This document shows, one piece after another, positions 1 through 64,000 of a DNA stretch of 64,000 nt; positions within the stretch are counted from its first letter, which is position 1, and every line of letters begins with the position of its first letter. Where the stretch lies: the IMG/VR virus record IMGVR_UViG_3300027754_000034, positions 124,001 through 188,000 of that record. The stretch is one strand, 5' to 3'. A program made the position numbers and the translations under genes. The notes under the pieces are model-generated. The model saw only the letters and a list, made by a program, of their open reading frames with translations, was not told the DNA's origin and searched no databases.

Positions 1-377
1 GGATCTCTTAATGATTCTAAGGTGACGCCTTCCCAAAAATCTTCATTGATTCGGTTCAGTACCCACGGGATTCCTTTATTAAGTTGCATGGGGCCAAAAG
101 CATTGCACTTTTTTTCCTTGCTCATCCCGTTAAAAAAACAATCTCCGTCAGGAGAATCTGGTCGATGTCTGGATTCTTCATATCCGATGGTAGCCAGTAA
201 AATGGGGTCGATATCTGGAGAGACTATCTTGCCCTCTCGTCCGACTTCCAAGTAATGTTCTGCCATCTCCCGAGCACCATTCAAATACTTGGCGTTTCGA
301 GCAGACCCGTCTTCAATGTTAGGATACTCATATGCCACCATCTTCAAAATGACAGCAAGAAATACTTTGAAATCCAT
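1..377 (-). CDS. Lytic transglycosylase (SLT-like) protein, runs off the window edge
   Basis: My translation from ATG 377: MDFKVFLAVILKMVAY...DPILLATIGYEESR...AFGPMQLN; ES catalytic motif and GxMQ motif of SLT/lysozyme-like fold. Confidence 0.65.
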   Translation of the reverse strand, partial: MDFKVFLAVILKMVAYEYPNIEDGSARNAKYLNGAREMAEHYLEVGREGKIVSPDIDPILLATIGYEESRHRPDSPDGDCFFNGMSKEKKCNAFGPMQLNKGIPWVLNRINEDFWEGVTLESLRD

Positions 378-406
378 AGTTCCTCTTAGTAGTTAGGTTG
401 TTTTAT

Positions 407-889
407 TTATTGTTTATGTAAACGAGCCATTACATTAATGAATGGTTCATAATCTAAGTATAGACTGTGTTGTATCTGTCTAGTTATTTTGTTGCAATCC
501 TGGGTTCCCACGTAGTGAAATCTTTCGTCATTTTCGTTTCCCTTAAACAGAGTCCATACTCCTATTATATTTGAAATTGGATCTATATACTCGAGTTTCA
601 TCCGGAAAATTCCAGGGAACTTGCTACGAATAGCCTGCACAATCTTCAGACTCGGTCGTGAAGATTCATAATTTCCTATTACCCTTTGATACATCTTATT
701 ATTTATTTTTACATTTTCTCTGTCGATGTCGATTGGACCTGGGTCCTTCTCCACATCCCAATTCATGTATGTATCATGTCCAATAGTTTCCGGGAATAAA
801 TGGGGTAACATAAACTGCGACCTATCAATCGCATCAATATCAGGTTCAGACCCGATAAAGATAAACCTATTGTAGCACCATCCAGACAT
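407..889 (-). CDS. YubB/DUF1281(Api92)-like ferredoxin-fold protein
   Basis: MSGWCYN start and NWD motif; paralogous to 4455..5216. Confidence 0.5.
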   Translation of the reverse strand: MSGWCYNRFIFIGSEPDIDAIDRSQFMLPHLFPETIGHDTYMNWDVEKDPGPIDIDRENVKINNKMYQRVIGNYESSRPSLKIVQAIRSKFPGIFRMKLEYIDPISNIIGVWTLFKGNENDERFHYVGTQDCNKITRQIQHSLYLDYEPFINVMARLHKQ

Positions 890-1041
890 TTCTATATTGC
901 ACCGGTTAATTTTTTAATTTTCCTAAACCTCGATTTTTGCTGACTTGAATCGGATCAAATCAGCAGAAAATATTTGTACCTCCGTAGTGCGCTCTGTGTG
1001 GACCGTCACGGAGCTTGTGCCCTGGCATTACCTTGGGTCGG

Positions 1042-1347
1042 TCAGCTAATTCCCAAGCGGTCGGCTTCGGCTTGGGTCAAGCCCATCGAGACCATAACGA
1101 GCGACGCTTCCAACTCCCCCCGGACTGACCCGAATGCATTGAGAATGATCCGCGAACGGACGGACTGATGAAGGTCGTCGAACTTGGACCAAATGACGAA
1201 CAAGTGCGTACAACGCGGCCTCACTCGCCTAATCAATATAATGGGCTCTGGGTTGTCGGTGGGTTCTCGAAGCTCGGCTTCGAGAACCATTTGGAGTTCT
1301 GGCTCCTCGGGTAGGGGGGTATATATCAGGTGGTCTCGGACTGGCAT
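1042..1347 (-). CDS. BolA-like small protein
   Basis: VIWSKFDDL..SVRSRII..A...MGLTxxE pattern; GGAG RBS; GC-richer than flanks. Confidence 0.35.
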   Translation of the reverse strand: MPVRDHLIYTPLPEEPELQMVLEAELREPTDNPEPIILIRRVRPRCTHLFVIWSKFDDLHQSVRSRIILNAFGSVRGELEASLVMVSMGLTQAEADRLGIS

Positions 1348-1446
1348 TTTTATGTCTCCGGTTGTGGTGGCATCATCAAAAGCGGTATGCCATTGAAGTT
1401 TTCTACTTACATGTCTGCATGGACATGATTTTAAAAAAATACATTC

Positions 1447-1872
1447 CTAATGCAATTTGACTACTTCTACTGGTGTTCCCCATATATCTCTTCCTGTGTC
1501 TCCGCTTATAACAAGGCAGTCAAACCCTAACTTTTTAAGCTCAGGCAGAGACTCTTCTATTACTAAAGCTATATCACCCATCACTTCTAGCGGTTTACTC
1601 AGCGATTCTATGAATTCCAGATGATTTGGATTATCTAAATCCAGGAACGCAATTTTCGAACAATTGGGGAGTTTATGTTCCTCAGGAACTCCATAAAATT
1701 CTGCGCCTTCAAAATCTGTGTGATAGTAAGTCCCACTTAAAAGAGACGACGAGCTACCGCTCCTCCATAGCTTCCCGTCCCACTCCTGGTCATAAGCTTT
1801 ATAAGCTTTTTCTATTAATTGTCTTAAATTAGAAAAAGAAAAATTTGTTGGAATACTTAATTTATTTAGCAC
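1447..1872 (-). CDS. Possible ADP-ribosyltransferase-fold protein
   Basis: LWRSG...GTYYHTD...AEFYG...KLGFDCLV...EVV resembles phage ART-fold domains. Confidence 0.35.
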   Translation of the reverse strand: MLNKLSIPTNFSFSNLRQLIEKAYKAYDQEWDGKLWRSGSSSSLLSGTYYHTDFEGAEFYGVPEEHKLPNCSKIAFLDLDNPNHLEFIESLSKPLEVMGDIALVIEESLPELKKLGFDCLVISGDTGRDIWGTPVEVVKLH

Positions 1873-1932
1873 AATTTAACTCAAAATTACATGTAATTGT
1901 ACCATTCATAGTATGAACCCCGAGGCTTCGCT

Positions 1933-3234
1933 TCATGGCGCCTCGAGCGCGCGATCGATCACGGCGTCGCTCCACCTGAGCACGTGCTCGGGGTCGAAAC
2001 AGGCCGCCAGGGCTGCGGGTGTGAGAACCCGCACGACGTCGGGATCGGCCGCTAACAGCGTTTGAAACTCGCCATGCCCTTCGAACGAACGCATTGCCGA
2101 GCGTTGCACGACGACGTAGGCGTCCTGGCGCGCCATGCCCCTGCGGACGAGCTCGAGAAGCACGCCTTCGCTGTAACAGCGTCCGCCCGATAACTCGAGG
2201 TTTCGCAGCATCGTCTCCCCGTAAACGACGAGCCCTTCCGCGAGCCCTGCGGCACGCTCCAGCATGAAGCCGAGGGTTGCGATTGCGTCCGGCGCAATCA
2301 TTCTCTCGACGGACGAATGCGAGATGTCGCGCTCGTGCCAGAGGGCGACATTCTCAAGCGCCGGGATGACTGCCGCCCGCACGACACGCGCGAGGCCGCA
2401 CAGGTTTTCACTTAGGATTGGATTGCGCTTGTGAGGCATTGCGCTCGAGCCTTTTTGGCCGCAGGTGAACGCTTCCTCCGCCTCGGTGACTTCGGTGCGC
2501 TGCCAGTGTCGTACGTTCGTCGCGAGGCGCTCGATCCCTGCGGCTACGAGTGCGAGCGCGGCGAAGAAGGCTGCGTGACGGTCGCGTGCGACGACTTGGG
2601 TGGACACGGTCTCGGGGCGCAGGCCGAGGGTCTCGAGTGCTTTTGCCTCGAGTTCGGGTGAGAGGTGCGCGTAACTGCCGACCGCGCCGGCAAGCTTCCC
2701 GACTGCGATCTCGTCCCGCGCGATTCGCAGTCGATGGCGGCCCCGTTTCAGTTCGGCAAGGTGGCCTGCGAGCACCATGCCGAAACGCAGGGGTTCGGCG
2801 TGGATCCCGTGGCTGCGGCCGATGATCATCGTGTTGCGGTGCTCGTCCGTGCGCTTCGCGAGTGCGGCAATAAGGCGGTCCTGCCGCACGGCGAGGAGGT
2901 CACAGGACTGGACGAGGAGCATCGCGAAGCTCGTGTCGAGCACGTCGCTCGAGGTCATGCCGAAGTGGAGCCAGCGTGCGTCGCTTCCGGCGAGCTCTTC
3001 GACGTGCGTCAAAAATGCGATCACGTCGTGCTTCGTCGTGCGTTCGATCGCATCGATGCGCTCGGGATCGAGCTTGAGCTCTTTTGCGCGAATGTTGGCC
3101 ACGGTTCCAGCGGGGACGACGCCGGCTTCCTCCATGGCCTCACACGCGGCAAGCTCGACGGCCAACCAGGCTCGAAAACGGGTGAGCGGGGACCAAAGCT
3201 CCAGAAATTCGGCAGGAGTGTAGCGGGGGATCAT
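1933..3234 (-). CDS. purB: Adenylosuccinate lyase
   Basis: MIPRY start (ATG 3234), TKHDVIAF, HFGMTSSDV, GRSHGIHAEP, signature GSSAMPHKRNP, ERDISHSSVER; markedly GC-rich. Confidence 0.97.
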   Translation of the reverse strand: MIPRYTPAEFLELWSPLTRFRAWLAVELAACEAMEEAGVVPAGTVANIRAKELKLDPERIDAIERTTKHDVIAFLTHVEELAGSDARWLHFGMTSSDVLDTSFAMLLVQSCDLLAVRQDRLIAALAKRTDEHRNTMIIGRSHGIHAEPLRFGMVLAGHLAELKRGRHRLRIARDEIAVGKLAGAVGSYAHLSPELEAKALETLGLRPETVSTQVVARDRHAAFFAALALVAAGIERLATNVRHWQRTEVTEAEEAFTCGQKGSSAMPHKRNPILSENLCGLARVVRAAVIPALENVALWHERDISHSSVERMIAPDAIATLGFMLERAAGLAEGLVVYGETMLRNLELSGGRCYSEGVLLELVRRGMARQDAYVVVQRSAMRSFEGHGEFQTLLAADPDVVRVLTPAALAACFDPEHVLRWSDAVIDRALEAP

Positions 3235-3407
3235 GGCAGGCGGACGGTGTCCCGCTCCTTCACCGCGACGTCGTGGAACGCTTTGGCACACGCAAGCTCG
3301 GCTTCCAGCAAAACGATTTTCTCGCGTAGGGCGTCACGTTCTTCGACGGCCATAACCGTCTTGCCGCACATCCGTCGAACTAACTCTTGGATGATGTCGT
3401 AACTCAT
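3231..3407 (-). CDS. 58-aa phage-type coiled-coil protein translationally coupled to purB
   Basis: My translation MSYDIIQELVRR...AKAFHDVAVKERDTVRLP*; its TGA overlaps the purB ATG (ATGA). Confidence 0.6.
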   Translation of the reverse strand: MSYDIIQELVRRMCGKTVMAVEERDALREKIVLLEAELACAKAFHDVAVKERDTVRLP

Positions 3408-3450
3408 GGCCCTATTTTACACCGGTTAGAAGGGTCAACACCCTTCTCAA

Positions 3451-4230
3451 TCACTTTAACGCTTCCCGGCACCACGACATTAGATCGCTCCAAGATTGAT
3501 CTGGATCGCTGTCGTATTCCACGACGCGCTGTAGCGCCGCTCTTGCCTCATCAAGCTCCGCTAGCGCCTCCAATTCGCGTTTCTCGGCGGCGCGTAACGC
3601 TTCGCGCATCTTCGCCATGGCGGTACCGAACTCGCTTTTTGCCGCATACCAGTCTCGCTCGTACTCGGCGGCTTTTGCTTTCGCATCGTCGCGTTCATTT
3701 TCGGCAGCGGCGGCTCGCGCGCCAAGCTCTCGGTAGCCGTCCAGCTTTTCGTTTGCGGCGCGCTCAACCATGAATGCGTAGTTGGCCCGCGCCTCGTCGC
3801 GCTCTTTTGTTAGGCGCTGGATCTCCTCCTCGTGCGCCACATTCAGCGTGTACGTCCCGGTCGGCGCGAGGCGATGCAGTTGCTCAAGTTCTTTGTGTAA
3901 CTCGTCGCGCTCTGCCCGAGCCGCACGCGCGTCGGCGCGTAGGTTACGAATGGCGTTTTCGACGTGCATCGCCGCGTGCAGGTAGCTCGTGTCGCTCCAG
4001 CCAAACTCACTGACGAGCATATGCACCAGCGTGTCGCGCTCTGCTTTCAGCGAAACGAGTTTCACCGTCGCTTCGGCAAGACGCTTTGCCATACGACCGA
4101 CTTCGCTTTCGAGTGAGCGGACGTCGGCGAGTAGCATCAATTCGACTTCCTCACTCATCTTCGGCTCCATGCATCGCGCTCGCGAGCCGCCCTCCAGCTC
4201 GGTACGCCTCGACAGCGTGAAGCAACGCAC
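3451..4230 (-). CDS. Coiled-coil phage protein (probable start near 4158, MSEEVEL)
   Basis: Repeated ERDEARA/ERDDAKA heptads; part of the GC-rich island. Confidence 0.6.
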   Translation of the reverse strand: MRCFTLSRRTELEGGSRARCMEPKMSEEVELMLLADVRSLESEVGRMAKRLAEATVKLVSLKAERDTLVHMLVSEFGWSDTSYLHAAMHVENAIRNLRADARAARAERDELHKELEQLHRLAPTGTYTLNVAHEEEIQRLTKERDEARANYAFMVERAANEKLDGYRELGARAAAAENERDDAKAKAAEYERDWYAAKSEFGTAMAKMREALRAAEKRELEALAELDEARAALQRVVEYDSDPDQSWSDLMSWCREALK

Positions 4231-4414
4231 CGGCAGCGCGGAGCGTCTCGCCCCTCTGGCTGGTTAAAAGACACTGAGCGTCCACGATTTGGTGCAAATC
4301 GCCGCCTTCGCGATCTATCGCACGCGCCCTATTTTCTATGCGGTGTAAGTCTGCTGATGCGTCGTAATATCGCTCAGCAGCGTCGATCAGTTCTTTGATA
4401 ACGTCAGGTTCCAC
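4151..4414 (-). CDS. Hypothetical protein
   Basis: AGGAG RBS before GTG; overlaps next gene. Confidence 0.5.
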   Translation of the reverse strand: MEPDVIKELIDAAERYYDASADLHRIENRARAIDREGGDLHQIVDAQCLLTSQRGETLRAAGALLHAVEAYRAGGRLASAMHGAEDE

Positions 4415-4454
4415 TTGACCACTTCTCCTGAATCACAAATGGGTCAGGTCTCAT

Positions 4455-5216
4455 TCAATTCTTCTTCTTGGCCTTGACAGCAGTCTTCTTGATAGCCTTG
4501 GAGGTCAACTTCTTCTTGGTAGCAGACTTCTTGGTAGCAGACTTCTTGGTAGCAGACTTCTTGGTAGCAGACTTCTTGGTAGCAGGCTTCTTGGTAGCAG
4601 GCTTCTTGGTAGCCTTCATAGTTCCGGATACTTTTTTAATTTCAGCATCAGCAAGAGCACGCTCGTCAGCTTCCCGTTCCAACACATATTCAGCTTCGCT
4701 TCGGGCCATTTCACTTCCAATAGTATCCGCCCAGGCTAAAAGGTCATCTCCGCTCTCATACTCGATATGATCGTCAGACCATAACCCATCACGGCCTTTG
4801 CAAAGGCCAGCCAATTTTTGTCCGGCTTCGTGATATTCACAGAATAAAGTTAACCCTTTGTCCTTATACTTCTCATATAGTAACTCCAGACCTTTATCCG
4901 GTGGTCCCCATGCAGATTCAAAGGTGGCATAAAGCTCCCATACTTTTGACTTACCTACCGGAGGGGTTACGGTTATATCCGGCTGGATATCCCACTTGGT
5001 ACCCCAGTTCTTGGTGCACCAATTCCACCAGTCTGCGCTCCCATATTTCTTCTCTAATGATTTAGCTAACTTCTTGTTCGTATTTGGTGAAGGACTCTCT
5101 CGAAGTTCAGTAGGACAAGGAAGAATGACTTCCAGAGATAACTCAAAGTCCTCGATTTCTTGAATAATCTTCTTAGGACCAGTAAGAATCAGGCTATTTT
5201 GACACCAGTTAGGCAT
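4455..5216 (-). CDS. YubB/DUF1281-like protein with histone H1-like KK[PS]AT tail
   Basis: [29 protein letters not shown]; C-terminal Lys-rich pentamer repeats. Confidence 0.75.
4513..4615. repeat. 15-bp tandem repeat (cttcttggtagcag[a/g]) encoding KK[SP]AT
   Basis: About 6-7 consecutive units visible. Confidence 0.85.
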
Positions 5217-5222
5217 AATTCT

Positions 5223-5525
5223 TCACTTCTTAGCCGTCTTGAGGACCGATTTCTTACGGGGCTTTTTAGGTGCAGACTCCTGCTTCTTCGGGATGTCGCC
5301 CAAGTTAGACATGGACCTTGGGCGAAAAATTGATTCTCCCATGAGAGTCAGGTCGTGTTCGAACACGGGGGCGTAAACGCGCTTCATGATATCCCATGAT
5401 GATTTATTTACGGGTTCAAACCCGGCATCGCGCAGGAGTTTACGTGCCTGTCGAAGTGTCAGCCCTCCCAGAAGTGCTGCGTACGTGATTGCTCTCTCTG
5501 CCGGTTCCTTATTGCGGGTCTTCAT
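5223..5525 (-). CDS. Hypothetical basic protein
   Basis: GAGGAG RBS, operon-like overlap. Confidence 0.55.
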   Translation of the reverse strand: MKTRNKEPAERAITYAALLGGLTLRQARKLLRDAGFEPVNKSSWDIMKRVYAPVFEHDLTLMGESIFRPRSMSNLGDIPKKQESAPKKPRKKSVLKTAKK

Positions 5526-5769
5526 GATTTCTCTCCTCAGTCTCGTTTACTTCGTAAATCACCGGGATTGGTTCTTTACCAGTTATGCTCGGATTCTTGT
5601 TAAACACACCTGGATCACTCGTACGAGGTCCGAATTTCTTCTTCAAGTAATTGTAATGCTCGGCAGATTCTACGGCCCGCATGATTTGTTCTGCTTGCTC
5701 TTGTTCCTTCACTGCCTTATTAAATGGATTTTCCCACTTTCCGCGGTTGTTATCCTTCACCTTATCCAC
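5509..5769 (-). CDS. Hypothetical protein
   Basis: Overlapping operon arrangement. Confidence 0.45.
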   Translation of the reverse strand: MDKVKDNNRGKWENPFNKAVKEQEQAEQIMRAVESAEHYNYLKKKFGPRTSDPGVFNKNPSITGKEPIPVIYEVNETEERNHEDPQ

Positions 5770-5983
5770 TCTTTCCTATTATTAAGTTCTTCCAACACTC
5801 GGTTCAGCTTCTTGAGTCTTGCTTCATGAAGCGACGGATGACTGATTGGAGCCAGGAGAGAAAACTTCAAAATGGTGGATTTAAGAGATTCAATCACTTC
5901 ATCCAAGATTTTCATCTGGCTTCCCCGGCTAATACTTCCATTCATCGGTCCGCTACGAGTCGTATTATGAGAGTACGGCGGGT

Positions 5984-6184
5984 TCATGATTTCTCTACCA
6001 TCAATTCATTCAAACTCATTCCGGTTATCATCTTCATGATGCGGTCTAAATCCTCAATGAAAATTTGATCCTCTTGATATAGTTCCTCCAGTAATTGAAA
6101 CATCAAGGATTTCTTTTCCGATAAACTTAGAGAGGAAATTGGGTTCAATGTTACCTCCTCATTAATCCGCTGATAACGAACCAT
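5984..6184 (-). CDS. Hypothetical protein
   Basis: ORF track; strand and packing consistent. Confidence 0.45.
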   Translation of the reverse strand: MVRYQRINEEVTLNPISSLSLSEKKSLMFQLLEELYQEDQIFIEDLDRIMKMITGMSLNELMVEKS

Positions 6185-6223
6185 ATTATGTATTTGGTGA
6201 ATATATAACTGATATAAGTAAAA

Positions 6224-6267
6224 AACTTCCCCTCCACCGAAGGGTATCCTACGATGGAGGGGAAGTT
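6224..6267 (-). terminator. Rho-independent terminator
   Basis: aacttcccctcca...tggaggggaagtt stem with minus-strand U tract, just after 6288..6974. Confidence 0.7.
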
Positions 6268-6287
6268 CCGCCCACGCCTGGACGGAA

Positions 6288-6974
6288 TCAGAATTTCAGG
6301 CCAGGCTGCGCTCGGCTGACTGCCTGGACGAGGATGGTTCGAATCTCATCAGGAGCTTGGGTTTCCTGCTGCTCGAAATCATCACGGGTAGTGACCTTAG
6401 TGTCGACCTCGAAGAGCGCCTCCATAGCGCTATCCAAGGCTTCACCCTGCAGACCCAACTCAGAGAAGATATTACGAACCATCCCCTCCGCATCTGGACG
6501 CAGCTTCTTAGTCACGTCGAACTTGAAGAGCCGCTCATTCCAACCACCGAGAGCGTCCCGATTGTTCAACACCACATCACGGGCCACCGAGTATTTGTTG
6601 GAGCAGATGACGCTCACGTACTTGGTTTCGGGACCCTCGGGAGTCTCTACTGAGTAGGGTACTCCAACCGTTGTGACATTAGCCTTGTAAGTGTCGTTAT
6701 AAACCTTGCGCTTATCACGACCATAATCGCGAAGCTCTGCCTGCACGATTTCGAAATCGGACTGGGCACGCTCCAAAGCTTCTTTGAGTTTCGCCCCGTA
6801 GGCTGCTTTCTCATGGAAGTTCGGGTCTTGGCCCAGCTTCACTGTCGCCTTATCCCGCTTAGCCCCTGCAATCGCAGGGTCGGTCACTTGGATCGTCAGA
6901 CTCGGGGCCTGGGGAGCGGGCTTCTTCTGTGCGAGGTTACGGAGGGCTTCAATAGCAGAGGTCTTGTTTTCCAT
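6288..6974 (-). CDS. Conserved-looking phage protein of unknown function
   Basis: 228 aa, GGAG RBS, promoter motif upstream (7105), terminator downstream. Confidence 0.7.
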   Translation of the reverse strand: MENKTSAIEALRNLAQKKPAPQAPSLTIQVTDPAIAGAKRDKATVKLGQDPNFHEKAAYGAKLKEALERAQSDFEIVQAELRDYGRDKRKVYNDTYKANVTTVGVPYSVETPEGPETKYVSVICSNKYSVARDVVLNNRDALGGWNERLFKFDVTKKLRPDAEGMVRNIFSELGLQGEALDSAMEALFEVDTKVTTRDDFEQQETQAPDEIRTILVQAVSRAQPGLKF

Positions 6975-7104
6975 AGTCAGTTTCTCCGAGGGTCTGTAAA
7001 GAGCACCGGAAGTGGGGTTTATCAGGTCAGCTTATTCTGCCCAATTATCCCAAATCGTGTGTCCACGTCGCCTGTGCGGTCGCTGGTCGCCAGCGCCAAT
7101 CAGT

Positions 7105-7129
7105 AGACGCTGCCGCGCTGCCGATTTTC
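7105..7129 (-). promoter_or_regulatory. ECF-like promoter motif, variant GAAAA-N15-CGTCT
   Basis: plus strand agacg-15nt-ttttc; same variant at 28080. Confidence 0.55.
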
Positions 7130-7289
7130 GCTGTCGCTTTAGAAATTTACATTTAAAACTGGTTTTTTCAATAACCCATCATTAATACTGACGGAGCCGA
7201 AACCTAAATACTGAGGGTAGGTCATCCCGAGAACCATTCGTAATCCGCCAAAGTAACTCTTTAATACTTTTACTTTCGGCATACTTGGG

Positions 7290-7361
7290 CTCCGGGGGTA
7301 CGGATCGAACGTACGACCAGTGCATTAACAGTGCACCGCTCTACCACTGAGCTACCCCGGA
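7290..7361 (-). tRNA. tRNA-Asn(GUU)
   Basis: TCCGGGG/CCCCGGA acceptor, GTGCA-CTGTTAA-TGCAC anticodon arm, GTTCGATCC T-loop. Confidence 0.93.
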
Positions 7362-7387
7362 ATTTAATTCACCGTACCAACAAAATG

Positions 7388-7421
7388 AAAAAGGCGACCC
7401 CGGATAACCAAGGTCGCCTTT
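7388..7421 (-). terminator. Rho-independent terminator
   Basis: aaaggcgacc...ggtcgccttt. Confidence 0.65.
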
Positions 7422-7443
7422 CCTATCAGTCAGTTCGAGTTAA

Positions 7444-7848
7444 TCAGAAATGATTATCCTCGTTGTGGTCGTGCGACGGGTACTGGAGGGTATCAGTCTC
7501 GTTCTCCCCGCGCACATAATCGACCTGTACGCCTCCACGGTCGGTGCGTGGAAAACGCTTCCGGTAACCACCGGAAGATCGACCATCGTTCATCTTGAAC
7601 TTCAGGTAAACGGGAGCGGTGGTCTTCCCTTCTTCTGGAATGTTGCTAATCGCAACCAGCTTGAATGGCCCGAGTTCGACCTCGAAAACCATTGCTTCTC
7701 CGTCGCGGACGGAGATGATACGTCCATCTACGGTCGACTCGTAAACCACTTCATTGTAACGCGGATTTGAACTCTGATTCTGATTCTGATTCTGATTCTG
7801 ATTGGAATACTGATTCTGATTCTGATTGGGATACTGATTCGGGTACAT
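7444..7848 (-). CDS. Protein with Q/N/Y-rich low-complexity N-terminus and acidic C-terminus
   Basis: MYPNQYPNQNQNQYSNQNQNQNQNQ; hexamer ctgatt repeats at about 7774-7840. Confidence 0.7.
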   Translation of the reverse strand: MYPNQYPNQNQNQYSNQNQNQNQNQSSNPRYNEVVYESTVDGRIISVRDGEAMVFEVELGPFKLVAISNIPEEGKTTAPVYLKFKMNDGRSSGGYRKRFPRTDRGGVQVDYVRGENETDTLQYPSHDHNEDNHF

Positions 7849-8066
7849 TTTTTCTTCTTTCTAGTAAGGGGATTTCCCCATAATTATGGTGTCTGATTTC
7901 TGGCCTGAATTACACTGGAGTCCAGTGTTGATATAAACTTTACCTGCTTAGGAAGGTGTTCGTTTATATATGTGTCATACTCCTATAATATCACATATAT
8001 GTGAGTATGCTTGGTATAAATCCTCCGATTTCTTACACTTGAAGGACGTATCGTCCCCGATAATTT

Positions 8067-8528
8067 TCATGCTTCGTGGACTTTATTAATTAAACGAATC
8101 TTCCGGCATGCAGAAAGAAAAGAGCTTTTTGTCGTCTTCCACCACCAAGTCTTTTCTAAATAACCTTTACTCAGCATGACTTTTACCATCTCTTGATCGA
8201 GAGTATATGAATACATCTTAGATCTGTCGAATTCGTCTGGTATGATATTTAGTCCCTGTAGGATTACTTCATCCATGAAACCGGCACCGAACTTTTTAAT
8301 ACACTTATCGATATAACCAAGATGATTAACAATCACCCTCATTACTTTTTCCCTGGATGAACTCCCACTAGTAAGTTCCGCCAGGCGATCTGCGCCGATT
8401 TTATTTAGCACTTCGTTAATCTGTTGATGAATTGGTGATAAATAATCAATGCGAGATAAGAATGAAATTGCACAGGCTTCCCCTGCGCCCTTCATAAATT
8501 TGTCATTCCAATATCCACTATTTGCCAT
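8067..8528 (-). CDS. Hypothetical protein with shared C-terminal tag
   Basis: Ends RLINKVHEA*. Confidence 0.65.
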   Translation of the reverse strand: MANSGYWNDKFMKGAGEACAISFLSRIDYLSPIHQQINEVLNKIGADRLAELTSGSSSREKVMRVIVNHLGYIDKCIKKFGAGFMDEVILQGLNIIPDEFDRSKMYSYTLDQEMVKVMLSKGYLEKTWWWKTTKSSFLSACRKIRLINKVHEA

Positions 8529-8553
8529 GTTATTTGCCTTGTAAAGTAATGAT

Positions 8554-8748
8554 ATGAAGTTTATGGTCCGTTATGACTTGAATGGAAACGTGAAAGAAAA
8601 TATACTGGATATTCCTGCTAATAAATATTGGAGTTCACAGAAAATTTTAAGAGTAGCCTCGGAGTCTCTTCTGCAATTAGTGGGTCATCACACTCTTCTA
8701 AGAGTGAAATCACTCAATGAGTCGGATCCAGTTGCAGCTGAATTATGA
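8554..8748 (+). CDS. Small hypothetical protein, probably leaderless
   Basis: G-TAAAGT 6 nt before ATG. Confidence 0.45.
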   Translation: MKFMVRYDLNGNVKENILDIPANKYWSSQKILRVASESLLQLVGHHTLLRVKSLNESDPVAAEL

Positions 8749-9069
8749 TTCCATCACATCATGAATACTGAAGTAGTCGTTAATACTTGCGGCGTCTTGG
8801 GGATTCATCTGTGCCACTGACTTTGGGAATTTCCTAGCGAATGCTTGAATTTCCTCGATCTCTATCCTATACTCATTATATAATTTTGCTAGATTTATTA
8901 CCTCCTGCACTGAAAATTTATTAAGTATTCTCTTCCTACCACCCCACTTACCAGATGCAGAAAAAAATTCTGTAAAATTACTATGATTCTTTTTCGTTCT
9001 TTTCTCTGGTAATCCAGGAGAGAATGAATCGAAATCGTAGTTATGAAATATTATCTTTCGCTGTGACAT
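8743..9069 (-). CDS. Hypothetical protein with shared C-terminal tag
   Basis: Ends SIHDVMES*. Confidence 0.65.
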   Translation of the reverse strand: MSQRKIIFHNYDFDSFSPGLPEKRTKKNHSNFTEFFSASGKWGGRKRILNKFSVQEVINLAKLYNEYRIEIEEIQAFARKFPKSVAQMNPQDAASINDYFSIHDVMES

Positions 9070-9103
9070 GGGACGTATATCATGAAGATTCTGGTTACAT
9101 ATC

Positions 9104-9150
9104 CTGAGGATTCGGGTGGGTATTCATTTTAACCCCACCCGAATCCTCAG
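9104..9150. terminator. 17-bp stem hairpin after 9152..9967
   Basis: ctgaggattcgggtggg...cccacccgaatcctcag. Confidence 0.65.
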
Positions 9151-9151
9151 A

Positions 9152-9967
9152 TCAGCCACCGCTCATCCCACCAAACCACTCTGGGGTGATTTTGTGGGAC
9201 CCCTTCGGCGTCTTGATGTAGAGTCCATTGTAAAACTCCACCAAGAGCTGAGCCAAGAACAAACGGTGCTTCTTAGGTACGATAGTCGCCTTCTTCGGGT
9301 ATCTCGTCATATGAACACCATCTTGGCCCCTCAGACGGTTCCAGAAGGACCAGCTGAAATCGGCCTTCTTGATCCACATACCGTAGGACTCCGGGTTATC
9401 GGTAAGCTCGTAAAGCTCCACCGCCGAGATTGACTCTCGGAGAGCTGATGCCAGCTTCTCATATCCGAGTGCCCCTATGGCGTCGGTGCAAGCCGCATGC
9501 ACCGGGGTGCGACGATTGAGAGAAGCCGTACGGGTTAAGCCGTTGACGAGGCCACGATTCCCCTTCGGCTTATACTTCTTGACGAGGTAGTCTACAAGCT
9601 CGGGGTACTCAGCCAAAGCCATCATGGCCTCAACATCATCCTTGGGTTCCACTTCCTCCTTGTAACCCTTCTTGGAGCATATAGGGCCGATACCCCGCTC
9701 AACAGACTCCGAATCCGTGAGGGGTTGCCCACAATGGGCACATGAGGTGCAAATTCCCTCGAGCACTAGCTGGTAGCGGCTACCACCGCTGAAGTAGCTA
9801 CTCGCGACGGGGACCAGGACGGGTCCGGTCACGAGGGTCATCTGAGTCATGGGGGTAGCCTCTTCTGGCGTGGTGGTGGTGGTGCTTTCGATCGGAATTG
9901 TGTTCATGGGTACCTCATCATTAAACATTTCGTCCATCATATCAATAATGTTCTTCATTGCGCTCAT
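9152..9967 (-). CDS. DUF6011-like Zn-ribbon protein
   Basis: CAHCGQPLTDSESVERGIGPICSKK. Confidence 0.7.
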   Translation of the reverse strand: MSAMKNIIDMMDEMFNDEVPMNTIPIESTTTTTPEEATPMTQMTLVTGPVLVPVASSYFSGGSRYQLVLEGICTSCAHCGQPLTDSESVERGIGPICSKKGYKEEVEPKDDVEAMMALAEYPELVDYLVKKYKPKGNRGLVNGLTRTASLNRRTPVHAACTDAIGALGYEKLASALRESISAVELYELTDNPESYGMWIKKADFSWSFWNRLRGQDGVHMTRYPKKATIVPKKHRLFLAQLLVEFYNGLYIKTPKGSHKITPEWFGGMSGG

Positions 9968-10019
9968 TGTATTACCTATTTGCTGTGTGTTGTGTGTGCG
10001 TGTCGCTCGCCCACCAGGA

Positions 10020-10044
10020 AGACGCAGCGCGCGCGCCGACTGTC
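10020..10044 (-). promoter_or_regulatory. ECF-like promoter motif (GACAG-N15-CGTCT) in a ~55-bp repeated cassette
   Basis: cgcccaccaggaagacgcagcgcgcgcgccgactgtcaccattctcttcagaat, near-identical at 15.57, 31.41 and 35.36 kb. Confidence 0.75.
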
Positions 10045-10147
10045 ACCATTCTCTTCAGAATGTTCCTCCATCAATTCTTGGATTTCTGCCTGGATAATAT
10101 TTAATTCTTGGACGTAATTTTTATAAAAATCGACGAGATCCTTCATA

Positions 10148-10729
10148 TCAATCCACCATAACTTCTTGAACAACCGCTAATTTTAAAATTTCTTCAATTT
10201 CTTTAGGAGAAATTCCTACTGTAAGCGCTTCGTTGATCCAATTGGGAAGAGCTACTTCAGCTTTCTTCCTCCGAATTTGATTTTTATGGATTCGAATTTT
10301 GTTTTGATCCGACAGTAATTTGTCAATTTGACATGTGGTATTTTCTAATAAACACTCGATATGTTCCTTTGACTTAGGGTTTAGACTACCAACTTTCACA
10401 CTAAGTTCAGATACAACTTCATCTCTAACATCTCGCAAAGTTCGTTTTTCTGAATTGAATCCTTGTTTATTGAGTAATTCATATGTTTTAATCCACCAAT
10501 TAGCAAGACCAGAAATTTCAATTATGAAATTTCTGGTCGATGGTGGTGGAGAAGTACGATCACTTCGAGATGAATAGTAACCCGTTATTCTTTTCCCATT
10601 TTCAACTCGCGAGATCCTAGTCCCTATTTTATCGCCGTTACCAACGATTGTCGTGGACTTGAGAGTCATGGTCGGTATAGAATCAATAACATCCTGTATT
10701 TTCTTCTGAATAATCTGATGGTGAATCAT
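10148..10729 (-). CDS. Hypothetical protein with shared C-terminal tag
   Basis: Ends SPKEIEEILKLAVVQEVMVD*. Confidence 0.7.
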   Translation of the reverse strand: MIHHQIIQKKIQDVIDSIPTMTLKSTTIVGNGDKIGTRISRVENGKRITGYYSSRSDRTSPPPSTRNFIIEISGLANWWIKTYELLNKQGFNSEKRTLRDVRDEVVSELSVKVGSLNPKSKEHIECLLENTTCQIDKLLSDQNKIRIHKNQIRRKKAEVALPNWINEALTVGISPKEIEEILKLAVVQEVMVD

Positions 10730-10997
10730 TCTTTTCTTTCTTCTTTTTCATTCTAATCGCTCTAAGCTCTAATCTAGAAAGCTCTGGCGGAAATTTATCC
10801 GTTCTTGCAATATAATACATCGTCAAGAAACTCAACCTCGCAAACCACACCTTATTACTTTCATTAATTTTGTCGTAATAGTCCAGAATCATTTGACAAT
10901 CTTCTGGACTGTGATACCATAAACCAAATCGAATTTTTTCTTGGTAGAATATTGATTCTACTAGTTTTTCAACACTATGATTCATGATGATCCGCAA
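10683..10997 (-). CDS. Hypothetical protein
   Basis: Operon overlap. Confidence 0.45.
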   Translation of the reverse strand: MRIIMNHSVEKLVESIFYQEKIRFGLWYHSPEDCQMILDYYDKINESNKVWFARLSFLTMYYIARTDKFPPELSRLELRAIRMKKKKEKNDSPSDYSEENTGCY

Positions 10998-11308
10998 ATT
11001 AAATCGTAAAAGTCTTTCTCACTGATAGTTTTCACACCCTTTTGGATGGCTTTCTGAAATTTAGAAGCCACATTTCCAGCGGCATTTGTCCAGTCCGCAT
11101 TGGTGAGAAGCAAGTCTGTGTTCCACTTCACGCTATTATGGAATACCCCGCCGGCAAGACCGATGATGTTTACGATATCCTTCCTTGGTCGGCCAAGATG
11201 ACCCGTGATACAAATGTTCTTCCCCCTAAGAGTGTCGGAGACTTCCATGATTTCCACAATAGTCGCCATGTCGGTAAATTCATTAATTCTTGCCATGATT
11301 CTCTCCAT
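10982..11308 (-). CDS. Stand-alone BRCT domain (NAD-ligase type)
   Basis: LRGKNICITGHL..PR.......GG....SV...TDLLL...SKFQKA...GVKTISEKDF. Confidence 0.8.
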   Translation of the reverse strand: MERIMARINEFTDMATIVEIMEVSDTLRGKNICITGHLGRPRKDIVNIIGLAGGVFHNSVKWNTDLLLTNADWTNAAGNVASKFQKAIQKGVKTISEKDFYDLICGSS

Positions 11309-11457
11309 GATAACGTTGATGCATTGGTACTCGTCTTGACACTCATTTGGCCGAGACGAGTGAATGAACTGATAACTGGGAAAGCTGCTAGGATAAGAAG
11401 CAGCTCATCCATATAGAAATGCGGGCCGAGGTTCCTCCGCTGTTCTCGTTACCGAAC

Positions 11458-11482
11458 AGACGCAGCGTCCTACCCGATTGTC
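11458..11482 (-). promoter_or_regulatory. ECF-like promoter motif (GACAA-N15-CGTCT)
   Basis: agacg-cagcgtcctacccga-ttgtc. Confidence 0.7.
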
Positions 11483-11513
11483 GCAGTTGATTTCGTGATA
11501 TGGAGCTAAAATT

Positions 11514-12212
11514 TCAAAGTAAACTTAAGCATTTCTTGTGAAATTTCTCTTGCTGGCCAGGGTGAAATATTTGAAAAGAATGCCAAAACTCTTCCACCCC
11601 ATTACCACTTTTAAATGTAGTACCCCTACCAAATTCCGGCATACCGTCTTTTAAATTCCAAGACGGGGCTTCTTGGGGAGCTTCATCAAATCTAGACGGG
11701 ATATAAAATTCTATTGGAACCCCGTTATCCTCTGCTAAAAAGGTATACTCCTCGGCCACATCAGATCTATAAGTTTCTACAGCACTCGGGCTTCCCATTT
11801 CCTTAAAGACTTCACGGTGGATTGCCATGCAAGAAGGAGCTACGAATAGGTGCTGATTATTCGCTATATGGTTTGACCTTTGAACGTTTCCTATTAGGAC
11901 ACCAGAATTGGCTTTATGGGCCAAGTTATTAATGGCTTCACAATTTAGAGGAACGCAATCAATATCTAAAATCACTACGACATCATGGTCACAATGATTT
12001 TGTACTTTTAAACTCTTAAAATATTCATTATCTGCACCATTCATTGCCCAAAAATGATCAATGCTGATCCCGTGCCTCGTATTGGTCTTTATTGAATAAT
12101 GAGGGAATTTAGAAGGGTTAAATTTCTCAACTACCTTTCTTTGTAATTCGACCGTATTATGGTCAATGTTATCCATATAAAAACTAATTATGCATGCATT
12201 CACTTGATCCAT
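11514..12212 (-). CDS. GT-A fold glycosyltransferase-like protein
   Basis: VVILDIDCVPL DxD motif; adjacent to a GT2. Confidence 0.65.
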   Translation of the reverse strand: MDQVNACIISFYMDNIDHNTVELQRKVVEKFNPSKFPHYSIKTNTRHGISIDHFWAMNGADNEYFKSLKVQNHCDHDVVVILDIDCVPLNCEAINNLAHKANSGVLIGNVQRSNHIANNQHLFVAPSCMAIHREVFKEMGSPSAVETYRSDVAEEYTFLAEDNGVPIEFYIPSRFDEAPQEAPSWNLKDGMPEFGRGTTFKSGNGVEEFWHSFQIFHPGQQEKFHKKCLSLL

Positions 12213-12955
12213 GGGAGTTTCCCTTCGTGTCTTTCCAGCATTACTTTATTCCCGTTCAGGAAAAAATCCTTTTTCACAGAGGTATCTGTGTTTCCTGCCG
12301 TATAATTAACCGAGTATTCATGAGTCGAACCATAATTTGGAAAGTCCTTATTCAGAATATTAAATATTGCTCTATCAGCTTCCAGGATCCCCAATTTTCG
12401 GGTTTGACGATGCCATGTGGGGGCAACTCGGATAGCAACGAATTTCCGTAGAAGATAACAATTCGTATCTACTAGATGATCGTTCTGATTCATAAAACTG
12501 CTCCATATCCCCAAAGACTCGCAGTTGTCTTGGCAAATGAAATTTCCCTCAGAATCCGTAATATTTCTAAAAGAATAAACCCAATCCCGCTTAGGATTAT
12601 CAAGAGACTTTATGCTCTTCTCTAAATGACCCTCTATGTAGGTATTATCATCATCTAGATATGAAACATATTCCCCTTCTGCGAAGAAGGGAGCACCGCC
12701 GTAAATTCGGTGGCAAAGATAGCCACTTTTGCCGGTCGAGTATGGTAGTGGGATTATATCCAGCCTACGGCCTGGTGATGGCAAGAATTGTGAGTTACTT
12801 ACTGCTTCTTGCACTTTATTTAAATGTTCTGCTCCATCTACTATTATTAGATGTTGAATATTGGGGTAAGTCTGATTAAAAACACTATTTATGCATTTAA
12901 CAGCTAAAGGATTTCCTGTGCTTGCTGTTATTACAGTAATAAACGGCTTTTTCAT
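12200..12955 (-). CDS. Glycosyltransferase family 2
   Basis: ITVITAS...CINSVFNQTYPNIQHLIIVDG...YVSYLDDDN. Confidence 0.88.
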   Translation of the reverse strand: MKKPFITVITASTGNPLAVKCINSVFNQTYPNIQHLIIVDGAEHLNKVQEAVSNSQFLPSPGRRLDIIPLPYSTGKSGYLCHRIYGGAPFFAEGEYVSYLDDDNTYIEGHLEKSIKSLDNPKRDWVYSFRNITDSEGNFICQDNCESLGIWSSFMNQNDHLVDTNCYLLRKFVAIRVAPTWHRQTRKLGILEADRAIFNILNKDFPNYGSTHEYSVNYTAGNTDTSVKKDFFLNGNKVMLERHEGKLPWIK

Positions 12956-13007
12956 CTATTTACTTTACGGGTAAAATATACTAAATCTTTAAAATGAGAA
13001 ATTTGGT

Positions 13008-13253
13008 ATGGATATGATGAGTGTAATCGCAAAACTAAATGGAGAAGGACAACTTATTTGGATAATAAAATCCAATGATTACTTAGTGATATATAATTGC
13101 GAATCCGGAAAAATAAGCGGAAATTGGAAAGAAGGAGTGTTTGCACCAATAGATGCCGTCATAGGTGCTCTGATTGAGTGGTATGAAATAGATAAAGTCA
13201 GTTATGGTGGAGAAAATATTAAGAAGGTTAAAGACTCACTTCATTCTATTTGA
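13008..13253 (+). CDS. Hypothetical protein
   Basis: ORF track. Confidence 0.4.
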   Translation: MDMMSVIAKLNGEGQLIWIIKSNDYLVIYNCESGKISGNWKEGVFAPIDAVIGALIEWYEIDKVSYGGENIKKVKDSLHSI

Positions 13254-13693
13254 ATGGATTCTATCTTAGTAAGCCTATATAAATCAATTATGTAGGCTTC
13301 TTCGAAGTCATGCTTTTTGAATACTTTTTTGAGGGAGTTAACCCCCTCAAAATCCATTTTCGCCGTGACTCTTTTTGCTTTTTTAAGAGACTTTCCGAAT
13401 TCTGAAAAATTTACGCAACTATTCTTTATTAAATCATTAAGTTTCACACTTTTACTGAGTCGTAGAACTTCTTCTTTACTATCTTTAATCCATAAAGTAG
13501 GATGATCTATCTTGATGCAATATTTAACTATATCGGATTGAGTGTTAGAGTTGTAAATAAAACTCTTTATATTTCCTTTATACTTTATTTGTACATTCTG
13601 AAATATTTTATCACTTTTAACAGTCCAAAAACTAGTAAGTATTAGGTTAGTTAATACTTCCTTTTCAAAATTCTCATATAATTTATGGGACAT
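13241..13693 (-). CDS. Hypothetical protein with shared C-terminal tag; paralog of 13717..14307
   Basis: Ends KHDFEEAYIIDLYRLTKIESIQIE*. Confidence 0.65.
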   Translation of the reverse strand: MSHKLYENFEKEVLTNLILTSFWTVKSDKIFQNVQIKYKGNIKSFIYNSNTQSDIVKYCIKIDHPTLWIKDSKEEVLRLSKSVKLNDLIKNSCVNFSEFGKSLKKAKRVTAKMDFEGVNSLKKVFKKHDFEEAYIIDLYRLTKIESIQIE

Positions 13694-13716
13694 TAGTCCA
13701 ATTTACATCACCTGAT

Positions 13717-14307
13717 TTATTCGTTCTGGATTTTATGGATTTGGCTTTCTCTTAAAAGGTTCAGTACTTGTTCTTCTTCAAAGTCATGACTTTCAAACAT
13801 CTTTCTGAGCCTCTTAATCTTCGTGGACTCAGCCATTTCAACTTTCTTGGTCTGAACCTTCTTGACTATGGCCTGTGCCGGTCCTTGTCCTATTGCTTGA
13901 TTGATGGCATGATCGATTTTGGCGATGAGGGTTGGGTTCACGTAATTTTTCTCCACTGTGTTCACATACTCCTCTGACCATCCGTTCTGTGTGGCAATCC
14001 AAGACAGGTCACCCTGCCTCCCGTAATAACAAATATACCCCATGATGTAAAGGGCCGCTCTCTCGGTATCGGGAAGAGAGAAGCCAAATCTTTGGATTTC
14101 ATTTCTGAGACGGTAAGCAGGAGGAGCAATTCGTTGCTCATATCCGATTTTAATTTCCTTGATTCTCACCCCAGAGAGAACTGGAAATTTCATTTTCACA
14201 GAGAGCTTCCTAATAATCTGGTATCCAGACGTCGTCCAATAAGCTGATAGCTGCAAATCATTGATGATTTCCTGCAGTTCTTTTTCTGTATACTGGTATT
14301 TATGCAT
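13717..14307 (-). CDS. Hypothetical protein with shared C-terminal tag
   Basis: Ends SHDFEEEQVLNLLRESQIHKIQNE*. Confidence 0.7.
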   Translation of the reverse strand: MHKYQYTEKELQEIINDLQLSAYWTTSGYQIIRKLSVKMKFPVLSGVRIKEIKIGYEQRIAPPAYRLRNEIQRFGFSLPDTERAALYIMGYICYYGRQGDLSWIATQNGWSEEYVNTVEKNYVNPTLIAKIDHAINQAIGQGPAQAIVKKVQTKKVEMAESTKIKRLRKMFESHDFEEEQVLNLLRESQIHKIQNE

Positions 14308-14325
14308 GATGAATCCCTTGGTCTT

Positions 14326-14568
14326 TCACGGGAGAACGTCCAGATATTGGATTCCGATCAGCTTTGGATTTGTTCGAGCCCACCTCTTCGCCTCGGTGTA
14401 CGTCAGCCCGCCCGGACTGAATACGGTGTGGTCAAGGTAATCGGGCTTGTTCGTATAATACTGATCGCAGAAGGCCCAGCTCCCTCGGCCTCGGGGAGGC
14501 TTCTGATGAGAGTTCTCATATGGAGCGGTATTAAAGATTTTTGCCGACACGATTCTCTCCTTCACCAA
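14326..14568 (-). CDS. Small phage protein (PRGRGSWAF family)
   Basis: PY..SH.K.PRGRGSWAF...TYTEAKRWA. Confidence 0.55.
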   Translation of the reverse strand: MVKERIVSAKIFNTAPYENSHQKPPRGRGSWAFCDQYYTNKPDYLDHTVFSPGGLTYTEAKRWARTNPKLIGIQYLDVLP

Positions 14569-14652
14569 TCATACTAATTTTGGACTCTCTGGATTCTTAA
14601 AAGCTACGCTTTCGACCGTCTATTCAGGCTCAATTGCTGTTCCAGTACATAT

Positions 14653-15075
14653 TTAATTTGTATCGAGAAAAACTTCAATCAATTCAAATGGTCTAATGAG
14701 TATTTCTTTTACTAAATCTTGTATTAAACTCCATTCAATGTTGTTTACAATATGTTCGAATATTGCACAGATGTCTTCACATTGTGGGTCATCGGGGTTG
14801 AAATCTTTTATATTTAGTTCATTTTGAATACTCAGTATCGAGTATAATTCGACAAGTTTTTCTATTCCTTCCTTAGTGATTATTCCTTCTAGGTCTTCGG
14901 AAAAATCATAAAGACGCGCGGAACTGCTTCGATAAAACTCACGTTCTTTTTCTTCTAATGCTTCCTCCGCTTTCTCTTTTGACTTGTAAAGAGTATGTGG
15001 TTTACTATATCCCGCCCTCGTGTAAGTTTGATCATCATAGTCATATTCAGATTCAATTACTCCATAAACTATCAT
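14653..15075 (-). CDS. Hypothetical acidic protein
   Basis: Coupled to upstream gene. Confidence 0.55.
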   Translation of the reverse strand: MIVYGVIESEYDYDDQTYTRAGYSKPHTLYKSKEKAEEALEEKEREFYRSSSARLYDFSEDLEGIITKEGIEKLVELYSILSIQNELNIKDFNPDDPQCEDICAIFEHIVNNIEWSLIQDLVKEILIRPFELIEVFLDTN

Positions 15076-15452
15076 TAGTCAACAAGCTCCACATGTGTTT
15101 CACTCATGGTGATTTTTAATGGCACGCCTTTGAAGGTCTTGGATCCCATCCAAGGTTCAACTGGCATACCCGACATACACTTCTCAAGTGTCGGGATATG
15201 ACCTAGGTCATCTACCACATGCTGTTCAAGGACGTCCCTGACAGAAACATCCTTGCCGTCCGAATTTTTAAAATATACTCCATGGATCTGCTCGGCCAGC
15301 ATGATCCCCCAGGCATTGTGGAGAATCATCCGATGGCGCATGTCCGGAACGTAACCTTTGGTAGAATCCATCCAGTTGTGGAGTGGAATATAGTCATCGA
15401 CCTTCCCCCCAAATTTACGAACTGAGATCTTGGCATGAATGAGTGGTTTCAT
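15075..15452 (-). CDS. DUF6915-like His-rich protein
   Basis: PLIHAKISVRKFGG..DDY..LHNWMDSTK...DMRHR..LH..WG...EQHV.DDLG.IPT. Confidence 0.7.
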   Translation of the reverse strand: MKPLIHAKISVRKFGGKVDDYIPLHNWMDSTKGYVPDMRHRMILHNAWGIMLAEQIHGVYFKNSDGKDVSVRDVLEQHVVDDLGHIPTLEKCMSGMPVEPWMGSKTFKGVPLKITMSETHVELVD

Positions 15453-15577
15453 TATACTCTGAAAAACCTCGTATCAACAAATTGCATATAGAGTAGTTTG
15501 ATCACCCCCATTGGGGGAGTCTCCGCTTATCGTAAATTCAATACTTACCTATGCTGTGTGTGCGTCGCCCACCAGAG

Positions 15578-15602
15578 AGACGCAGCGCGCGCACCGACTG
15601 TC
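15578..15602 (-). promoter_or_regulatory. ECF-like promoter motif
   Basis: agacg-cagcgcgcgcaccga-ctgtc. Confidence 0.75.
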
Positions 15603-15627
15603 ACCGTTTTCTTCAGAATATATCTGT

Positions 15628-16725
15628 TCATTCGTAGTTTCGTTCCCCAACGAAGGCAGGAAATCTTGGGATACCATCCTTCGTAGTTTCCTGAAATCGA
15701 AACGTAATCATTGCACCGACGATCGGCGGAGAACGCCGATTATTATCAGTCAGTCCGGACCCGATTTCAAACCGGGTTCCTGCAGCCAGGATAGCTTTCT
15801 TCCCTCCAGCCTGGAGTGTGGTCGGCTGATTAATAATGCACTCCAGCCCCCCGGTCATTCCTTTATATTTTCCTTTTCCCGGAAAGTGACCTGTGACTTG
15901 GGCTTCAGTATCAAAGAAAGTCTTCACTTTTAGTAAAGAACCGGATCGCCCGATCTCGTAGTGGGACCCGGGCATGCGTGCCATAACACCTTCCCCGCCC
16001 AGCGTTTCAATATCTGCCAGGTATTTCCGCAAATGTTCATTCCCCTCGCATTCATGGCTCGGTAGCATCTGAACGAAATCCGGGAATGATAACGAGTGAG
16101 TTCGAAGAACAGACATTCGGGTTTCGAACGTCCCATCGACCTTCGGGGCGTCGAACACCTGAAATTGAATTCGCTTCCACCTGTCATCCGGAGTCATTGT
16201 CCGAACGATCGAAATGGTTTCCTGGAACATTCCCCGTCCACATGTTAGTTCCCCGTCGAGCGGAATCTCTGGCATTTGGTCCAGAAACCATTGCGGGGCG
16301 TTGAACACATTCGACCTCTTCGTTACCGCATTCTCTCGACTCCAGAACTTCTTACCATCCCATAGAGCCCGAACTCCATCCAACTTTTCCGAGAGCCACC
16401 AACCGGTCAGGTCTTGTGTGTTATCCCATGAGTGTGCCAATAAACAGTTTCCCTTGCTGGAACTGAGTGCAGTTGCTGTGACTGAACTCTTCAGGGGTGC
16501 ACTTTCCTGAAGCAGGACACCAAGACGGGTGTCCTCAAAGGCAAGGCCGTTTTCGACCTTGAGATGTTTACAAGTTCTTTTATCGGGACTTGACTGGCCC
16601 TGGTTTCTCCAGGCCGGGCAATCACACGAAAAATGACCCCCATGGTTTTTAAGTTTATAAGGATTTTTTCCAGATCCTTGGAACAACACTATAGTTCCAA
16701 GACCCCCATCAATCAATTTACCCAT
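15628..16725 (-). CDS. ATP-dependent DNA ligase with N-terminal SWIM zinc finger
   Basis: SEKLDGVR, LDGEL, FQVFD, EGVM, LLKVK, PRFP; N-terminal CDCP...CKH. Confidence 0.93.
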   Translation of the reverse strand: MGKLIDGGLGTIVLFQGSGKNPYKLKNHGGHFSCDCPAWRNQGQSSPDKRTCKHLKVENGLAFEDTRLGVLLQESAPLKSSVTATALSSSKGNCLLAHSWDNTQDLTGWWLSEKLDGVRALWDGKKFWSRENAVTKRSNVFNAPQWFLDQMPEIPLDGELTCGRGMFQETISIVRTMTPDDRWKRIQFQVFDAPKVDGTFETRMSVLRTHSLSFPDFVQMLPSHECEGNEHLRKYLADIETLGGEGVMARMPGSHYEIGRSGSLLKVKTFFDTEAQVTGHFPGKGKYKGMTGGLECIINQPTTLQAGGKKAILAAGTRFEIGSGLTDNNRRSPPIVGAMITFRFQETTKDGIPRFPAFVGERNYE

Positions 16726-16820
16726 TTAATTTTCCTAGCTTGTAAATAACATTATATGTGTTATGAAATGAAGACGTGTGCGCCCGCCGCGCCGAGCGCC
16801 GCGAATTGCCCGCACCGGGA

Positions 16821-16845
16821 AGACGCGCTGATCGCGCCGATTGTC
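16821..16845 (-). promoter_or_regulatory. ECF-like promoter motif
   Basis: agacg-cgctgatcgcgccga-ttgtc upstream of the ligase. Confidence 0.7.
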
Positions 16846-16874
16846 GCGGAATCTTGAAGCACATATATAATACC

Positions 16875-17687
16875 CTAATTCAGGTGTACGTCCGCGATTT
16901 GCAGCCTTCTCAACAAATCACTAAAATCAACACAGTGCCCTTCCATAAAGCTGCCCGCTGACAGTTCAGCCAGTAATTCTTTTTCCACAAGCTCTTTCCA
17001 ATGAGGGCTCGGATATTCGTGTTCCGAAACCGCCTTGACTAGCAGTTCGGTCCAATCGGAGAAAGTAGCAATTCCATGTTTATTTCTTTCGAAATGTTCA
17101 TCTCTTTTGAAGATCATGTGGATTCGTTCTTCAAAAGAGATAACCACTTTCGTCTTCTTGCGAACCAAATCCCCAAGATCTTTCAGGATCGCCCCGGTCA
17201 GGATCGCCCCGGTCAGATTCGCCCCGGTCAGGTCCGCCCCGCTCAGGTTTGCCCCGCGTAGATTTGTCAGCATCAGGTTCGCGTTGGTCAGGATCGCCCC
17301 GGTCAGGTTCGCGTTGACCATATACGCCCCGCTCAGGTCCGCCCCGCTCATGTCCGCATTGGTCAGGTCCGCCCCCCGCAGGGCCGCATGGTTCAGGGAC
17401 GCATGGCTCAGATTCGCCATACTCAAGTCCGCACTATTCAGGTTCGCCCCGAACAGGTTCGCCAAACTCAGGTTCGCCCCGAACAGGTTCGCCAAACTCA
17501 GGTCCGCATCAGTCAACATTGCCCCAGTCAGGTTCGCACCACATAAGTTCATCCCGCTCAGGTTCGCATCGGTCAGGTACGCATTGCGCAGGTCCGCCTT
17601 GGCCAGGTCCGCCTGCTTTTCCCCCTCCTGACGGCTGAGCCGGATGGCGTGTTGCACTAAAACTGCTTCGAGTTCTGCCTTTTTCAT
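16875..17687 (-). CDS. Pentapeptide-repeat protein with C-terminal domain and shared tag
   Basis: A(D/N)LxG repeats; ends RLQIADVHLN*. Confidence 0.9.
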   Translation of the reverse strand: MKKAELEAVLVQHAIRLSRQEGEKQADLAKADLRNAYLTDANLSGMNLCGANLTGAMLTDADLSLANLFGANLSLANLFGANLNSADLSMANLSHASLNHAALRGADLTNADMSGADLSGAYMVNANLTGAILTNANLMLTNLRGANLSGADLTGANLTGAILTGAILKDLGDLVRKKTKVVISFEERIHMIFKRDEHFERNKHGIATFSDWTELLVKAVSEHEYPSPHWKELVEKELLAELSAGSFMEGHCVDFSDLLRRLQIADVHLN

Positions 17688-17816
17688 AATATGCTTCCTC
17701 TTGGATATCGTGCGGGGAGAAGATGAACTAAAAAGAGTTATTCATAACTTCGCTTTCCAACGAATGTCGGGAACATTAGCATAGGATTACTTTTACGTTG
17801 GTTTTATCTGAGGTAT

Positions 17817-17857
17817 AGATTCCTGCCACCCATTCCTCATTAGGATGGCAGGAATCT
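17817..17857. terminator. Hairpin after the VWA gene
   Basis: agattcctgcca...tggcaggaatct. Confidence 0.6.
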
Positions 17858-17859
17858 TC

Positions 17860-19341
17860 TTACTGCCGGGTAGGATTGAGCTGAACTACCCGACCGAAGT
17901 TCGGCTTAAAATGCCGCTTATTCGTGATAATCCACAGGCAATCCGCTCCCCTCGGCATCAGATTAATCGGGACTTCACCACAATCTCCATCGGTCAGAAT
18001 GATCACTAGATCAATCTTGTCACCAAATTTCTGCTTCGGCAGATCCTGGAAGAACTCGGTAAATACCGTGCCTCCACGACCCACCACCTGCGTACGCTCC
18101 AAAGAAGTCTTGCCGCTAACCCGAGTCGCTTTATCCCAATAGGGGACCGCATCACATGGCACGATCCAACCTTCAGCGACATCCGCCACCAATTGAAGCT
18201 CCTTCACCCCGTTCGCAATATCGTCATCCGACATTGACCCGGAGGTGTCCATCAAACAAACCCACCTAGGGAGGAAGTCGTGCTTCTTGGGTGTGTAGAG
18301 CTGATGCTTTGGGACGAATTTCCCATTCTCGTCCTTCGAGTAGATGTAGCTCGGACGACGGCGGAATCGCTTCCAGTCATTAATGTTTCCGGCATTCGCC
18401 TTCTTCTGTGCAATAGCCATTCGGATGATATCTCGTGCCGAGAGTTCTGGCTTCTTGAGTCGACCCAATGCCTGTTCGATACCCTCCGGTACCTCTCCAC
18501 GACCCATGGCACGGGTCTGGTCAGCAGCCCTCATCATATCCCCAAAGGTCTCCTCCTTGGTTTGGGAGGGAGGCATATGAGAATCGAGAGACCCCGGTCC
18601 ATCACAACAACCGGGCTTAGCCCCGCACTTCTGGCAACATTCTGGTCCCCAGGGCTGCGGGATTGTGCTCTGACCAGTCTTCGGGTCAAGAGACATGGCA
18701 CCGCAACCTCCTGCGTGCTCCTTGCAACGACGAGGGGAGTTCATTTGAGCCTTGCGGATCTGCTCGTAGATGGACTCCGGGCTTCGCCCGTAGACCGTGA
18801 CGTCTGCAAAGCATCCGGGTTGGGGGAGGTCATCCCGCGTTCCACCAATCCACTCCAAGTACATTTGGAGCGAAATCGGAGTTCCGAGCGGACCTGTCCA
18901 GATCTTCGGGAATTTCTGGTTCCGACCGGACTTCTCGTGCTCGGTCTCGATCGTGGCGTTCACCACGTAATCGACCGAGATGTTCCAGCATTGTCCGTCC
19001 AGACCACCGGCCCGTTCGGGGGAACAGTGGAAGAAGAGTACATGGTAGCTCTCGTGAGACATGACGGTCGTCACCTCTTCGGGAGACAGGGATTCCAGGA
19101 ACTCGGGGTTCCAATAGTATTCCTTACCGTTCGTGGCTGCTGTCTTGATTTCTTGTCCCCCGAGCTGCTTCGCCAGCTTATGGGGTTTAGGACCACTGAG
19201 GGCGAACAGGAAGGGATTTCCCCCTCCTGACGGCTGCCGGAACATCCTGGTTAAACATGAATTGATTTTATCCTGACAGTCCTGCAACTGTCGGGGGCTT
19301 GAGGCCACATTGTACGGATCAGCCAGTCGTGTGTATTGCAT
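17860..19341 (-). CDS. DUF2201-type metallopeptidase-VWA protein (MoxR partner)
   Basis: TAATNG, HESYH (HExxH), DYVVN, MIDAS DTSGS, GRGGT, ILTDG. Confidence 0.88.
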   Translation of the reverse strand: MQYTRLADPYNVASSPRQLQDCQDKINSCLTRMFRQPSGGGNPFLFALSGPKPHKLAKQLGGQEIKTAATNGKEYYWNPEFLESLSPEEVTTVMSHESYHVLFFHCSPERAGGLDGQCWNISVDYVVNATIETEHEKSGRNQKFPKIWTGPLGTPISLQMYLEWIGGTRDDLPQPGCFADVTVYGRSPESIYEQIRKAQMNSPRRCKEHAGGCGAMSLDPKTGQSTIPQPWGPECCQKCGAKPGCCDGPGSLDSHMPPSQTKEETFGDMMRAADQTRAMGRGEVPEGIEQALGRLKKPELSARDIIRMAIAQKKANAGNINDWKRFRRRPSYIYSKDENGKFVPKHQLYTPKKHDFLPRWVCLMDTSGSMSDDDIANGVKELQLVADVAEGWIVPCDAVPYWDKATRVSGKTSLERTQVVGRGGTVFTEFFQDLPKQKFGDKIDLVIILTDGDCGEVPINLMPRGADCLWIITNKRHFKPNFGRVVQLNPTRQ

Positions 19342-19385
19342 TTGATATTACCTCCGTGAGCGAACCTGCGCGGCTCGCACCGGAA

Positions 19386-19410
19386 AGACGCCGCGACACG
19401 CACGACTGTC
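19386..19410 (-). promoter_or_regulatory. ECF-like promoter motif
   Basis: agacg-ccgcgacacgcacga-ctgtc. Confidence 0.7.
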
Positions 19411-19466
19411 GATATTCCCTTTGATCAATTATATGAATTTTTATCGGGAAGGTAAAGTAAATAATC

Positions 19467-20192
19467 ATGCCAGCATTCGTCTCTAAATTAGATAGTTGCG
19501 TCATTCACAATACGGGATTCGTTGAAATTCCCGGGGGATTAGAAATTTCAAAGTTCCCGGTTTGGGATCGCGACAATGATTTAATCGCTAGATTAGGTCC
19601 TGGAATTTCATCGACTTGGGCAGAATCTAGTGGTTTTAGACTCCCTAGTGTTGCCGAGTATGACGCTTTACATAAAATTTCAGTCTACATATCTCCTTAT
19701 ACCCTTCCTACTTCTGATATGTTAAAAACTGCTGGTGTTTCTGCTAACGATGTAACCTCAATTAATAATTTTAGAAATAATAATATGCGGTCTAAAGAAT
19801 GGTGTGAAAAACACGATAAGGGGGTACTTGCCAGATTAGCTGATGTTAATTGGATAGACCAACCAGTAAGCAATGCAGGGAAACATTGGGTACAAGGTGG
19901 AGTAATATATGGATGGTGGAAAAAGGATGGGACTAAAATCCAAAACCCAAGCACTGCTCATCGGGCTGATGTCGGATTTACAGATTACGCAACTAATTTT
20001 CATGTCGTAAGGAAGTGTGCAAACCCGAGTTCTCCAGTTCTTCCGAAGAGAACGAAATTGGGAGATAAAGGCCCAGACGTCATTGCCTGGCAGAACTTTT
20101 TGATAACGAGTGGTTTTAACCCCGGAACTCCCGATGGAATTCATGGGAAGAAAACAGAAGACGCAGGTTTGGCCTGGAGTAAGTCAAAATGA
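19467..20192 (+). CDS. Protein with FGE/C-lectin-like N-terminal part and C-terminal peptidoglycan-binding domain
   Basis: GFRLPSVAEY; LGDKGPDVIAWQNFL...G.PDGIHGKKTEDA. Confidence 0.6.
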   Translation: MPAFVSKLDSCVIHNTGFVEIPGGLEISKFPVWDRDNDLIARLGPGISSTWAESSGFRLPSVAEYDALHKISVYISPYTLPTSDMLKTAGVSANDVTSINNFRNNNMRSKEWCEKHDKGVLARLADVNWIDQPVSNAGKHWVQGGVIYGWWKKDGTKIQNPSTAHRADVGFTDYATNFHVVRKCANPSSPVLPKRTKLGDKGPDVIAWQNFLITSGFNPGTPDGIHGKKTEDAGLAWSKSK

Positions 20193-20929
20193 CTATTGTA
20201 GCACCGAAGAGAACGAAATTGGGAGATAAAGGCCCAGACGTCATAAGTTGGCAAAAATACTTAGTGAGTGCTGGTTTTAACCCCGGAACTCCCGATGGTA
20301 TTCATGGGAAGAAAACAGAAGACGCAGGTTTAGCCTGGGAAAAAGCGTCAACTGCTTCCACAATTCCGCCCGAATCTACTCTTTTTAGTCAGCACATTCA
20401 GTCTCGTAATTTCACGAAAGCTAACCGTAAGAAGGTAGACTTGGTGGTTCTCCATAGCACAGAAAACCCGATAAAGGCCGGAGTCGCGAAGAGCGTCGCT
20501 TTGTGGTTCAGCGGCGAGTCTTCACCTCGTGCGTCCGCTCATTACATCGTCGGCCCCGACGCCACGTTCCGGTGCGTCCGGGAGGACGACGTGGCGTACG
20601 CCGCACCAGGAGCGAACAACAACGGCGTGCAGATAGAGCAAGTCGGGCAAGCTTTTAAAACTCAGTGGCTCAAAGACGGGACTGGAGTCACCGATGGTTA
20701 CCAGGTTTTTAAAAATTCAGCTAAACTCGTCCATGATATTTGCCTTCGTTGGGACATTCCGATGGAGAAAGTGGATGCTATAGGTTTATTAGCCAAAAAA
20801 CGCGGCATTACCACTCACGCAGCAGTCAGCGAGGCATTTAAAAAATCAGATCATGTGGACCCAGGTTGCAAAGGCGATATTCGTTGGCCTTGGGCAGAAT
20901 ATCTTGACCTAGTAAATCAATCGTCCTGA
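20189..20929 (+). CDS. Endolysin: PG-binding domain plus N-acetylmuramoyl-L-alanine amidase (Amidase_2)
   Basis: VVLHSTE, ASAHYIV, AYAAPGAN..GVQIE, ITTH, HVDPG..WPW. Confidence 0.9.
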   Translation: MTIVAPKRTKLGDKGPDVISWQKYLVSAGFNPGTPDGIHGKKTEDAGLAWEKASTASTIPPESTLFSQHIQSRNFTKANRKKVDLVVLHSTENPIKAGVAKSVALWFSGESSPRASAHYIVGPDATFRCVREDDVAYAAPGANNNGVQIEQVGQAFKTQWLKDGTGVTDGYQVFKNSAKLVHDICLRWDIPMEKVDAIGLLAKKRGITTHAAVSEAFKKSDHVDPGCKGDIRWPWAEYLDLVNQSS

Positions 20930-21345
20930 ATACTGCTTATTGTCTTTAACTTGGCTTTGATGGATTTTATCTCCTTTAAATTTTCAGTCCACCAAGTACA
21001 AGTTTTCAGTCGTCTTCCCAAATCACGAGCGATTCTCGGCTTACTATATAACTCAAAATCACCGACACCCACCACGTTATAGCAGAATTCACCGAATCCA
21101 TGGCTCTTTGTGAATTCGGTGAATTCTGCTTCTAAATTCCCGTACTCGAGTAAGATAATCCCCAAGTGTTCATCGTGAAATGATCCAGCCAATAGCCCTA
21201 AAGGAATTTTTCGACATATTAAATCCAGATTATCCAAAATCCCGGATTCTTTATACCAATATCCCACCATGGTGACTACCAAGGTTTCCAAGTCAATTTT
21301 AATGGTAATGAAATTACGATTACTTATCATGATATTACCTCGCAC
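20917..21345 (-). CDS. Hypothetical protein with shared C-terminal tag
   Basis: Ends KLKTISSIQDD*. Confidence 0.55.
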   Translation of the reverse strand: MRGNIMISNRNFITIKIDLETLVVTMVGYWYKESGILDNLDLICRKIPLGLLAGSFHDEHLGIILLEYGNLEAEFTEFTKSHGFGEFCYNVVGVGDFELYSKPRIARDLGRRLKTCTWWTENLKEIKSIKAKLKTISSIQDD

Positions 21346-21350
21346 AAGAA

Positions 21351-21366
21351 AGACGCCGCGACTGTC
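21351..21366 (-). promoter_or_regulatory. Deleted copy of the promoter motif (spacer 6 instead of 15)
   Basis: agacg-ccgcga-ctgtcgatatt; equals the 19386 copy minus cacgcacga. Confidence 0.65.
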
Positions 21367-21435
21367 GATATTTCCTTTGATATGTGGTCATTATAAAACT
21401 ATATATGATATATTTGCAAAATATATGAAATACGT

Positions 21436-21479
21436 ATGAGTCGACCCCAACACCCTTTCGGGCGTTGGGGTCGACTCAT
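21436..21479. terminator. Long hairpin after the MoxR gene
   Basis: atgagtcgaccccaac...gttggggtcgactcat, GAAA loop on minus strand. Confidence 0.7.
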
Positions 21480-21492
21480 GTTCATCTTAAGA

Positions 21493-22593
21493 TCATTTCA
21501 AGACCTTCCGGACGGCCAGGTAGGTGGCCATTACGGATGGGATCTTCTGCATGCTGAAAGACTTTATCAAGTCCATGTTCAGCGCGGATTTCACCGCCGC
21601 GACCTGGAATTCAGTGGGGATTTCCTGCAACCAATTGAAGACATTGGTAGCTACCTTGTCGACGGATGCCTGGTGTTTCGTCTTATCCTTGAAGTCCGTT
21701 CGACGGCACTCCTGGGCAACGGCAGACACGGAGCCGATCGCGCAGACCAATTGCTTATCAATCGTCATCGTGTCCATGTTCGGCTTGGTCCCATCTGCCA
21801 CCAGCTTGTCGATGATAGGCTCGACGTGGCGGTAGTGGTCCAGCCAAACCCGGAACTTTACCGCAGCCTCACTCCCGACCCGGCCTGCAACCAGCATGGT
21901 CTGGAACTCGACCGAATCTTTGGACGTCGTCTGGTCCACTTCCCGAGCCGCCAGGCTCCAGGAGCGGGGAGACGGCCTGCAATAGGCAGTGGGGTCACCC
22001 TCAACCGAAGGACGGCTGAGGAATTCCTGATTCTTGCTCAGGAATCCGACCACAAGCGGATTTAGACCCGCGTCCTGTGCCCATTGCCTCCATGGTTCAA
22101 AGCTGTGTGTCAGCTTATACACCTTGCAACGGTTAGTCAGCGCGTGCGACACGGGCTGGCTGTGTGCCCCCTCGTCGGGTAGATTACCCGTTGCGATGAT
22201 GGCTTGAATCGAAAGCTTCGTCCCATTGAGGGTATGGGACTGGAACAACTCCAGGAGAGGATTCTGAAGCTCAGGCTTCGACTTGTCAACCTCATCCACG
22301 AGGAGGACCACCGGTCGATCCACCCTACCCTCAATGGGTAGGAAACGGGGTCGAGCATAGTCCACGCTCTGGTCCTCGGTGATGATGGGGAGACCGAGCA
22401 AATCCGGTGCTTCAAGCACCGACAAGTTCAGGTAGTACACCCCAAACCCCTCTGCCTCAGCGGCTTGGACCGCCATTTCGGTCTTGCCGATCCCCGCCTG
22501 ACCGAAAACCATGAGGTTTCCACCCGTTCGGACATTGAAGCGTAGAACCTCGGCGTAGGTATCCTGGGTGATTTCGACAACATTGGTGAGCAT
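21493..22593 (-). CDS. MoxR-like AAA+ ATPase
   Basis: Walker A GQAGIGKT, DLLGLP, Walker B LLVDEVD, ATGN, ALTNR, PSPRSW. Confidence 0.92.
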   Translation of the reverse strand: MLTNVVEITQDTYAEVLRFNVRTGGNLMVFGQAGIGKTEMAVQAAEAEGFGVYYLNLSVLEAPDLLGLPIITEDQSVDYARPRFLPIEGRVDRPVVLLVDEVDKSKPELQNPLLELFQSHTLNGTKLSIQAIIATGNLPDEGAHSQPVSHALTNRCKVYKLTHSFEPWRQWAQDAGLNPLVVGFLSKNQEFLSRPSVEGDPTAYCRPSPRSWSLAAREVDQTTSKDSVEFQTMLVAGRVGSEAAVKFRVWLDHYRHVEPIIDKLVADGTKPNMDTMTIDKQLVCAIGSVSAVAQECRRTDFKDKTKHQASVDKVATNVFNWLQEIPTEFQVAAVKSALNMDLIKSFSMQKIPSVMATYLAVRKVLK

Positions 22594-22653
22594 TTTTGTA
22601 TTACCTTTTATATAACGTGTTGGCGGAAAGCGCCACCGATCGGCGCACTAGAA

Positions 22654-22678
22654 AGACGCAGCGACAGCGACAGTTGTC
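22654..22678 (-). promoter_or_regulatory. ECF-like promoter motif
   Basis: agacg-cagcgacagcgacag-ttgtc. Confidence 0.72.
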
Positions 22679-22757
22679 GCTATTAACTTTAAGATATAAT
22701 AACTGAAAGATTTGGAGGATGGGAAGATTACAACCTATTACCATCCTCCATTAGATA

Positions 22758-23414
22758 TCAATCTTTCATAATTTCATGCATAACATAGGAGTCAAGTGCC
22801 CTTTTGAGCACTTCTGGTGAAGCATCTTTGGCCCATCTGTCCAAACACTCCACAATTTTCTCTACGACGTGATCTTCCCGGGCTTTTCGGAGGCCACTCT
22901 TGTACTCATCCCCCGATTGGTCTTCGGCAACCAGGAGACAAATCTTTTTAGAAGCTTCTTGAAATTCGGTCTCCAGGTTATAAAACTCTTGGTGAATATC
23001 TTCCCACATCATCTGCAATAGCCTATCCGGCTTGCAGAAATAAGTAGGAACCCGAGGCTTCCTCTCTCCCTCCCGAATGACGCCGAAATTATCTAGAATG
23101 ATCTTCTCCAGATCCTTCTTGTGGAAGACCATACTGAAGTTCGTTCGGCACTCGAATTGAAATTCGCCCCCAGAAATCTTGTTATGGTGGAAGCCGGAAA
23201 TGACATTTTCCTCGTTCTCTCCAAATCCAACTACAAGTATTGGGTATGACACCCCACTATAATCGACTTGGAAATCCCATTTTACGATGGACGGCGTTGC
23301 AAGTCTCCTTTTTGCAATGGCTATATAATTTTTAAAATCTTCAGTCTCCTGAATGAGACTTGAAACCTTCTTATAACTTTCACCACTCTTCAGCTTTCGC
23401 GGATTACGGGACAT
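22758..23414 (-). CDS. Hypothetical protein with shared C-terminal tag (start revised to MSRNPRK)
   Basis: AAGGAG RBS after promoter motif; ends SPEVLKRALDSYVMHEIMKD*. Confidence 0.7.
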   Translation of the reverse strand: MSRNPRKLKSGESYKKVSSLIQETEDFKNYIAIAKRRLATPSIVKWDFQVDYSGVSYPILVVGFGENEENVISGFHHNKISGGEFQFECRTNFSMVFHKKDLEKIILDNFGVIREGERKPRVPTYFCKPDRLLQMMWEDIHQEFYNLETEFQEASKKICLLVAEDQSGDEYKSGLRKAREDHVVEKIVECLDRWAKDASPEVLKRALDSYVMHEIMKD

Positions 23415-23435
23415 CGTGTTCTCCTTCACCCGGCG

Positions 23436-23460
23436 AGACGCAGCGACGCGGGCAATTGTC
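23436..23460 (-). promoter_or_regulatory. ECF-like promoter motif
   Basis: agacg-cagcgacgcgggcaa-ttgtc. Confidence 0.72.
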
Positions 23461-23490
23461 AGTATTTCGTTTCGATGCATTTACTACTAT

Positions 23491-23841
23491 TTAAGCAGCA
23501 CTATTAACTATTTTATTGATATAATGAGAAATGATTTTAGCATCTTTAACGCAAATGTCCATTTTCTCCGCAACATAATAACAGTTCGGGTTAGTGCCTT
23601 TTCCAACAATCATTGCAGAATTTTTCTGATAATTTATCCAGGTAACCAGAAATCCATCCGTTATCATTAGCTCAGAATTTTCACTTGCTTTCGGTCCGTT
23701 TACCGGAGTAATCATTAAAAGGTATCTGGTTCCATTACCGGGTTGTATTTCATGAAGACTAACTATAGCTGACCACGCATTTATTTTAACCATAAGTCCT
23801 ATATTTAGTTTTATTAAATAACAATCTGATACCAAGTTCAA
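23491..23841 (-). CDS. Hypothetical protein
   Basis: QPGNGTRY-containing ORF; start uncertain. Confidence 0.45.
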   Translation of the reverse strand: MNLVSDCYLIKLNIGLMVKINAWSAIVSLHEIQPGNGTRYLLMITPVNGPKASENSELMITDGFLVTWINYQKNSAMIVGKGTNPNCYYVAEKMDICVKDAKIISHYINKIVNSAA

Positions 23842-23902
23842 GAAAAGCTAAGAAACGACATCAAGACGCCTGTGATTAAGTGTCTTTTAGGTATTAATTA
23901 TT

Positions 23903-24556
23903 ATGAAGATTTATCCCATAGCCATCCGAATAGCTGGATTGGAGTCATACTTTGATGATATTTGCATCTATGTAGATTTAGATAATACGCTAATATGTGC
24001 CAGAGAAAAAAGTTCTCTGGATGAAGAGGATTTTAAAGAAATATCTGATTCAGGATACGAATACAAAGAAGTGGTAGCAGGGAAAAAATGGATAGTAGGG
24101 TTGAGACCTGGTGCAAAAAGTTTTCTTGAAGCAGTAGGTGAACTTGGTGAAGTCAAGCTATGTACTGCAGCCACTAAACCTTATGCGAATGCCATGCTCA
24201 GAGCATTCGAGTTAACTAGATATTTCAGCGAAATAATAAGCAGAGAGAACTTAGATTCAAACGAAATGAAAGAAAAGTACCCGTGCTCCATACTAGTGGA
24301 CGATTTACCGTCAGGTATGCCAGATATAAAGAGTAAACTAAAAGTTATGGGTATACCGTGGGATAACTCTGAATTCTATCGTAATAATCCTAATGGTGGC
24401 TTATTAGAAGAGCATAAAGCTGAAATGGCTCACCATAAAAACCACCACGTAAATGTGGCGGGTTTTTATGGTGGTATTGATGATGGCGATATTAATTTAA
24501 ATGAAGCTCTTGCAAAAGTAAAAATCGTTCTTGGTCGTATTAATAGAACGATGTAA
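23903..24556 (+). CDS. HAD-family (NIF/FCP1-like) phosphatase with N-terminal 'RIA' leader
   Basis: DLDNTLI, LRPG..FL, CTAA...YA, LVDD. Confidence 0.8.
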   Translation: MKIYPIAIRIAGLESYFDDICIYVDLDNTLICAREKSSLDEEDFKEISDSGYEYKEVVAGKKWIVGLRPGAKSFLEAVGELGEVKLCTAATKPYANAMLRAFELTRYFSEIISRENLDSNEMKEKYPCSILVDDLPSGMPDIKSKLKVMGIPWDNSEFYRNNPNGGLLEEHKAEMAHHKNHHVNVAGFYGGIDDGDINLNEALAKVKIVLGRINRTM

Positions 24557-24896
24557 AAGTACCCTTATTTGGATTTTAAGCCTAAACCGGGCAATACATC
24601 CCAGCATTTATCTATATTTTTTGAAGATCTTCCGCCATACTCTTTATATCTTTAACTACTTTTTCTATGCGTTCTGGACTTACATCTTCTCCGTCCAATA
24701 AAGATTTTGCTTGACTTATTATCCGATTAATATATCCTGCTGACGGATCAAAAAAGAATTGGTTCAAACTTGTTTTCTTACCTGTCGATATTCGGGAAAT
24801 GAGTGCTAGTGAACTGTCTACCTTTAAATAAAGTACACCGAAGAATGAATTTTATGTTCCGAAGTATAAAGTCCACTGGTCATATGCTTTTTATTA

Positions 24897-25493
24897 TTGT
24901 TTTTTAACGTGAAACCTCGTGAATTATCAAATGCCCTTCGTCGTATAGCTGCAGCCATAGAGGGTTCTAAAAACCCATCTCGTAAACTTGTAACTGCGGA
25001 TTTAAAAGGGGTTATTTCACGTTTATCTTCTGATAAAATATCAAAAGATAAACTTGAAGAAATTATCAAGCAGCACGCCCTATGGGTCAAAAAAGACCCC
25101 GCAGGGGTGGAGGCGGACCTTAGCGGGATGGACCTTAGCGGGATGGACCTGGAGGGGGCTAACCTGAAGGAGGCTAACCTGAAGGAGGCTAAACTGAAGG
25201 GGGCTAACCTGAAGAGGGCTAACCTGCTTCATGCGGACCTGACCGGGGCGGACCTGACCGGGGCGGACCTGACCAAGGCGGACCTAAGCGGGGCGGACCT
25301 GGACCGGGCGTTCCTGACCGATGCGAATCTGACCGGGGCGCGGCTGGTCAATGCTAACCTGAAGGGGGCTAACCTGGACGGGACGAACGTGCACGATGCG
25401 GACTTTCGTGGGGCGAACCTGAATAATATATCCTTGGACAAAACGAAGGGCAAACCCAAAGAGGAAGGGATGCGAACCTTCGGACGGATCTAA
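24897..25493 (+). CDS. Pentapeptide-repeat protein with N-terminal 'LRRIAA' module
   Basis: ANLKE/ADLTG repeats; out-of-frame repeats continue to about 25540. Confidence 0.85.
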   Translation: MFFNVKPRELSNALRRIAAAIEGSKNPSRKLVTADLKGVISRLSSDKISKDKLEEIIKQHALWVKKDPAGVEADLSGMDLSGMDLEGANLKEANLKEAKLKGANLKRANLLHADLTGADLTGADLTKADLSGADLDRAFLTDANLTGARLVNANLKGANLDGTNVHDADFRGANLNNISLDKTKGKPKEEGMRTFGRI

Positions 25494-25590
25494 CCGATGC
25501 GATCCTGCGCTATGCTAATCTGACCGGGGCGGACCCGTATCATTCCTTTTAATACTAACTGGTGATTCGCCTAACGACATACCGTACTCT

Positions 25591-26166
25591 TCACGAATTC
25601 ATGACTCGCTCAGAAATGATAAGGTTCATAGCTGAAGCGAAAACTTCGTCATTAAGTTCAGACTTAGATAATATCATCTTTTTAAACTTCGTCCACCAAA
25701 AAATAGCATCCCCGAAACGGCTATTGGAAATATTATATTCCATCCAACCATTAAAATCCCTTACGGTGTGAATCTCAGGATATTCAAGAGACACGTATGA
25801 AGATGGATATTTAAGAGATCTCAGATTATTCTCTTGAATTAACTTGTCAAGCTCTTGAAGACGACTAAAGATCATCTTCGTCAGAACACTGTTAGGGACC
25901 GGTGCCTTCTTTTTCGGCTCCCACTCCTCAATCAATTTCTTGGTTGCCTCGAAGTCCATCCTAAAAAATAAAATACAATTTGGTATTGTCACCATGGTGA
26001 CATCTTCCAAGGTCAGGAAGTTCTGCTCTTGCAGAACTCTGATGTGAGACAAGTTCCCGCCTTGGAGGATGGAATTGGCCAACTTTCGAAGCTGACCCAT
26101 ACCTCCAAAGATGGAATCTGCTTTGGTTTGCGCAATACTATCGAGTTTATAATCGTGGTAAAACAT
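25591..26166 (-). CDS. Hypothetical protein with shared C-terminal tag
   Basis: GGAG RBS; ends NLIISERVMNS*. Confidence 0.7.
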   Translation of the reverse strand: MFYHDYKLDSIAQTKADSIFGGMGQLRKLANSILQGGNLSHIRVLQEQNFLTLEDVTMVTIPNCILFFRMDFEATKKLIEEWEPKKKAPVPNSVLTKMIFSRLQELDKLIQENNLRSLKYPSSYVSLEYPEIHTVRDFNGWMEYNISNSRFGDAIFWWTKFKKMILSKSELNDEVFASAMNLIISERVMNS

Positions 26167-26226
26167 ACTCTCCTATACATGGTGTAAAACGGCGCGGAGC
26201 GACGCACCAGCGGAGCGCCAACAGCA

Positions 26227-26251
26227 GGACGCAGCGGCAGCGGCAGCTGTC
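26227..26251 (-). promoter_or_regulatory. ECF-like promoter motif (GACAG-N15-CGTCC)
   Basis: ggacg-cagcggcagcggcag-ctgtc. Confidence 0.7.
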
Positions 26252-26504
26252 ACTCACTCATTGTAAGTTCAATTATTGAAAGACGTATAGCATCTTCTTG
26301 AAGTTCATACAATCTGGAGGATCTTGCACGAGGCCACAATTTCTGCCCTCCAATCGTTAAAATCCAGTATGAAGTTTGAAAATCAATACATTCCGATATG
26401 CAAAATTCTTCTCCTCTAAATTTAAAAGTAGTGTGTGAATGAATTTTAAGACGGTTTATGGCGTTTCGTATTACAAGAGAAAAAGCACTCGGGATTTTCT
26501 TCAT
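26250..26504 (-). CDS. Hypothetical protein with tag-like C-terminus
   Basis: Ends RLSIIELTMSE*. Confidence 0.5.
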   Translation of the reverse strand: MKKIPSAFSLVIRNAINRLKIHSHTTFKFRGEEFCISECIDFQTSYWILTIGGQKLWPRARSSRLYELQEDAIRLSIIELTMSE

Positions 26505-26813
26505 TGGTCATAGGCCATAAAGTGGGTTAATTTCGAATTAAAACTTCCCATATGGATTCATACCATGAATATCAGTCGAAAGACTGCTTTGACTCATGGT
26601 TGGTCTTCATATTCACGAAATCATGAAGAGCTTCATCAAGATTAATACCTGTGGCAACGAATTGCCAATTACCGACAGTCCAAAGACCGTTTTTCCGAGT
26701 CATCTTGATGGGACCAAATTCAGTAACTAACTTTTCCATAAACCACCATGTATGTATTATATAGATGTGGGGGCAACCTCATTCGGTTTACCCCCATATT
26801 TCAAATTCAATTA

Positions 26814-27182
26814 CTAAATCAGAAAGTATTTAGCTTTACCTTTGATACCTTCCATCCGAATTGATCCTTGACTCCGAAGTGTCCGCAACCAGGATTTAAC
26901 TTCATTCCGGTCACATCCAAGTTGGGTTATGAGGTCTCCCATCCCCACCCCAGCGGCGTGCATTTTCACAGTTTCAAGAACCGCTGACAGTCCTTGCTTG
27001 GATTTCGGAGCCTCGTGTTGTCGCTCCGTTATTAGCGGAGGTTGTGACTCGGCGCTGATGCTGGTGGAGAAGTCACCTAGAAGGTCCGCTATAGCAGATT
27101 CTACCTGGGACTGAACGATCTCGCGAACGCGCTCTTCCACGACAGCCATAAACCGATTGAACTCAAATGTTACTCTATCCAT
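26814..27182 (-). CDS. Winged-helix DNA-binding protein
   Basis: VLETVK...GMGDLITQLG.DRNEVKSWLRTL...G.I...G.K.KAKYF. Confidence 0.65.
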   Translation of the reverse strand: MDRVTFEFNRFMAVVEERVREIVQSQVESAIADLLGDFSTSISAESQPPLITERQHEAPKSKQGLSAVLETVKMHAAGVGMGDLITQLGCDRNEVKSWLRTLRSQGSIRMEGIKGKAKYFLI

Positions 27183-27283
27183 TTTTCTTCCTTTTGTGTT
27201 TCAGACATCGAACAAACGCAAACAAACTGATAATTTTCTTAGTGTTATTGGCGATACCTCTCGGTAAAACCCGAGGAACTACT

Positions 27284-27599
27284 TGGTGCGACAGGAGGGA
27301 CTTGAACCCCCGACCCGCTGATTATGCTTACCACTTCGACTTTCGCCGCCCTCTTTCGAGGTTCGTGGTCTGGACTATACCTTGCCTCTCGGCCCTAGCG
27401 TCTAGTCTCTACACCTTCCTGATAAATCAGGCTTGGCTCGGGATTGGCATGCCGGTTTCCCAGTTTAGCGTTCCCCGAATTTGCCAGGTTCTACCGGGGT
27501 GTTTCGCCCGGCAACCCTACCCATTCAAACATAGGCGTAAAACCTTTAGTCGGAATTGGTCTTAAGTCAGCTGCTACTAACCTACTGAGCTACTGTCGC
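27284..27599 (-). tRNA. tRNA with CAU anticodon (Ile2 or elongator Met), split by a group I intron
   Basis: Exon 1 27565-27599 (GCGACAG...GCTGA-CT), exon 2 27284-27326 (CAT-AA-TCAGC...GTTCAAGT...CTGTCGC-A-CCA). Confidence 0.9.
27327..27564 (-). mobile_element. Group I (IC3-like) self-splicing intron, 238 nt, ORF-less
   Basis: P AAATTCGGGGAA, Q AATCCCGAGC, R GTAGAGACTAGACG, S AAGGTATAGTCC; 5' exon ends in U33, intron ends in G. Confidence 0.92.
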
Positions 27600-27741
27600 A
27601 TGAATTATTGTAAGTGCGGAACTTAATCCCTCGCCAAGCTATGCGGCAAAACGAGAGATCCTCTCAATCGAACCCGGATGCCTTATTATCTTCCTTTCGG
27701 TGAAAGAAATTACATCAAACTTAATAACAGTCTCTCACCAG

Positions 27742-27814
27742 AGCGGGATGACGGGTTCGAACCGACGACATGGAGGTTGGAAACCTCCTGCTCTACCAAC
27801 TGAGCTAATCCCGC
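27742..27814 (-). tRNA. tRNA-Gly(UCC)
   Basis: GCGGGAT acceptor, GGAGG-TTTCCAA-CCTCC arm. Confidence 0.92.
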
Positions 27815-27890
27815 GTTATTTTACTTTACAATGAAGAGTCGCCTTAATTCAGTTCTTAAAAGTCTATCATTTTACACCAATAGCATTCTT

Positions 27891-27966
27891 TGGTGGCCAT
27901 GGTGGGACTCGAACCCACACTTTATCGATTTTAAGTCGATTGCCTCTGCCTTTGGGCTACATGGCC
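27891..27966 (-). tRNA. tRNA-Leu(UAA) with short variable loop
   Basis: GGCCATG acceptor, ATCGA-CTTAAAA-TCGAT, 5-nt variable region, encoded CCA. Confidence 0.88.
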
Positions 27967-28079
27967 AAGTTTACTTAACAATACCGAGAGGGTAACGGCC
28001 ATGGAGCCGACCAAAGCTCAACCGCTACCCTCTCGGGTCTGCCGCAGAGGACGAGACGTGCTCGTCTCCTGCGATCGGA

Positions 28080-28104
28080 AGACGCAGCGACCGGGCCGAT
28101 TTTC
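28080..28104 (-). promoter_or_regulatory. ECF-like promoter motif variant upstream of the tRNA cluster
   Basis: agacg-cagcgaccgggccga-ttttc. Confidence 0.6.
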
Positions 28105-28127
28105 GCCGTCGCTTGCCTACAGGACTT

Positions 28128-28514
28128 TTAAAATTGGAGAATTTTCCCATCCTTCTTGAGGATGACATTTCGCTCCACAGGATCAATTTCAGCATCAATT
28201 CCCGCATACTTCTTCATCAAGTAGATATAAACTTCGTCAGTTCTGATGGAATCTTGCATTCCTTCATTGCACCACATATAAGAATCATGTCCTATGATTA
28301 GATATGGTGCCCACTCATCGGCTACTTGAATACAATAAAAACCACCATGGCTGAACTCTCCGAGCTTCCATTTTATACCAAGAGGCTCTAAGACGGACTT
28401 GGTCATTCCCCTTACATGAGGAGATAAATCAAATAGTCTTGCATTATCAAATTTCATGGGAGGTTCCAAATGCAATCTTTCTTTGAAAACCTCCGCAGCC
28501 TCCCGAATGTGCAT
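28128..28514 (-). CDS. Hypothetical protein
   Basis: ORF track. Confidence 0.55.
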   Translation of the reverse strand: MHIREAAEVFKERLHLEPPMKFDNARLFDLSPHVRGMTKSVLEPLGIKWKLGEFSHGGFYCIQVADEWAPYLIIGHDSYMWCNEGMQDSIRTDEVYIYLMKKYAGIDAEIDPVERNVILKKDGKILQF

Positions 28515-28527
28515 AAGGGAACTTTAC

Positions 28528-28809
28528 TTAATTCAAAAGATAGCGAAGTTCCTTCAATTTTTCACAACATTGTTCAGCCTGATCAAGGAGTCGATGCCAC
28601 ACCATAGTGGGTTCTCCCAACTCTTTACAATTAAAATAGGCAATACCAGCCACAAATTCCGCTGTCGTGCCTTCGAGATTCATAGTATTCTCAGTAATTT
28701 GAATATTATGGATCGTATCAAGATGACCAACGATTTTTCGACCATCCTTCAATTCAACAGTAACCCAGTCCCCATCGTTTATTTTGGATGTTTTTATTGA
28801 TGCTAACAT
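28528..28809 (-). CDS. Hypothetical protein (Sm/Hfq-like beta start)
   Basis: GGAG RBS; VTVELKDGRKIVGHL. Confidence 0.5.
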   Translation of the reverse strand: MLASIKTSKINDGDWVTVELKDGRKIVGHLDTIHNIQITENTMNLEGTTAEFVAGIAYFNCKELGEPTMVWHRLLDQAEQCCEKLKELRYLLN

Positions 28810-28816
28810 GTTCTCC

Positions 28817-29269
28817 CTAACTGCTCATGATGTCAGATAACACTTGCGATCCACAATTTAAGTCAACACTGCTCTCTTCGCAAGCCTCAACCAGAGTTTG
28901 ATCTCGGCGTACGTTCACCCATTTAAGACATCTTCGGCACCTAAATTGGTATGCTTCATCAGAATAGATAGATTCTCTTGCAGATGCCCAATCATGGTTA
29001 TTAAAATTTCCTTTTGCCGGGTTGTACTTCTTTCTCTTCTCTAAACTTACATCAACACCTTCGGATTCAAGCAGAGAATCAAGCATGAAGGAAAATTGGT
29101 CTTTTTCAACCGTATCTTCCTCAGGGTCTACCGGCTTTTCAGCGTCGTATTCATCTTCTGCAATTTCTGATTGTACTTGTACATGAGTACCCTGATTAAG
29201 AATCAGATCTTCTTTCTTGGCTTCCGGTTTGCTAATGCCGAATAGATCATCCATTTCTTTGCTAAACAT
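28817..29269 (-). CDS. Acidic Zn-finger protein with shared C-terminal tag
   Basis: HDW...CRRC...C; ends QVLSDIMSS*. Confidence 0.65.
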   Translation of the reverse strand: MFSKEMDDLFGISKPEAKKEDLILNQGTHVQVQSEIAEDEYDAEKPVDPEEDTVEKDQFSFMLDSLLESEGVDVSLEKRKKYNPAKGNFNNHDWASARESIYSDEAYQFRCRRCLKWVNVRRDQTLVEACEESSVDLNCGSQVLSDIMSS

Positions 29270-29294
29270 GTAAACCTCGCTCTCTCCGTGGTAC

Positions 29295-29319
29295 AGACGC
29301 GGAAGAATCGCAGACTGTC
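29295..29319 (-). promoter_or_regulatory. ECF-like promoter motif
   Basis: agacg-cggaagaatcgcaga-ctgtc. Confidence 0.65.
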
Positions 29320-29498
29320 ACCCTTTATATTTCACCATCATCATCTTCGATTACATAATCGTGATGGGTTAGTTTTATTTTATTCTTGGTGCGTTCTAAA
29401 TCTAAAAGATATAAAGTATATTCTAATGCAGACACTTCTGTTTTTCTCTCTTCTAAGTATTTTCTAACCCTTCCCTCATCCCAGTATTTCATTTCCGG

Positions 29499-29571
29499 CA
29501 CCCCGTACGGGACTTGAACCCATTTACATGATTTGAAAGGACGCTGGCCTGACCGGGTAGTCTAACGGGGT
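29499..29571 (-). pseudogene. Degenerate tRNA-Glu(UUC)
   Basis: Acceptor ACCCCGT/ACGGGGT and T arm intact; anticodon stem GCGTC/ATCAT mostly unpaired. Confidence 0.7.
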
Positions 29572-29584
29572 ACATTCCTTTACT

Positions 29585-29884
29585 TTACTGTTTCTTTTTA
29601 TAAGGCAAAGGCGCCTCACCATTCCGAGCTAATTTACATACTTCTTCGTGCCCCAATCGGGCAGAATCCTCATCTTTATATTTAACCGTAAGTAACTCCG
29701 TTTTATTACTTACGGTTACGAATTCATGAACTTCTAAAATGCTCTCCATCCGTGGATTTTCATAATTATTAAAGAAAACCATAGTCTCGTAAGGATAACT
29801 AAGATTAATAGATAATGATGGAAGGAAATTCGTAGAAACGAGATAAAATACCCCGTTGCATAAAATGTCATCTTTCAGGTTCAT
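29585..29884 (-). CDS. Hypothetical protein, paralog of 33364..33735
   Basis: YPYETMVF...KY..E..A..GH. Confidence 0.6.
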   Translation of the reverse strand: MNLKDDILCNGVFYLVSTNFLPSLSINLSYPYETMVFFNNYENPRMESILEVHEFVTVSNKTELLTVKYKDEDSARLGHEEVCKLARNGEAPLPYKKKQ

Positions 29885-30327
29885 GATTCCATCACATTCT
29901 CGATCACCAGTTCATCCGTCGCTTCTTGAAAGGCTGCGAACCAAACTTCACGTGAAACCTTAGAAGTCCACTTACTTTTCATGATATCCTTGAATTTGGT
30001 TTTGATCCGTTCGACCATCACGTCTTCTAGATATAATTTGGCTTCGGTTTCCTGAATAGTGGTGACCGATGCAGGCACAATCCAGAGCCTCCATACCGAC
30101 CCTTCACCATGATTTTTGCCCGGGTCCCAATTATGCGGTTCTGACATTCCTTTGTTGCAGTCGGAACAGAACCCGTAAACTTTGCGAGACATTAGCCATG
30201 GTGAGGTATTGACACCCGAAGAATACGTGACTCTATAAAAATGTCTTGATTTTTTACGACAAAAATCAATTTCCGGGGTGCCATTTTGTCTTTTCGTTCC
30301 GCGATCAACATTCTTAAAACAGCGCAT
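29881..30327 (-). CDS. Hypothetical Cys-rich protein with shared C-terminal tag
   Basis: AGGAG RBS; ends DELVIENVMES*. Confidence 0.7.
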   Translation of the reverse strand: MRCFKNVDRGTKRQNGTPEIDFCRKKSRHFYRVTYSSGVNTSPWLMSRKVYGFCSDCNKGMSEPHNWDPGKNHGEGSVWRLWIVPASVTTIQETEAKLYLEDVMVERIKTKFKDIMKSKWTSKVSREVWFAAFQEATDELVIENVMES

Positions 30328-30348
30328 CTTTTTCTCCTATGGATGCAT

Positions 30349-31044
30349 TTACTTCATCAAATCATCGGAAATAATATTCAATTTGTTAATAATATCTGGA
30401 GATTTCTCTTGCAGCAGGGGAATTAAGATATTGCGAACCCACACCCTAAGAAATTCTTCATTATTATTAGAAGGATCTTCTGCACATGTCAGATCCCATC
30501 GTTTAGCATATCCCAGGATATCTTGCTTACTTGCCTTCAAGAGGGGTCGAAATAAGGCCAAATGAGTATCCCGCACAGGGATGTATTGGATTTCCGGAAG
30601 AACCGCTAAACTTCCAGCAGAAGTCGCTCGCATCATTCGAATGAGAACAGTTTCTGCTCTATCATCTCGATGATGGGCAGTTACCAGATTCGCCCCAATT
30701 TCATATGCCTTATTCCACAAGGCACAATAACGACCTTCTCGAGCTCGGGCTTGTAAATTGCCACCCTTCTCGATAGTGATTCTTTCTCGAATGAACGGGA
30801 TGGACTCATGTCGGCAAAGCGATTCTGCTGAATCCAGTTCAGAATCCGCCTCCGGTCGGAGTCCATGATTCACACCCATGGCCCATATACGGTGTCCCTG
30901 GGCTTTCGCGACGTGAGAAAAGCCCTTGATTAACACTTGACTATCTGAGCCGCCAGAGACGGCCAAGAGAAAGCGGAAAGGGCCATCGAAGTGCCTCTTC
31001 AGAGCAGCTTCAATTTCCTGATTGATGATGGCCCTCCCGCTCAT
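30349..31044 (-). CDS. tilS: tRNA(Ile)-lysidine synthetase (catalytic domain only)
   Basis: AVSGGSDS PP-loop, VNHGLR, AREGRY, TAHHRDDRAET, RPLL, EDPSN, R..VRN. Confidence 0.92.
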   Translation of the reverse strand: MSGRAIINQEIEAALKRHFDGPFRFLLAVSGGSDSQVLIKGFSHVAKAQGHRIWAMGVNHGLRPEADSELDSAESLCRHESIPFIRERITIEKGGNLQARAREGRYCALWNKAYEIGANLVTAHHRDDRAETVLIRMMRATSAGSLAVLPEIQYIPVRDTHLALFRPLLKASKQDILGYAKRWDLTCAEDPSNNNEEFLRVWVRNILIPLLQEKSPDIINKLNIISDDLMK

Positions 31045-31049
31045 TTTTA

Positions 31050-31394
31050 TTAGGCCTCCCCGATCGTTCCGAAAGTCTCAGCCGCCACCCGTGGTCCTTC
31101 ACCACGAACAATCACTGACATGTAATTGCCTGGCACTCCAAACATGTCGAAGAATGACTGGGTTAGAGTACCTCTTGCCATCAACGGAATATGCTTAGCA
31201 TCCTTGAGGGCTGCAATTTGTTCGTCCGAGATACGCGATCCAGATCGGATCTCGGTAGCTCGCGACATCTGGTGAATCACCAAGATGAGGTTTTCGAATT
31301 CCTCATCACTGCAGACAACGCTCGTCATGGTCCAAGGACCCGGATCTCCATTTGGGGAAGTTTCATGAAAGACATAATCGTGTAGTGTTGCCAT
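31050..31394 (-). CDS. Hypothetical protein
   Basis: Directly after promoter cassette and AC-rich leader. Confidence 0.6.
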   Translation of the reverse strand: MATLHDYVFHETSPNGDPGPWTMTSVVCSDEEFENLILVIHQMSRATEIRSGSRISDEQIAALKDAKHIPLMARGTLTQSFFDMFGVPGNYMSVIVRGEGPRVAAETFGTIGEA

Positions 31395-31425
31395 GTGTTT
31401 ACCTGTGTGTGTGCGCCCACCAGGA

Positions 31426-31450
31426 AGACGCAGCGCGCGCGCCGACTGTC
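31426..31450 (-). promoter_or_regulatory. ECF-like promoter motif in repeated cassette
   Basis: Matches the 10020 copy over more than 50 bp. Confidence 0.75.
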
Positions 31451-31484
31451 ACCATTCTCTTCAGAATATGTAAATATATGTATG

Positions 31485-31829
31485 TCAGAGTTTGACCCAA
31501 TGCGCAAACTTTTCTGCGGGAAGATTGTCTGGGATACTTGTGTCAGCTATCACCACCATTTTGTCAGGATCCCACATAATTTGTCCAATGGCCTCCTGAA
31601 CAACGGAATCTGCCATACAGGCCCCCGTAACTATTATGAAATCTCCCGGATTGTAACTCGACCAGAATGAATTCAAAATAGAGTCGTCCAGGATTTCAAT
31701 ATCCAGAATGCGAGGCTCCTTTCCCTTTTTCCAAGCCTCCTCCTTGGCCATCATTTCTGCAGCATTCTGAGATACTGCCGTTAGCAGGATCGGCTTTCCG
31801 AAAATAATTTGATCACTAAGCGTCGTCAT
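31485..31829 (-). CDS. Hypothetical protein (start revised to MTTLSDQ)
   Basis: GGAGG RBS after promoter motif. Confidence 0.55.
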   Translation of the reverse strand: MTTLSDQIIFGKPILLTAVSQNAAEMMAKEEAWKKGKEPRILDIEILDDSILNSFWSSYNPGDFIIVTGACMADSVVQEAIGQIMWDPDKMVVIADTSIPDNLPAEKFAHWVKL

Positions 31830-31846
31830 GCGGACCTCCACCGGAC

Positions 31847-31871
31847 AGACGCAGCGGCAGCGGCGACTGTC
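31847..31871 (-). promoter_or_regulatory. ECF-like promoter motif
   Basis: agacg-cagcggcagcggcga-ctgtc. Confidence 0.7.
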
Positions 31872-32033
31872 GTCACCGCTTCATTACATGCTGTATTTGA
31901 GCTTTGGGAATACAATTCTCCATCCTTGTAGCGAGATCCCCATCCATGTTTTCTCTCAGGAGATCTTTCCAAATATTAAGTTCATCCGGAGATAAAACCG
32001 ACACATTCTTGATCAAATCCTCGATTTTGTCTT

Positions 32034-32360
32034 TCATGAATTTTCGCCTTCCTTCATAAACCGGGCAACTTCAAGCAATCTACGTATGGCGCTATCCTTT
32101 TGTGATAGTGCCATACTCCAATGATCACGGCAGTCTTGAGACTTCTCGTAAATCTGCGTGTCTACGGTGCGTGGGTACAGAACGAAGTGTTCATTGACCA
32201 CATTTTCGGCATCCAGAAGGCCCATAAGAGCAACCTCAACATCCTGTGTGGTATTTGGGAATGTACGTACATTCTTCTTCTCTACCTCAATTTCCCTCCG
32301 AAGATTCGCCACGGCAACTTCCAAAATTGCCAAGTTCACGTTCAGGTTATGATCGTTCAT
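32034..32360 (-). CDS. Hypothetical protein
   Basis: ORF track. Confidence 0.5.
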   Translation of the reverse strand: MNDHNLNVNLAILEVAVANLRREIEVEKKNVRTFPNTTQDVEVALMGLLDAENVVNEHFVLYPRTVDTQIYEKSQDCRDHWSMALSQKDSAIRRLLEVARFMKEGENS

Positions 32361-32399
32361 ATTTATTCCACTCTGGTTTTTTAATCGGGGTGTTAAATT

Positions 32400-32894
32400 A
32401 TGATTAGGTTAGCGGCTTTAGTAGAAAGTCTCTTCGGCAAATTTGGGACCAGTGATATTGCAAATGCATTCTGGGGGATGGCATTCGACTGGGCTGATAA
32501 AAACCGTGCTTCCCTGCGGGTAAGTGTTCGTAAAACTGCCGGTGAGATTCACAAAAGATCAGTAACAGACGATGAAGCTGATGATATTGCAGACCACATA
32601 ATATATTACATACTGGAAAGAATAGACGTTTCGAACCCCATGGCCAATTCTCTTAAGCAGAAGTTAGAGAATCTTGGTCCAAGGGACGATAAAGAAGACA
32701 TCATATTAGAATTTGTGAAGTCATACTTGAATGAAGATCGTCTTTCTACTCTCTGGGACAGAAACGAAATCGAAGGATATTTAGACCGGGAAAAGCACCC
32801 TGTGCTACGCCAAGTATCCAGCATGATTACGAATCTAAAGAAGATGGAAAGTAATCAAATGAAAAAGTTCGCTTCAATCTTAAAGCATAACTGA
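32400..32894 (+). CDS. Hypothetical protein with 'RLAA' N-terminus
   Basis: Plus-strand gene within the minus-strand arm. Confidence 0.55.
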   Translation: MIRLAALVESLFGKFGTSDIANAFWGMAFDWADKNRASLRVSVRKTAGEIHKRSVTDDEADDIADHIIYYILERIDVSNPMANSLKQKLENLGPRDDKEDIILEFVKSYLNEDRLSTLWDRNEIEGYLDREKHPVLRQVSSMITNLKKMESNQMKKFASILKHN

Positions 32895-32951
32895 TGATTA
32901 CTTCAGCTTACCGGCCATTTCTCTAAATATATGGCATATGCAAGTGAAATT

Positions 32952-32995
32952 AATGTGTCCGAAAGCGGCTTGCAGATGCCGCTTTCGGACACATT
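32952..32995. terminator. Bidirectional hairpin between convergent genes
   Basis: aatgtgtccgaaagcggc...gccgctttcggacacatt. Confidence 0.7.
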
Positions 32996-32999
32996 CCGC

Positions 33000-33260
33000 T
33001 CAGAATTCCGAATCTTTGAATGAGTGACCCTTGACGCCGACCATGATCGCCCTGGTCAGCTGCGCCCCCTCCCATTCAGCCCCGGTCAGATCCGCCCTGG
33101 TCAGGTCCGCCCTGGTCAGGATCGTGTTGCTCAGGTTCGCGAAGGTCAGGTTTGTGTCAACCAGACACGCCCCGCTCAGGTTCGCGAAGGTCAGGTTTGC
33201 AAAGTGCAGGTTTGCTCCGCTCAGGTTCGCGTTGAGCATCCACGCATCGCTCAGGTTCGC
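33000..33260 (-). pseudogene. 5'-truncated pentapeptide-repeat gene fused to a promoter cassette
   Basis: ANLSD/ANLTF repeats start immediately after the motif copy, with no N-terminal domain. Confidence 0.6.
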
Positions 33261-33267
33261 AACAGGA

Positions 33268-33292
33268 AGACGCAGCGAGTGCGCCGACTGTC
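33268..33292 (-). promoter_or_regulatory. ECF-like promoter motif (duplicate of 34017 copy)
   Basis: cgcaacaggaagacgcagcgagtgcgccgactgtcgcgaatttttcgaacccaaa. Confidence 0.72.
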
Positions 33293-33363
33293 GCGAATTT
33301 TTCGAACCCAAAAACTCTGTGTCTTTCGACTGATATTGTTACCTTCTAACTATATACGGGTGG

Positions 33364-33735
33364 TTAGGTTCGCGTTGAGAATATGGCGACAAGGCGAGTT
33401 ACCATCGATTCATGTCCGCCGACAGCTTCAACCTCATTGATATACCTGTCCGATTCTATTTCGGACCAGTTGATCTGTTCGCCTTCCACGGAGGCGTACA
33501 CCATGGTCTCCCATGGATATTCCAATGGATCGTAGTGATCATTTCTGACCTTATATGTTGTTACCACCGCTTCCCCCGTGGGGGATGCACTGGTATTAAT
33601 AAACGTTTTCATTTGTTCTGCCTGTCGTTCCACATGCTTGATTGGTTGCCCGCTTTGACTCACCATCCACGATTTCTCCGTCAGCCACTTTTTAATCATG
33701 GCAGAATGCCCAGCTGCAGCTACTTGTTCGTCCAC
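33364..33735 (-). CDS. Hypothetical protein (YxxETMV family)
   Basis: YPWETMVY...RY..E.EA..GH. Confidence 0.6.
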   Translation of the reverse strand: MDEQVAAAGHSAMIKKWLTEKSWMVSQSGQPIKHVERQAEQMKTFINTSASPTGEAVVTTYKVRNDHYDPLEYPWETMVYASVEGEQINWSEIESDRYINEVEAVGGHESMVTRLVAIFSTRT

Positions 33736-33790
33736 ATAACTGACAAGCTCGAGATCGAGGAAATTGAGGGCTTCGTCCGTGAGACTGGAG

Positions 33791-33979
33791 TCACTTCTTC
33801 GGCACGAGATCGAAGTTTAGCCGGAGATACTCGAGCATGTAGTGGAGGTCGGCGGCATCGCTCTCGACCGTGGTGCGGCTCTTGTGGGCCGTGTGGGTGA
33901 GGCCATTGGCCATCTTGCAGGCCTTCTCGAGGCCTGCATCGTGGAGGTCGGGATGGAGGTGGGACTTGTCGTTGCTCAT
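33791..33979 (-). CDS. Small GC-rich hypothetical protein
   Basis: Directly downstream of promoter motif. Confidence 0.5.
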   Translation of the reverse strand: MSNDKSHLHPDLHDAGLEKACKMANGLTHTAHKSRTTVESDAADLHYMLEYLRLNFDLVPKK

Positions 33980-34016
33980 GGTTCTACCCTAGCTGCTATG
34001 GCCCGCCGCAACAGGA

Positions 34017-34041
34017 AGACGCAGCGAATGCGCCGACTGTC
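34017..34041 (-). promoter_or_regulatory. ECF-like promoter motif
   Basis: agacg-cagcgaatgcgccga-ctgtc. Confidence 0.72.
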
Positions 34042-34139
34042 GCGAATTTTTCGAACCCAAATATTTATGATATATGATACGAAGTCATGCCATCCTTCGC
34101 GAACCGTGCGGCAGTGCCTTATGGATGGGTGAAAATATT

Positions 34140-34493
34140 CTAGTTCAATTGCAAAACTTCAAAAGAATCGGGTCCGGTCGAATAAACAACCTTCCGGACT
34201 CCACGACGACGAAGCATACGCTCACAGTTATGGCATGGTTTAGCCATTGCCAAATCCCCATTCCTAGACGCTCTCGCCACCCAGACGATAGCGCCAACAT
34301 CAAGTTTGGAACAAAGCCGGGTTTCCGCATGAATCATCGCACACTTATCTCGTGCGGCACCATTATAACTAGAAACAAAAGCACCATCTGCCCGAAGCCC
34401 TAAGGCACCAACCCAGAAAGAACGTTCATCCTTCCTCTTGGAGCCGAGACGAGCTGCCTGCTCCAGCAGGCCCAGGTCTTCTTTTCGCGACAT
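34140..34493 (-). CDS. Zn-dependent deaminase, CDA/TadA/dCMP-deaminase superfamily
   Basis: VGA...N...HAE...KPCHNC...GVRKVVYS. Confidence 0.88.
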   Translation of the reverse strand: MSRKEDLGLLEQAARLGSKRKDERSFWVGALGLRADGAFVSSYNGAARDKCAMIHAETRLCSKLDVGAIVWVARASRNGDLAMAKPCHNCERMLRRRGVRKVVYSTGPDSFEVLQLN

Positions 34494-34494
34494 A

Positions 34495-34917
34495 TCAATA
34501 ATGTTTCACAAGTCGCGCATTCACTATTCCGAGTTCCAGTACTCCGAAGTTTGTGTCAAATCGGCAAGCGATAATGTCGCCGTGATATTCTATCATTTGT
34601 CCTTCACGAACCCTCAGCGTCTGCTCGTCATTCGAAAGACGCAAGTAAATATCCGGGACGGATACTATTGCCTCGTCCATGTCTGCAGTGATTTTCCCTG
34701 AACGGCTCACATTTACCACGTAGCTGTTCAGATGAGCTTCGTGCCCTGTGAGGGCTTCACAAGCTTTTTCGGCTTGGAATCCGGTAAGCTTACGCATTCG
34801 GAATTCTGAACGAATTTGGAAATATTCCGATGTAGTAAGTACCGAACTCGCCTTGGCTAACGGATCGATGAAAAGGATTGAAAATGCTAGAACGGCTGCT
34901 GTTGCGATCTTCTTCAT
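34495..34917 (-). CDS. Secreted OB-fold-like protein
   Basis: Signal peptide MKKIATAAVLAFSILF...AKA; L..GQ.I...G. Confidence 0.5.
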   Translation of the reverse strand: MKKIATAAVLAFSILFIDPLAKASSVLTTSEYFQIRSEFRMRKLTGFQAEKACEALTGHEAHLNSYVVNVSRSGKITADMDEAIVSVPDIYLRLSNDEQTLRVREGQMIEYHGDIIACRFDTNFGVLELGIVNARLVKHY

Positions 34918-34944
34918 AATTCCTCCAGAAGATTAGAATCTTCG

Positions 34945-35018
34945 CGCCCTCGGGTGGACTCGAACCACCGACCTGTCGCTTAGAAGGCGAATGCTCTATC
35001 CAATTGAGCTACGAGGGC
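34945..35018 (-). tRNA. tRNA-Arg(UCU)
   Basis: GCCCTCG/CGAGGGC acceptor, TCGC-CTTCTAA-GCGA. Confidence 0.92.
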
Positions 35019-35107
35019 AATTTTTGGTTTTCATTTACCGCGAACGTAAAACCAATAAAACCGTACTCCGTCCAATTAGGACGAATACCATGTTCACGAG
35101 CGGGATT

Positions 35108-35326
35108 TTAAAATCTCATCCAGTTCTCGGGTTCACCTGAAGAAATGGCTTTTTTGGCCTCTTCCTCGGTTTCGAAGTAGATAGACTCCCGAGAGTAGGG
35201 TCCACAGTAACAAGCTGTTCCGAGGTACCACCCCGCGCCGGAACGGAGCGGTTGGAGGACCAGCTTAATATTACAACTGCCGCAGGTATCAGCGGCTCCA
35301 GACAGTATAGTTTCGCCTGCAATCAT
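35108..35326 (-). CDS. Small Cys-containing phage protein (start revised to MIAGET)
   Basis: SGAGWYLGTAC.CGPYSRES.YF.T.EEA. Confidence 0.65.
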   Translation of the reverse strand: MIAGETILSGAADTCGSCNIKLVLQPLRSGAGWYLGTACYCGPYSRESIYFETEEEAKKAISSGEPENWMRF

Positions 35327-35362
35327 TTGTGTTCTTCCTGTGTGTGTGTGCGTCTCTCGGGT

Positions 35363-35387
35363 AGACGCTGCGCGCGCGCCGACTGTC
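35363..35387 (-). promoter_or_regulatory. ECF-like promoter motif in repeated cassette
   Basis: agacg-ctgcgcgcgcgccga-ctgtcaccattctcttcagaat. Confidence 0.72.
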
Positions 35388-35429
35388 ACCATTCTCTTCA
35401 GAATATTTCTCCATCAGGACATTTTTGGG

Positions 35430-35993
35430 TCATTTATTCAAAAGGTGTCGATTCAGCAAATGCTGAAAAGGGCGGATTTCAAACATGGCTTCCTGAACCA
35501 TTCTCACCCAGGTAGAAGAATGGAAAAAATTGGGTCCAGGTTTTTCCAGGAAATTCCAGAACCCCAGGAAATCGGTATTATGTCCGATTTTCCGATTCAT
35601 CCGGTCGGTCGGATCTACCCAGGGGTTTGTCACCATCCATGATGGTCTGCCTCTTCGAATTTGAAAAAGACAGGGTTCCCAGTCCAATATATGACACATA
35701 CTGGACGAAAATAATATATTATTTCGGTTTAAATCTCCATGCACTAGACCGAAATAATAAGCTAAATCCAAAGATTTGGCTAGGCTGATTTTTTGCCTAG
35801 AGGACAACTCACCATAGTTTATTTTTTCGCCGGGCGAGCGAGAAGATTCCCTTACTACATTATCCTTCAATACAGTAAATTTTACTTGAACAGGAATCCT
35901 GACCGAAATCTTTTCAATCACGGCGATTCTATCTAGAACTTGGTCCCAAGGGCAAAGAAGGTCTTCTCTTTTATAAGATTTTTGGAAGATCAA
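35430..35993 (-). CDS. Protein-kinase-like (APH/PKL) protein
   Basis: VHGDLNRNNILF...ILDWE. Confidence 0.7.
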   Translation of the reverse strand: MIFQKSYKREDLLCPWDQVLDRIAVIEKISVRIPVQVKFTVLKDNVVRESSRSPGEKINYGELSSRQKISLAKSLDLAYYFGLVHGDLNRNNILFSSSMCHILDWEPCLFQIRRGRPSWMVTNPWVDPTDRMNRKIGHNTDFLGFWNFLEKPGPNFFHSSTWVRMVQEAMFEIRPFQHLLNRHLLNK

Positions 35994-36199
35994 CCGAGCT
36001 TCCTTAGTTTATCATTCAATTCTTCAATTTTATCTCGCAAAAATTTGCGCATCGCCTGATTGGCTTTCGACTCTTCCTGGAACGTTAAGTCGTTCTTTAC
36101 GTATCCGTGTCCCACGATGTGATAACCATCGGGGTCACTACGGATTGCATCCGAACGCTTCACTTCTTCTTTTGACGAGTCGATAAACCAAAGCTTCAT
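35990..36199 (-). CDS. Hypothetical protein
   Basis: ATGA-coupled operon. Confidence 0.5.
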   Translation of the reverse strand: MKLWFIDSSKEEVKRSDAIRSDPDGYHIVGHGYVKNDLTFQEESKANQAMRKFLRDKIEELNDKLRKLG

Positions 36200-36624
36200 T
36201 TTATATGAACTTTACAAGTCCGTTTATTATGACCGAGTTCGTAACAAATCGAACATCGATTGAAGCCGATTTGGGTTCTCGGCGGACTTGAAATTCGCAT
36301 CCTAGAATTCTTCTTTTTAAAGAATTCCGGGGGTTTGGGTCTGCAAGTTTCCATTATGTCGATTTCAAGACCCAAAACGAATAAAACTTTTCGAAATACA
36401 AGTTCGCTGATTGATTCTTGTCGAAGCATTCCACGAATTCTTGCAGAAGTCACACCGACTCTGCGAGCCAAATCGCTCTTGGTCCAATTTAGATCTTTTA
36501 GCCTGAAATCAATGACCTCTGAAAAAGTAAAATTTTGATTCAAATTACTACCATTTGGGAATACGTTTCCAAATGTAATGATAGCCTTTCTCACCCGGTA
36601 AATTACAACGGCAAAGACTCCCAC
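36196..36624 (-). CDS. XRE-type HTH regulator with C-terminal zinc knuckle
   Basis: WTKSDLARRVGVTSARI; CSICYELGHNKRTC. Confidence 0.75.
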   Translation of the reverse strand: MGVFAVVIYRVRKAIITFGNVFPNGSNLNQNFTFSEVIDFRLKDLNWTKSDLARRVGVTSARIRGMLRQESISELVFRKVLFVLGLEIDIMETCRPKPPEFFKKKNSRMRISSPPRTQIGFNRCSICYELGHNKRTCKVHIK

Positions 36625-36690
36625 TGTATTTGATACAATATATCAGCATGCCGTGTCAAATATGTGCTATATATTTGACACGGCATTCGG

Positions 36691-36775
36691 CGGAAGAAGA
36701 GGGATTCGAACCCACGGTGGGTTTCCCCACGGCTGATTAGTAATCAGCTGCCTTAAACCACTCGGCCATTCTTCC
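36691..36775 (-). tRNA. tRNA-Ser with rare ACU anticodon
   Basis: GGAAGAA acceptor, GCTGA-TTACTAA-TCAGC, long variable arm GTGGG-GAAA-CCCAC, G73. Confidence 0.9.
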
Positions 36776-36780
36776 TAGTA

Positions 36781-37221
36781 TCAGCCGTAATTTCGGACGA
36801 TGTGGAAGTTCCACCATTTGAGAGGTCGGAACCTTCGCAAACGGTCGGAAAGATCCATGATCGTCCGAAGCGGGACATTATGAATGTTCCGATCGGAGCA
36901 CAGATCCACATCAGCGTCGATTCGGATGATGCGGGAATCACATCCAAACGCGTTGGCGAGCGCCATGTAAGGCGCGCATTCAAGCTCAGTGGTGTTTGTA
37001 TTATCAATGATCACCTCTGGGGCACCAGAGGTTACAGCTTCTACTGCTCTCTTGAAGCAGTTCCCATGAGCCCATGATAGCTGCGTTTTATCGAATTTGT
37101 AAACCCCATTCACTTCAAAGAAGTGTTCGGAGCTACAAATTACGGCGTTCTGAAAGTGGGCTTTCGTGTAATGGGTTTTACCTGAGCCAGGAAGACCCTG
37201 CATAATGTATAATTTAGTCAT
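36781..37221 (-). CDS. P-loop kinase, polynucleotide-kinase/AAA_33-like
   Basis: MQGLPGSGKT, IIDNTN, RNIHNVP. Confidence 0.85.
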   Translation of the reverse strand: MTKLYIMQGLPGSGKTHYTKAHFQNAVICSSEHFFEVNGVYKFDKTQLSWAHGNCFKRAVEAVTSGAPEVIIDNTNTTELECAPYMALANAFGCDSRIIRIDADVDLCSDRNIHNVPLRTIMDLSDRLRRFRPLKWWNFHIVRNYG

Positions 37222-37275
37222 AACCTATTTTACAGACCAAACTGGTAGTAGAATTTTCTCTTTCTAGTATCCATC

Positions 37276-38273
37276 ATTAAGTGAGGTATATGGAATATTG
37301 AGAAAATATTCCATATACCTCACTTAATTTTTCACAAATTCTAGGCCTCAGTTGATTTCTATGACCTTCCCCTCTTCCAAGAGTACTATATACTCTTTCT
37401 GGCCGAATCCGCAGAAAGTAACGGTATTCCTTTCACTATCATGATGCCCTATATAGAAGAAAGGTATATTATACCTCACTCTAAGATAGTCTAATGAATC
37501 TTGATTCATGGGATCCTATTTCTTAGAATAGGCTTAATCCTCACAATTTCTCTTTCGAGAATATATGGCATGAATGCTAGAAATTCATGCCATATATGTT
37601 TCACTTGCCGATGAATGCGAGTCCAGTTAGAATGATGCCTCTTTCAGTACCAATTAATCACTTGATCAGGTTTTATTTTTCCGGGTGTGGTGGGTTGGGG
37701 ATCGAGCAAGAGATATGGCATAAATTTTAGAAACCTATGCCATATCTGTGCGTGTGTGTTTGTTGTGTGGTGCTATGGGGATCGGTCTCGCTACCCATCT
37801 CCATTCAAGTTTGGCTCGCTTTGATCTCAAATCTCGATCCTAACCCAGGGGTCTTCCGCCTGGGTTAGGATCGAGCAAAATATATCCTAGGGGTTCAAGC
37901 GAATCCTGCCACCCATCCGGCGACTTCTCGGCCTTGGGCAGACATGACGATCCCATTGATTCGAATGAGTGCCAATGGGTTCCGATGTAAAAGTTCTCCC
38001 CGTCCACCGTCAGAGCAAGATGGAGTGCTTCTCCTCGAGCCAGTGTATCCCCCCTAGGAATGCTTCGAATTTCTTTTATAGTTCCTCCAAATGTATGGCA
38101 TAAATGTTAGAAATCTATGCCATACATGATGTGTGTTTGTAGGGTGGTGCTTTGTTATTTAAATATCAAGTAACCGGATATTTAAATAACAGAGCACCAC
38201 CACCCTTTCGGATGGTGGTGCTCAGGTTCGCCCGGTTCAGATGGGCCGGTCTTGCGACCGGCCCATCTGAACC
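37276..38273. other. Hairpin-dense, apparently non-coding ~1-kb region
   Basis: 24-bp stem at 37276-37328; three 37-nt related inverted repeats (37561, 37711, 38091); further stems at 37833, 38152, 38192, 38234. Confidence 0.75.
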
Positions 38274-38279
38274 TCCTCC

Positions 38280-38891
38280 TCAGATCTCGGGGGAGATCAC
38301 CCGGGCCTGGTCTCGAAGCGCGGGATCAGCTGCCATCAGCTGGTCTCGAACCACGACCAAGGTGGCCTTGCTGTAACGTGTGCCCACCAATGTTGCGTAA
38401 CCAAGCATCCCATGCTTGGTGGTTGCAAACCGGATCCCATCGGCCTTGAGCTGCCCGAGTGGCTTGCCATCCTTGTCCGTTGGGACCTTTAGATCTCCCT
38501 CCCAGGCCTTCTCGAAGGCCTGGGCCGGTTCCTCACCAGCGGTGGTGAGTGCCTCGAAGGAGGCCATGATTTGGGAGGCGATGCCAGTGCTCGCGAGAGC
38601 GTGGCTCGACATGAACCCCCTCCGGTTCTTACTTGTGGTCTCTTTCGAGGCCACCTCGTCTTGTGTCTGGAGGAGGAAGGTCAAGAGGAAGACGCAGCGC
38701 GCGGCGGCATCGTCGTTCGAGACTCTGTGCCGCAATTCTTCGACCCCGATGAAGGGCCACTGGCGGAAGCCAGGGGAAGGGACCTTGATCTGGACGAGGT
38801 TGTTGATGAGCATGGAAATGGTCTTGATGTTGTTGTTCACGGTCGGCTCCAATGCAGGTGAAGGTGAAATGTCCGAAAGCGGCACCTGCAA
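38280..38891 (-). CDS. First gene after the tandem promoters; unknown function (likely GTG start at 38840)
   Basis: GC-rich coding bias, GGAG RBS before GTG, hairpin after stop. Confidence 0.65.
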   Translation of the reverse strand: MQVPLSDISPSPALEPTVNNNIKTISMLINNLVQIKVPSPGFRQWPFIGVEELRHRVSNDDAAARCVFLLTFLLQTQDEVASKETTSKNRRGFMSSHALASTGIASQIMASFEALTTAGEEPAQAFEKAWEGDLKVPTDKDGKPLGQLKADGIRFATTKHGMLGYATLVGTRYSKATLVVVRDQLMAADPALRDQARVISPEI

Positions 38892-38904
38892 GCCGCTCTC
38901 GCAT

Positions 38905-39112
38905 CAGGAGGACGCAGCGCCCGGTGCAGCTGTCGCTGCGACCGGATCACCGCTCCCTCACACAAGGAGGACGCAGCGCCCGGTGCAGCTGTCGCTGCGA
39001 CCGGATCACCGCTCCCTCACACAAGGAGGACGCAGCGCCCGGGGCAGCTGTCGCTGCGACCGGATCACCCCGTCTCCCTCACAAGGAGGACGCAGCGCCC
39101 GGGGCAGCTGTC
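38905..39112 (-). repeat. Four tandem 59-60 bp repeats, each carrying the promoter motif
   Basis: aggaggacgcagcgcccgg[t/g]gcagctgtc with ggacg at 38910, 38969, 39028, 39088. Confidence 0.9.
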
Positions 39113-39121
39113 ACCCAGTGA

Positions 39122-39250
39122 CAATCTCCATCCCCCTATATATATAGGGGGATGGAGATTGGGTGAAAATTGGTATACCCCCCTATATATATAGGGGGAT
39201 GGAGATTGGGTGAAAATTGGTATACCCCCATATGTATAGGGGGGATGGGG
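39122..39250. repeat. 40-bp perfect palindrome plus ~46-bp direct repeats
   Basis: caatctccatccccctatat|atatagggggatggagattg; ccccctatatatataggggg recurs at about 39178. Confidence 0.85.
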
Positions 39251-39363
39251 TATAGGGAAAATTAGGTAGGGATCAGTGAACCCCTTTGGGAGGGGAAACC
39301 GTGAGCCTGGTAAAATGGGGGGTCCCCGGTGAAAATTGGGTACGATTCAGTTTACACGGTAGT

Positions 39364-39583
39364 GGTCCCGTTTCAAACATATCTGGGTATTTGACATCAC
39401 GATAAAAAACGGTCCCATTTCAAACATATCTGGGTATCCTGAATGCTAATAACTGGGTATCATGAATGCTGATACAAGTGGATTCCACCCTAGAAATGTT
39501 TAACTTGTAACTCCGCATTCATAACGATCCTGACGTATTCAGGTATTTGCGGAATTAAAGTGGTCCCATTTCAACCATATTTT
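39364..39583. repeat. Iteron-like repeats ggtccc[a/g]tttcaa[a/c]catat
   Basis: Copies at about 39365, 39411 and 39562. Confidence 0.7.
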
Positions 39584-39907
39584 GGAATGTAAAGCCATAA
39601 TATCCGGGTTTTTAAAACCGGTTATGCTTTATCTCTTTAAATGATAATCCTGAAAGTTCATCCAAAAATCTGAATATATCGAGATAAACGACTCTAAATA
39701 AAAACCTTTTTGGAGAAGAAATTAAACGGGAAATTCTTTTTTGGGTCCCCCTTCCCACATTATACATTATGTAATTTCATTTTTGTTCTATCACAGAACA
39801 TCCTGATATTGACGCTTCACAAGCATGCTTTTTAAGTGTTTATGGGTCCCGCAGTTTAAAATCACCGGGTCAATCAGTATGGTGTGTAGATTATATGGAG
39901 GCAGTAA

Positions 39908-40117
39908 ATGAAAGAATTTCAAATATGGAGTGAAGGTTTTAGTATGGGCAATAAAATCACACGAGCTAGTTATATGGGGATTTCTAGAGGTGCTTCCTTT
40001 CATGAAGCGTGTGATTATTTTTTCCGAAAAAATCCTCGTTATAATTCGTCAGACATTACTCATTGGGGATGCAGGCTTTTCGAGGATGAAAAATCTGCTA
40101 GAAGCCGATTTGGGTGA
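39908..40117 (+). CDS. Small conserved phage protein
   Basis: GGAGG RBS; IWSEG...G.SF.EAC...WGCRLF.DE..AR..FG. Confidence 0.6.
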   Translation: MKEFQIWSEGFSMGNKITRASYMGISRGASFHEACDYFFRKNPRYNSSDITHWGCRLFEDEKSARSRFG

Positions 40118-40120
40118 TCG

Positions 40121-40528
40121 TCAAGTCATTTGTTCCAACATATCTTGAGCCTTATCGGACATCTCACCTTTACCTTTACCTTTACCTTTTTTCTGGTCTC
40201 TACGGTTTACCTTTTTTAGCTCTTTCTTTTCCTGGTTCACTTGAGTAGTAGTCATTACCGTATTTTGGCTAGGTCGAGCCATATTTTTACATAACGGACA
40301 ATATACACCAGAAGTCTTCACGGTATCCAGGTACACTTGGAAATCAGCGTTACATTTTTCACATTTATAATCCCACAATTTCATAGCAAGTCTTTTTGAC
40401 GTCGCATTCCTAAAATTGTAAGTTTTACCAAGTAACTCGATAGAACGTCGAAATTCATCCATACAAAGGCTCACCATTAAGGGTGTAACCTTCCGAATGG
40501 ATTTAACCGAACACTTCATTCGGACCAT
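40121..40528 (-). CDS. FmdB-like zinc-ribbon protein (true start probably MKLWDYKC)
   Basis: YKCEKC...F...CPLC. Confidence 0.5.
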   Translation of the reverse strand: MVRMKCSVKSIRKVTPLMVSLCMDEFRRSIELLGKTYNFRNATSKRLAMKLWDYKCEKCNADFQVYLDTVKTSGVYCPLCKNMARPSQNTVMTTTQVNQEKKELKKVNRRDQKKGKGKGKGEMSDKAQDMLEQMT

Positions 40529-42179
40529 TCCTGATTCACATGAGTACCAAGAACGTTTAAAATTAGAACTTTCTTGGTTTCGGGGTAGCGCGGCTGAACC
40601 TTATTTATTAACCGTCGCCCAAATATGCAGAGCAACAGTCGATATACCTCGAATTATTCGCGGATCAGCAGGTTCCAGTCTTGTCGTCTACGCCCTCGGG
40701 ATTTCAGACATTGATCCCGTTCATTGGAACATTGAGCCAGAACGGTTCTTCCATCCCCGACGACATTCTCTTCCCGATATCGATTTAGACTTCCCCGACA
40801 ATCGTCGTGACGAAGTCTTCGAACGCATCTACAATTTATTTCCCGGAAGAGCAGCTCGAATCTCTAATCATTCTCAATTTTCCGACGCCGGGTCCATTCG
40901 ACAAGCCGTTCGGTTTCTCGGTTATCGACACCATTTACCCAGTAAATTCCTTCTTTCCGACGTCGTTCCCGGTCTTGAATCTCGCGCCGTCGAAATCGCT
41001 TCAGAGTTACGACACCAAGTCTACAACATATCGCTTCATTGCGGCGGAGTCGTCGTTTTCGACCACCAGGTTCCACCACATCTTCTAACAGATTCCCCCC
41101 GACAAATTCGACTCGATAAGTTGGAAACCGAACATCATCAATTTATGAAAATCGACATTTTATCTAACATTTCGCTCACCCAACTCCACGCAATATCGGA
41201 CGCTCCCTTTTCCTCATATTCTGAAAAGGACGAACTCACATCCCGTCTCTTATCTAGCGGGCGTTCTCTCGGCATCACTCAAGCGGAGTCTCCCGCTTTC
41301 CAGAAGCTCCTTCGAGCACTTCGTCCTAATTCTCTTCCAGACGTCGTTCTCGCTATGGCTCTCATTCGTCCAGCATCCGCTTGGCGAGCCCACAGGCGCG
41401 ATTTTCTTAATCAGTGGCATCAAAATAGAAGAACTTCTCTCATGGTTTATGAGGACGACGCTACGCAGGTAATATCACGCCTCACAGGTTTACCAGGTCC
41501 TGAATCCGATGAAATTCGCCGCGCCTTTATAAATCGTCATCTGGAAATAACCAAAACATTAAGAGACAAATTAGAATTAACAGAAGAAGGTAACGGGATA
41601 ATCCAGGATATAGAGGCTTTTCGCACATTTTCAATGTGCAAGTCTCATTCAGTATCTTACGGGCGAGTTGTATGGGCACTCGCATATCATAAAGCCCACA
41701 ACCCCTCCGCTTTTTGGTTATCCACCATCAACCATGCAAAGTCCATGTGGCGTGATTGGGTGCACATTGAAGAAGCGAAACTGTCAGGACTCGACATAAA
41801 GCCGGGGAAAAAACCCTTCATCCTATCCGGTTCTACTTTATATCCTTCGGGATATACACCAACACTTTTCCTTCCGGATCCCCTTTGGGAGCTTAAAACT
41901 TACGGGATGTGGTCCGGCAATACGTTTCCAGCCGGATGTGGTCACAGTTATGATGAGACTCGAATCTCTTTCAAAGGAATAATCGGTACTTCTCGAATTT
42001 TAAAATCAAAAGATGGAGACGCCACTACATTTGTTACCATTGGGACTTCTCCCGGCGTATACCGCGATCTAATCTTAGAGGGAGCGATCGATACGACTCG
42101 CCGGAACTTTATCGAAGGTACCGGGGATTCGTATGTAACAAATGGGAGTGAATCTGTTAAAGTAACTCATTACGAGTTA

Positions 42180-42185
<6 letters not shown>
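40497..42185 (+). CDS. dnaE: Minimal C-family DNA polymerase (DnaE alpha-like, lacking PHP domain)
   Basis: [49 protein letters not shown]. Confidence 0.88.
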
Positions 42186-43986
<1,801 letters not shown>

Positions 43987-44005
43987 TAATGACCTATAGT
44001 CCGTA

Positions 44006-44896
<891 letters not shown>

Positions 44897-45131
44897 TTAC
44901 ATATGTTTTTTTATAAACAATTCACTTCAGATCATTATTTATTAGTTTATTAGTATGTAGGCACATACTTAACTTATGCTTTATGAAATCATTCTAAGGT
45001 AAGTTCGATCAATGAAACATAAATCATATGCAAGATTCTAGTCCGACTAGTTCTTAGTAAACCCCGGAACTCCTTTTACATATTTATTCTAGATTAATCA
45101 TAATAGAAAAGTCCCGAGTATTTATAATAAA

Positions 45132-45344
45132 TTAGGGAGAATTAGGGATATTGATTCCCATTTGTTTCAAAGCGTCCACCAATACTCTTAAGTTTTCTTC
45201 TACTGAGTTATTCTTAATATCTGGAATGCCTATGCTTTCTAATCCAGCCCTCTTCTTCACTTCTGCACTGGCTACATTAACAATATCTAGAAGTTCATCA
45301 TCGGGTATAATAGACATATTAGCTTTTAAAGATTCTAGGATCAT
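45132..45344 (-). CDS. Hypothetical protein
   Basis: Leaderless-type -10 box upstream. Confidence 0.5.
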   Translation of the reverse strand: MILESLKANMSIIPDDELLDIVNVASAEVKKRAGLESIGIPDIKNNSVEENLRVLVDALKQMGINIPNSP

Positions 45345-45357
45345 ATTTTATTGTACA

Positions 45358-46452
45358 TTAAGAAATGGTTATTGTTATCAAATTGGACTCAACCGGATTG
45401 TAATTAGAATTACCATTAAATTCGCATTTCAAGGATTGATTCATATCCCAGGATAATGAAGAATTATATTTCACCATTATAATTTCTGGATTCTGATTTA
45501 CCAGTCTTGTTTCTAACTTCCTTCTAGTCATTCCCTGTAATGATGTTACCTCGACCGTATAAGGAATTTCTAAATCATGTATTAAATTGATGGTAATCCA
45601 TTCATTGGTTGAAATTGTGGTCTTATTTGGCGAGATAGTGATATTCTGGTTTCCCTTGGAGACGTTAACGTTAAAATATTTTTTTGATTTTAAAAATGTG
45701 AATAAATCATCATCACCTGGATAGAAAGATACTGAATAATCCTGACTTCCAGCATCTTTTGGAATGTATGTTAAAGAAGCACTGTTATTTATCAAAGCTA
45801 TTCTAGGTCCATCATTCAATCTAACTTCTCCTTTTACGCTTATCGGTATTTCATTAAACAATGATACAGCTGTCACATTAATTACGTATGGAGACTGAAC
45901 TTCCGGAATCATCATCGGTGTAATCTGAAATTCTACAGATAATTTAGGGGATGAATCGAAAACATATTGACCATATATAGGAAATTCATGATCGTATAAT
46001 GTAATATTATTCCAAATCCAGGAATTTTTCAAATCAACCTTTTTAAATTCCTCTGCGGCATTTATTTCGTTTAAACTAGCGATTTCTTTGAACGCGTAGG
46101 CTGGGATGCTGTCTGTTACTAGTAAAACTGAGTATTGATTTTCTGCGATTCTGTCTACTCTAGATACATGTACTTTGGATATTATTTCATCTTGTAATTG
46201 ATATCCCTCTAAATACCAGTTAGTAACGAGTCCATTTTTAAATAATTTTATTGCGTTTTGTTCGGCAGTCTTGGAGTCTAGAGCAGATATGAGTATGCTA
46301 GCTCTAGCAAAGTATTTTTTACTAAATACAGTCAATACATAATTATTCATAACAAAATATCCGATAAAAATTCCGACTTGGATATTTTTATGTAATATTT
46401 TGATGTAATATTTTGTGTGGAAAGACACACTACACTTGATCAAAATTACCAT
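45358..46452 (-). CDS. Protein with C-terminal Ig-like domains (probable start MNNYVL)
   Basis: V.FYPGDD and F.GNSNYNP.ES Big_3-like endings. Confidence 0.55.
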   Translation of the reverse strand: MVILIKCSVSFHTKYYIKILHKNIQVGIFIGYFVMNNYVLTVFSKKYFARASILISALDSKTAEQNAIKLFKNGLVTNWYLEGYQLQDEIISKVHVSRVDRIAENQYSVLLVTDSIPAYAFKEIASLNEINAAEEFKKVDLKNSWIWNNITLYDHEFPIYGQYVFDSSPKLSVEFQITPMMIPEVQSPYVINVTAVSLFNEIPISVKGEVRLNDGPRIALINNSASLTYIPKDAGSQDYSVSFYPGDDDLFTFLKSKKYFNVNVSKGNQNITISPNKTTISTNEWITINLIHDLEIPYTVEVTSLQGMTRRKLETRLVNQNPEIIMVKYNSSLSWDMNQSLKCEFNGNSNYNPVESNLITITIS

Positions 46453-47106
46453 AAATACGCTCCATCAGAATGTCTAAACCCCAAAGAATGGTTCGAAAAG
46501 GCATTCCAGTTCGGTCATGAATATTATGGTTCAGAAATAACTAGAGCTAGTGCAGTAGATTTTAAAAAGGTTTCCCCCAGTTTATTCTTCTCAGAATATA
46601 TCTGGGTAGTTCATGCGACAGGCTTTTCAGCAAAAGCAGTTAGTAAATTTATCGAACGTCTGTCGAAAGCATATGGGGAGTATGATACACTAAGCCAAAA
46701 ATCCATAGAAGAGGCACTAATGATAGTAACTCCTGTCGTGAATAACCCTCCTAAAATTAGAGCCATATGGGAGACATCAAAATTACTTAATCATGGCATT
46801 ATACTTATGGGTTGGGAGGAGTTCAAAAATACTAAATTAAACGACCTAGAAAAACTGCAATCACTTCCATATATAGGAAAAGTAACTAAATATCATTTAG
46901 GCAGAAATATTGGAATGTTAGATTGTGTAAAACCAGATTTACACTTAGTGAGATTGAGGAAAAAATTCGGGTACGAATCTGAAATAGAAATGATAAGAGA
47001 TATGTCTATGGGTCACGAATTACCACTAGGAATCGCTGATATGATTGCTTGGTACTATGCTTCTACCTTTGGAACCAGCCATATGAAAAATAAAGGAGAC
47101 CGATAA
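46417..47106 (+). CDS. HhH-GPD DNA-glycosylase-fold protein
   Basis: LQSLPYIGKVT HhH; KPDLHLVRL. Confidence 0.75.
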   Translation: MERHTTLDQNYHKYAPSECLNPKEWFEKAFQFGHEYYGSEITRASAVDFKKVSPSLFFSEYIWVVHATGFSAKAVSKFIERLSKAYGEYDTLSQKSIEEALMIVTPVVNNPPKIRAIWETSKLLNHGIILMGWEEFKNTKLNDLEKLQSLPYIGKVTKYHLGRNIGMLDCVKPDLHLVRLRKKFGYESEIEMIRDMSMGHELPLGIADMIAWYYASTFGTSHMKNKGDR

Positions 47107-47915
47107 TGAATTATATTTTTGGAATATCTGGATTCGCAGGTATTGGTAAAGATGAATTTTGTAGAAGACTTGTGTCGAATTACGGGGCAACGCATATTGG
47201 ACTCATAGATCCAGGTAAAAGAACATTGCACGAAATATATGGATTCTCGGAAAAACAGTTATTTGGTCCTTCGAAGTATAGGAATTACGGTGACTTGAGA
47301 TATCCTAAAGCGCCATTTTTTGAGGAGAAACTCATTAGAACGAACATCAAGAATGAAACAGGCAAACACTTTTGGGTTAAATCTCTAAATTCCCATATCG
47401 ACAGTCAAGACTGTATTTCAGAAGGAGACCCAAAGTACTGGCTATCTCCTAGAGAAGCATTACAACAAGTGGGGGAACTTTTAAATAATTTATATCAAAA
47501 TACTTGGATAGATTTAGGATTGAAGACCCATCAAGTATTAGCTGAGGGAGGATATAAATATTCTAGAATGGAAGGGTTAAAAAAAGATAATTCAATACCA
47601 AAACCGAAGACATTCATTTCCTGTTTTTCAGATTTTAGACATCATAATGAAATTCATGCTACTAGAAAATTAGAATCTGCGGATTTGAAGACTATTTTAA
47701 TAAGAATTAAATCCTGTAAAATTCCGCAACCACAACATGATCATAAATCTGAGATAGAACAAACGACTATTCCAGATTCACATTTCGATTTTATCATTCA
47801 AAATGACGGTACTCTAATGTTATACCATGAAATGATAGATAAAATATTATATGAAGTATTTAATACTAATCATCTGGAATCTCCTGAATCATCAATGATC
47901 AATGGAAGTACTTAG
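47106..47915 (+). CDS. Deoxynucleoside monophosphate kinase (T4 gp1-like)
   Basis: GISGFAGIGKD, PREALQQVG, SDFR..NE, HKSE, IQNDGT. Confidence 0.88.
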   Translation: MNYIFGISGFAGIGKDEFCRRLVSNYGATHIGLIDPGKRTLHEIYGFSEKQLFGPSKYRNYGDLRYPKAPFFEEKLIRTNIKNETGKHFWVKSLNSHIDSQDCISEGDPKYWLSPREALQQVGELLNNLYQNTWIDLGLKTHQVLAEGGYKYSRMEGLKKDNSIPKPKTFISCFSDFRHHNEIHATRKLESADLKTILIRIKSCKIPQPQHDHKSEIEQTTIPDSHFDFIIQNDGTLMLYHEMIDKILYEVFNTNHLESPESSMINGST

Positions 47916-48741
47916 TGATTATCCATTGCAAAAAGGCTATAGCAGCTGCCATGGTTCCCACAGGAATAGTAATTTTTCGAGTCAATCCTTTTCCGGATTG
48001 ATCAGCCTGATCAATAATCTGCGTTAAAGCTTCAGTTGTGGTTTTCTTAACATGACCTTCAAAGGTCGCCATTCGCGAATCATGTATCACATCGGATGTC
48101 ATTAGTTTCATTATTTCCTTCGTATGTATATTAAACTGGTTTATTACTTGATTTTTTAGTTCTTCTAAAGCATCTTTATTTTGTATAGCTGCGGCCTCCG
48201 CCTTTTTTGAGGCTGCAACCGCTTGATTTAAATCTTCTCTTGTCTTTATGATTTCTTCTTTAAGAGTATCATTGATGTCTAAAATCTCCTTTTTTATAGA
48301 TTTTAACTCCATGAGTGCAGCTGAAGTCTGAAACGTATTGTCTGCTGACATCTTTGCGAACTTAAATCCTATGTCCGCCTTTTCTGTTAAAACCATTAAT
48401 TCCACGTGGAAAATTAAATATTCATCATCTTTATATTCTATGCTCATCATCCACCATGCTATTTTATGTTTAGCGCATGAAATAGGCCACAACGTTTTTA
48501 GTGGGACACTGTGTGGGGAATAGCCAGTAAGTAATCTTGATAATCTACCCCTAAAGGTTTCGTCCACCAAGCCGAATATACTAGTATTAAGAATAGAGTT
48601 TAATTCCCCATTGCACTTTTCTGTTAAGGAGGTATTCACCCAAGTAACAGTTCCTGAAAGACATTCTAACTCAAAGTATGATTTTTCAGAGTATGCCTTG
48701 TCTTCTTTAAATAATTCTCTAGATGCATTTGACTCTTGCAT
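47899..48741 (-). CDS. PAS-like domain, coiled coil and C-terminal transmembrane helix
   Basis: G.V.WVN.......G......LN.SI..LV pattern; hydrophobic C-terminus. Confidence 0.4.
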   Translation of the reverse strand: MQESNASRELFKEDKAYSEKSYFELECLSGTVTWVNTSLTEKCNGELNSILNTSIFGLVDETFRGRLSRLLTGYSPHSVPLKTLWPISCAKHKIAWWMMSIEYKDDEYLIFHVELMVLTEKADIGFKFAKMSADNTFQTSAALMELKSIKKEILDINDTLKEEIIKTREDLNQAVAASKKAEAAAIQNKDALEELKNQVINQFNIHTKEIMKLMTSDVIHDSRMATFEGHVKKTTTEALTQIIDQADQSGKGLTRKITIPVGTMAAAIAFLQWIITKYFH

Positions 48742-48782
48742 TATTCTGTAAAGTATATTAACGATTAAACACTGAAAGAATC

Positions 48783-49115
48783 ATGATTTTAGAAATGAGA
48801 TGTGAAAAATGCAGAGTATCTGATTATTGTCCTTCGAAGGGTTCGTCTCCTGGCGTCCTTAAAAATGGAAAGCATGCGTTATGTAGATTAGTAGGGGGAT
48901 ATGGACGAAAAACTCTTCCTGAAAAAATCCTTTCTAAGGAATCGAAAGAATTGTCAGCAAACGGTAGGAATTGTCTAACAATAGCTGAAATTCCCATTAT
49001 TTTAGGAAATGATGTATTTTACAAAATAGAAAAGATATTCTCGCCCCCAGTTTTACATGAGAGAGAATCTCTCTCATGGCATCAGAAAATGTTAATGCCT
49101 AAAAGAAAATCATAA
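48783..49115 (+). CDS. Cys-rich hypothetical protein
   Basis: CEKC...CP...C. Confidence 0.5.
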   Translation: MILEMRCEKCRVSDYCPSKGSSPGVLKNGKHALCRLVGGYGRKTLPEKILSKESKELSANGRNCLTIAEIPIILGNDVFYKIEKIFSPPVLHERESLSWHQKMLMPKRKS

Positions 49116-50423
49116 ATGATCACCTATTTCGTCTGGGGAGATCGCGTTGCACCACTGCATTAATTCAGGAAATTTATTATTTACTTCTTCAAACATTTTA
49201 AATGCTATTCTTCTATATGAAATATGACCTTGAGGCTTAGTTCTCAATTCAGTGATATAATATAACTCCGCTAGGTCCATCTTAAATATACTACGATGTA
49301 AATAACCCATGGGAATGATGTACTGGTATATGTCATTGTCATGAATTACTGTGTCTTCTTCGTAATTCAATAACTGATCCATAACGTTCCTATATTTTTC
49401 CTCCAGGGGTGTGTTAACAAAGTCATCCGGCACTGAGTACCCATAGTATGTAGTTAAAGGTTCAGGAAATTGTTCACACCTTCGATGTCTTTGTAAGTCT
49501 CTATATGCCCCATAATCCATTATTATCTCTAATGTGAAATCTACTAATCTAAATATTTCAACAGTTCTTCTATTTCCTCTTTTATTCATCAGTGTATTCA
49601 ATTCCCCCCATTCCATACCATATATGCTCTTTGCATATTTCTTCATTTTCTCGAAGGACTTAAGGTCGCAATTTAGTATCTTTACTGATTCTTTATCTTT
49701 TACAAAATAATCTGGTATGATCGCCTTCAACCTTGGTTCAAAATTATCTGGTTCAATTCCCCCCAATAATGAAGGACATAATTCCGAAGCACATTTTAAA
49801 ACCTCTGCACCTATGGTTCGTATCTCCGGATTTTTATGCCCTAAAGCCTCCGATATCAAATATCTTAAATCCCTAAGATTTATTACGCAAGCCAAGTTGG
49901 TTCCTGTTCCAGCTGGTAATAAGTATCTAAGACTATCAAAAGCCCTGGCTTTTACTCTATTTTCATTAATGTCTTGAGTTCCAATGAGGCATGCTGCTCT
50001 ATCTAGAGCAGCATGATGCATTTCATCATACGCTTCATAATATCTTTTAGCAAAGTTCGTAAGTGTTGTATTACCAGGTAAGGGATTAATAAAACTATCC
50101 TTACTAAAATATTGATATCTGGTACTTTTCTCTGAATAGCCTGCTCTTTGATATTTTTCTATGAATTTAGATGCAATTATACTAATTCCTTCAAAGCAAA
50201 TAGGGATTACAGCTAGCTCTGCAACACTAGAATGACCATAACTTATAGTCCATTTAGAATGGAATTTATTCGCTTCTTCGTTAGTTAACGTGTTTATTAT
50301 ATCCTTTGCAGATAAGGACGACCTAGAATACTTAGCAAGAGTAGTGGCTTGAATGGAAGGAGGTAATAAATTTCCATCCTTAGATTTAAGAACATATATA
50401 TCCATAAAGAATCCTACATTCAT
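49110..50423 (-). CDS. thyX: FAD-dependent thymidylate synthase, tandem-domain type
   Basis: YGHSSVAE, SEKSTRY, RYLLP, RDLQRHR, ELRT..QGH..YR. Confidence 0.9.
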   Translation of the reverse strand: MNVGFFMDIYVLKSKDGNLLPPSIQATTLAKYSRSSLSAKDIINTLTNEEANKFHSKWTISYGHSSVAELAVIPICFEGISIIASKFIEKYQRAGYSEKSTRYQYFSKDSFINPLPGNTTLTNFAKRYYEAYDEMHHAALDRAACLIGTQDINENRVKARAFDSLRYLLPAGTGTNLACVINLRDLRYLISEALGHKNPEIRTIGAEVLKCASELCPSLLGGIEPDNFEPRLKAIIPDYFVKDKESVKILNCDLKSFEKMKKYAKSIYGMEWGELNTLMNKRGNRRTVEIFRLVDFTLEIIMDYGAYRDLQRHRRCEQFPEPLTTYYGYSVPDDFVNTPLEEKYRNVMDQLLNYEEDTVIHDNDIYQYIIPMGYLHRSIFKMDLAELYYITELRTKPQGHISYRRIAFKMFEEVNNKFPELMQWCNAISPDEIGDHL

Positions 50424-50455
50424 ATAATGATTCTAACAATGGAATTGGTAAGGTA

Positions 50456-51025
50456 ATGCTGGAGATTACAAAAATGTTAAATGCGGAACTAATAGAGAGA
50501 ATATCTAAAACGAAAATAAATGTGAACCCTGAAGTTTATTCACATGAAATTCAAAAAGCTTTTCTACCATGGGATGTAGATTTATCTCCCTCTGCCTTAT
50601 ACGGGTGTAGTGTTGGATGCAGGAAGTCCATGGGAATTAAAACCCCAGAAGTAAAATGGATAAGTGTTAAAAGATGGGTGAATATAACACCAATGGGTGT
50701 TACCCTCCCACCAGGGTGTTATTTATCAATTAAAAGAAAAGAAACATTTGAAGCCACTCCGACACCCAAATTCATAAAACAAGATTTCGTTTTAGTATTA
50801 TTTCCACATGGGAATGTGTGGTCACAAAAAGAAGAAGATGATCCAATTACGGAAGAATGGTTATGGTCAGAAGAAAACGGAAAAACCATCTTCGAAATGC
50901 TCATAAATAAGGATTATGACAGACCGATATCTGGATATTTTTCTTCCTGCTATGGATATATGAAGAAAAATCCTGAACAAATCGGAATACACCTAAAGAG
51001 AAAGAAAAATCTCACTAAGGTGTGA
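50456..51025 (+). CDS. Hypothetical protein
   Basis: ORF track. Confidence 0.55.
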   Translation: MLEITKMLNAELIERISKTKINVNPEVYSHEIQKAFLPWDVDLSPSALYGCSVGCRKSMGIKTPEVKWISVKRWVNITPMGVTLPPGCYLSIKRKETFEATPTPKFIKQDFVLVLFPHGNVWSQKEEDDPITEEWLWSEENGKTIFEMLINKDYDRPISGYFSSCYGYMKKNPEQIGIHLKRKKNLTKV

Positions 51026-51027
51026 AA

Positions 51028-51237
51028 TCATTCAAGTCGTATGAAAGGAAGTCCCACTAAATTTCTCCTTATGGACTCTCTTTCTTCTGATGAATTCGTT
51101 TTTATTATTAAATGACTGTCGGACCAATGAATACTTAGGGCTTCATATGGTAACTCGGTGGTTCCGATCCATAATCTTATTCCATTCTGATTTATCGCTA
51201 TAGTTACTGAGTCCATCGAAAATACCTTAGGCTTCAT
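51028..51237 (-). CDS. Hypothetical protein
   Basis: ORF track. Confidence 0.4.
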   Translation of the reverse strand: MKPKVFSMDSVTIAINQNGIRLWIGTTELPYEALSIHWSDSHLIIKTNSSEERESIRRNLVGLPFIRLE

Positions 51238-51261
51238 AAAGACATTTTGAGTATAAAAGAA

Positions 51262-52296
51262 TTACTTTTTATATAACCTATTCACATTATTCAAGGCCCA
51301 TTCTTCCAATTCTGATTTTCCTAGTCTTTTTGCCGACCACCTAATTATATCATAGGGTCCTTCATGTAAGGCTGCTGGATGTCGAAAACCTATTCTATAT
51401 ACCGATGTTCCAAGTCCACTATCTAGTCCCATATTAATCGCTTGTCTCGACCAGATTATTGCTTTATCAAACATGTTGAGATGATAACTACAAAATCCTG
51501 CCAACCAATACAACTCCGCGATGCCAGGATGTCTACCTATCCCTCTCGCACATGATTCCAAAGCTTTCTGATATTCATTTTTCTTAATAAAGCAACCAGC
51601 CATTTTGAACATACTCCAAGCAGATTCTTCATCCCAGCCGTTCAAATTATGGCAAGATTCATAAGCTAGTATGGCGTCATCTAATTTATTTAAATTATTG
51701 TAAGTGTCTCCTAAATAATAAAACCACCTCGGATCTTTCGCATTTTCCTTTGTATGCTTTTCTAAAATTTCGGCATCTCTCTTTAGTTTGTGCTGCATCT
51801 GTTCAGCAGTCTTACGTAACTCACTAAAATTAGCATTAGGGGCATTGTGGCACCCCACAGAATGTGCAGGGTAAACCTCATGGGTAGGACCATAAAAAGC
51901 ACTGGATATAGGCAACCGAAAACATCGTGCTTTATAATATGTCTTCCCAACATCCATTATGGATATGCAGTTTTCTTTTGTAAGAGACATTAGTTTTCTT
52001 AAGTCATCGTTATTCTGGTGAATTCTTTCGTCCGTATCTAGAATTATCGCCCAATCACCACCGTGGTTATGCGCCGACAATAGTGTGAAATTCCGAGCAG
52101 CTGCAAAGTCATTGATCCATGGGAAAGATTCTATTATGAGTCTTTCTCCACATACATCTTTAGCTACTTCTAAAGTTTGGTCTGTAATGCCTGTATCAAC
52201 CACCAAGAATTTATCGACTATATCATATACGCTTTTTAAGGCATCTGATATTATACTCTGATTATTTCCAGATAGAGTTACACTTATGACCTTCAT
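51262..52296 (-). CDS. GT2 glycosyltransferase with TPR repeats
   Basis: VVDTG.TD.T, W.NDFAAARN, LDTDE, HE, DPRW.YYLG. Confidence 0.9.
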   Translation of the reverse strand: MKVISVTLSGNNQSIISDALKSVYDIVDKFLVVDTGITDQTLEVAKDVCGERLIIESFPWINDFAAARNFTLLSAHNHGGDWAIILDTDERIHQNNDDLRKLMSLTKENCISIMDVGKTYYKARCFRLPISSAFYGPTHEVYPAHSVGCHNAPNANFSELRKTAEQMQHKLKRDAEILEKHTKENAKDPRWFYYLGDTYNNLNKLDDAILAYESCHNLNGWDEESAWSMFKMAGCFIKKNEYQKALESCARGIGRHPGIAELYWLAGFCSYHLNMFDKAIIWSRQAINMGLDSGLGTSVYRIGFRHPAALHEGPYDIIRWSAKRLGKSELEEWALNNVNRLYKK

Positions 52297-52349
52297 AACT
52301 AAGTTATTTTACTAATTGAGTTGTCGCATCATTACTTTATTTATGGTAT

Positions 52350-52766
52350 GTGAAAATCATGGGAATTTTTAGCAAGTTAAAACATAAAATAGCCGTAACC
52401 AAAAGCAATAGAAGAGAAAAAAGAAAAGAAAAACTCCGTTCCCCTAAGTGGTCTTCTACCAGGGATTCATTTTTAAAAAGTCACAATACTTGCTCTGTGT
52501 GTATGGGAACCAGTAATCTACAAGTACACCACATAAAACCATTCCATAAATATCCCGAACTAGAATTAGACTCTGAAAATCTTATTACATTATGTATGGG
52601 CGACAAGGATTGCCACTTAGGAATAGGTCATGGAGGATCCTTTGATTTTTATAATCCAAAGGTTCGAGAAGATGTAAAACTGCTTACGGAAAAATTGTCT
52701 TTATTTGATAAATTGAAAACAGAAATAAAGCAAAGAAGATTTTCTAATACTAATAAATCCCTCTAA
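52350..52766 (+). CDS. HNH endonuclease
   Basis: CSVC...LQVHHIKP...NLITLC....CH...H. Confidence 0.88.
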   Translation: MKIMGIFSKLKHKIAVTKSNRREKRKEKLRSPKWSSTRDSFLKSHNTCSVCMGTSNLQVHHIKPFHKYPELELDSENLITLCMGDKDCHLGIGHGGSFDFYNPKVREDVKLLTEKLSLFDKLKTEIKQRRFSNTNKSL

Positions 52767-53047
52767 TCTCCAATAACGATATCCAAAGACAATAAATTTA
52801 GAGAATATGTGAGTTGCATTTGCGCCACTACGTGGAGGCCATTACTTGGTGTTTCCATGACCTCCCGTATTGATTTTATGTCTTCAGATTCTTGAGCCAG
52901 CTCACATTTATCTAAACTATAACTCTCAATTAATCCTTGCTTACATAATGATTCTAAAAGAATATTAATTTTAACCCGATGAGTTTCTAACGATTTATCT
53001 GTAATTATATAATTAGATATCGTATCACGAATCATTTGCTCTATCAT
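52763..53047 (-). CDS. Hypothetical protein
   Basis: Leaderless-type box; internal tag-like IREVMET. Confidence 0.45.
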   Translation of the reverse strand: MIEQMIRDTISNYIITDKSLETHRVKINILLESLCKQGLIESYSLDKCELAQESEDIKSIREVMETPSNGLHVVAQMQLTYSLNLLSLDIVIGD

Positions 53048-53135
53048 AAATGAAGTTACACAAAGAATTTCATTTACACCGGATTTGAATTTGTCATATA
53101 CCCTAGTAGTTCCCCGAGCATATGTTCAGGTGAAA

Positions 53136-53185
53136 CGACGCCGTGATCGATCGAGTGTATTCGGGCTCGAACGATCACGGCGTCG
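53136..53185. other. GC-rich hairpin in AT-rich intergenic DNA
   Basis: cgacgccgtgatcg...cgatcacggcgtcg perfect 14-bp arms plus inner tcgag/ctcga. Confidence 0.7.
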
Positions 53186-53280
53186 AACGTGAATCCCATT
53201 CTTTTAACATTGGCTTTAAACCTTGATTAAGGCTGCGGAGTCTCACCACGGTTTTTATCTTTTAATGTATACTTCATAGT

Positions 53281-54174
53281 ATGAACCCCGTAAATGCATC
53301 TAATATGATGAAGAGAATGGCTGCCGCGTTAGCGGCATCCAAGTCTCCCAATAAATCTGCCGTAGCAAAAGATCTTATGGCATTATCTGACGCCATAAAC
53401 GGAAATAGAAAAGCTGAGGCTTATTTAACAAATAAATTGGCGGGAGGAAGGACTCACAAAGGAAACATACCACCCCTCCCCATGCAAGGGGAGCGTTTGG
53501 ATTTTTCTGGTATGATCCCTTTAGATAAGGATTTTCATGGGAAGGACCTGTCCGTACTGAACTTCATCGATGAGGATTTACGCAGGGCGCAATTACAAAA
53601 CGCGAAACTTAACGGGAGGGACCTGTCCGGGGCGGACCTGTCCGGGGCGGACCTGACCGGGGCGGACCTGAGCGGTGCGAAACTTAACGAGGCAACCATG
53701 AAAGGGGCGAACCTCACCGGGGCGGACCTGACCGGGGCGGTCCTGACCAACGTAAACCTGTCCGTGGCGAAACTGACCGAGGCGAACCTGTCCGGGGCGA
53801 ACCTGTCCGGGGCGAACCTGTCCGGGGCGAACCTCACCGGGGCGAACCTGTCCGGGGCGAATCTGGACGAGGCATTTCTGATTGATAAGCGGCACCCCGC
53901 ACCCACAGTAAGAGCTGAAGGACACCCAGAAATAGAATTGTTCATCCAAGAAAATCTCAGCAGAAATTATGGAGTTCATACTCTCAATGACTGGTCTGAT
54001 CTCTTGACTGATGCGGTATATGAGGCGTCCGGTGCCTACCATGGTAGTAATTTGAAAGAGCGTGTAAAAGAGGAGCTGATAAAGGAACTATTAGCGGGCA
54101 ATTTTATGAGAGGCATTATAGACTTCAGTGATATTCTGAAAAGACTTCAAATTTCGGATGTAATGATGGCATAA
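53281..54174 (+). CDS. Mosaic pentapeptide-repeat protein (N-module of 24897, C-domain and tag of 16875)
   Basis: KRMAAAL..SK.P N-terminus; ends DFSDILKRLQISDVMMA*. Confidence 0.88.
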   Translation: MNPVNASNMMKRMAAALAASKSPNKSAVAKDLMALSDAINGNRKAEAYLTNKLAGGRTHKGNIPPLPMQGERLDFSGMIPLDKDFHGKDLSVLNFIDEDLRRAQLQNAKLNGRDLSGADLSGADLTGADLSGAKLNEATMKGANLTGADLTGAVLTNVNLSVAKLTEANLSGANLSGANLSGANLTGANLSGANLDEAFLIDKRHPAPTVRAEGHPEIELFIQENLSRNYGVHTLNDWSDLLTDAVYEASGAYHGSNLKERVKEELIKELLAGNFMRGIIDFSDILKRLQISDVMMA

Positions 54175-54248
54175 TAGTAAAAATGCAACTGAACCATAAT
54201 GATCACCAAACAGAAAACACGTGGATTATTATGGCACCTCACTTGTTG

Positions 54249-54824
54249 TCACTTATTTGATGACCACACCACACGCCGACGACCTTTATCCTTAATATAG
54301 GCTCGAACTATGGATGATATTGGAATGTTTCCAGGATATCTTGCTGTCAAAGCCCCCAATCCCCCTTGCCCATCATCGATCAACAAAGGGTCAGGGGTAA
54401 TCTTCATGGAGTTAATAACCTGAATGATTACATCATTAGGTTCACCCCCGTTTTCGATGAGCTTCATGATCTCGGCCCCAGCTTCTGGATATTCATCCAT
54501 GAACTCGTCAGATGGCGGGTCTCCAAGACTATAACAGTTCACGGAGTCCTCATCCATCAAGAGAGGTCCAGGTGGAACCACCTCGATGATTACAACCTCA
54601 TCGTCTGATAGTTTTAGAATTTCCTGATAATTGTTGGCCCCTTTCATATTATTTATGAGATAAACCCCTTCTCCCGTCTTATATCCTCCCCATTTAACAT
54701 TATTAGAAGTCTTTTTCAGTCCGCTCTTAAGAATAGATTTCAACAACTTCCGATTCGTAACATGAAACCATTTATTACCGCCAGCAGCCACCCGATAGGC
54801 AACAGTGTAGAGATTCATAGACAT
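54249..54824 (-). CDS. ADP-ribosyltransferase-fold (Tpt1/DarT-like) protein with 'RVAA' leader
   Basis: WFHVT....LKSILKSGLK...GVYL...IP.S.I. Confidence 0.65.
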   Translation of the reverse strand: MSMNLYTVAYRVAAGGNKWFHVTNRKLLKSILKSGLKKTSNNVKWGGYKTGEGVYLINNMKGANNYQEILKLSDDEVVIIEVVPPGPLLMDEDSVNCYSLGDPPSDEFMDEYPEAGAEIMKLIENGGEPNDVIIQVINSMKITPDPLLIDDGQGGLGALTARYPGNIPISSIVRAYIKDKGRRRVVWSSNK

Positions 54825-54991
54825 CCTTGTTGAGATAGTAGTATGCTGAATTTTATTATTACGGTGATACTTTTCTTCCTGTTATTTTAAAAAAAAATTC
54901 AGTATCATTTAGCCTTGTTGGTGTTTATCCAGTATAATCTATTTGCGTTTTACTAATTGACTTTTTTGATACGTAGTGTTACAATGGTTAC

Positions 54992-56515
54992 ATGATTGAG
55001 TTTTTAGATTCTGAATTTACTCTTAGAGAGTTTGGTTATTCAGTTCCTAAAAGATCAGATGATAAATGCTATGCCAAATGCTCACTTGGGAATCATTCTG
55101 TAATAACCACGTTAAGAGCTTTGAAGAGAACTCTTAAGAAGCGTGGGTTATATAGATGTTCTAAGTGCGTTTCTAACTCAGAAGAAGGCAAGCGACACCG
55201 ATCTTTGCAGGCCATTACTTTATGGTCTAATCCAGAAATAGCAAGTTTGATATCTGAAAAATCTAAGGAGTTAGCGAATAGCGAGAAGGGAAGAGCACAA
55301 CGTTCTCTTCAATCAAAGAAGGCGTGGGAGTCAGAACCCTATTCCAGAGTTCAAAAAGACCGAATCGCTAGTTTATTTAAGTCAGAAGAACATCGTAAAT
55401 TAGTATCTGAACGGAATAAAAAGGATTACCAAGAAAATCCTATTAAATATATTGAAGATAAAGTATCCGCGATGTGGTCGGATGCTGCAAAGAAAAAACA
55501 TAAAGAAGCTCTGGCTAGTCCCGAATATAGAGAAACTCACCGCCAGTTAGCCAAAACCAGGTTTGAAAACGATGAGTATAAAGAAAAAATAGCTAAGGGA
55601 CTAGAAAACTTTCCTCGTGGTGGGAAGATGTCCACGCCGGAAAAGCAGGTAAAAGATATTTTAGAAGCTCTTGTACTAGAGTATGTTTATAACAAGGCGG
55701 TAGGCCCTTATAACTTTGACTTCTATATCGAAAAACTTAACCTATATGTTGAGGTACAAGGTGAATATTGGCACAGTCTACCAAATAACGAAAGACGAGA
55801 TCGGGCTAAGTTTTCATACCTAAGAATGGCTTTTCCAGAAGCCAAATTAATTTATCTGTGGGATTATGATTTTAACTCCGGAAACGCTGAATATAAAATT
55901 CGAGAAGCATTAGGGTTATCCCTTAATTCAGCAATCGAGTTTAAGTTCTCAGAATGTTCATTGAGAACAGTTAATTCAACTGAGGCTAAGCCGTTTCTTA
56001 ACAGCTGGCATTACGCGCAATATGGAAAGGCTGCTAAATTTCTCTATGGTGTTTATTTAAACGAGTTATTAATATCAGTTTGCAAAATTGGTCCGGTGAG
56101 CCGTAAAGAAGTCGCTTCGTCAGAAGGATTCACTCCTAAAGAATGCTTCGAACTTGATAGGTTCTGCATTCACCCTTTTTATCATAAGAAAAACCTCGGG
56201 TCTTTTCTATTGAGCCGATCGGTAAAAACTTTCTTTAATGAATTTCCGCAATCTAAAGCATTAGTTAGCTTTTCTGATTCTACCTTCGGGCATGAGGGAA
56301 CTATTTATCGAGCTAGTAATTGGACGGAAGTCAGAAAAGTAAAACCTGATTACATTTATGTGGCTTCTGATGGATGGATTTTACATAAGAAAACCCTATA
56401 TAATCAAGCCGTTTCGGTACATATGACCGAAACGGCTTATGCTTCTAAGCATGGTTATAAAAAAGTATTCGGAAAAGAAAAAACGAAATTCATCACCAAA
56501 CGCTCATGTCGATAA
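54992..56515 (+). CDS. Fusion: helical repeats, DUF559/Vsr-like endonuclease and Mom-like (GNAT) domain
   Basis: S.PE...FDFYI...VEVQGEYWH...RD..K; FL..WHY, ELDRFC, SFLLSRS, LVSFSD...GHEGTIYRASNW. Confidence 0.78.
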   Translation: MIEFLDSEFTLREFGYSVPKRSDDKCYAKCSLGNHSVITTLRALKRTLKKRGLYRCSKCVSNSEEGKRHRSLQAITLWSNPEIASLISEKSKELANSEKGRAQRSLQSKKAWESEPYSRVQKDRIASLFKSEEHRKLVSERNKKDYQENPIKYIEDKVSAMWSDAAKKKHKEALASPEYRETHRQLAKTRFENDEYKEKIAKGLENFPRGGKMSTPEKQVKDILEALVLEYVYNKAVGPYNFDFYIEKLNLYVEVQGEYWHSLPNNERRDRAKFSYLRMAFPEAKLIYLWDYDFNSGNAEYKIREALGLSLNSAIEFKFSECSLRTVNSTEAKPFLNSWHYAQYGKAAKFLYGVYLNELLISVCKIGPVSRKEVASSEGFTPKECFELDRFCIHPFYHKKNLGSFLLSRSVKTFFNEFPQSKALVSFSDSTFGHEGTIYRASNWTEVRKVKPDYIYVASDGWILHKKTLYNQAVSVHMTETAYASKHGYKKVFGKEKTKFITKRSCR

Positions 56516-57710
56516 TATCATCATGAACTGCCCCTGTTCCTATTAGGATAACAGGCACCCCAGCAGTTTCTTCTACTTTGTTAATGAAATCGCGGGATTC
56601 TTTAGAAAGACTCTTTAGAGCCTCCTTTCCTCCACGAATCCCATTATCATTCCAGTTTAGATATTGAACGAAGTTCACCGAGATCTTGGTAACCCCGTTT
56701 ACGCGAACGGCGTCTTCCAAGCCTATCCAAGAAAATGTAGAAACTCGTCGAATACGTTTTGTAACTGTTGTACGCTCGCGTTCTGCTAGTTTTTCTGCCT
56801 CTTCTTTAGGCATTCCCGCGTTTTTTGCTACTTGATCCCAGGTCAGCTCTTTACAATCATCGTAAAAGCCTCCTGAATACCCCTTCTGCTCTCCGTCATC
56901 CTCCACCACATTGCCTACGCGGATTGGGTAGGAGCGAAGATTCAGCCAAACATCACCCAGCATACTGGGAGGTACCGCCATGTAGTCCATAGCGGCTTGC
57001 AGGGTGCAGTTCCGACTCGTGCAGAATGGATAATGAGACCCATGGTCTATTGACAGTGCATAACCTTGGCTTCCTTCATGGAGCCAAGTATTACCTTCAT
57101 TAATCAATGAATGCGTGAGATTCCGAAATTCCATGGCAGACACCACCTGAATTTTCTCAAGTGCTTCTGCAATCCCGTTTTCTCCAATATATTTTTGGCA
57201 TTCCGAATCAGATGAAAGCAAGTCTGAGAACACATCTTCTAACTTGCGAGAAGCCACCACTGAGGCGTTTGGCTTTCGAAGAATCTTATCAGACAAAGCC
57301 GTTCCTGATCCCTGCATCGTGGAGGCAATGTGTTTGGTGGACTCCATACCATCTCGCTCACGAGAGGCATGTTCATCTGTCACATAAAGAGCTCGATCAT
57401 GAATGAAGAGACGAGGATTGCCACATTCATGCCATTCCTTCAAAAGCTGCTTCGGGGCAAATCCGGAACCTGGGCTTACAAATCCCACCATTCCAATCCC
57501 ATTCACCTTCTTAAGGATCAGAGCCGTTGGAATGGCCTTGGATACGAATTTTGTTCCATCTGCAAATATGGCGGAGTGACCGGCATTCGGAAGATTCGCG
57601 GAGGAGACGTTCACCACCCCATATTTATCAGCCAGGTATGTTGATATCTTTCCTTTCCCACTCGATCCCCACGCCTGATCCAAAATTACGTTAAATTTAC
57701 CGTTCTTCAA
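56493..57710 (-). CDS. purZ: PurZ-like 2-aminodeoxyadenylosuccinate synthetase (PurA paralog)
   Basis: WGSSGKGK (Ser where PurA has catalytic Asp13), PNAGH, EGSQG, YPIRVG (Ile, not Thr), TTVTK, NFVQY (not TKLD); TTG start with GGAGG. Confidence 0.8.
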   Translation of the reverse strand: MKNGKFNVILDQAWGSSGKGKISTYLADKYGVVNVSSANLPNAGHSAIFADGTKFVSKAIPTALILKKVNGIGMVGFVSPGSGFAPKQLLKEWHECGNPRLFIHDRALYVTDEHASRERDGMESTKHIASTMQGSGTALSDKILRKPNASVVASRKLEDVFSDLLSSDSECQKYIGENGIAEALEKIQVVSAMEFRNLTHSLINEGNTWLHEGSQGYALSIDHGSHYPFCTSRNCTLQAAMDYMAVPPSMLGDVWLNLRSYPIRVGNVVEDDGEQKGYSGGFYDDCKELTWDQVAKNAGMPKEEAEKLAERERTTVTKRIRRVSTFSWIGLEDAVRVNGVTKISVNFVQYLNWNDNGIRGGKEALKSLSKESRDFINKVEETAGVPVILIGTGAVHDDIIDMSVW

Positions 57711-57739
57711 TGCAACCTCCGTGTTTAGAGACTATACAT

Positions 57740-58507
57740 TCAGTCTTTATCTTCAATATCATTTTTAACCGGCTTTAAATCCGAAATCAGAATTTCCGAT
57801 TCAACGCCCGAAACTCTATATAAGGTAGTTTTTTCGTATATCTTATCAAGATCTTTTTTCTCTACATATCTGGCTAGACTTCTACGAGGGTCATTTTTAA
57901 AATGACCCAAGGCAAATATTCGGGCACCCGCTAGTTGTTTAAAAGTGAATTCTCTCCCTTCTAATTTAAATTCTTTTCTTTTATGGTATCTATTTAGTTC
58001 TCTTACCTTCAAATGCCTTCTGAGAGAACGTTCACTCACGAACATCACTCGAATGGAAATGTCACTAGGTATTTTCTTAAATAATCTTAAGGAAATTCTC
58101 AAAGCATAATCGCATGCTAATGCAAAAGCATCTTGATATGAATTGGCCCTAATTAAGACACTCGCCATTCCGAAAGATTCATGCAATATGACTCGCCAGA
58201 TTTTCATATCGGGGTCTATACTTTCACCCACCAGCCTTCTAAGGGTATTTATTTTGTAATCAGGGAATGCTAATTTTTGAGCAGCATCAAATATCTGATC
58301 AAATTTAGTTTTCCCTGATTTTGCAGGATGAATCGGAATCTCTTCTAAAATACTATAATGTATAGCATTGTTTTTTATTAGTTCCGTGAGCACTTCCCTG
58401 AAGTATTCTTCATCCTTTTTACCAGACATTCTAAATATGCATTTTTCTATCGCTTCCAGGGCCTCTTCAGATAAAGGATCAACAGAACGAATTTTGGGAC
58501 TACTCAT
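57740..58507 (-). CDS. Hypothetical protein
   Basis: 255-aa ORF upstream of purZ. Confidence 0.6.
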   Translation of the reverse strand: MSSPKIRSVDPLSEEALEAIEKCIFRMSGKKDEEYFREVLTELIKNNAIHYSILEEIPIHPAKSGKTKFDQIFDAAQKLAFPDYKINTLRRLVGESIDPDMKIWRVILHESFGMASVLIRANSYQDAFALACDYALRISLRLFKKIPSDISIRVMFVSERSLRRHLKVRELNRYHKRKEFKLEGREFTFKQLAGARIFALGHFKNDPRRSLARYVEKKDLDKIYEKTTLYRVSGVESEILISDLKPVKNDIEDKD

Positions 58508-58865
58508 AAACTGTATAGTTTTAGCACAGAAGACAGACTCTGGGTACTTTACCCAATGGGATTAAATTACTTACTCGAAAAATTAATTTAATCCTAGCCT
58601 AATAAGGGAGCGGTTTTAAACCAGGAAGACCTAAGAAAAAAATAGGATCATCAGAATCGAGATTTTTCTGATTATCTGAAAATAAAGCATCTCATGATCC
58701 TTTATTTTCTTTTTCTTTTTTTGATCTGATCTTTTGTTAATTGAAATGAAATGGAAATGAACAAAGTAGATTCCTTCGTAGCAGGACACCCAGAGAAGGT
58801 AGAAGAGAAGTCAGTGAAGAAGAACGCCAAGTAAGTAGAACGCCAAGTAAGTAGAAGATTTAGAA

Positions 58866-59135
58866 ATGAAAGATTTTATTATAAGTAAAGAAGAGGGGAT
58901 ATTTCCTACTTTCTTTATTTTTATGGATCTTCCGAAGCATCTAGAGTATAGAGTGCAAAATATGCCCCTTTTAAAAGAAGGTATGATCGTTGATTTTAAT
59001 CTAAACATCAATGATCTTAGGTCTTTTAGACATCCCAAGATTATTAAGGGTAACCATATAATAAATAAATGTGTTTTCAAATATGGGGGAAAAAGGCCCG
59101 GTTTGGTGCAGTATGTGGAGTGGAAAGCTATTTAA
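58866..59135 (+). CDS. Hypothetical protein
   Basis: ORF track. Confidence 0.5.
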   Translation: MKDFIISKEEGIFPTFFIFMDLPKHLEYRVQNMPLLKEGMIVDFNLNINDLRSFRHPKIIKGNHIINKCVFKYGGKRPGLVQYVEWKAI

Positions 59136-59552
59136 AATTTATGAAACTTATGTAGGATAGTATTAAATAAAAATATTTATTGTGTAAATTGTATATGAGA
59201 AAGTATCCTCTTATATAAAGGGTCAATTTACGAAAAAATATTTAAATCACTATTCATTGAAGGGGGTCTACACACGAGAGCGTCACTTCTCTGGGATTCG
59301 CTGGTTATTTTCCTAAATGAAAGAATGGTGTGCCAATATGCTGAAGACTGGGGTATATGGGAAAGGAGCAGTGGGGAGAAATTTTATGAAAATTTGGCGA
59401 AAATTCTTATGCTTGTTTAGTATTTACTGAACAGATATTTACTTTACTATTGACTTTAAAAGAGGGCTATGTTAGACCTCTTTTATCCGATGTTGATCGG
59501 TTCTAACCATAACTCCGATAAGTCGGCGTAGCATTCGCCGCATGGGGACTAC

Positions 59553-60851
59553 ATGAATTCTGAAAAAGCCGATATTTCGGCAAGTTCTTCTGTGCGTGTC
59601 ATTATTCCTACAACTTCGGAATTTTTGACTAAATGGAATGCCTGGATTCACGGCAAAGTGAGCAAGCATTATAAGCGAGATAAAGAAAGAATCCCTGACA
59701 CTGCTCAAAGGGTAAGGCTTCGTTTACTCTCCAAGGATTTCATTTCTCGTTGGTTTTTTAAACATCTCACTGACGATCTCGTTGATCTGTCAGAGGCAAT
59801 CAGTATGACTGGCAATCCTAGGATTAATTTTTCACCTAGGATTAGCCCAGTTCATGGGGGTCGCAAAGATCCTAATTCTCTTTGGAGAATTTCAGATATT
59901 CTGAATTTCAGTAATTTTGATTATGAAAGGTATTTTTATAGTACTCAGAATCACACTATAGAGACTGATAAATTTCTTCGTTTATTGGGTTACGGATCTA
60001 AAAGTACTGTTACAGGTAAGTGGGAAATAAACACCGAGGATTATAGTGTACTGGAGTCATTATATCGACAAGGTAGAATCAAACCTGCTGAACTTACGGA
60101 ACATACTTGTTCAGAATCTAACATCAAGAAGAATTCTGACGGAACATGTTTAGTAGGTGGTTGTTCAGAAAAGCATTTTAGCAAGGGTTATTGTAAACCT
60201 CATTATAGAAGTACTCGCGCCAATGCATGTTCTGAATGTGAAAAAGGAAGAAATGTACTCAAAAGTAAGGGTATTTCTCTTGCTCATAGATGGAATGACC
60301 CTGAAGTAATAAAGTCTGTTTCGAAGCTTCGTTGGAACGATTCTCAGCTGGTTCCATTCTTGCGGGATTGGAAAAGTGGAAATCTTATTAAGCATCCACC
60401 TCGCTACATTATGAGAAAGCCTTCTGAGGCTACGGTGGATGCTGGATTACTCAAATACGCTAATATGGTGATTGATAATGACGTTTTCAATCATTTTAAG
60501 AGTATGATCAGATCGGATGATGTCTCTTACATCTCATTAGATATAAAATCTGACCCTGATGGGTCTACATTTGAGAAAATGTATTGGGAGACTAGTGAAG
60601 AAGGTTCAGGAAGAACAGCAGTATTTATCGATCATAACGCTCAAAATGAATTTATTGTGACTGAAGACAGATATACTATTATTTCATTAATAAGAAAGGC
60701 GAATTTAACACAGATTGAAGAGAATATCATCAAATTTGTGGATCTAGAAGAGTCTACCATATCTGAAGTAGCAGATAAATTAGGACTAGCCCCGGCTAAA
60801 ATTAATAAAATTCGTTTAAACGCTATGAATAAAATAAGAAGTTTAGCTTAA
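59553..60851 (+). CDS. ECF-like sigma factor with large Zn-finger-containing insertion in region 2
   Basis: DTAQ (DxxQ of sigma2.2), LLKYANMVIDNDVFNHFK (sigma2.3/2.4-like), LTQIEENII...TISEVADKLGLAPAKINKIRLNAMNKIR (sigma4). Confidence 0.65.
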   Translation: MNSEKADISASSSVRVIIPTTSEFLTKWNAWIHGKVSKHYKRDKERIPDTAQRVRLRLLSKDFISRWFFKHLTDDLVDLSEAISMTGNPRINFSPRISPVHGGRKDPNSLWRISDILNFSNFDYERYFYSTQNHTIETDKFLRLLGYGSKSTVTGKWEINTEDYSVLESLYRQGRIKPAELTEHTCSESNIKKNSDGTCLVGGCSEKHFSKGYCKPHYRSTRANACSECEKGRNVLKSKGISLAHRWNDPEVIKSVSKLRWNDSQLVPFLRDWKSGNLIKHPPRYIMRKPSEATVDAGLLKYANMVIDNDVFNHFKSMIRSDDVSYISLDIKSDPDGSTFEKMYWETSEEGSGRTAVFIDHNAQNEFIVTEDRYTIISLIRKANLTQIEENIIKFVDLEESTISEVADKLGLAPAKINKIRLNAMNKIRSLA

Positions 60852-60879
60852 ATTTTTCATGATTACCTAATGTAGGATC

Positions 60880-63183
60880 ATGAATACTCGTATATCTGCT
60901 GCGGAGATCATCCATCTTTATAGAACCAGAATAGCGTCACTAGAGGATGATTTAGGAAATCGAGTAAGATTGTACCTGGAATCGAAATTTCCAGGTACAA
61001 ATATCGAATTATCACCTAAGCGAATAGGTGTCAGATTATATAAGATACTTAGCCAAAATACTAAAAGTGATATCGATACACTAATTGAATCACTATTTGA
61101 AAAGTTAGAGTCCAAATCTTTAAGTGCGAATGATGTGGACGAAGCATATGCGAATCTAATAACGGTTGCTAAGGGAGTGGCCTCTGGCGCGACGTCTTCC
61201 AAGGATCCCGTTCAGAAAAGTACAAAGACCTCCATCCCGGAGATCGATACAGATGCTATTAAGGCCAGAGATTTCGGAAATTCTCTAATCGCTGTCCTAC
61301 AAAGGAATTCATTTTTAGGGGAATTCGCTAATGATTCTCCAGAATCTATAGGCAGAAGATTAATATCGATTGCAAAGTATCAGTTGGCAGGGAATTTACA
61401 AAAGGCATATGATGCCATACAGGATTTACTGAAGTATTATGTAACTTCCGATTATGACTTTACGAAAAGAGCAGACAATATAAATCAGGCAATATTAAAA
61501 GTATTTGGAGATTTAAAAAGTAGATCGATGTCGCGCTCTAAATCTGAGCGTCAATATAAGCACAAGAGTGATATAGACGAGATGTCTGCACTGTTGTGGA
61601 AAAAGAATAAAGTAGAATCAAAATCACTGTTCAAAGGAATTCCAATAAAATGGACAAGTAAAGATGAACAGAGATTTAGGAGTTTAGGCGAAAAACTGAA
61701 GGGTGATGGAATAGATAGTTCTATCATAACTCCAAAGCCTCCAGATATGACTTCGGAGCGCAAAGAAGAATTCGCAGAGGAAGCATTTGGGACTCGTTCA
61801 GATAGTGGAGTATCTGAGGGAGGGATTGATAAAATACCGGAGGGGGCTCAAAAGTTTCTAGAAATAGGCGATGCTGAGGTAGATACTTTAAGTGGGGAAA
61901 AGCATTTCATAAAAATACTTCAGAGTCATTTTCCTGAAATTAAATCAACACTGGATGATAAAGAAAAATTATTATTTGAATTAATTGTAGAACAGGGATC
62001 AGGGTTTTACAATTCAGCGAAGGAAATAAAGAAAAAGGATGGTACTACGGAGATCGTAGAATCAAAGAAAAAATGGTCAGGGAGTTTGCTTCCTGGCGAA
62101 GAACATAATATGAATTTAGGAGGGGCATGGAAAGAAGCATGTCTGCTCGAAAATCCGACTTGGGTATCTTGGTATCAAGACAGACCTGGTCGGTTAACAA
62201 AATTACGAGAAGTTCTCTTAGATAAGATTCAGAGCTATCTCGATAATAAATTACCTAAAGAAGATTACGAGGTATTGTACTCAACATGGAATACTTCTGG
62301 TGGTAAGGTAATAGATAAAGATTTAGAAAGATTTCAATATGAAAGAGGTCGCTTAGAAAGGAAAAAACAAAAATTAGAGGAGAGTATAACGACCAGAGGT
62401 CTTTCTCCTCAAGAGGAAGCAGAAATTGAGCGTTATAACGATAAATTCATTTTAGAAGATGAATATGGTAAACTAAAGTACTATGATGATATTAGGGAAT
62501 TAACTCATAAAGAAGAACGGAGGTTAGAGGAACTGCCGTTACTTTTAAAGAAATATAATGTAAATCTTAATAGTATACCCAAGATTCCACCTAAGACGCC
62601 GACACCAGTGGAACATCTAATGTGGCTTAATAAATTAGAAGACACAAGAGCGTTAACTCCTTCTTTAGATATTCTGATGGATAAGGTATATGATGAAGTG
62701 TTGGATATGTTCGATGGGAAGGGGTCAATAGTCCGTTCCATAATTTCGGAAATGCCTTCTTCTTCGAATCTGTCTCTATTAAATTCGATGGCGAAGGGAT
62801 TACAAAAAGTACGAGAAGAGAAAGTACGAATAAAGGATCTTCCTGCTCAGAAGGAAAAAGAATCCGAGAATGGATCAAGAGATTTTGAAGATTCAGAAGA
62901 AGACTCGGTAAAGAAAGAATCCATTAAAAAAATTAAAGATATGCTTGCTCAAATCAAGCGAGCTGTTCCCCTAAAATATCTAGATCTCTTGAATGATGTA
63001 AAAGCATTTGCAGATGGAAACCCTCCATCTAGACTCCGAGATAAGAATTTTTGGAAGGATCTGGAGCCCAGTGACTTTCGAGATATTTTAAATGCAATAC
63101 CTGGAGCGAATCAATTATTAGAAGAATCTTTAGGTGTCAAAAAGGCGTCATACCTAGAACGGATTGCACTAAGTATCATGTAA
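60880..63183 (+). CDS. Large protein with degenerate sigma2/sigma4-like segments and terminal 'RIA' motifs
   Basis: RRLISIAKYQLAGNLQKAYDAIQD; LDDKEKLLFEL; N-terminal YRTRIAS, C-terminal KKASYLERIA. Confidence 0.45.
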   Translation: MNTRISAAEIIHLYRTRIASLEDDLGNRVRLYLESKFPGTNIELSPKRIGVRLYKILSQNTKSDIDTLIESLFEKLESKSLSANDVDEAYANLITVAKGVASGATSSKDPVQKSTKTSIPEIDTDAIKARDFGNSLIAVLQRNSFLGEFANDSPESIGRRLISIAKYQLAGNLQKAYDAIQDLLKYYVTSDYDFTKRADNINQAILKVFGDLKSRSMSRSKSERQYKHKSDIDEMSALLWKKNKVESKSLFKGIPIKWTSKDEQRFRSLGEKLKGDGIDSSIITPKPPDMTSERKEEFAEEAFGTRSDSGVSEGGIDKIPEGAQKFLEIGDAEVDTLSGEKHFIKILQSHFPEIKSTLDDKEKLLFELIVEQGSGFYNSAKEIKKKDGTTEIVESKKKWSGSLLPGEEHNMNLGGAWKEACLLENPTWVSWYQDRPGRLTKLREVLLDKIQSYLDNKLPKEDYEVLYSTWNTSGGKVIDKDLERFQYERGRLERKKQKLEESITTRGLSPQEEAEIERYNDKFILEDEYGKLKYYDDIRELTHKEERRLEELPLLLKKYNVNLNSIPKIPPKTPTPVEHLMWLNKLEDTRALTPSLDILMDKVYDEVLDMFDGKGSIVRSIISEMPSSSNLSLLNSMAKGLQKVREEKVRIKDLPAQKEKESENGSRDFEDSEEDSVKKESIKKIKDMLAQIKRAVPLKYLDLLNDVKAFADGNPPSRLRDKNFWKDLEPSDFRDILNAIPGANQLLEESLGVKKASYLERIALSIM

Positions 63184-63184
63184 A

Positions 63185-63514
63185 ATGGATGGAAGTTCAA
63201 AAAATAGTGTAGTAGATGGTGTTTTATTCAGACCCGTATCCTTGTCATATGCCCTATCTGAATTTCCTGTATTAATATATGACATGATTTGTAGAAGAGT
63301 TCATATAAACCCAATATCTACTGCAAATGGTTTATATGGAGTAAAGATATTTGGCCGCAATAATAAAATATGGACTCTGAGAACTGAAGATTATGATAAG
63401 TGTCTTAATATCACAAGAAAATTCAGTTCATCCGCTCTTTTTCCTTCTTCTATTGAATCTACTCTAGAAATTGTAAAAAGTTTCATCTCTGTTGAATTTG
63501 CAGGTAGAGTATGA
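63185..63514 (+). CDS. Hypothetical protein
   Basis: ORF track. Confidence 0.45.
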   Translation: MDGSSKNSVVDGVLFRPVSLSYALSEFPVLIYDMICRRVHINPISTANGLYGVKIFGRNNKIWTLRTEDYDKCLNITRKFSSSALFPSSIESTLEIVKSFISVEFAGRV

Positions 63515-63701
63515 CATGAAGAATAAAGAAGAAGTATTTGTAGTTTGTAAGCGTGGTAAAGACAATGCTACTGCTGGTCAGCATTGTTCAAGCAACCTTG
63601 CATATAAGATGTCGGAGGATGGATCTCATTCAGTAATATTCAGGTGTGTAAAGTGTAGCTACCAATGGAGCACTCCTATTGGTGGTTCTGTTAGTTTATG
63701 A
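63492..63701 (+). CDS. Zinc-ribbon protein (TFIIS/RNAP-subunit-like)
   Basis: CKR...C...IFRCVKCSYQW. Confidence 0.55.
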   Translation: MNLQVEYDMKNKEEVFVVCKRGKDNATAGQHCSSNLAYKMSEDGSHSVIFRCVKCSYQWSTPIGGSVSL

Positions 63702-63880
63702 TATTTTTTTGCCCGGATTGTAACAGCAAACTAGATCAGTCTGCGTTTCCGGGTAAATTATACTGCAATCTTTGTGATTGTAATTTCTCATTGGAGATTA
63801 AATTTATAAAAGAAAATAATGAACACTCTTTATATAGGAAACAAACATGCGCAAGAATTGACGAGAAGAGTAATAGATGA
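63698..63880 (+). CDS. Small zinc-ribbon protein
   Basis: CPDC...LYCNLC. Confidence 0.45.
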   Translation: MIFFCPDCNSKLDQSAFPGKLYCNLCDCNFSLEIKFIKENNEHSLYRKQTCARIDEKSNR

Positions 63881-64000
63881 TGGCTTAGGTCCAGTTTTAC
63901 TCCAAGGACCGGGAGGAATAGGAAAATGTTCTTTTATTAAAGAAATTCTTTTATCACAAGAGTATAAAGTTAGTATATTGAATAAAGAAAGTAAGATAGA
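63819..64000 (+). CDS. Clamp-loader-like AAA+ subunit, partial
   Basis: My translation MNTLYIGNKHAQ...VLLQGPGGIGKCS (Walker A in DnaX/HolB-like position). Confidence 0.6.
   Translation, partial: MNTLYIGNKHAQELTRRVIDDGLGPVLLQGPGGIGKCSFIKEILLSQEYKVSILNKESKI

What the first reader, a model, noticed from the sequence alone, without database searches (positions are those of the whole stretch)
59553..60851. Split ECF-like sigma factor with a ~230-aa Zn-finger insert inside region 2
Seen: a sigma2.1-2.2-like segment (...RIPDTAQRVRLRLL), then a long insert with CLVGGCSEKHFSKGYCKPHY and CSEC, then a sigma2.3-2.4-like helix (GLLKYANMVIDNDVFNHFK) and a clear sigma4 HTH at the C-terminus. The insert falls where ECFs carry the -10 specificity loop. 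Inference: a novel phage sigma architecture; a candidate reader of the GACA/CGTC motif or of later promoters.
Basis: inference. Interest (0 to 1): 0.7.

Follow-up and report, generated by a model that had tools for sequence, protein, structure and literature searches.

The report
Huge-phage sigma factor with split sigma2
This gene of a huge phage very probably encodes a promoter-recognition (sigma) subunit for the host RNA polymerase. A conserved 222-residue zinc-binding, DNA-binding-like domain sits where ordinary small sigma factors have the short loop that reads the -10 promoter element, an architecture I found described nowhere.

Summary
It belongs to a full-length family of at least 182 proteins from huge-phage contigs of up to 436 kb, always in the same gene neighbourhood.

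The C-terminus (361-432) is a clear sigma domain 4. The sigma2 domain is split. Residues 13-72 carry regions 2.1-2.2, with invariant D49 and Q52. Helix 295-325 is region 2.4. Several sigma2 crystal and NMR structures superpose on these two pieces together (Z about 7, rmsd 2.0 Å over 69 residues). Weak but colinear profile matches agree.

The 222 residues between them (73-294) fold confidently on their own and match no known whole domain. They hold:
- a MerR/Xis-like winged helix;
- a second HTH-like unit;
- an invariant His-Cys3 zinc site;
- a basic tail.

No phage RNA polymerase was found in the contig or in four complete relatives. The likeliest role is therefore redirecting host RNAP. Which promoters it reads is unresolved. 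The protein is ECF-like in architecture but fails ECF sequence thresholds. Verdict: a new variant of a known kind.

The parts
59553..60851 (+). Whole gene: 432-aa sigma-like protein (stop codon at 60849-60851)
   Evidence: ORF. 182 full-length homologues. AF2 model with mean pLDDT 83.8.
59589..59768 (+). N-terminal half of sigma2 (residues 13-72): helices 21-37, 44-60 and 63-71, with region 2.1-2.2 and invariant D49 and Q52
   Evidence: VIA matches to sigma2 domains start at model residues 13-20. hhalign puts residues 33-63 on the region 2.1-2.2 motif EDLLQEV of the phage's own canonical sigma2 protein (P 0.062). Mean pairwise identity is 0.64.
59748..59768 (+). RWFFKHL (residues 66-72), the most conserved motif of the family, immediately before the insert. 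Candidate DNA-melting or base-stacking aromatic residues.
   Evidence: R66, W67, F68, K70, H71 and L72 are invariant in 41/41 sequences. The role is inferred by analogy with the aromatic residues around the specificity loop of sigmaH (10.1101/534826).
59769..60434 (+). Inserted domain (residues 73-294, 222 aa)
   Evidence: It folds alone with pLDDT 90.9 and pTM 0.79. No whole-domain match was found in PDB, AFDB clusters, BFVD or the ESM Atlas. hhalign finds no similarity to canonical sigma2. Mean pairwise identity is 0.43-0.62.
59775..59927 (+). First module of the insert (residues ~75-125): MerR/Xis/small-terminase-type winged helix
   Evidence: VIA gives 7lxs_A at Z 5.6 and Pukovnik Xis at Z 4.0. 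BldC, TipAL, TnrA, SoxR and others score Z 3.2-3.8, all on insert residues 1-53. The matches are weak but uniform.
59955..60101 (+). Second module (residues ~135-183), HTH-like, containing the conserved LESLYRQGR.KP.ELTEH block
   Evidence: Sub-threshold Pfam MarR match at 160-186 (E 0.0048). Mean pairwise identity is 0.62. The fold assignment is tentative.
60102..60239 (+). Universal zinc site: H184, C186 ... C226, C229
   Evidence: All four residues are invariant in 41/41 sequences. Metal binding is inferred, not measured.
60147..60203 (+).
   Evidence: Present all-or-none in 21 of 41 relatives. It matches the N-terminal zinc motif of PHROG 5351 'HNH endonuclease' (residues 198-225, E 2e-4). 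No nuclease catalytic motif is matched.
60240..60434 (+). Basic C-terminal part of the insert (residues ~230-294; pI 10.7 computed on residues 233-294), with KLRWNDSQL and YIMR
   Evidence: Composition. R260, W261, D263, Q265, L270, R271, N277, P283 and R288 are invariant.
60435..60527 (+). C-terminal half of sigma2 (residues 295-325): the region 2.4 helix
   Evidence: TIGR02937 sigma70-ECF aligns residues 297-430 to model positions 50-163 of 165 (E 2.4e-4). hhalign puts 301-322 on residues 88-109 of the canonical sigma2 family (P 0.0074). The VIA sigma2 matches end at model residues 316-351.
60528..60632 (+). Acidic, poorly conserved linker (residues 326-360) in the position of the ECF sigma2-sigma4 linker
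   Evidence: pLDDT is 40-58. pI is 4.2. Mean pairwise identity is 0.28.
60633..60848 (+). Sigma domain 4 (residues 361-432), the -35-type HTH
   Evidence: VIA gives Z 10.8 and rmsd 1.7 Å to S. aureus SigB in 8x6g_H, with 24 chains at Z>=8, all of them sigma4 domains. The A1 profile matches FliA sigma4 at E 2.5e-4. Pfam Sigma70_r4 matches 24 of 41 members, best E 3.6e-9.
59510..59552 (+). About 40 nt of conserved non-coding leader directly upstream of the start codon
   Evidence: This is the only part of the 417-nt upstream gap with DNA similarity in relatives L007 and L012 (87% and 86% identity). Its function is unknown.

Best explanation
The gene encodes a phage sigma factor of two-domain, ECF-like build that redirects the host RNA polymerase core to a class of phage promoters.

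Its sigma2 domain is assembled from two separated pieces. Residues 13-72 supply regions 2.1-2.2, including the D-x-x-Q motif that in other sigma factors docks on the beta-prime clamp helices. Helix 295-325 supplies region 2.4. Its sigma4 (361-432) would bind the beta flap and a -35-like element.

The short specificity loop, which in ECF sigmas captures the flipped -10 base, is replaced by the invariant aromatic motif RWFFKHL plus a self-folding 222-aa domain. That domain holds a MerR/Xis-like winged helix, a second HTH-like unit, a His-Cys3 zinc site with an optional nested ribbon, and a basic tail.

Shown here by computation: the gene, the family, the sigma4 fold, the split sigma2 fold in the model, the autonomy and conservation of the insert, and the failure of the Pfam beta, beta-prime and T7-like RNAP models to find a phage RNAP.

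Inferred: binding to host core; that the insert adds DNA contacts at or near the -10, spacer or discriminator region, or pre-organises the melting surface as sigma1.2 does in primary sigmas; and that zinc is bound.
For: Sigma4:
- VIA Z 10.8.
- The family profile hits FliA sigma4 at E 2.5e-4.
- Pfam Sigma70_r4 matches 24 of 41 members.

Split sigma2:
- VIA aligns isolated sigma2 domains across model residues 13-20 to 316-351 with only 69-96 aligned residues, so the alignments must skip the insert.
- The matches are SigC 2o7g_B (Z 7.1, rmsd 2.0 Å, 69 of 89 residues), sigmaE 2mao (87 aligned residues of a 106-residue entry), SigR 1h3l_B (74 of 78), ShbA, phiEco32 sigma 9m7y_F, T4 gp55 7d7d_F and AR9 gp226 7s01_A.
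- No non-sigma fold spans that range in the top 50.
- All 50 top Foldseek PDB hits and all 30 Swiss-Prot hits are sigma factors.
- TIGR02937 aligns residues 297-430 to model positions 50-163.
- Two independent hhalign matches to the phage's own canonical sigma2 family are colinear and in register. They bracket a 13-aa loop there and a ~237-aa segment here. The insert itself matches nothing.
- Language-model features place the protein among Sigma70_r2, ECF and r4 clusters.
- D49 and Q52 are invariant.

Insert as a functional domain:
- It folds alone at pLDDT 90.9.
- It is conserved as strongly as sigma2, while sigma4 and the linker evolve fast.

Host RNAP dependence:
- No beta, beta-prime or T7-like RNAP was found in the contig or in four complete relatives.
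- Group-2 jumbo phages are described as lacking an RNAP and encoding sigma factors (PMC7824862).
- The gene sits at the head of a block of replication and nucleotide-metabolism genes.
Against: - No sequence model detects the N-terminal piece as sigma2. Pfam Sigma70_r2 gives no hit.
- A profile of residues 10-74 searched against 1.84 billion proteins recovers only this family.
- The hhalign P-values are weak (0.062 and 0.0074).
- VIA Z of about 7 lies in the range the tool warns can arise from common helical arrangements.
- Foldseek's sequential alignments place ECF sigma2 on residues ~215-325 instead.
- The complex prediction with E. coli beta-prime 220-334 and beta 825-945 returned 'no answer', so it is not evidence either way.
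- The host is unknown.
- No promoter class could be tied to this protein.
- Highly divergent phiKZ/AR9-type RNAP subunits could escape the Pfam models, and the T7-like search had no positive control.
Confidence: 0.72

Rival explanations
1. The protein is a sigma4-type HTH transcription factor rather than a sigma factor. Only the C-terminal HTH would be sigma-derived. The N-terminal bundle and the middle domain would form a novel DNA-binding or regulatory module that never docks on RNAP core as a sigma2.
For: The only sequence hits that stand on their own are to region 4. The N-terminal profile finds no canonical sigma in 1.84 billion proteins. The same genome has a protein with two sigma4-like HTHs and no sigma2, so sigma4 modules are reused in this lineage.
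Against: Seven different sigma2 structures superpose on the N-terminal piece together with helix 295-325. TIGR02937 extends from sigma4 back through region 2.4. The two hhalign matches are colinear. The D-x-x-Q motif is invariant.
Confidence: 0.13
2. The sigma2 is contiguous, formed by residues ~215-325. Residues 1-214 would then be an N-terminal extension, so nothing is split.
For: Foldseek aligns full-length ECF and group-3 sigmas to query residues ~161-431 or ~214-431. The PDB alignments are of similar length, 200-260 columns.
Against: Those alignments have rmsd above 17 Å and TM below 0.4. On the full model, no VIA sigma2 match starts near residue 215; all start at residues 13-20. The insert-only model, which contains 215-294, gives no sigma2 hit, and hhalign finds nothing. 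The helices in 215-294 are only 8-14 residues long. The D-x-x-Q motif lies at 49-52.
Confidence: 0.05
3. The protein is the promoter-specificity subunit of a divergent phage-encoded multisubunit RNA polymerase, as gp226 is in phage AR9, and is not a partner of host RNAP.
For: AR9 gp226 is among the structural matches (7s01_A, Z 6.7). Some jumbo phages encode such polymerases (PMC7598289, listed).
Against: No beta or beta-prime homologue was found in the contig or in four complete relatives. The genome has T4-like clamp-loader and gp55-like genes, typical of RNAP-less group-2 jumbo phages. A canonical sigma4 implies a bacterial-type beta flap.
Confidence: 0.05
4. The middle segment is a selfish insertion, an intein or a homing-endonuclease remnant, and not a functional part of the protein.
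For: The nested ribbon matches the zinc motif of an HNH-endonuclease PHROG and is present in only about half of the relatives. Weak fold hits to endonuclease VII and HNH proteins cover the same ~30-70 residues.
Against: The 170-250-aa insert as a whole is present in every homologue and is conserved at 43-62% identity, as high as sigma2. No intein, HNH catalytic or LAGLIDADG domain is detected. The boundaries lack intein splice residues, as read from the sequence. At most the small nested ribbon could be a captured module.
Confidence: 0.03

Closest known systems
ECF (group 4) sigma factors, e.g. E. coli sigmaE and M. tuberculosis SigH, SigL and SigC
   Same: They share the two-domain sigma2-linker-sigma4 build with no sigma1.1 or sigma3. 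They also share a four-helix sigma2 with the D-x-x-Q motif in region 2.2 and a sigma4 HTH. These are the best structural matches.
   Different: In ECFs the specificity loop is about 8 residues (sigmaH 72-79). Here ~222 residues of folded domain occupy that position. Sequence models fail: Pfam Sigma70_r2 gives no hit and TIGR02937 is below its cut-off. No neighbouring anti-sigma is evident. The protein is 432 aa against about 170-200.
Phage sigma factors: T4 gp55, phiEco32 gp36 (9m7y chain F), and this phage's own gp55-like 210-aa protein
   Same: All are phage-encoded, highly diverged sigma2-containing factors that retarget host RNAP. They match structurally at Z 6.2-6.6. The gp55-like family co-occurs in the same genomes.
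   Different: None has an insertion in sigma2. gp55 lacks a sigma4.
The non-conserved region (NCR) of primary sigma70/sigmaA
   Same: It is a precedent for a large lineage-specific domain inserted within the sigma2 module of a sigma factor (established knowledge; named as sigmaNCR in 10.1101/534826).
   Different: The NCR lies between regions 1.2 and 2.1, away from the -10-reading loop. It is helical and is not a zinc or HTH module. No similarity was detected.
ECF sigmas with added zinc or Cys-rich domains, e.g. the ECF52 zinc-finger fusions (PMC5826349, abstract)
   Same: An ECF-type core is combined with a zinc-binding module.
   Different: From my knowledge of ECF classification, those modules are terminal extensions with regulatory roles rather than insertions inside sigma2.

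Membership tests
Sigma-70 superfamily | Sigma domain 4 (HTH that binds the -35 element and the beta flap) | tested here: met
   VIA Z 10.8 with rmsd 1.7 Å. The family profile matches FliA region 4 at E 2.5e-4. Pfam Sigma70_r4 matches 24 of 41 members, best E 3.6e-9. This member alone scores 18.2 bits, below the 24.1 cut-off.
Sigma-70 superfamily | Sigma domain 2 fold (regions 2.1-2.4) | tested here: met
   The test is met in the predicted structure only. Seven sigma2 structures align over residues 13-20 to 316-351 at Z 6.2-7.2. Colinear weak profile matches support this. The fold is interrupted by a 222-aa insert.
Sigma-70 superfamily | Recognition by the curated sequence models for region 2 (Pfam PF04542) | tested here: not met
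   No Sigma70_r2 hit for the whole protein, for residues 1-80, or for any of 41 members.
Sigma-70 superfamily | Binds RNAP core through the beta-prime clamp helices and directs promoter-specific initiation | tested here: inconclusive
   Complex prediction returned 'no answer'. Biochemistry is not possible with these tools.
ECF (group 4) sigma factors | Only sigma2 and sigma4, joined by a linker, with no sigma1.1 or sigma3 | tested here: met
   The model shows sigma2 pieces, a disordered acidic linker at 326-360, and sigma4. No sigma3 match was found.
ECF (group 4) sigma factors | Score above the cut-off of the sigma70-ECF model TIGR02937 | tested here: not met
   20.7 bits against a cut-off of 42.9. 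Only model positions 50-163 are matched.
ECF (group 4) sigma factors | Short specificity loop between the third and fourth sigma2 helices that reads the flipped -10 base | tested here: not met
   The loop position is occupied by RWFFKHL plus a 222-aa domain. The ECF loop is about 8 residues.
ECF (group 4) sigma factors | Cognate promoters with AAC-like -35 and CGT-like -10 elements, often with a co-transcribed anti-sigma | tested here: inconclusive
   GACA-N16-CGTCT promoter-like sites exist in this genome, and a GGAA...CGT(C/T) class exists in relative G005. Their reader is unknown. No anti-sigma was recognised among the neighbours.

The most novel reading that the evidence does not exclude
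The insert may be an adaptation for transcribing a modified genome. Every relative keeps this gene two genes away from a PurZ-type 2-aminoadenine synthetase, which has Ser in place of the PurA catalytic Asp.

If these huge phages replace A by Z, every -10 A:T pair gains a third hydrogen bond and the flipped 'master' base changes. In that case this sigma, with its -10-reading loop replaced by a zinc/HTH DNA-binding domain and an invariant aromatic motif, would be a dedicated initiation factor. Its job would be to let host RNAP melt and read Z-DNA promoters.
Probability: 0.1. Interest if true: 0.9.

Novelty: new variant of a known kind. Interest (0 to 1): 0.6.

Why it matters
Sigma factors are among the best-understood DNA-reading proteins. 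In all solved ECF and primary sigma complexes, the -10 'master' base is captured by a short loop between two sigma2 helices. A conserved family that places a 25-kDa zinc/HTH domain at exactly that point would imply one of two things. Either promoter DNA is recognised or opened in a different way, or a sigma-borne accessory DNA reader is at work.

The family would also provide a natural scaffold showing that sigma2 tolerates large insertions there. It marks a whole clade of uncultured 180-436-kb phages that carry four sigma-like genes and PurZ. Their transcription programme is unknown.

Tried and rejected
- **tblastn against 50,697 GenBank phage records:** no match.
- **Pfam on sub-segments** (1-80, 73-130, 125-190, 180-300): nothing beyond a weak MarR hit.
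- **N-terminal profile (residues 10-74) against 1.84 billion proteins:** only the same family, with no canonical sigma and no unsplit relative.
- **Fold searches with the insert alone** in PDB (Foldseek and VIA), AFDB clusters, BFVD and the ESM Atlas: no whole-domain match, only sub-module resemblances.
- **Complex prediction with E. coli beta-prime clamp helices and beta flap:** verdict 'no answer', so it is not used as evidence.
- **Linking the protein to the GACA-N16-CGTC motif by comparative genomics:**
  - The exact motif is not enriched in five relatives.
  - It has no multi-copy match in IMG/VR.
  - A stricter extended pattern is absent from G001-G004.
  - De novo dyad discovery found a homologous class in G005 but a different promoter type in G001.
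  - All four sigma-like genes are present in all three genomes, so no assignment is possible.
- **Genome-wide dyad counts:** dominated by period-18 coding repeats and uninformative.
- **Rfam scan of the upstream gap:** nothing credible.
- **MazG as a partner of PurZ:** found in this genome only, so uninformative.
- **Intein or homing-endonuclease reading of the insert:** rejected, as set out under the rival explanations.
Full report
**The observation**

The window holds an ATG-started ORF at 59553..60851 (+) of 432 aa.
- RIPDTAQRVRLRLL lies at residues 46-59.
- CLVGGCSEKHFSKGYCKPHY lies at 199-218.
- CSEC lies at 226-229.
- GLLKYANMVIDNDVFNHFK lies at 298-316.
- A C-terminal HTH follows.

The window is bases 124001-188000 of a 257,205-bp IMG/VR virus contig that CheckV rates 60% complete.

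**The gene is real and widely conserved**

A search of 5.8 billion proteins gave 182 homologues at E<=1e-3. Nearly all cover 96-100% of the query. They are 369-571 aa long and come from contigs of up to 436 kb. A few are auto-annotated by JGI or NCBI as sigma-24 or sigma-70 family proteins.

None is found in 50,697 GenBank phage records. At 50% clustering the N-terminal profile defines about 33 clusters.

In 14-16 IMG/VR contigs of 35-436 kb the neighbourhood is the same. The order is a PurZ-like gene (-), a 255-aa ORF (-), an 89-aa ORF (+), this gene (+), a ~767-aa ORF, and then small ORFs, two of them (69 and 60 aa) cysteine-rich.

**The sigma4 domain**

- Pfam Sigma70_r4 matches residues 384-429 below threshold in this member. 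It matches 24 of 41 aligned members, with best E 3.6e-9.
- The family profile hits FliA region 4 in the PDB at E 2.5e-4.
- An AlphaFold2 model built on a 41-sequence alignment has mean pLDDT 83.8.
- VIA-align superposes residues 360-432 of the model on sigma4 of S. aureus SigB at Z 10.8 and rmsd 1.7 Å. All 24 chains at Z>=8 are sigma4 domains.

**The sigma2 domain is split**

The same VIA search returns isolated sigma2 domains whose aligned range in the model runs from residues 13-20 to 316-351 but contains only 69-96 aligned residues.
- M. tuberculosis SigC 2o7g_B: Z 7.1, rmsd 2.0 Å, 69 of 89 residues.
- E. coli sigmaE 2mao: Z 7.2, 87 aligned residues of a 106-residue entry.
- S. coelicolor SigR 1h3l_B: Z 7.1, 74 of 78 residues.
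- ShbA, the phiEco32 sigma (9m7y_F), T4 gp55 (7d7d_F) and AR9 gp226 (7s01_A) also match.

These numbers fit only an alignment that uses the N-terminal helices (21-37, 44-60, 63-71) together with the long helix 296-325 and skips what lies between. No non-sigma fold spans that range in the top 50. All 50 best Foldseek PDB hits and all 30 Swiss-Prot hits are sigma factors.

Sequence evidence is weaker but consistent.
- NCBIfam TIGR02937 (sigma70-ECF) aligns residues 297-430 to model positions 50-163 of 165. E is 2.4e-4 and the score of 20.7 bits is below the 42.9-bit cut-off. This leaves model positions 1-49 to be supplied elsewhere.
- I built a profile of the phage's own canonical, PF04542-positive 210-aa sigma2 protein family.
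- hhalign places residues 33-63 of this protein on its residues 44-74, so that PDTAQRV falls over EDLLQEV (P 0.062).
- hhalign places residues 301-322 on its residues 88-109, so that KYANMVIDNDVFN falls over HYVYMVANNVCIN (P 0.0074).
- The middle domain matches nothing.

The two matches are colinear. They bracket a 13-residue loop in the canonical protein and about 237 residues here.

D49 and Q52 are invariant. This D-x-x-Q pattern is typical of region 2.2. Protein-language-model features also place the protein among Sigma70_r2, ECF and r4 clusters.

Against this stand four points.
- Pfam Sigma70_r2 never fires.
- A profile of residues 10-74 finds only this family in 1.84 billion proteins.
- Z of about 7 is within the range the tool says helical bundles can reach by chance.
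- Foldseek's sequential alignments lay ECF sigma2 on residues ~215-325.

I treat that last reading as a rival. I consider it unlikely, because those alignments have rmsd above 17 Å, and because on the full model no VIA sigma2 match starts near residue 215. In addition, the insert-only model gives no sigma2 hit.

**Where the insert sits**

In ECF sigmas the compact four-helix sigma2 carries a short specificity loop, residues 72-79 in sigmaH. This loop forms the pocket for the flipped -10 base, and aromatic residues at its edges stack on that base (10.1101/534826).

Here that position holds the most conserved motif of the whole family, R66-W67-F68-x-K70-H71-L72, invariant in 41/41 sequences. It is followed by residues 73-294.

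**What the insert is**

Folded alone on its own alignment, it gives pLDDT 90.9 and pTM 0.79, so it is an autonomous domain. No library holds a whole-domain match.
- Foldseek against the PDB gives E>=2.
- The best VIA score is Z 5.6.
- AFDB clusters give E>=0.16.
- BFVD gives E>=0.39.
- The ESM Atlas gives TM<=0.31.

Its first ~50 residues resemble MerR/Xis/small-terminase-type winged helices, weakly (Z 3.2-5.6) but uniformly. Residues ~135-183 carry the strongly conserved LESLYRQGR.KP.ELTEH block and a sub-threshold MarR match.

H184, C186, C226 and C229 are invariant, which suggests a structural zinc site. Nested inside it, 21 of 41 relatives carry the extra C199-C204-H208-C214-H217 ribbon, all-or-none. 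No nuclease catalytic motif is matched.

The last 62 residues of the insert are basic, with pI 10.7.

Mean pairwise identity by region is as follows.

| Region | Mean pairwise identity |
|---|---|
| Two sigma2 pieces | 0.63-0.64 |
| Insert modules | 0.43-0.62 |
| Linker | 0.28 |
| Sigma4 | 0.32 |

The insert is thus under constraint as strong as sigma2. That argues against an intein or a selfish insertion. Some relatives also carry a C-terminal extension after sigma4.

**Genomic setting and likely partner**

Pfam models for RNAP beta, beta-prime and T7-like polymerases find nothing in this contig or in four complete relatives of 377-436 kb. The T7 search had no positive control, and very divergent phiKZ-type subunits could be missed.

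The genome encodes three further sigma-like proteins.
- A 210-aa gp55-like sigma2 protein.
- A 328-aa RpoD-like sigma.
- A 271-aa protein with two sigma4-like HTHs.

All three are present in relatives G001 and G005, and the RpoD-like one is the least conserved at 26-30% identity.

Downstream of the gene lie clamp-loader, ribonucleotide reductase, helicase/ExoV and exonuclease genes. This profile fits the group-2 jumbo phages, which are described as lacking an RNAP and relying on their own sigma factors (PMC7824862). Redirecting host RNAP is therefore the most likely function.

A complex prediction with E. coli beta-prime 220-334 and beta 825-945 was returned as 'no answer'. I do not use it.

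**Promoters**

The GACA/CGTC motif is real. About 25 copies of (c)GACA(G/A)TCGG-N9-GCTGCGTCT lie in GC-rich islands, often followed by GGTGGGCG and CA-rich leaders. All are on the minus strand at genome 131-163 kb, which is window 7-39 kb. They lie upstream of a DNA ligase gene, an HNH endonuclease gene, an ATPase gene and many small unknown ORFs. The geometry (GAC-N17-CGT) is ECF-like.

- The exact motif is not enriched in relatives G001-G005. It has no multi-copy match in IMG/VR.
- De novo dyad discovery in the closest relative, G005, whose orthologue is 52% identical, found a clearly homologous class. It reads GGAA(A/G)TCGG-N..-CGT(C/T)-N..-GTGGGCG and has about 45 copies.
- G001, whose orthologue is 48% identical, lacks this class. 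It has CGTAAATT-N13/14-YGTAA promoters instead.
- A second, -10-only-looking class, GTAAAGTA, lies 4-10 nt before start codons and tRNA 5' ends in this genome. Related GTAA motifs occur in G001 and G005.

The -10 element CGTC is kept between this genome and G005 while the -35 changes. That matches the slow sigma2 and fast sigma4 evolution of this family.

**Comparison with what is known**

The protein works like an ECF-type or phage-type alternative sigma factor. It should not be filed as an ECF member, because the sequence thresholds and the short specificity loop were both tested and not met. The nearest precedent for a large domain inside the sigma2 module is the sigma70 non-conserved region, but that lies between regions 1.2 and 2.1.

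My literature searches found no description of a sigma factor with a domain inserted at the specificity loop, and no account of this family. The library is limited to open-access papers and preprints.

**Verdict**

- The structural interpretation, a split sigma2 with a zinc-binding insert at the -10-reading position, is supported at about 0.7 confidence.
- ECF membership and the promoter assignment are not established.
- This is a new variant of a known kind, of real interest to transcription and phage biologists. It rests entirely on computation.

Noticed in passing
window 56493-57710 (-): The adenylosuccinate-synthetase homologue matches PHROG 1211 '2-aminooxy adenylosuccinate synthetase' at E 5.8e-60. 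Its P-loop reads GSSGKGK, with Ser where PurA has the essential Asp13. That is the PurZ signature according to PMC12884076. It is conserved two genes from the sigma gene in all 14 relatives with enough flank. This huge-phage clade may therefore carry 2-aminoadenine (Z) DNA.
   Followed up: partly
window ~7000-39100 (-), e.g. 10020-10044, 15578-15602, 16821-16845, 19386-19410, 22654-22678, 31426-31450: About 25 copies of a GC-rich two-block promoter-like motif, (c)GACA(G/A)TCGG-N9-GCTGCGTCT, all on the minus strand. They are often followed by GGTGGGCG and CA-repeat leaders. A homologous GGAA...CGT(C/T) class has about 45 copies in relative G005 and is absent from G001.
   Followed up: partly
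window 58545-58552 and 59440-59447 (both read GTAAAGTA on the - strand); 13 intergenic copies genome-wide: The 8-mer GTAAAGTA lies 4-10 nt before several start codons and 8-10 nt before two tRNA 5' ends. This resembles a -10-only (T4-late-like) promoter that yields leaderless or near-leaderless transcripts. One copy lies 37 nt upstream of the 255-aa ORF. Another points leftward from inside the 417-nt gap upstream of the sigma gene, with no obvious target gene.
   Followed up: partly
window 29497-29571 (-): ARAGORN calls a tRNA-SeC with anticodon TCA. It could be a TGA-suppressor tRNA, as seen in some huge phages with recoded stop codons. The ORFs examined here read normally in code 11.
   Followed up: no
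G000:C1:206102-206917 (+), outside the window (L023:19102-19917): A 271-aa protein has two tandem sigma4-like HTH domains and no sigma2 (TIGR02937 positions 110-162 matched twice). It is 63-71% identical in relatives G001 and G005. It may be a gp33-like co-activator or a sigma appropriator.
   Followed up: no
G000:C1:83574-84206 (+) and 104656-105642 (-), outside the window: Two further sigma genes are present. One is a 210-aa gp55-like sigma2-only protein (PF04542) with 261 homologues in the same phage clade. The other is a 328-aa RpoD-like sigma whose best NCBIfam match is the cyanobacterial RpoD subfamily.
   Followed up: partly
window 60880-63183 (+), 57740-58507 (-) and 58866-59135 (+): The three conserved syntenic neighbours of the sigma gene (767, 255 and 89 aa) have no Pfam, PHROG or NCBIfam assignment. 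The 767-aa protein is only 24-33% identical in relatives.
   Followed up: partly
relatives of the sigma protein, e.g. P0067, P0069, P0032 and P0102 (alignment A1, columns ~630-730): Many family members carry a ~70-100-aa C-terminal extension after sigma4. By eye its conserved ...ARTDLF..L...G.S...I......P..RVVAAINR... pattern resembles a DnaA-domain-IV/Trp-repressor-type HTH. The window's protein lacks it.
   Followed up: no
G000 and G001, genome-wide: There is very strong period-18 dyad over-representation, for example CTGG-N14-CTGG at 55 observed against 6 expected in G000. This points to long coding tandem repeats somewhere in these genomes. I did not locate them.
   Followed up: no

What the first reader, a model, noticed from the sequence alone, without database searches (positions are those of the whole stretch)
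60880..63183. Second, larger sigma-like protein that may be virion-packaged
Seen: RRLISIAKYQLAGNLQKAYDAIQD resembles ECF sigma2.1-2.2 (A-x-D-x-x-Q-D) and LDDKEKLLFEL resembles the start of sigma4. The protein has 'RIA' motifs at both ends, like the proteins in the RIA-leader finding. Inference: an injected sigma could explain how non-sigma70 early promoters fire right after infection. The similarity is weak and judged by eye.
Basis: inference. Interest (0 to 1): 0.6.

Follow-up and report, generated by a model that had tools for sequence, protein, structure and literature searches.

The report
Divergent sigma-like protein of huge phage
This 767-residue gene of an uncultivated freshwater huge phage folds like a two-domain (ECF-type) bacterial sigma factor although no sequence family recognises it, so the phage probably uses it to redirect the host RNA polymerase; nothing yet shows that it is carried inside the virion.

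Summary
Pfam, PHROGs, NCBIfam, PDB sequences and GenBank phages give nothing. An exhaustive HMMER search found 34 relatives, all in phage-like contigs with the same gene order. An AlphaFold2 model built on that alignment (pLDDT 82-84) has an N-terminal four-helix domain and a helix-turn-helix domain. In an unbiased search of 48,161 PDB chains these match sigma-2 and sigma-4 of ECF sigma factors first (SigK Z 7.2; sigmaE region 4 Z 5.9, 69/69 residues). The Z values are modest, but sigma factors fill the top of every list. The 'RIA' motifs at both ends are also conserved in the family, and the motif is enriched at protein termini in this genome. The gene lies in an operon with a second sigma-like gene and replication genes, not in the head module. 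Most likely it is a sigma made after infection. The injected-sigma idea is untested and less likely (about 0.1). A sigma2/beta' docking test gave no verdict.

The parts
60880..63183 (+). Whole gene, 767 aa (P0001). It belongs to a 35-representative family seen only in uncultivated phage-like contigs.
60880..60996 (+). N-terminal leader, aa 1-39, with RIA at aa 17-19 (nt 60928-60936). It corresponds to the family-wide N-terminal 'RIA.S[IV]RLILAMFRL.A.IE..FG' segment.
60997..61254 (+). N-terminal insertion, aa 40-125, present only in the long members (P0001, P0003, P0004, P0006). It was not modelled.
   Evidence: alignment occupancy about 10%
61255..61551 (+). Sigma-2-like four-helix domain, aa 126-224, pI 9.65. 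It contains the region 2.1-2.2-like stretch aa 159-182 (nt 61354-61425) with the conserved A176-x-D178-x-x-Q181-D182.
   Evidence: pLDDT 91-98. SigK sigma-2 Z 7.2, rmsd 3.5, 77 aa, model 12-99 = aa 136-223. SigW Z 6.0-6.2. Column counts; pI.
61552..61761 (+). Structured insertion, aa 225-294 (two helices plus short strands), confidently modelled. About 40-60% of family members have residues here, and the sequence is not conserved.
61762..61845 (+). Conserved acidic, glycine-rich linker, aa 295-322 (family consensus IDEAFG.R.E.GG.PEGGE). It stands where sigma region 3.2 or the ECF linker would be. That role is inferred, not shown.
   Evidence: pI 4.4 for aa 296-380; pLDDT 57-72
61903..62262 (+). 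Sigma-4-like helix-turn-helix domain, aa 342-461. LDDKEKLLFEL (aa 358-368, nt 61951-61983) is its region 4.1-like helix. A low-confidence loop insertion spans aa 379-409.
   Evidence: sigmaE region 4 on -35 DNA (2h27_D) Z 5.9, 69/69 aa, model 218-336; SigR region 4 Z 5.7, 65/65 aa, rmsd 2.4; SigD4, WhiG, SigF, BldN Z 5.6-5.7. The only hhalign pairing is this helix with sigma 4.1, and it is not significant.
62299..62499 (+). Antiparallel coiled-coil hairpin, aa 474-540.
   Evidence: First model, residues 355-421; generic coiled-coil matches at Z 8-9.6
62500..63180 (+). Variable C-terminal extension, aa 541-767, shared with P0003 (34% identity over aa 513-738). It ends in the conserved C-terminal motif ...LERIALSIM (RIA at nt 63160-63168).
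59553..60851 (+). Upstream partner gene (P0002, 432 aa), a second divergent sigma-like protein with a sigma-4 C-terminus and an HNH-type zinc-finger insert. It lies upstream of the family gene in the relatives examined; in one lineage an HNH gene sits between them.
   Evidence: Pfam Sigma70_r4 18 bits, below cut-off; hhalign against sigma-4 79.8%, E 1.5e-5; synteny
63185..63880 (+). Small downstream genes. Relatives keep a 107-114 aa protein followed by a 62-67 aa one; here the ORFs are 109 aa, 69 aa (cysteine pairs) and 60 aa (cysteine pairs). The first starts 2 nt after the P0001 stop. Clamp-loader genes follow.

Best explanation
P0001 is a very divergent member of the sigma-70 superfamily with the two-domain (sigma-2 / linker / sigma-4) architecture of ECF sigma factors. 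It is enlarged by an N-terminal leader and insertion, a structured insertion after sigma-2, a loop in sigma-4, a coiled-coil hairpin and a long C-terminal tail. It is made after infection, co-transcribed with a second sigma-like gene (P0002) and the replication genes. It then binds the host core RNA polymerase through its region-2.2-like helix and directs it to a class of phage promoters, as one step in a multi-sigma cascade (the fragment holds at least three more sigma-like genes and no RNA polymerase subunit). Shown: the gene, its family, the synteny, the predicted fold and the conservation of the motifs. Inferred: binding to RNA polymerase, promoter recognition and timing.
For: Fold: the AF2 models have pLDDT 82.3 and 84.3. 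In the exhaustive VIA search of 48,161 chains only 29 reach Z>=5, and 23 of the top 30 rows are sigma factors or sigma-like domains; most of these match one domain only, sigma-2 to aa 136-223 or sigma-4 to aa 342-460, and the full-length sigma chains span both in the N-to-C order of a sigma. 45 of 50 rows in the second look are sigma chains. 6 of 10 ESM-Atlas rows are Sigma70_r2/r4_2 clusters. Phage sigma factors appear among the weak BFVD rows. Sequence bridge: family member P0019 aa 62-182 hits TIGR02937 sigma70-ECF (E 4.4e-3) and SigH_actino (4.6e-4), both below cut-off, and its 'NDAEDLVQEFF' aligns with P0001 'QKAYDAIQDLL'. P0009 also gives weak sigma hits. A-x-D-x-x-Q-[DE] is kept in 29-34 of 35 members. 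Charge pattern: both domains are basic and the linker is acidic. Context: the neighbour P0002 has a sigma-4 C-terminus. The genome also has a canonical sigma-70 gene (P0037), a Sigma70_r2 frame at C1:83700 and a protein with two region-4 hits. No beta or beta' was found. The gene order is conserved in 6 independent contexts whose GC runs from 40% to 64%. A start 2 nt after the stop couples it to the downstream replication genes.
Against: No single structural match reaches Z 8, the level below which helical folds can match by common arrangement (tool notes). All Foldseek E-values are above 0.05. P0001 itself has no Pfam, NCBIfam, PHROG or PDB-sequence hit. The profile-profile comparison with a sigma-70 alignment gives probability 0.3%. 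The P0001 subclade has lost the family's 'TW...SN' residues in the region 2.3/2.4-like helix and carries a 30-residue loop inside sigma-4. The docking test of the sigma-2-like domain against E. coli beta' 240-340 gave no verdict, which counts neither for nor against. The host is unknown, and no promoter could be assigned to this protein.
Confidence: 0.55

Rival explanations
1. The sigma-like protein is packed into the capsid through its RIA-type leader, is injected with the DNA, and switches on non-sigma-70 early promoters before any phage protein is made.
For: RIA-type motifs are strongly enriched at protein termini in this genome and are conserved at both ends of the family. Carriers include head-module proteins: the portal (RIA at aa 36), the 590-aa protein after the portal, a Lys/Pro/Ala-rich 100-aa protein, and a 166-aa protein four genes downstream of the major head protein. 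Several leaders continue with [IL]E, like the T4 prohead-protease site (my knowledge, not tested). The window holds 21 same-strand copies of a 'TGACA-N16-CGTCT' motif with ECF-like geometry, which would need a non-sigma-70 factor.
Against: The gene lies in a replication-gene operon about 30 kb from the head genes. No known capsid-targeting sequence was matched. A motif at both termini, and on non-structural proteins such as a pentapeptide-repeat protein, does not look like a cleaved N-terminal leader. Nothing shows that the 21 promoters are early, or that this protein reads them. A sigma made early from a host-type promoter explains the same facts. No packaged sigma factor came up in the papers I searched.
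Confidence: 0.1
2. It is derived from a sigma but does not act as one. It would be a decoy or regulator that binds RNA polymerase, a host sigma or an anti-sigma (as the sigma-like domain of PhyR does) without recognising promoters. Alternatively it is one half of a two-protein factor with P0002.
For: The PhyR sigma-like domain is among the matches (3t0y_C, Z 5.0). The P0001 subclade has lost residues conserved elsewhere in the region 2.3/2.4-like helix. It has a loop insertion in the helix-turn-helix and large extra domains. It is invariably paired with P0002.
Against: Both DNA-facing domains remain basic, and the region 4.2-like helix keeps R443 in 32 of 35 members. The whole sigma-2/linker/sigma-4 layout is conserved across phages that differ widely in GC.
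Confidence: 0.2
3. It is not a transcription protein. It would be a helical DNA-binding protein of the replication module (an initiator or loader type) whose helical bundle and helix-turn-helix resemble sigma only by common arrangement.
For: It sits directly upstream of the clamp-loader, RNR and RecD2 genes. A DnaD domain (Z 5.2), DdrC (Z 5.1-6.0; Foldseek probability 0.96 with E 0.5-0.7) and designed helical repeats (Z 7.0) score in the same range as sigma.
Against: These alternatives each cover one domain only and are isolated rows, whereas dozens of different sigma factors match both domains in order. A family member hits ECF sigma models at the homologous position. The neighbour is also sigma-like.
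Confidence: 0.12

Closest known systems
ECF (group 4) sigma factors, e.g. M. tuberculosis SigK/SigL/SigH, B. subtilis SigW, E. coli sigmaE
   Same: Two-domain sigma-2 / linker / sigma-4 layout with no sigma-3. They give the best structural matches for both domains. The region 2.2 motif is A-x-D-x-x-Q-[DE]. The DNA-binding domains are basic and the linker is acidic.
   Different: P0001 has 767 aa against about 170-200 and no detectable sequence-family membership. It has an extra N-terminal leader, a structured insertion after sigma-2, a loop in sigma-4, a coiled-coil hairpin and a roughly 230-aa tail. It is encoded by a phage with no anti-sigma partner identified.
ECF sigma factors with regulatory C-terminal extensions (ECF41/42 type, SigJ 5xe7)
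   Same: A sigma-2/sigma-4 core followed by a large C-terminal domain. SigJ is a top structural match for sigma-2 (Z 6.0).
   Different: The extension here is a coiled coil plus an unalignable tail that ends in a conserved short motif, not a SnoaL-like or TPR domain. Any regulatory role is only a guess.
Phage-encoded sigma factors: phiEco32 gp36 (9m7y_F), SPO1 gp28/gp34, T4 gp55 with gp33
   Same: Phage proteins that replace the host sigma on host core polymerase in a temporal cascade. phiEco32 gp36 matches both domains (Z 4.8; PMC12276001). SPO1 and T4 use pairs of proteins (my knowledge), which recalls the P0002/P0001 pair.
   Different: Those proteins are small (about 110-260 aa) and most are recognisable by sequence. 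No sliding-clamp gene was found here to support T4-style clamp tethering (the record is only 60% complete).
Virion-packaged transcription or takeover proteins: N4 and phiKZ virion RNA polymerases, T4 Alt and internal proteins with a capsid-targeting sequence (my knowledge)
   Same: A short terminal peptide is shared by several proteins, some of them in the head module.
   Different: None of them is a sigma factor. Packaging of P0001 is not shown, and the RIA motif matches no known targeting sequence.

Membership tests
Sigma-70 superfamily (ECF-type, two-domain) | Sigma-2 domain fold (helical bundle of regions 2.1-2.4) | tested here: met
   aa 136-223 match SigK sigma-2 at Z 7.2 (rmsd 3.5, 77 aa), the first of 48,161 chains. 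SigJ, SigW, SigR-N, RpoE, CnrH and sigmaE region 2 match at Z 5.1-6.0. The Z values are modest; the weight lies in sigma factors dominating the list.
Sigma-70 superfamily (ECF-type, two-domain) | Sigma-4 helix-turn-helix domain fold | tested here: met
   aa 342-460 match sigmaE region 4 on -35 DNA at Z 5.9 (69/69 aa) and SigR region 4 at Z 5.7 (65/65 aa, rmsd 2.4). SigD4, WhiG, SigF and BldN also match.
Sigma-70 superfamily (ECF-type, two-domain) | Domain order sigma-2, then linker, then sigma-4, in one chain | tested here: met
   Full-length ECF and group 1-3 sigma chains align to model residues of about 10-338 in the same order (SigL 13-177, Tth sigmaA 192-421).
Sigma-70 superfamily (ECF-type, two-domain) | Significant match to the sequence models Sigma70_r2 / Sigma70_r4 / r4_2 / TIGR02937 | tested here: not met
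   P0001 has no hit. Of 35 members only P0019 (E 4.4e-3, 16.7 bits against a cut-off of 42.9) and P0009 (E 0.05) give sub-threshold hits. hhalign of the family against a sigma-70 alignment gives probability 0.3%.
Sigma-70 superfamily (ECF-type, two-domain) | Region 2.2 core-binding helix motif (D-x-x-Q-E/D) | tested here: met
   D178 is kept in 34/35, Q181 in 31/35 and D/E182 in 29/35. The motif aligns with the canonical AEDLVQE of member P0019.
Sigma-70 superfamily (ECF-type, two-domain) | Binds the beta' clamp helices of core RNA polymerase | tested here: inconclusive
   The predicted complex with RPOC_ECOLI 240-340 scored 0.28 against a mark of 0.32, so there is no verdict. The host is unknown.
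Sigma-70 superfamily (ECF-type, two-domain) | Confers promoter-specific initiation | not testable with these tools
   This needs in vitro transcription or in vivo mapping.
Capsid-targeted, injected phage proteins (T4 IP/Alt type) | N-terminal targeting leader shared with other packaged proteins | tested here: inconclusive
   The RIA-type motif is enriched at termini and is present on some head-module proteins. It also occurs at C-termini and on non-structural proteins, and matches no known leader.
Capsid-targeted, injected phage proteins (T4 IP/Alt type) | Gene expressed with or located in the late/structural module | tested here: not met
   The gene is in the replication block at C1:183.5-216 kb, while the head genes are at 216.5-232 kb. 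Expression timing was not measured.
Capsid-targeted, injected phage proteins (T4 IP/Alt type) | Present in purified virions | not testable with these tools
   There is no isolate and no proteome. Only freshwater metagenome DNA runs hold the sequence.

The most novel reading that the evidence does not exclude
The sigma-like protein is loaded into the capsid through the RIA-type terminal peptide it shares with head-module proteins. It is injected with the genome and at once programmes host RNA polymerase to fire the 21 'TGACA-N16-CGTCT' promoters of the 32-kb minus-strand block. This would be the first virion-delivered sigma factor, and the first case of a short peptide 'address' reused across a huge phage's cargo proteins.
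Probability: 0.1. Interest if true: 0.85.

Novelty: new variant of a known kind. Interest (0 to 1): 0.52.

Why it matters
Huge phages without their own RNA polymerase must reprogramme the host enzyme, yet most of their regulators are invisible to sequence annotation. This family is found only in uncultivated phage-like contigs and always sits beside a second cryptic sigma-like gene. It shows that such phages can carry more sigma-type factors than annotation reports: at least five in this fragment. It also provides a conserved marker gene pair for the lineage. The terminal RIA peptide and the 21 ECF-type promoters in the same window give concrete handles for experiments on how the infection programme starts, which can be attempted once a host or a cell-free system is available.

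Tried and rejected
These searches with P0001 returned nothing: Pfam, PHROGs and NCBIfam; tblastn of P0001, P0029 and P0022 against 50,697 GenBank phages; the word-index protein search (self only); the IMG/VR peptide-pattern scan; phmmer and a family profile against PDB sequences.

ESM Atlas by features gave no usable hit, and its own single-sequence model is poor (pLDDT 0.48), so its structure rows are meaningless.

hhalign of the family against a 20-sequence sigma-70 alignment was not significant, and the family against the P0002 family was not significant either.

The first 421-residue model was swamped by coiled-coil matches in the wide search. I therefore re-modelled the protein without the hairpin.

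Complex prediction of the sigma-2-like domain with E. coli beta' 240-340 gave no verdict (0.28 against 0.32). This is evidence neither way.

The apparent duplication of the first two sigma-2 helices at the N-terminus, seen by eye and in MAFFT, is not supported by BLASTP.

T4-style clamp tethering was considered, but no DnaN-type clamp was found in the 257-kb fragment. That is inconclusive, because the record is only 60% complete.

PHROGs on ten RIA-bearing proteins gave no virion annotation.

The promoter motif was sought in the relatives' loci and not found, but those loci cover only the replication module.

I did not use read laying. No alternative genetic code was used: code 11 gives 90% coding density.
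Full report
WHAT IS THERE

The window is bases 124,001-188,000 of a 257,205-bp IMG/VR virus record that CheckV rates 60% complete. The sequence is held by freshwater metagenomes.

Under the standard bacterial code my simple ORF set covers 90% of the record, and TGA is the commonest stop, so no other code was considered.

The finding's coordinates are exactly one ORF: 60880-63183 on the + strand, 767 aa (P0001). RRLISIAKYQLAGNLQKAYDAIQD is aa 159-182, LDDKEKLLFEL is aa 358-368, and RIA occurs at aa 17-19 and 761-763.

RELATIVES

These searches gave nothing:
- Pfam, PHROGs and NCBIfam
- PDB sequences
- GenBank phages by tblastn, also with two relatives as queries
- the word-index protein search
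- an IMG/VR pattern scan

The family scans and the word search left the protein open, so I used the exhaustive HMMER search. It found 34 other cluster representatives among 1.84 billion proteins, with E-values from 8e-51 to 5e-4.

The shared core is aa ~125-226, 295-380 and 408-530. P0001 adds:
- an N-terminal insertion (aa ~40-125)
- an insertion at aa 227-294
- a loop at aa 379-409
- a tail shared with P0003

Compact members have only 355-420 aa.

Six independent genomic contexts, with GC from 40% to 64%, have the same gene order:
1. a 430-570-aa protein
2. sometimes an HNH gene
3. the family member
4. a ~108-aa protein
5. a ~62-67-aa protein
6. clamp loader delta', then delta
7. ribonucleotide reductase

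One of them lies on a 381,746-bp contig. So this is a conserved gene of a lineage of uncultivated huge phages.

FOLD

An AlphaFold2 model of aa 120-540, built on the 35-sequence alignment, has mean pLDDT 82.3. Foldseek found nothing at E<=1e-3, but well over half of its first 50 rows were sigma-factor chains. The unbiased VIA search was swamped by the C-terminal coiled-coil hairpin.

I therefore re-modelled aa 125-462 without the hairpin (pLDDT 84.3). All 48,161 PDB representatives were aligned to this model, and only 29 reach Z>=5. The list is headed by sigma factors:
- SigK sigma-2: Z 7.2, rmsd 3.5, 77 aa, covering aa 136-223
- SigL: Z 6.6, spanning both domains
- SigJ: Z 6.0
- sigmaE region 4 bound to -35 DNA: Z 5.9, all 69 residues, covering aa 342-460
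- SigR region 4: Z 5.7, 65/65 residues, rmsd 2.4
- then SigW, sigmaH, AlgU, SigD4, WhiG, SigF, BldN, sigma-32, RpoE, CnrH, SigG1 and PhyR

In the second look, 45 of 50 rows are sigma chains aligned N-terminal domain to sigma-2 and C-terminal domain to sigma-4. 6 of 10 ESM-Atlas rows are Sigma70_r2/r4_2 clusters. Phage sigma factors appear among the weak BFVD rows.

Each Z is modest. The tool's own notes warn that Z below 8 can be a common helical arrangement. The argument rests instead on three things: two separate domains both pick sigma domains first, they do so in the right order, and four libraries agree.

The helix QKAYDAIQDLLKYY is the third helix of the sigma-2-like domain. That is the position of region 2.2, which in real sigma factors contacts the beta' clamp helices (established knowledge). 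A176, D178, Q181 and D/E182 are kept in 31, 34, 31 and 29 of 35 members.

In member P0019 the same columns read NDAEDLVQEFF. P0019 aa 62-182 hits TIGR02937 sigma70-ECF (E 4.4e-3) and SigH_actino (E 4.6e-4), both below cut-off. P0009 also gives weak sigma hits.

LDDKEKLLFEL is the first helix of the sigma-4-like domain. It is the only pairing hhalign makes with a sigma-70 alignment (with LSQKEQLVL of region 4.1), but that pairing is not significant (probability 0.3%).

Between the two domains lies a conserved acidic, glycine-rich stretch (IDEAFG.R.E.GG.PEGGE). The two domains are basic and the linker is acidic (pI 9.65 for aa 126-232, 8.9 for aa 411-460, 4.4 for aa 296-380). This is what one expects of a sigma, but it proves nothing.

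Against full function, the P0001 subclade has replaced the family's 'TW...SN' in the region 2.3/2.4-like helix and has a 30-residue loop in sigma-4.

A docking test of the sigma-2-like domain on E. coli beta' 240-340 gave no verdict. I do not count it either way.

CONTEXT

The upstream gene P0002 (59553-60851) is the 'first' sigma-like protein. Its C-terminus matches sigma-4 (Pfam 18 bits, below cut-off; hhalign 79.8%, E 1.5e-5). It carries an HNH-type zinc-finger insert.

The record also encodes:
- a canonical sigma-70-family protein with regions 2 and 4 (P0037)
- a frame with Sigma70_r2 at C1:83700
- a 271-aa protein with two region-4 hits

No beta or beta' subunit was found in the fragment.

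P0001 is followed 2 nt after its stop by the next gene, and then by clamp loader, RNR, RecD2, Mom/HNH, SbcCD-like and exonuclease genes. The terminase, portal, head protease and major head protein lie at C1:216.5-232 kb.

The plain reading is a phage sigma made after infection, within a multi-sigma cascade.

THE RIA MOTIF AND THE PACKAGING IDEA

N-termini share RIA.S[IV]RLILAMFRL.A.IE, and C-termini share [IV]A.R[IV]A close to the end, in phages of very different GC. It is therefore a peptide signal, not a nucleotide one.

In this genome the motif is enriched, above all near termini. It occurs on several head-module proteins:
- the portal
- the 590-aa protein after the portal
- a Lys/Pro/Ala-rich 100-aa protein
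- a 166-aa protein four genes downstream of the major head protein

It also occurs on others, such as a pentapeptide-repeat protein.

This is compatible with a capsid address. It is equally compatible with any shared docking or degradation signal, or with an intramolecular regulatory helix. None of the tests I could run decides this.

The window also holds 21 copies of (T/C)GACA(G/A)(T/C)(C/T)G-N9-10-C(G/T)GCGTCT. All are on the minus strand between 7,105 and 39,088, and four stand in tandem at the upstream end. The 'TGACA-N16-CGTCT' geometry is like ECF promoters (my knowledge).

Nothing links them to P0001 rather than to another phage or host sigma, and nothing shows they are early. Injection therefore stays a low-probability reading (about 0.1), though a testable one.

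COMPARISON AND NOVELTY

P0001 works like, and most probably descends from, ECF-type sigma factors. It passes the fold, order and region 2.2 tests and fails the sequence-model test, so I file it as a new variant of a known kind.

The closest phage analogue in the structure lists is phiEco32 gp36 (Z 4.8; PMC12276001). A survey of jumbo phages describes minimal and RpoD-like phage sigma factors and gp33, but nothing of this size or architecture and no packaged sigma (PMC7824862).

Noticed in passing
window 7105-39088, minus strand (genome 131,105-163,088): 21 copies of a GC-rich promoter-like motif, (T/C)GACA(G/A)(T/C)(C/T)G-N9-10-C(G/T)GCGTCT followed by TCCTGGTG. This is 'TGACA'-N16-'CGTCT', an ECF-like geometry. 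All are on one strand, and about half (12 of 21) lie 6-131 nt upstream of a minus-strand ORF. Four tandem copies 59-60 bp apart lie at 38,910-39,088. None lies before P0002 or P0001.
   Followed up: partly
whole record; in the window e.g. 23903-24556 (+), 24897-25493 (+), 35430-35993 (-): A short peptide R[IV]A[SAGF].[ILVM] is enriched near protein termini (8 against 0.45 in shuffles). Carriers include head-module proteins and a pentapeptide-repeat protein. Two paralogous leaders read LRRIA[AS]AIE[GN]S[KE]NPSR.
   Followed up: partly
window 59553-60851 (+): P0002 is a second divergent sigma-like protein. Its C-terminus matches sigma-4 (hhalign 79.8%, E 1.5e-5). An HNH-type zinc finger is inserted at aa 198-225; in one relative it is absent and a separate HNH gene follows instead.
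   Followed up: partly
window 58508-59552: About 1 kb of non-coding DNA lies at the switch from the minus-strand to the plus-strand gene block. It contains TTTACTTTAC 113 nt before P0002. The octamer TACTTTAC recurs close upstream of several other genes.
   Followed up: no
window 56493-57710 (-), 1933-3291 (-), 54992-56515 (+): The window holds an adenylosuccinate-synthetase-family gene, an adenylosuccinate lyase at 63% GC in a 35-50% GC genome (63% identical to a Myxococcales MAG, about 55% to Alphaproteobacteria), and Mom-family genes. This could be a purine or DNA-modification module. PurZ membership was not tested.
   Followed up: no
window 29497-29571 (-): ARAGORN calls a tRNA with anticodon TCA here, as tRNA-SeC, and Rfam scores it only 30.5 bits. 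The standard code gives 90% coding density and TGA is the most frequent stop, so there is no sign of recoding.
   Followed up: partly
window 40497-42185 (+) and 42180-43967 (-): A 562-aa DNA polymerase III alpha fragment (NTPase and finger domains only) lies next to a 595-aa collagen-repeat protein.
   Followed up: no
genome C1:104435-105421 (-), C1:83700-83894 (+), C1:206102-206917 (+): There are three further sigma-type genes outside the window: a canonical sigma-70-family protein (regions 2 and 4), a frame with Sigma70_r2, and a 271-aa protein with two region-4 matches. No RNA polymerase subunit was found in the fragment.
   Followed up: partly
loci L008, L009, L015 (relatives): The ribonucleotide reductase downstream of the family gene carries intein/LAGLIDADG insertions in relatives. 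The adenylosuccinate-synthetase gene of one relative carries a Hint/LAGLIDADG insertion.
   Followed up: no
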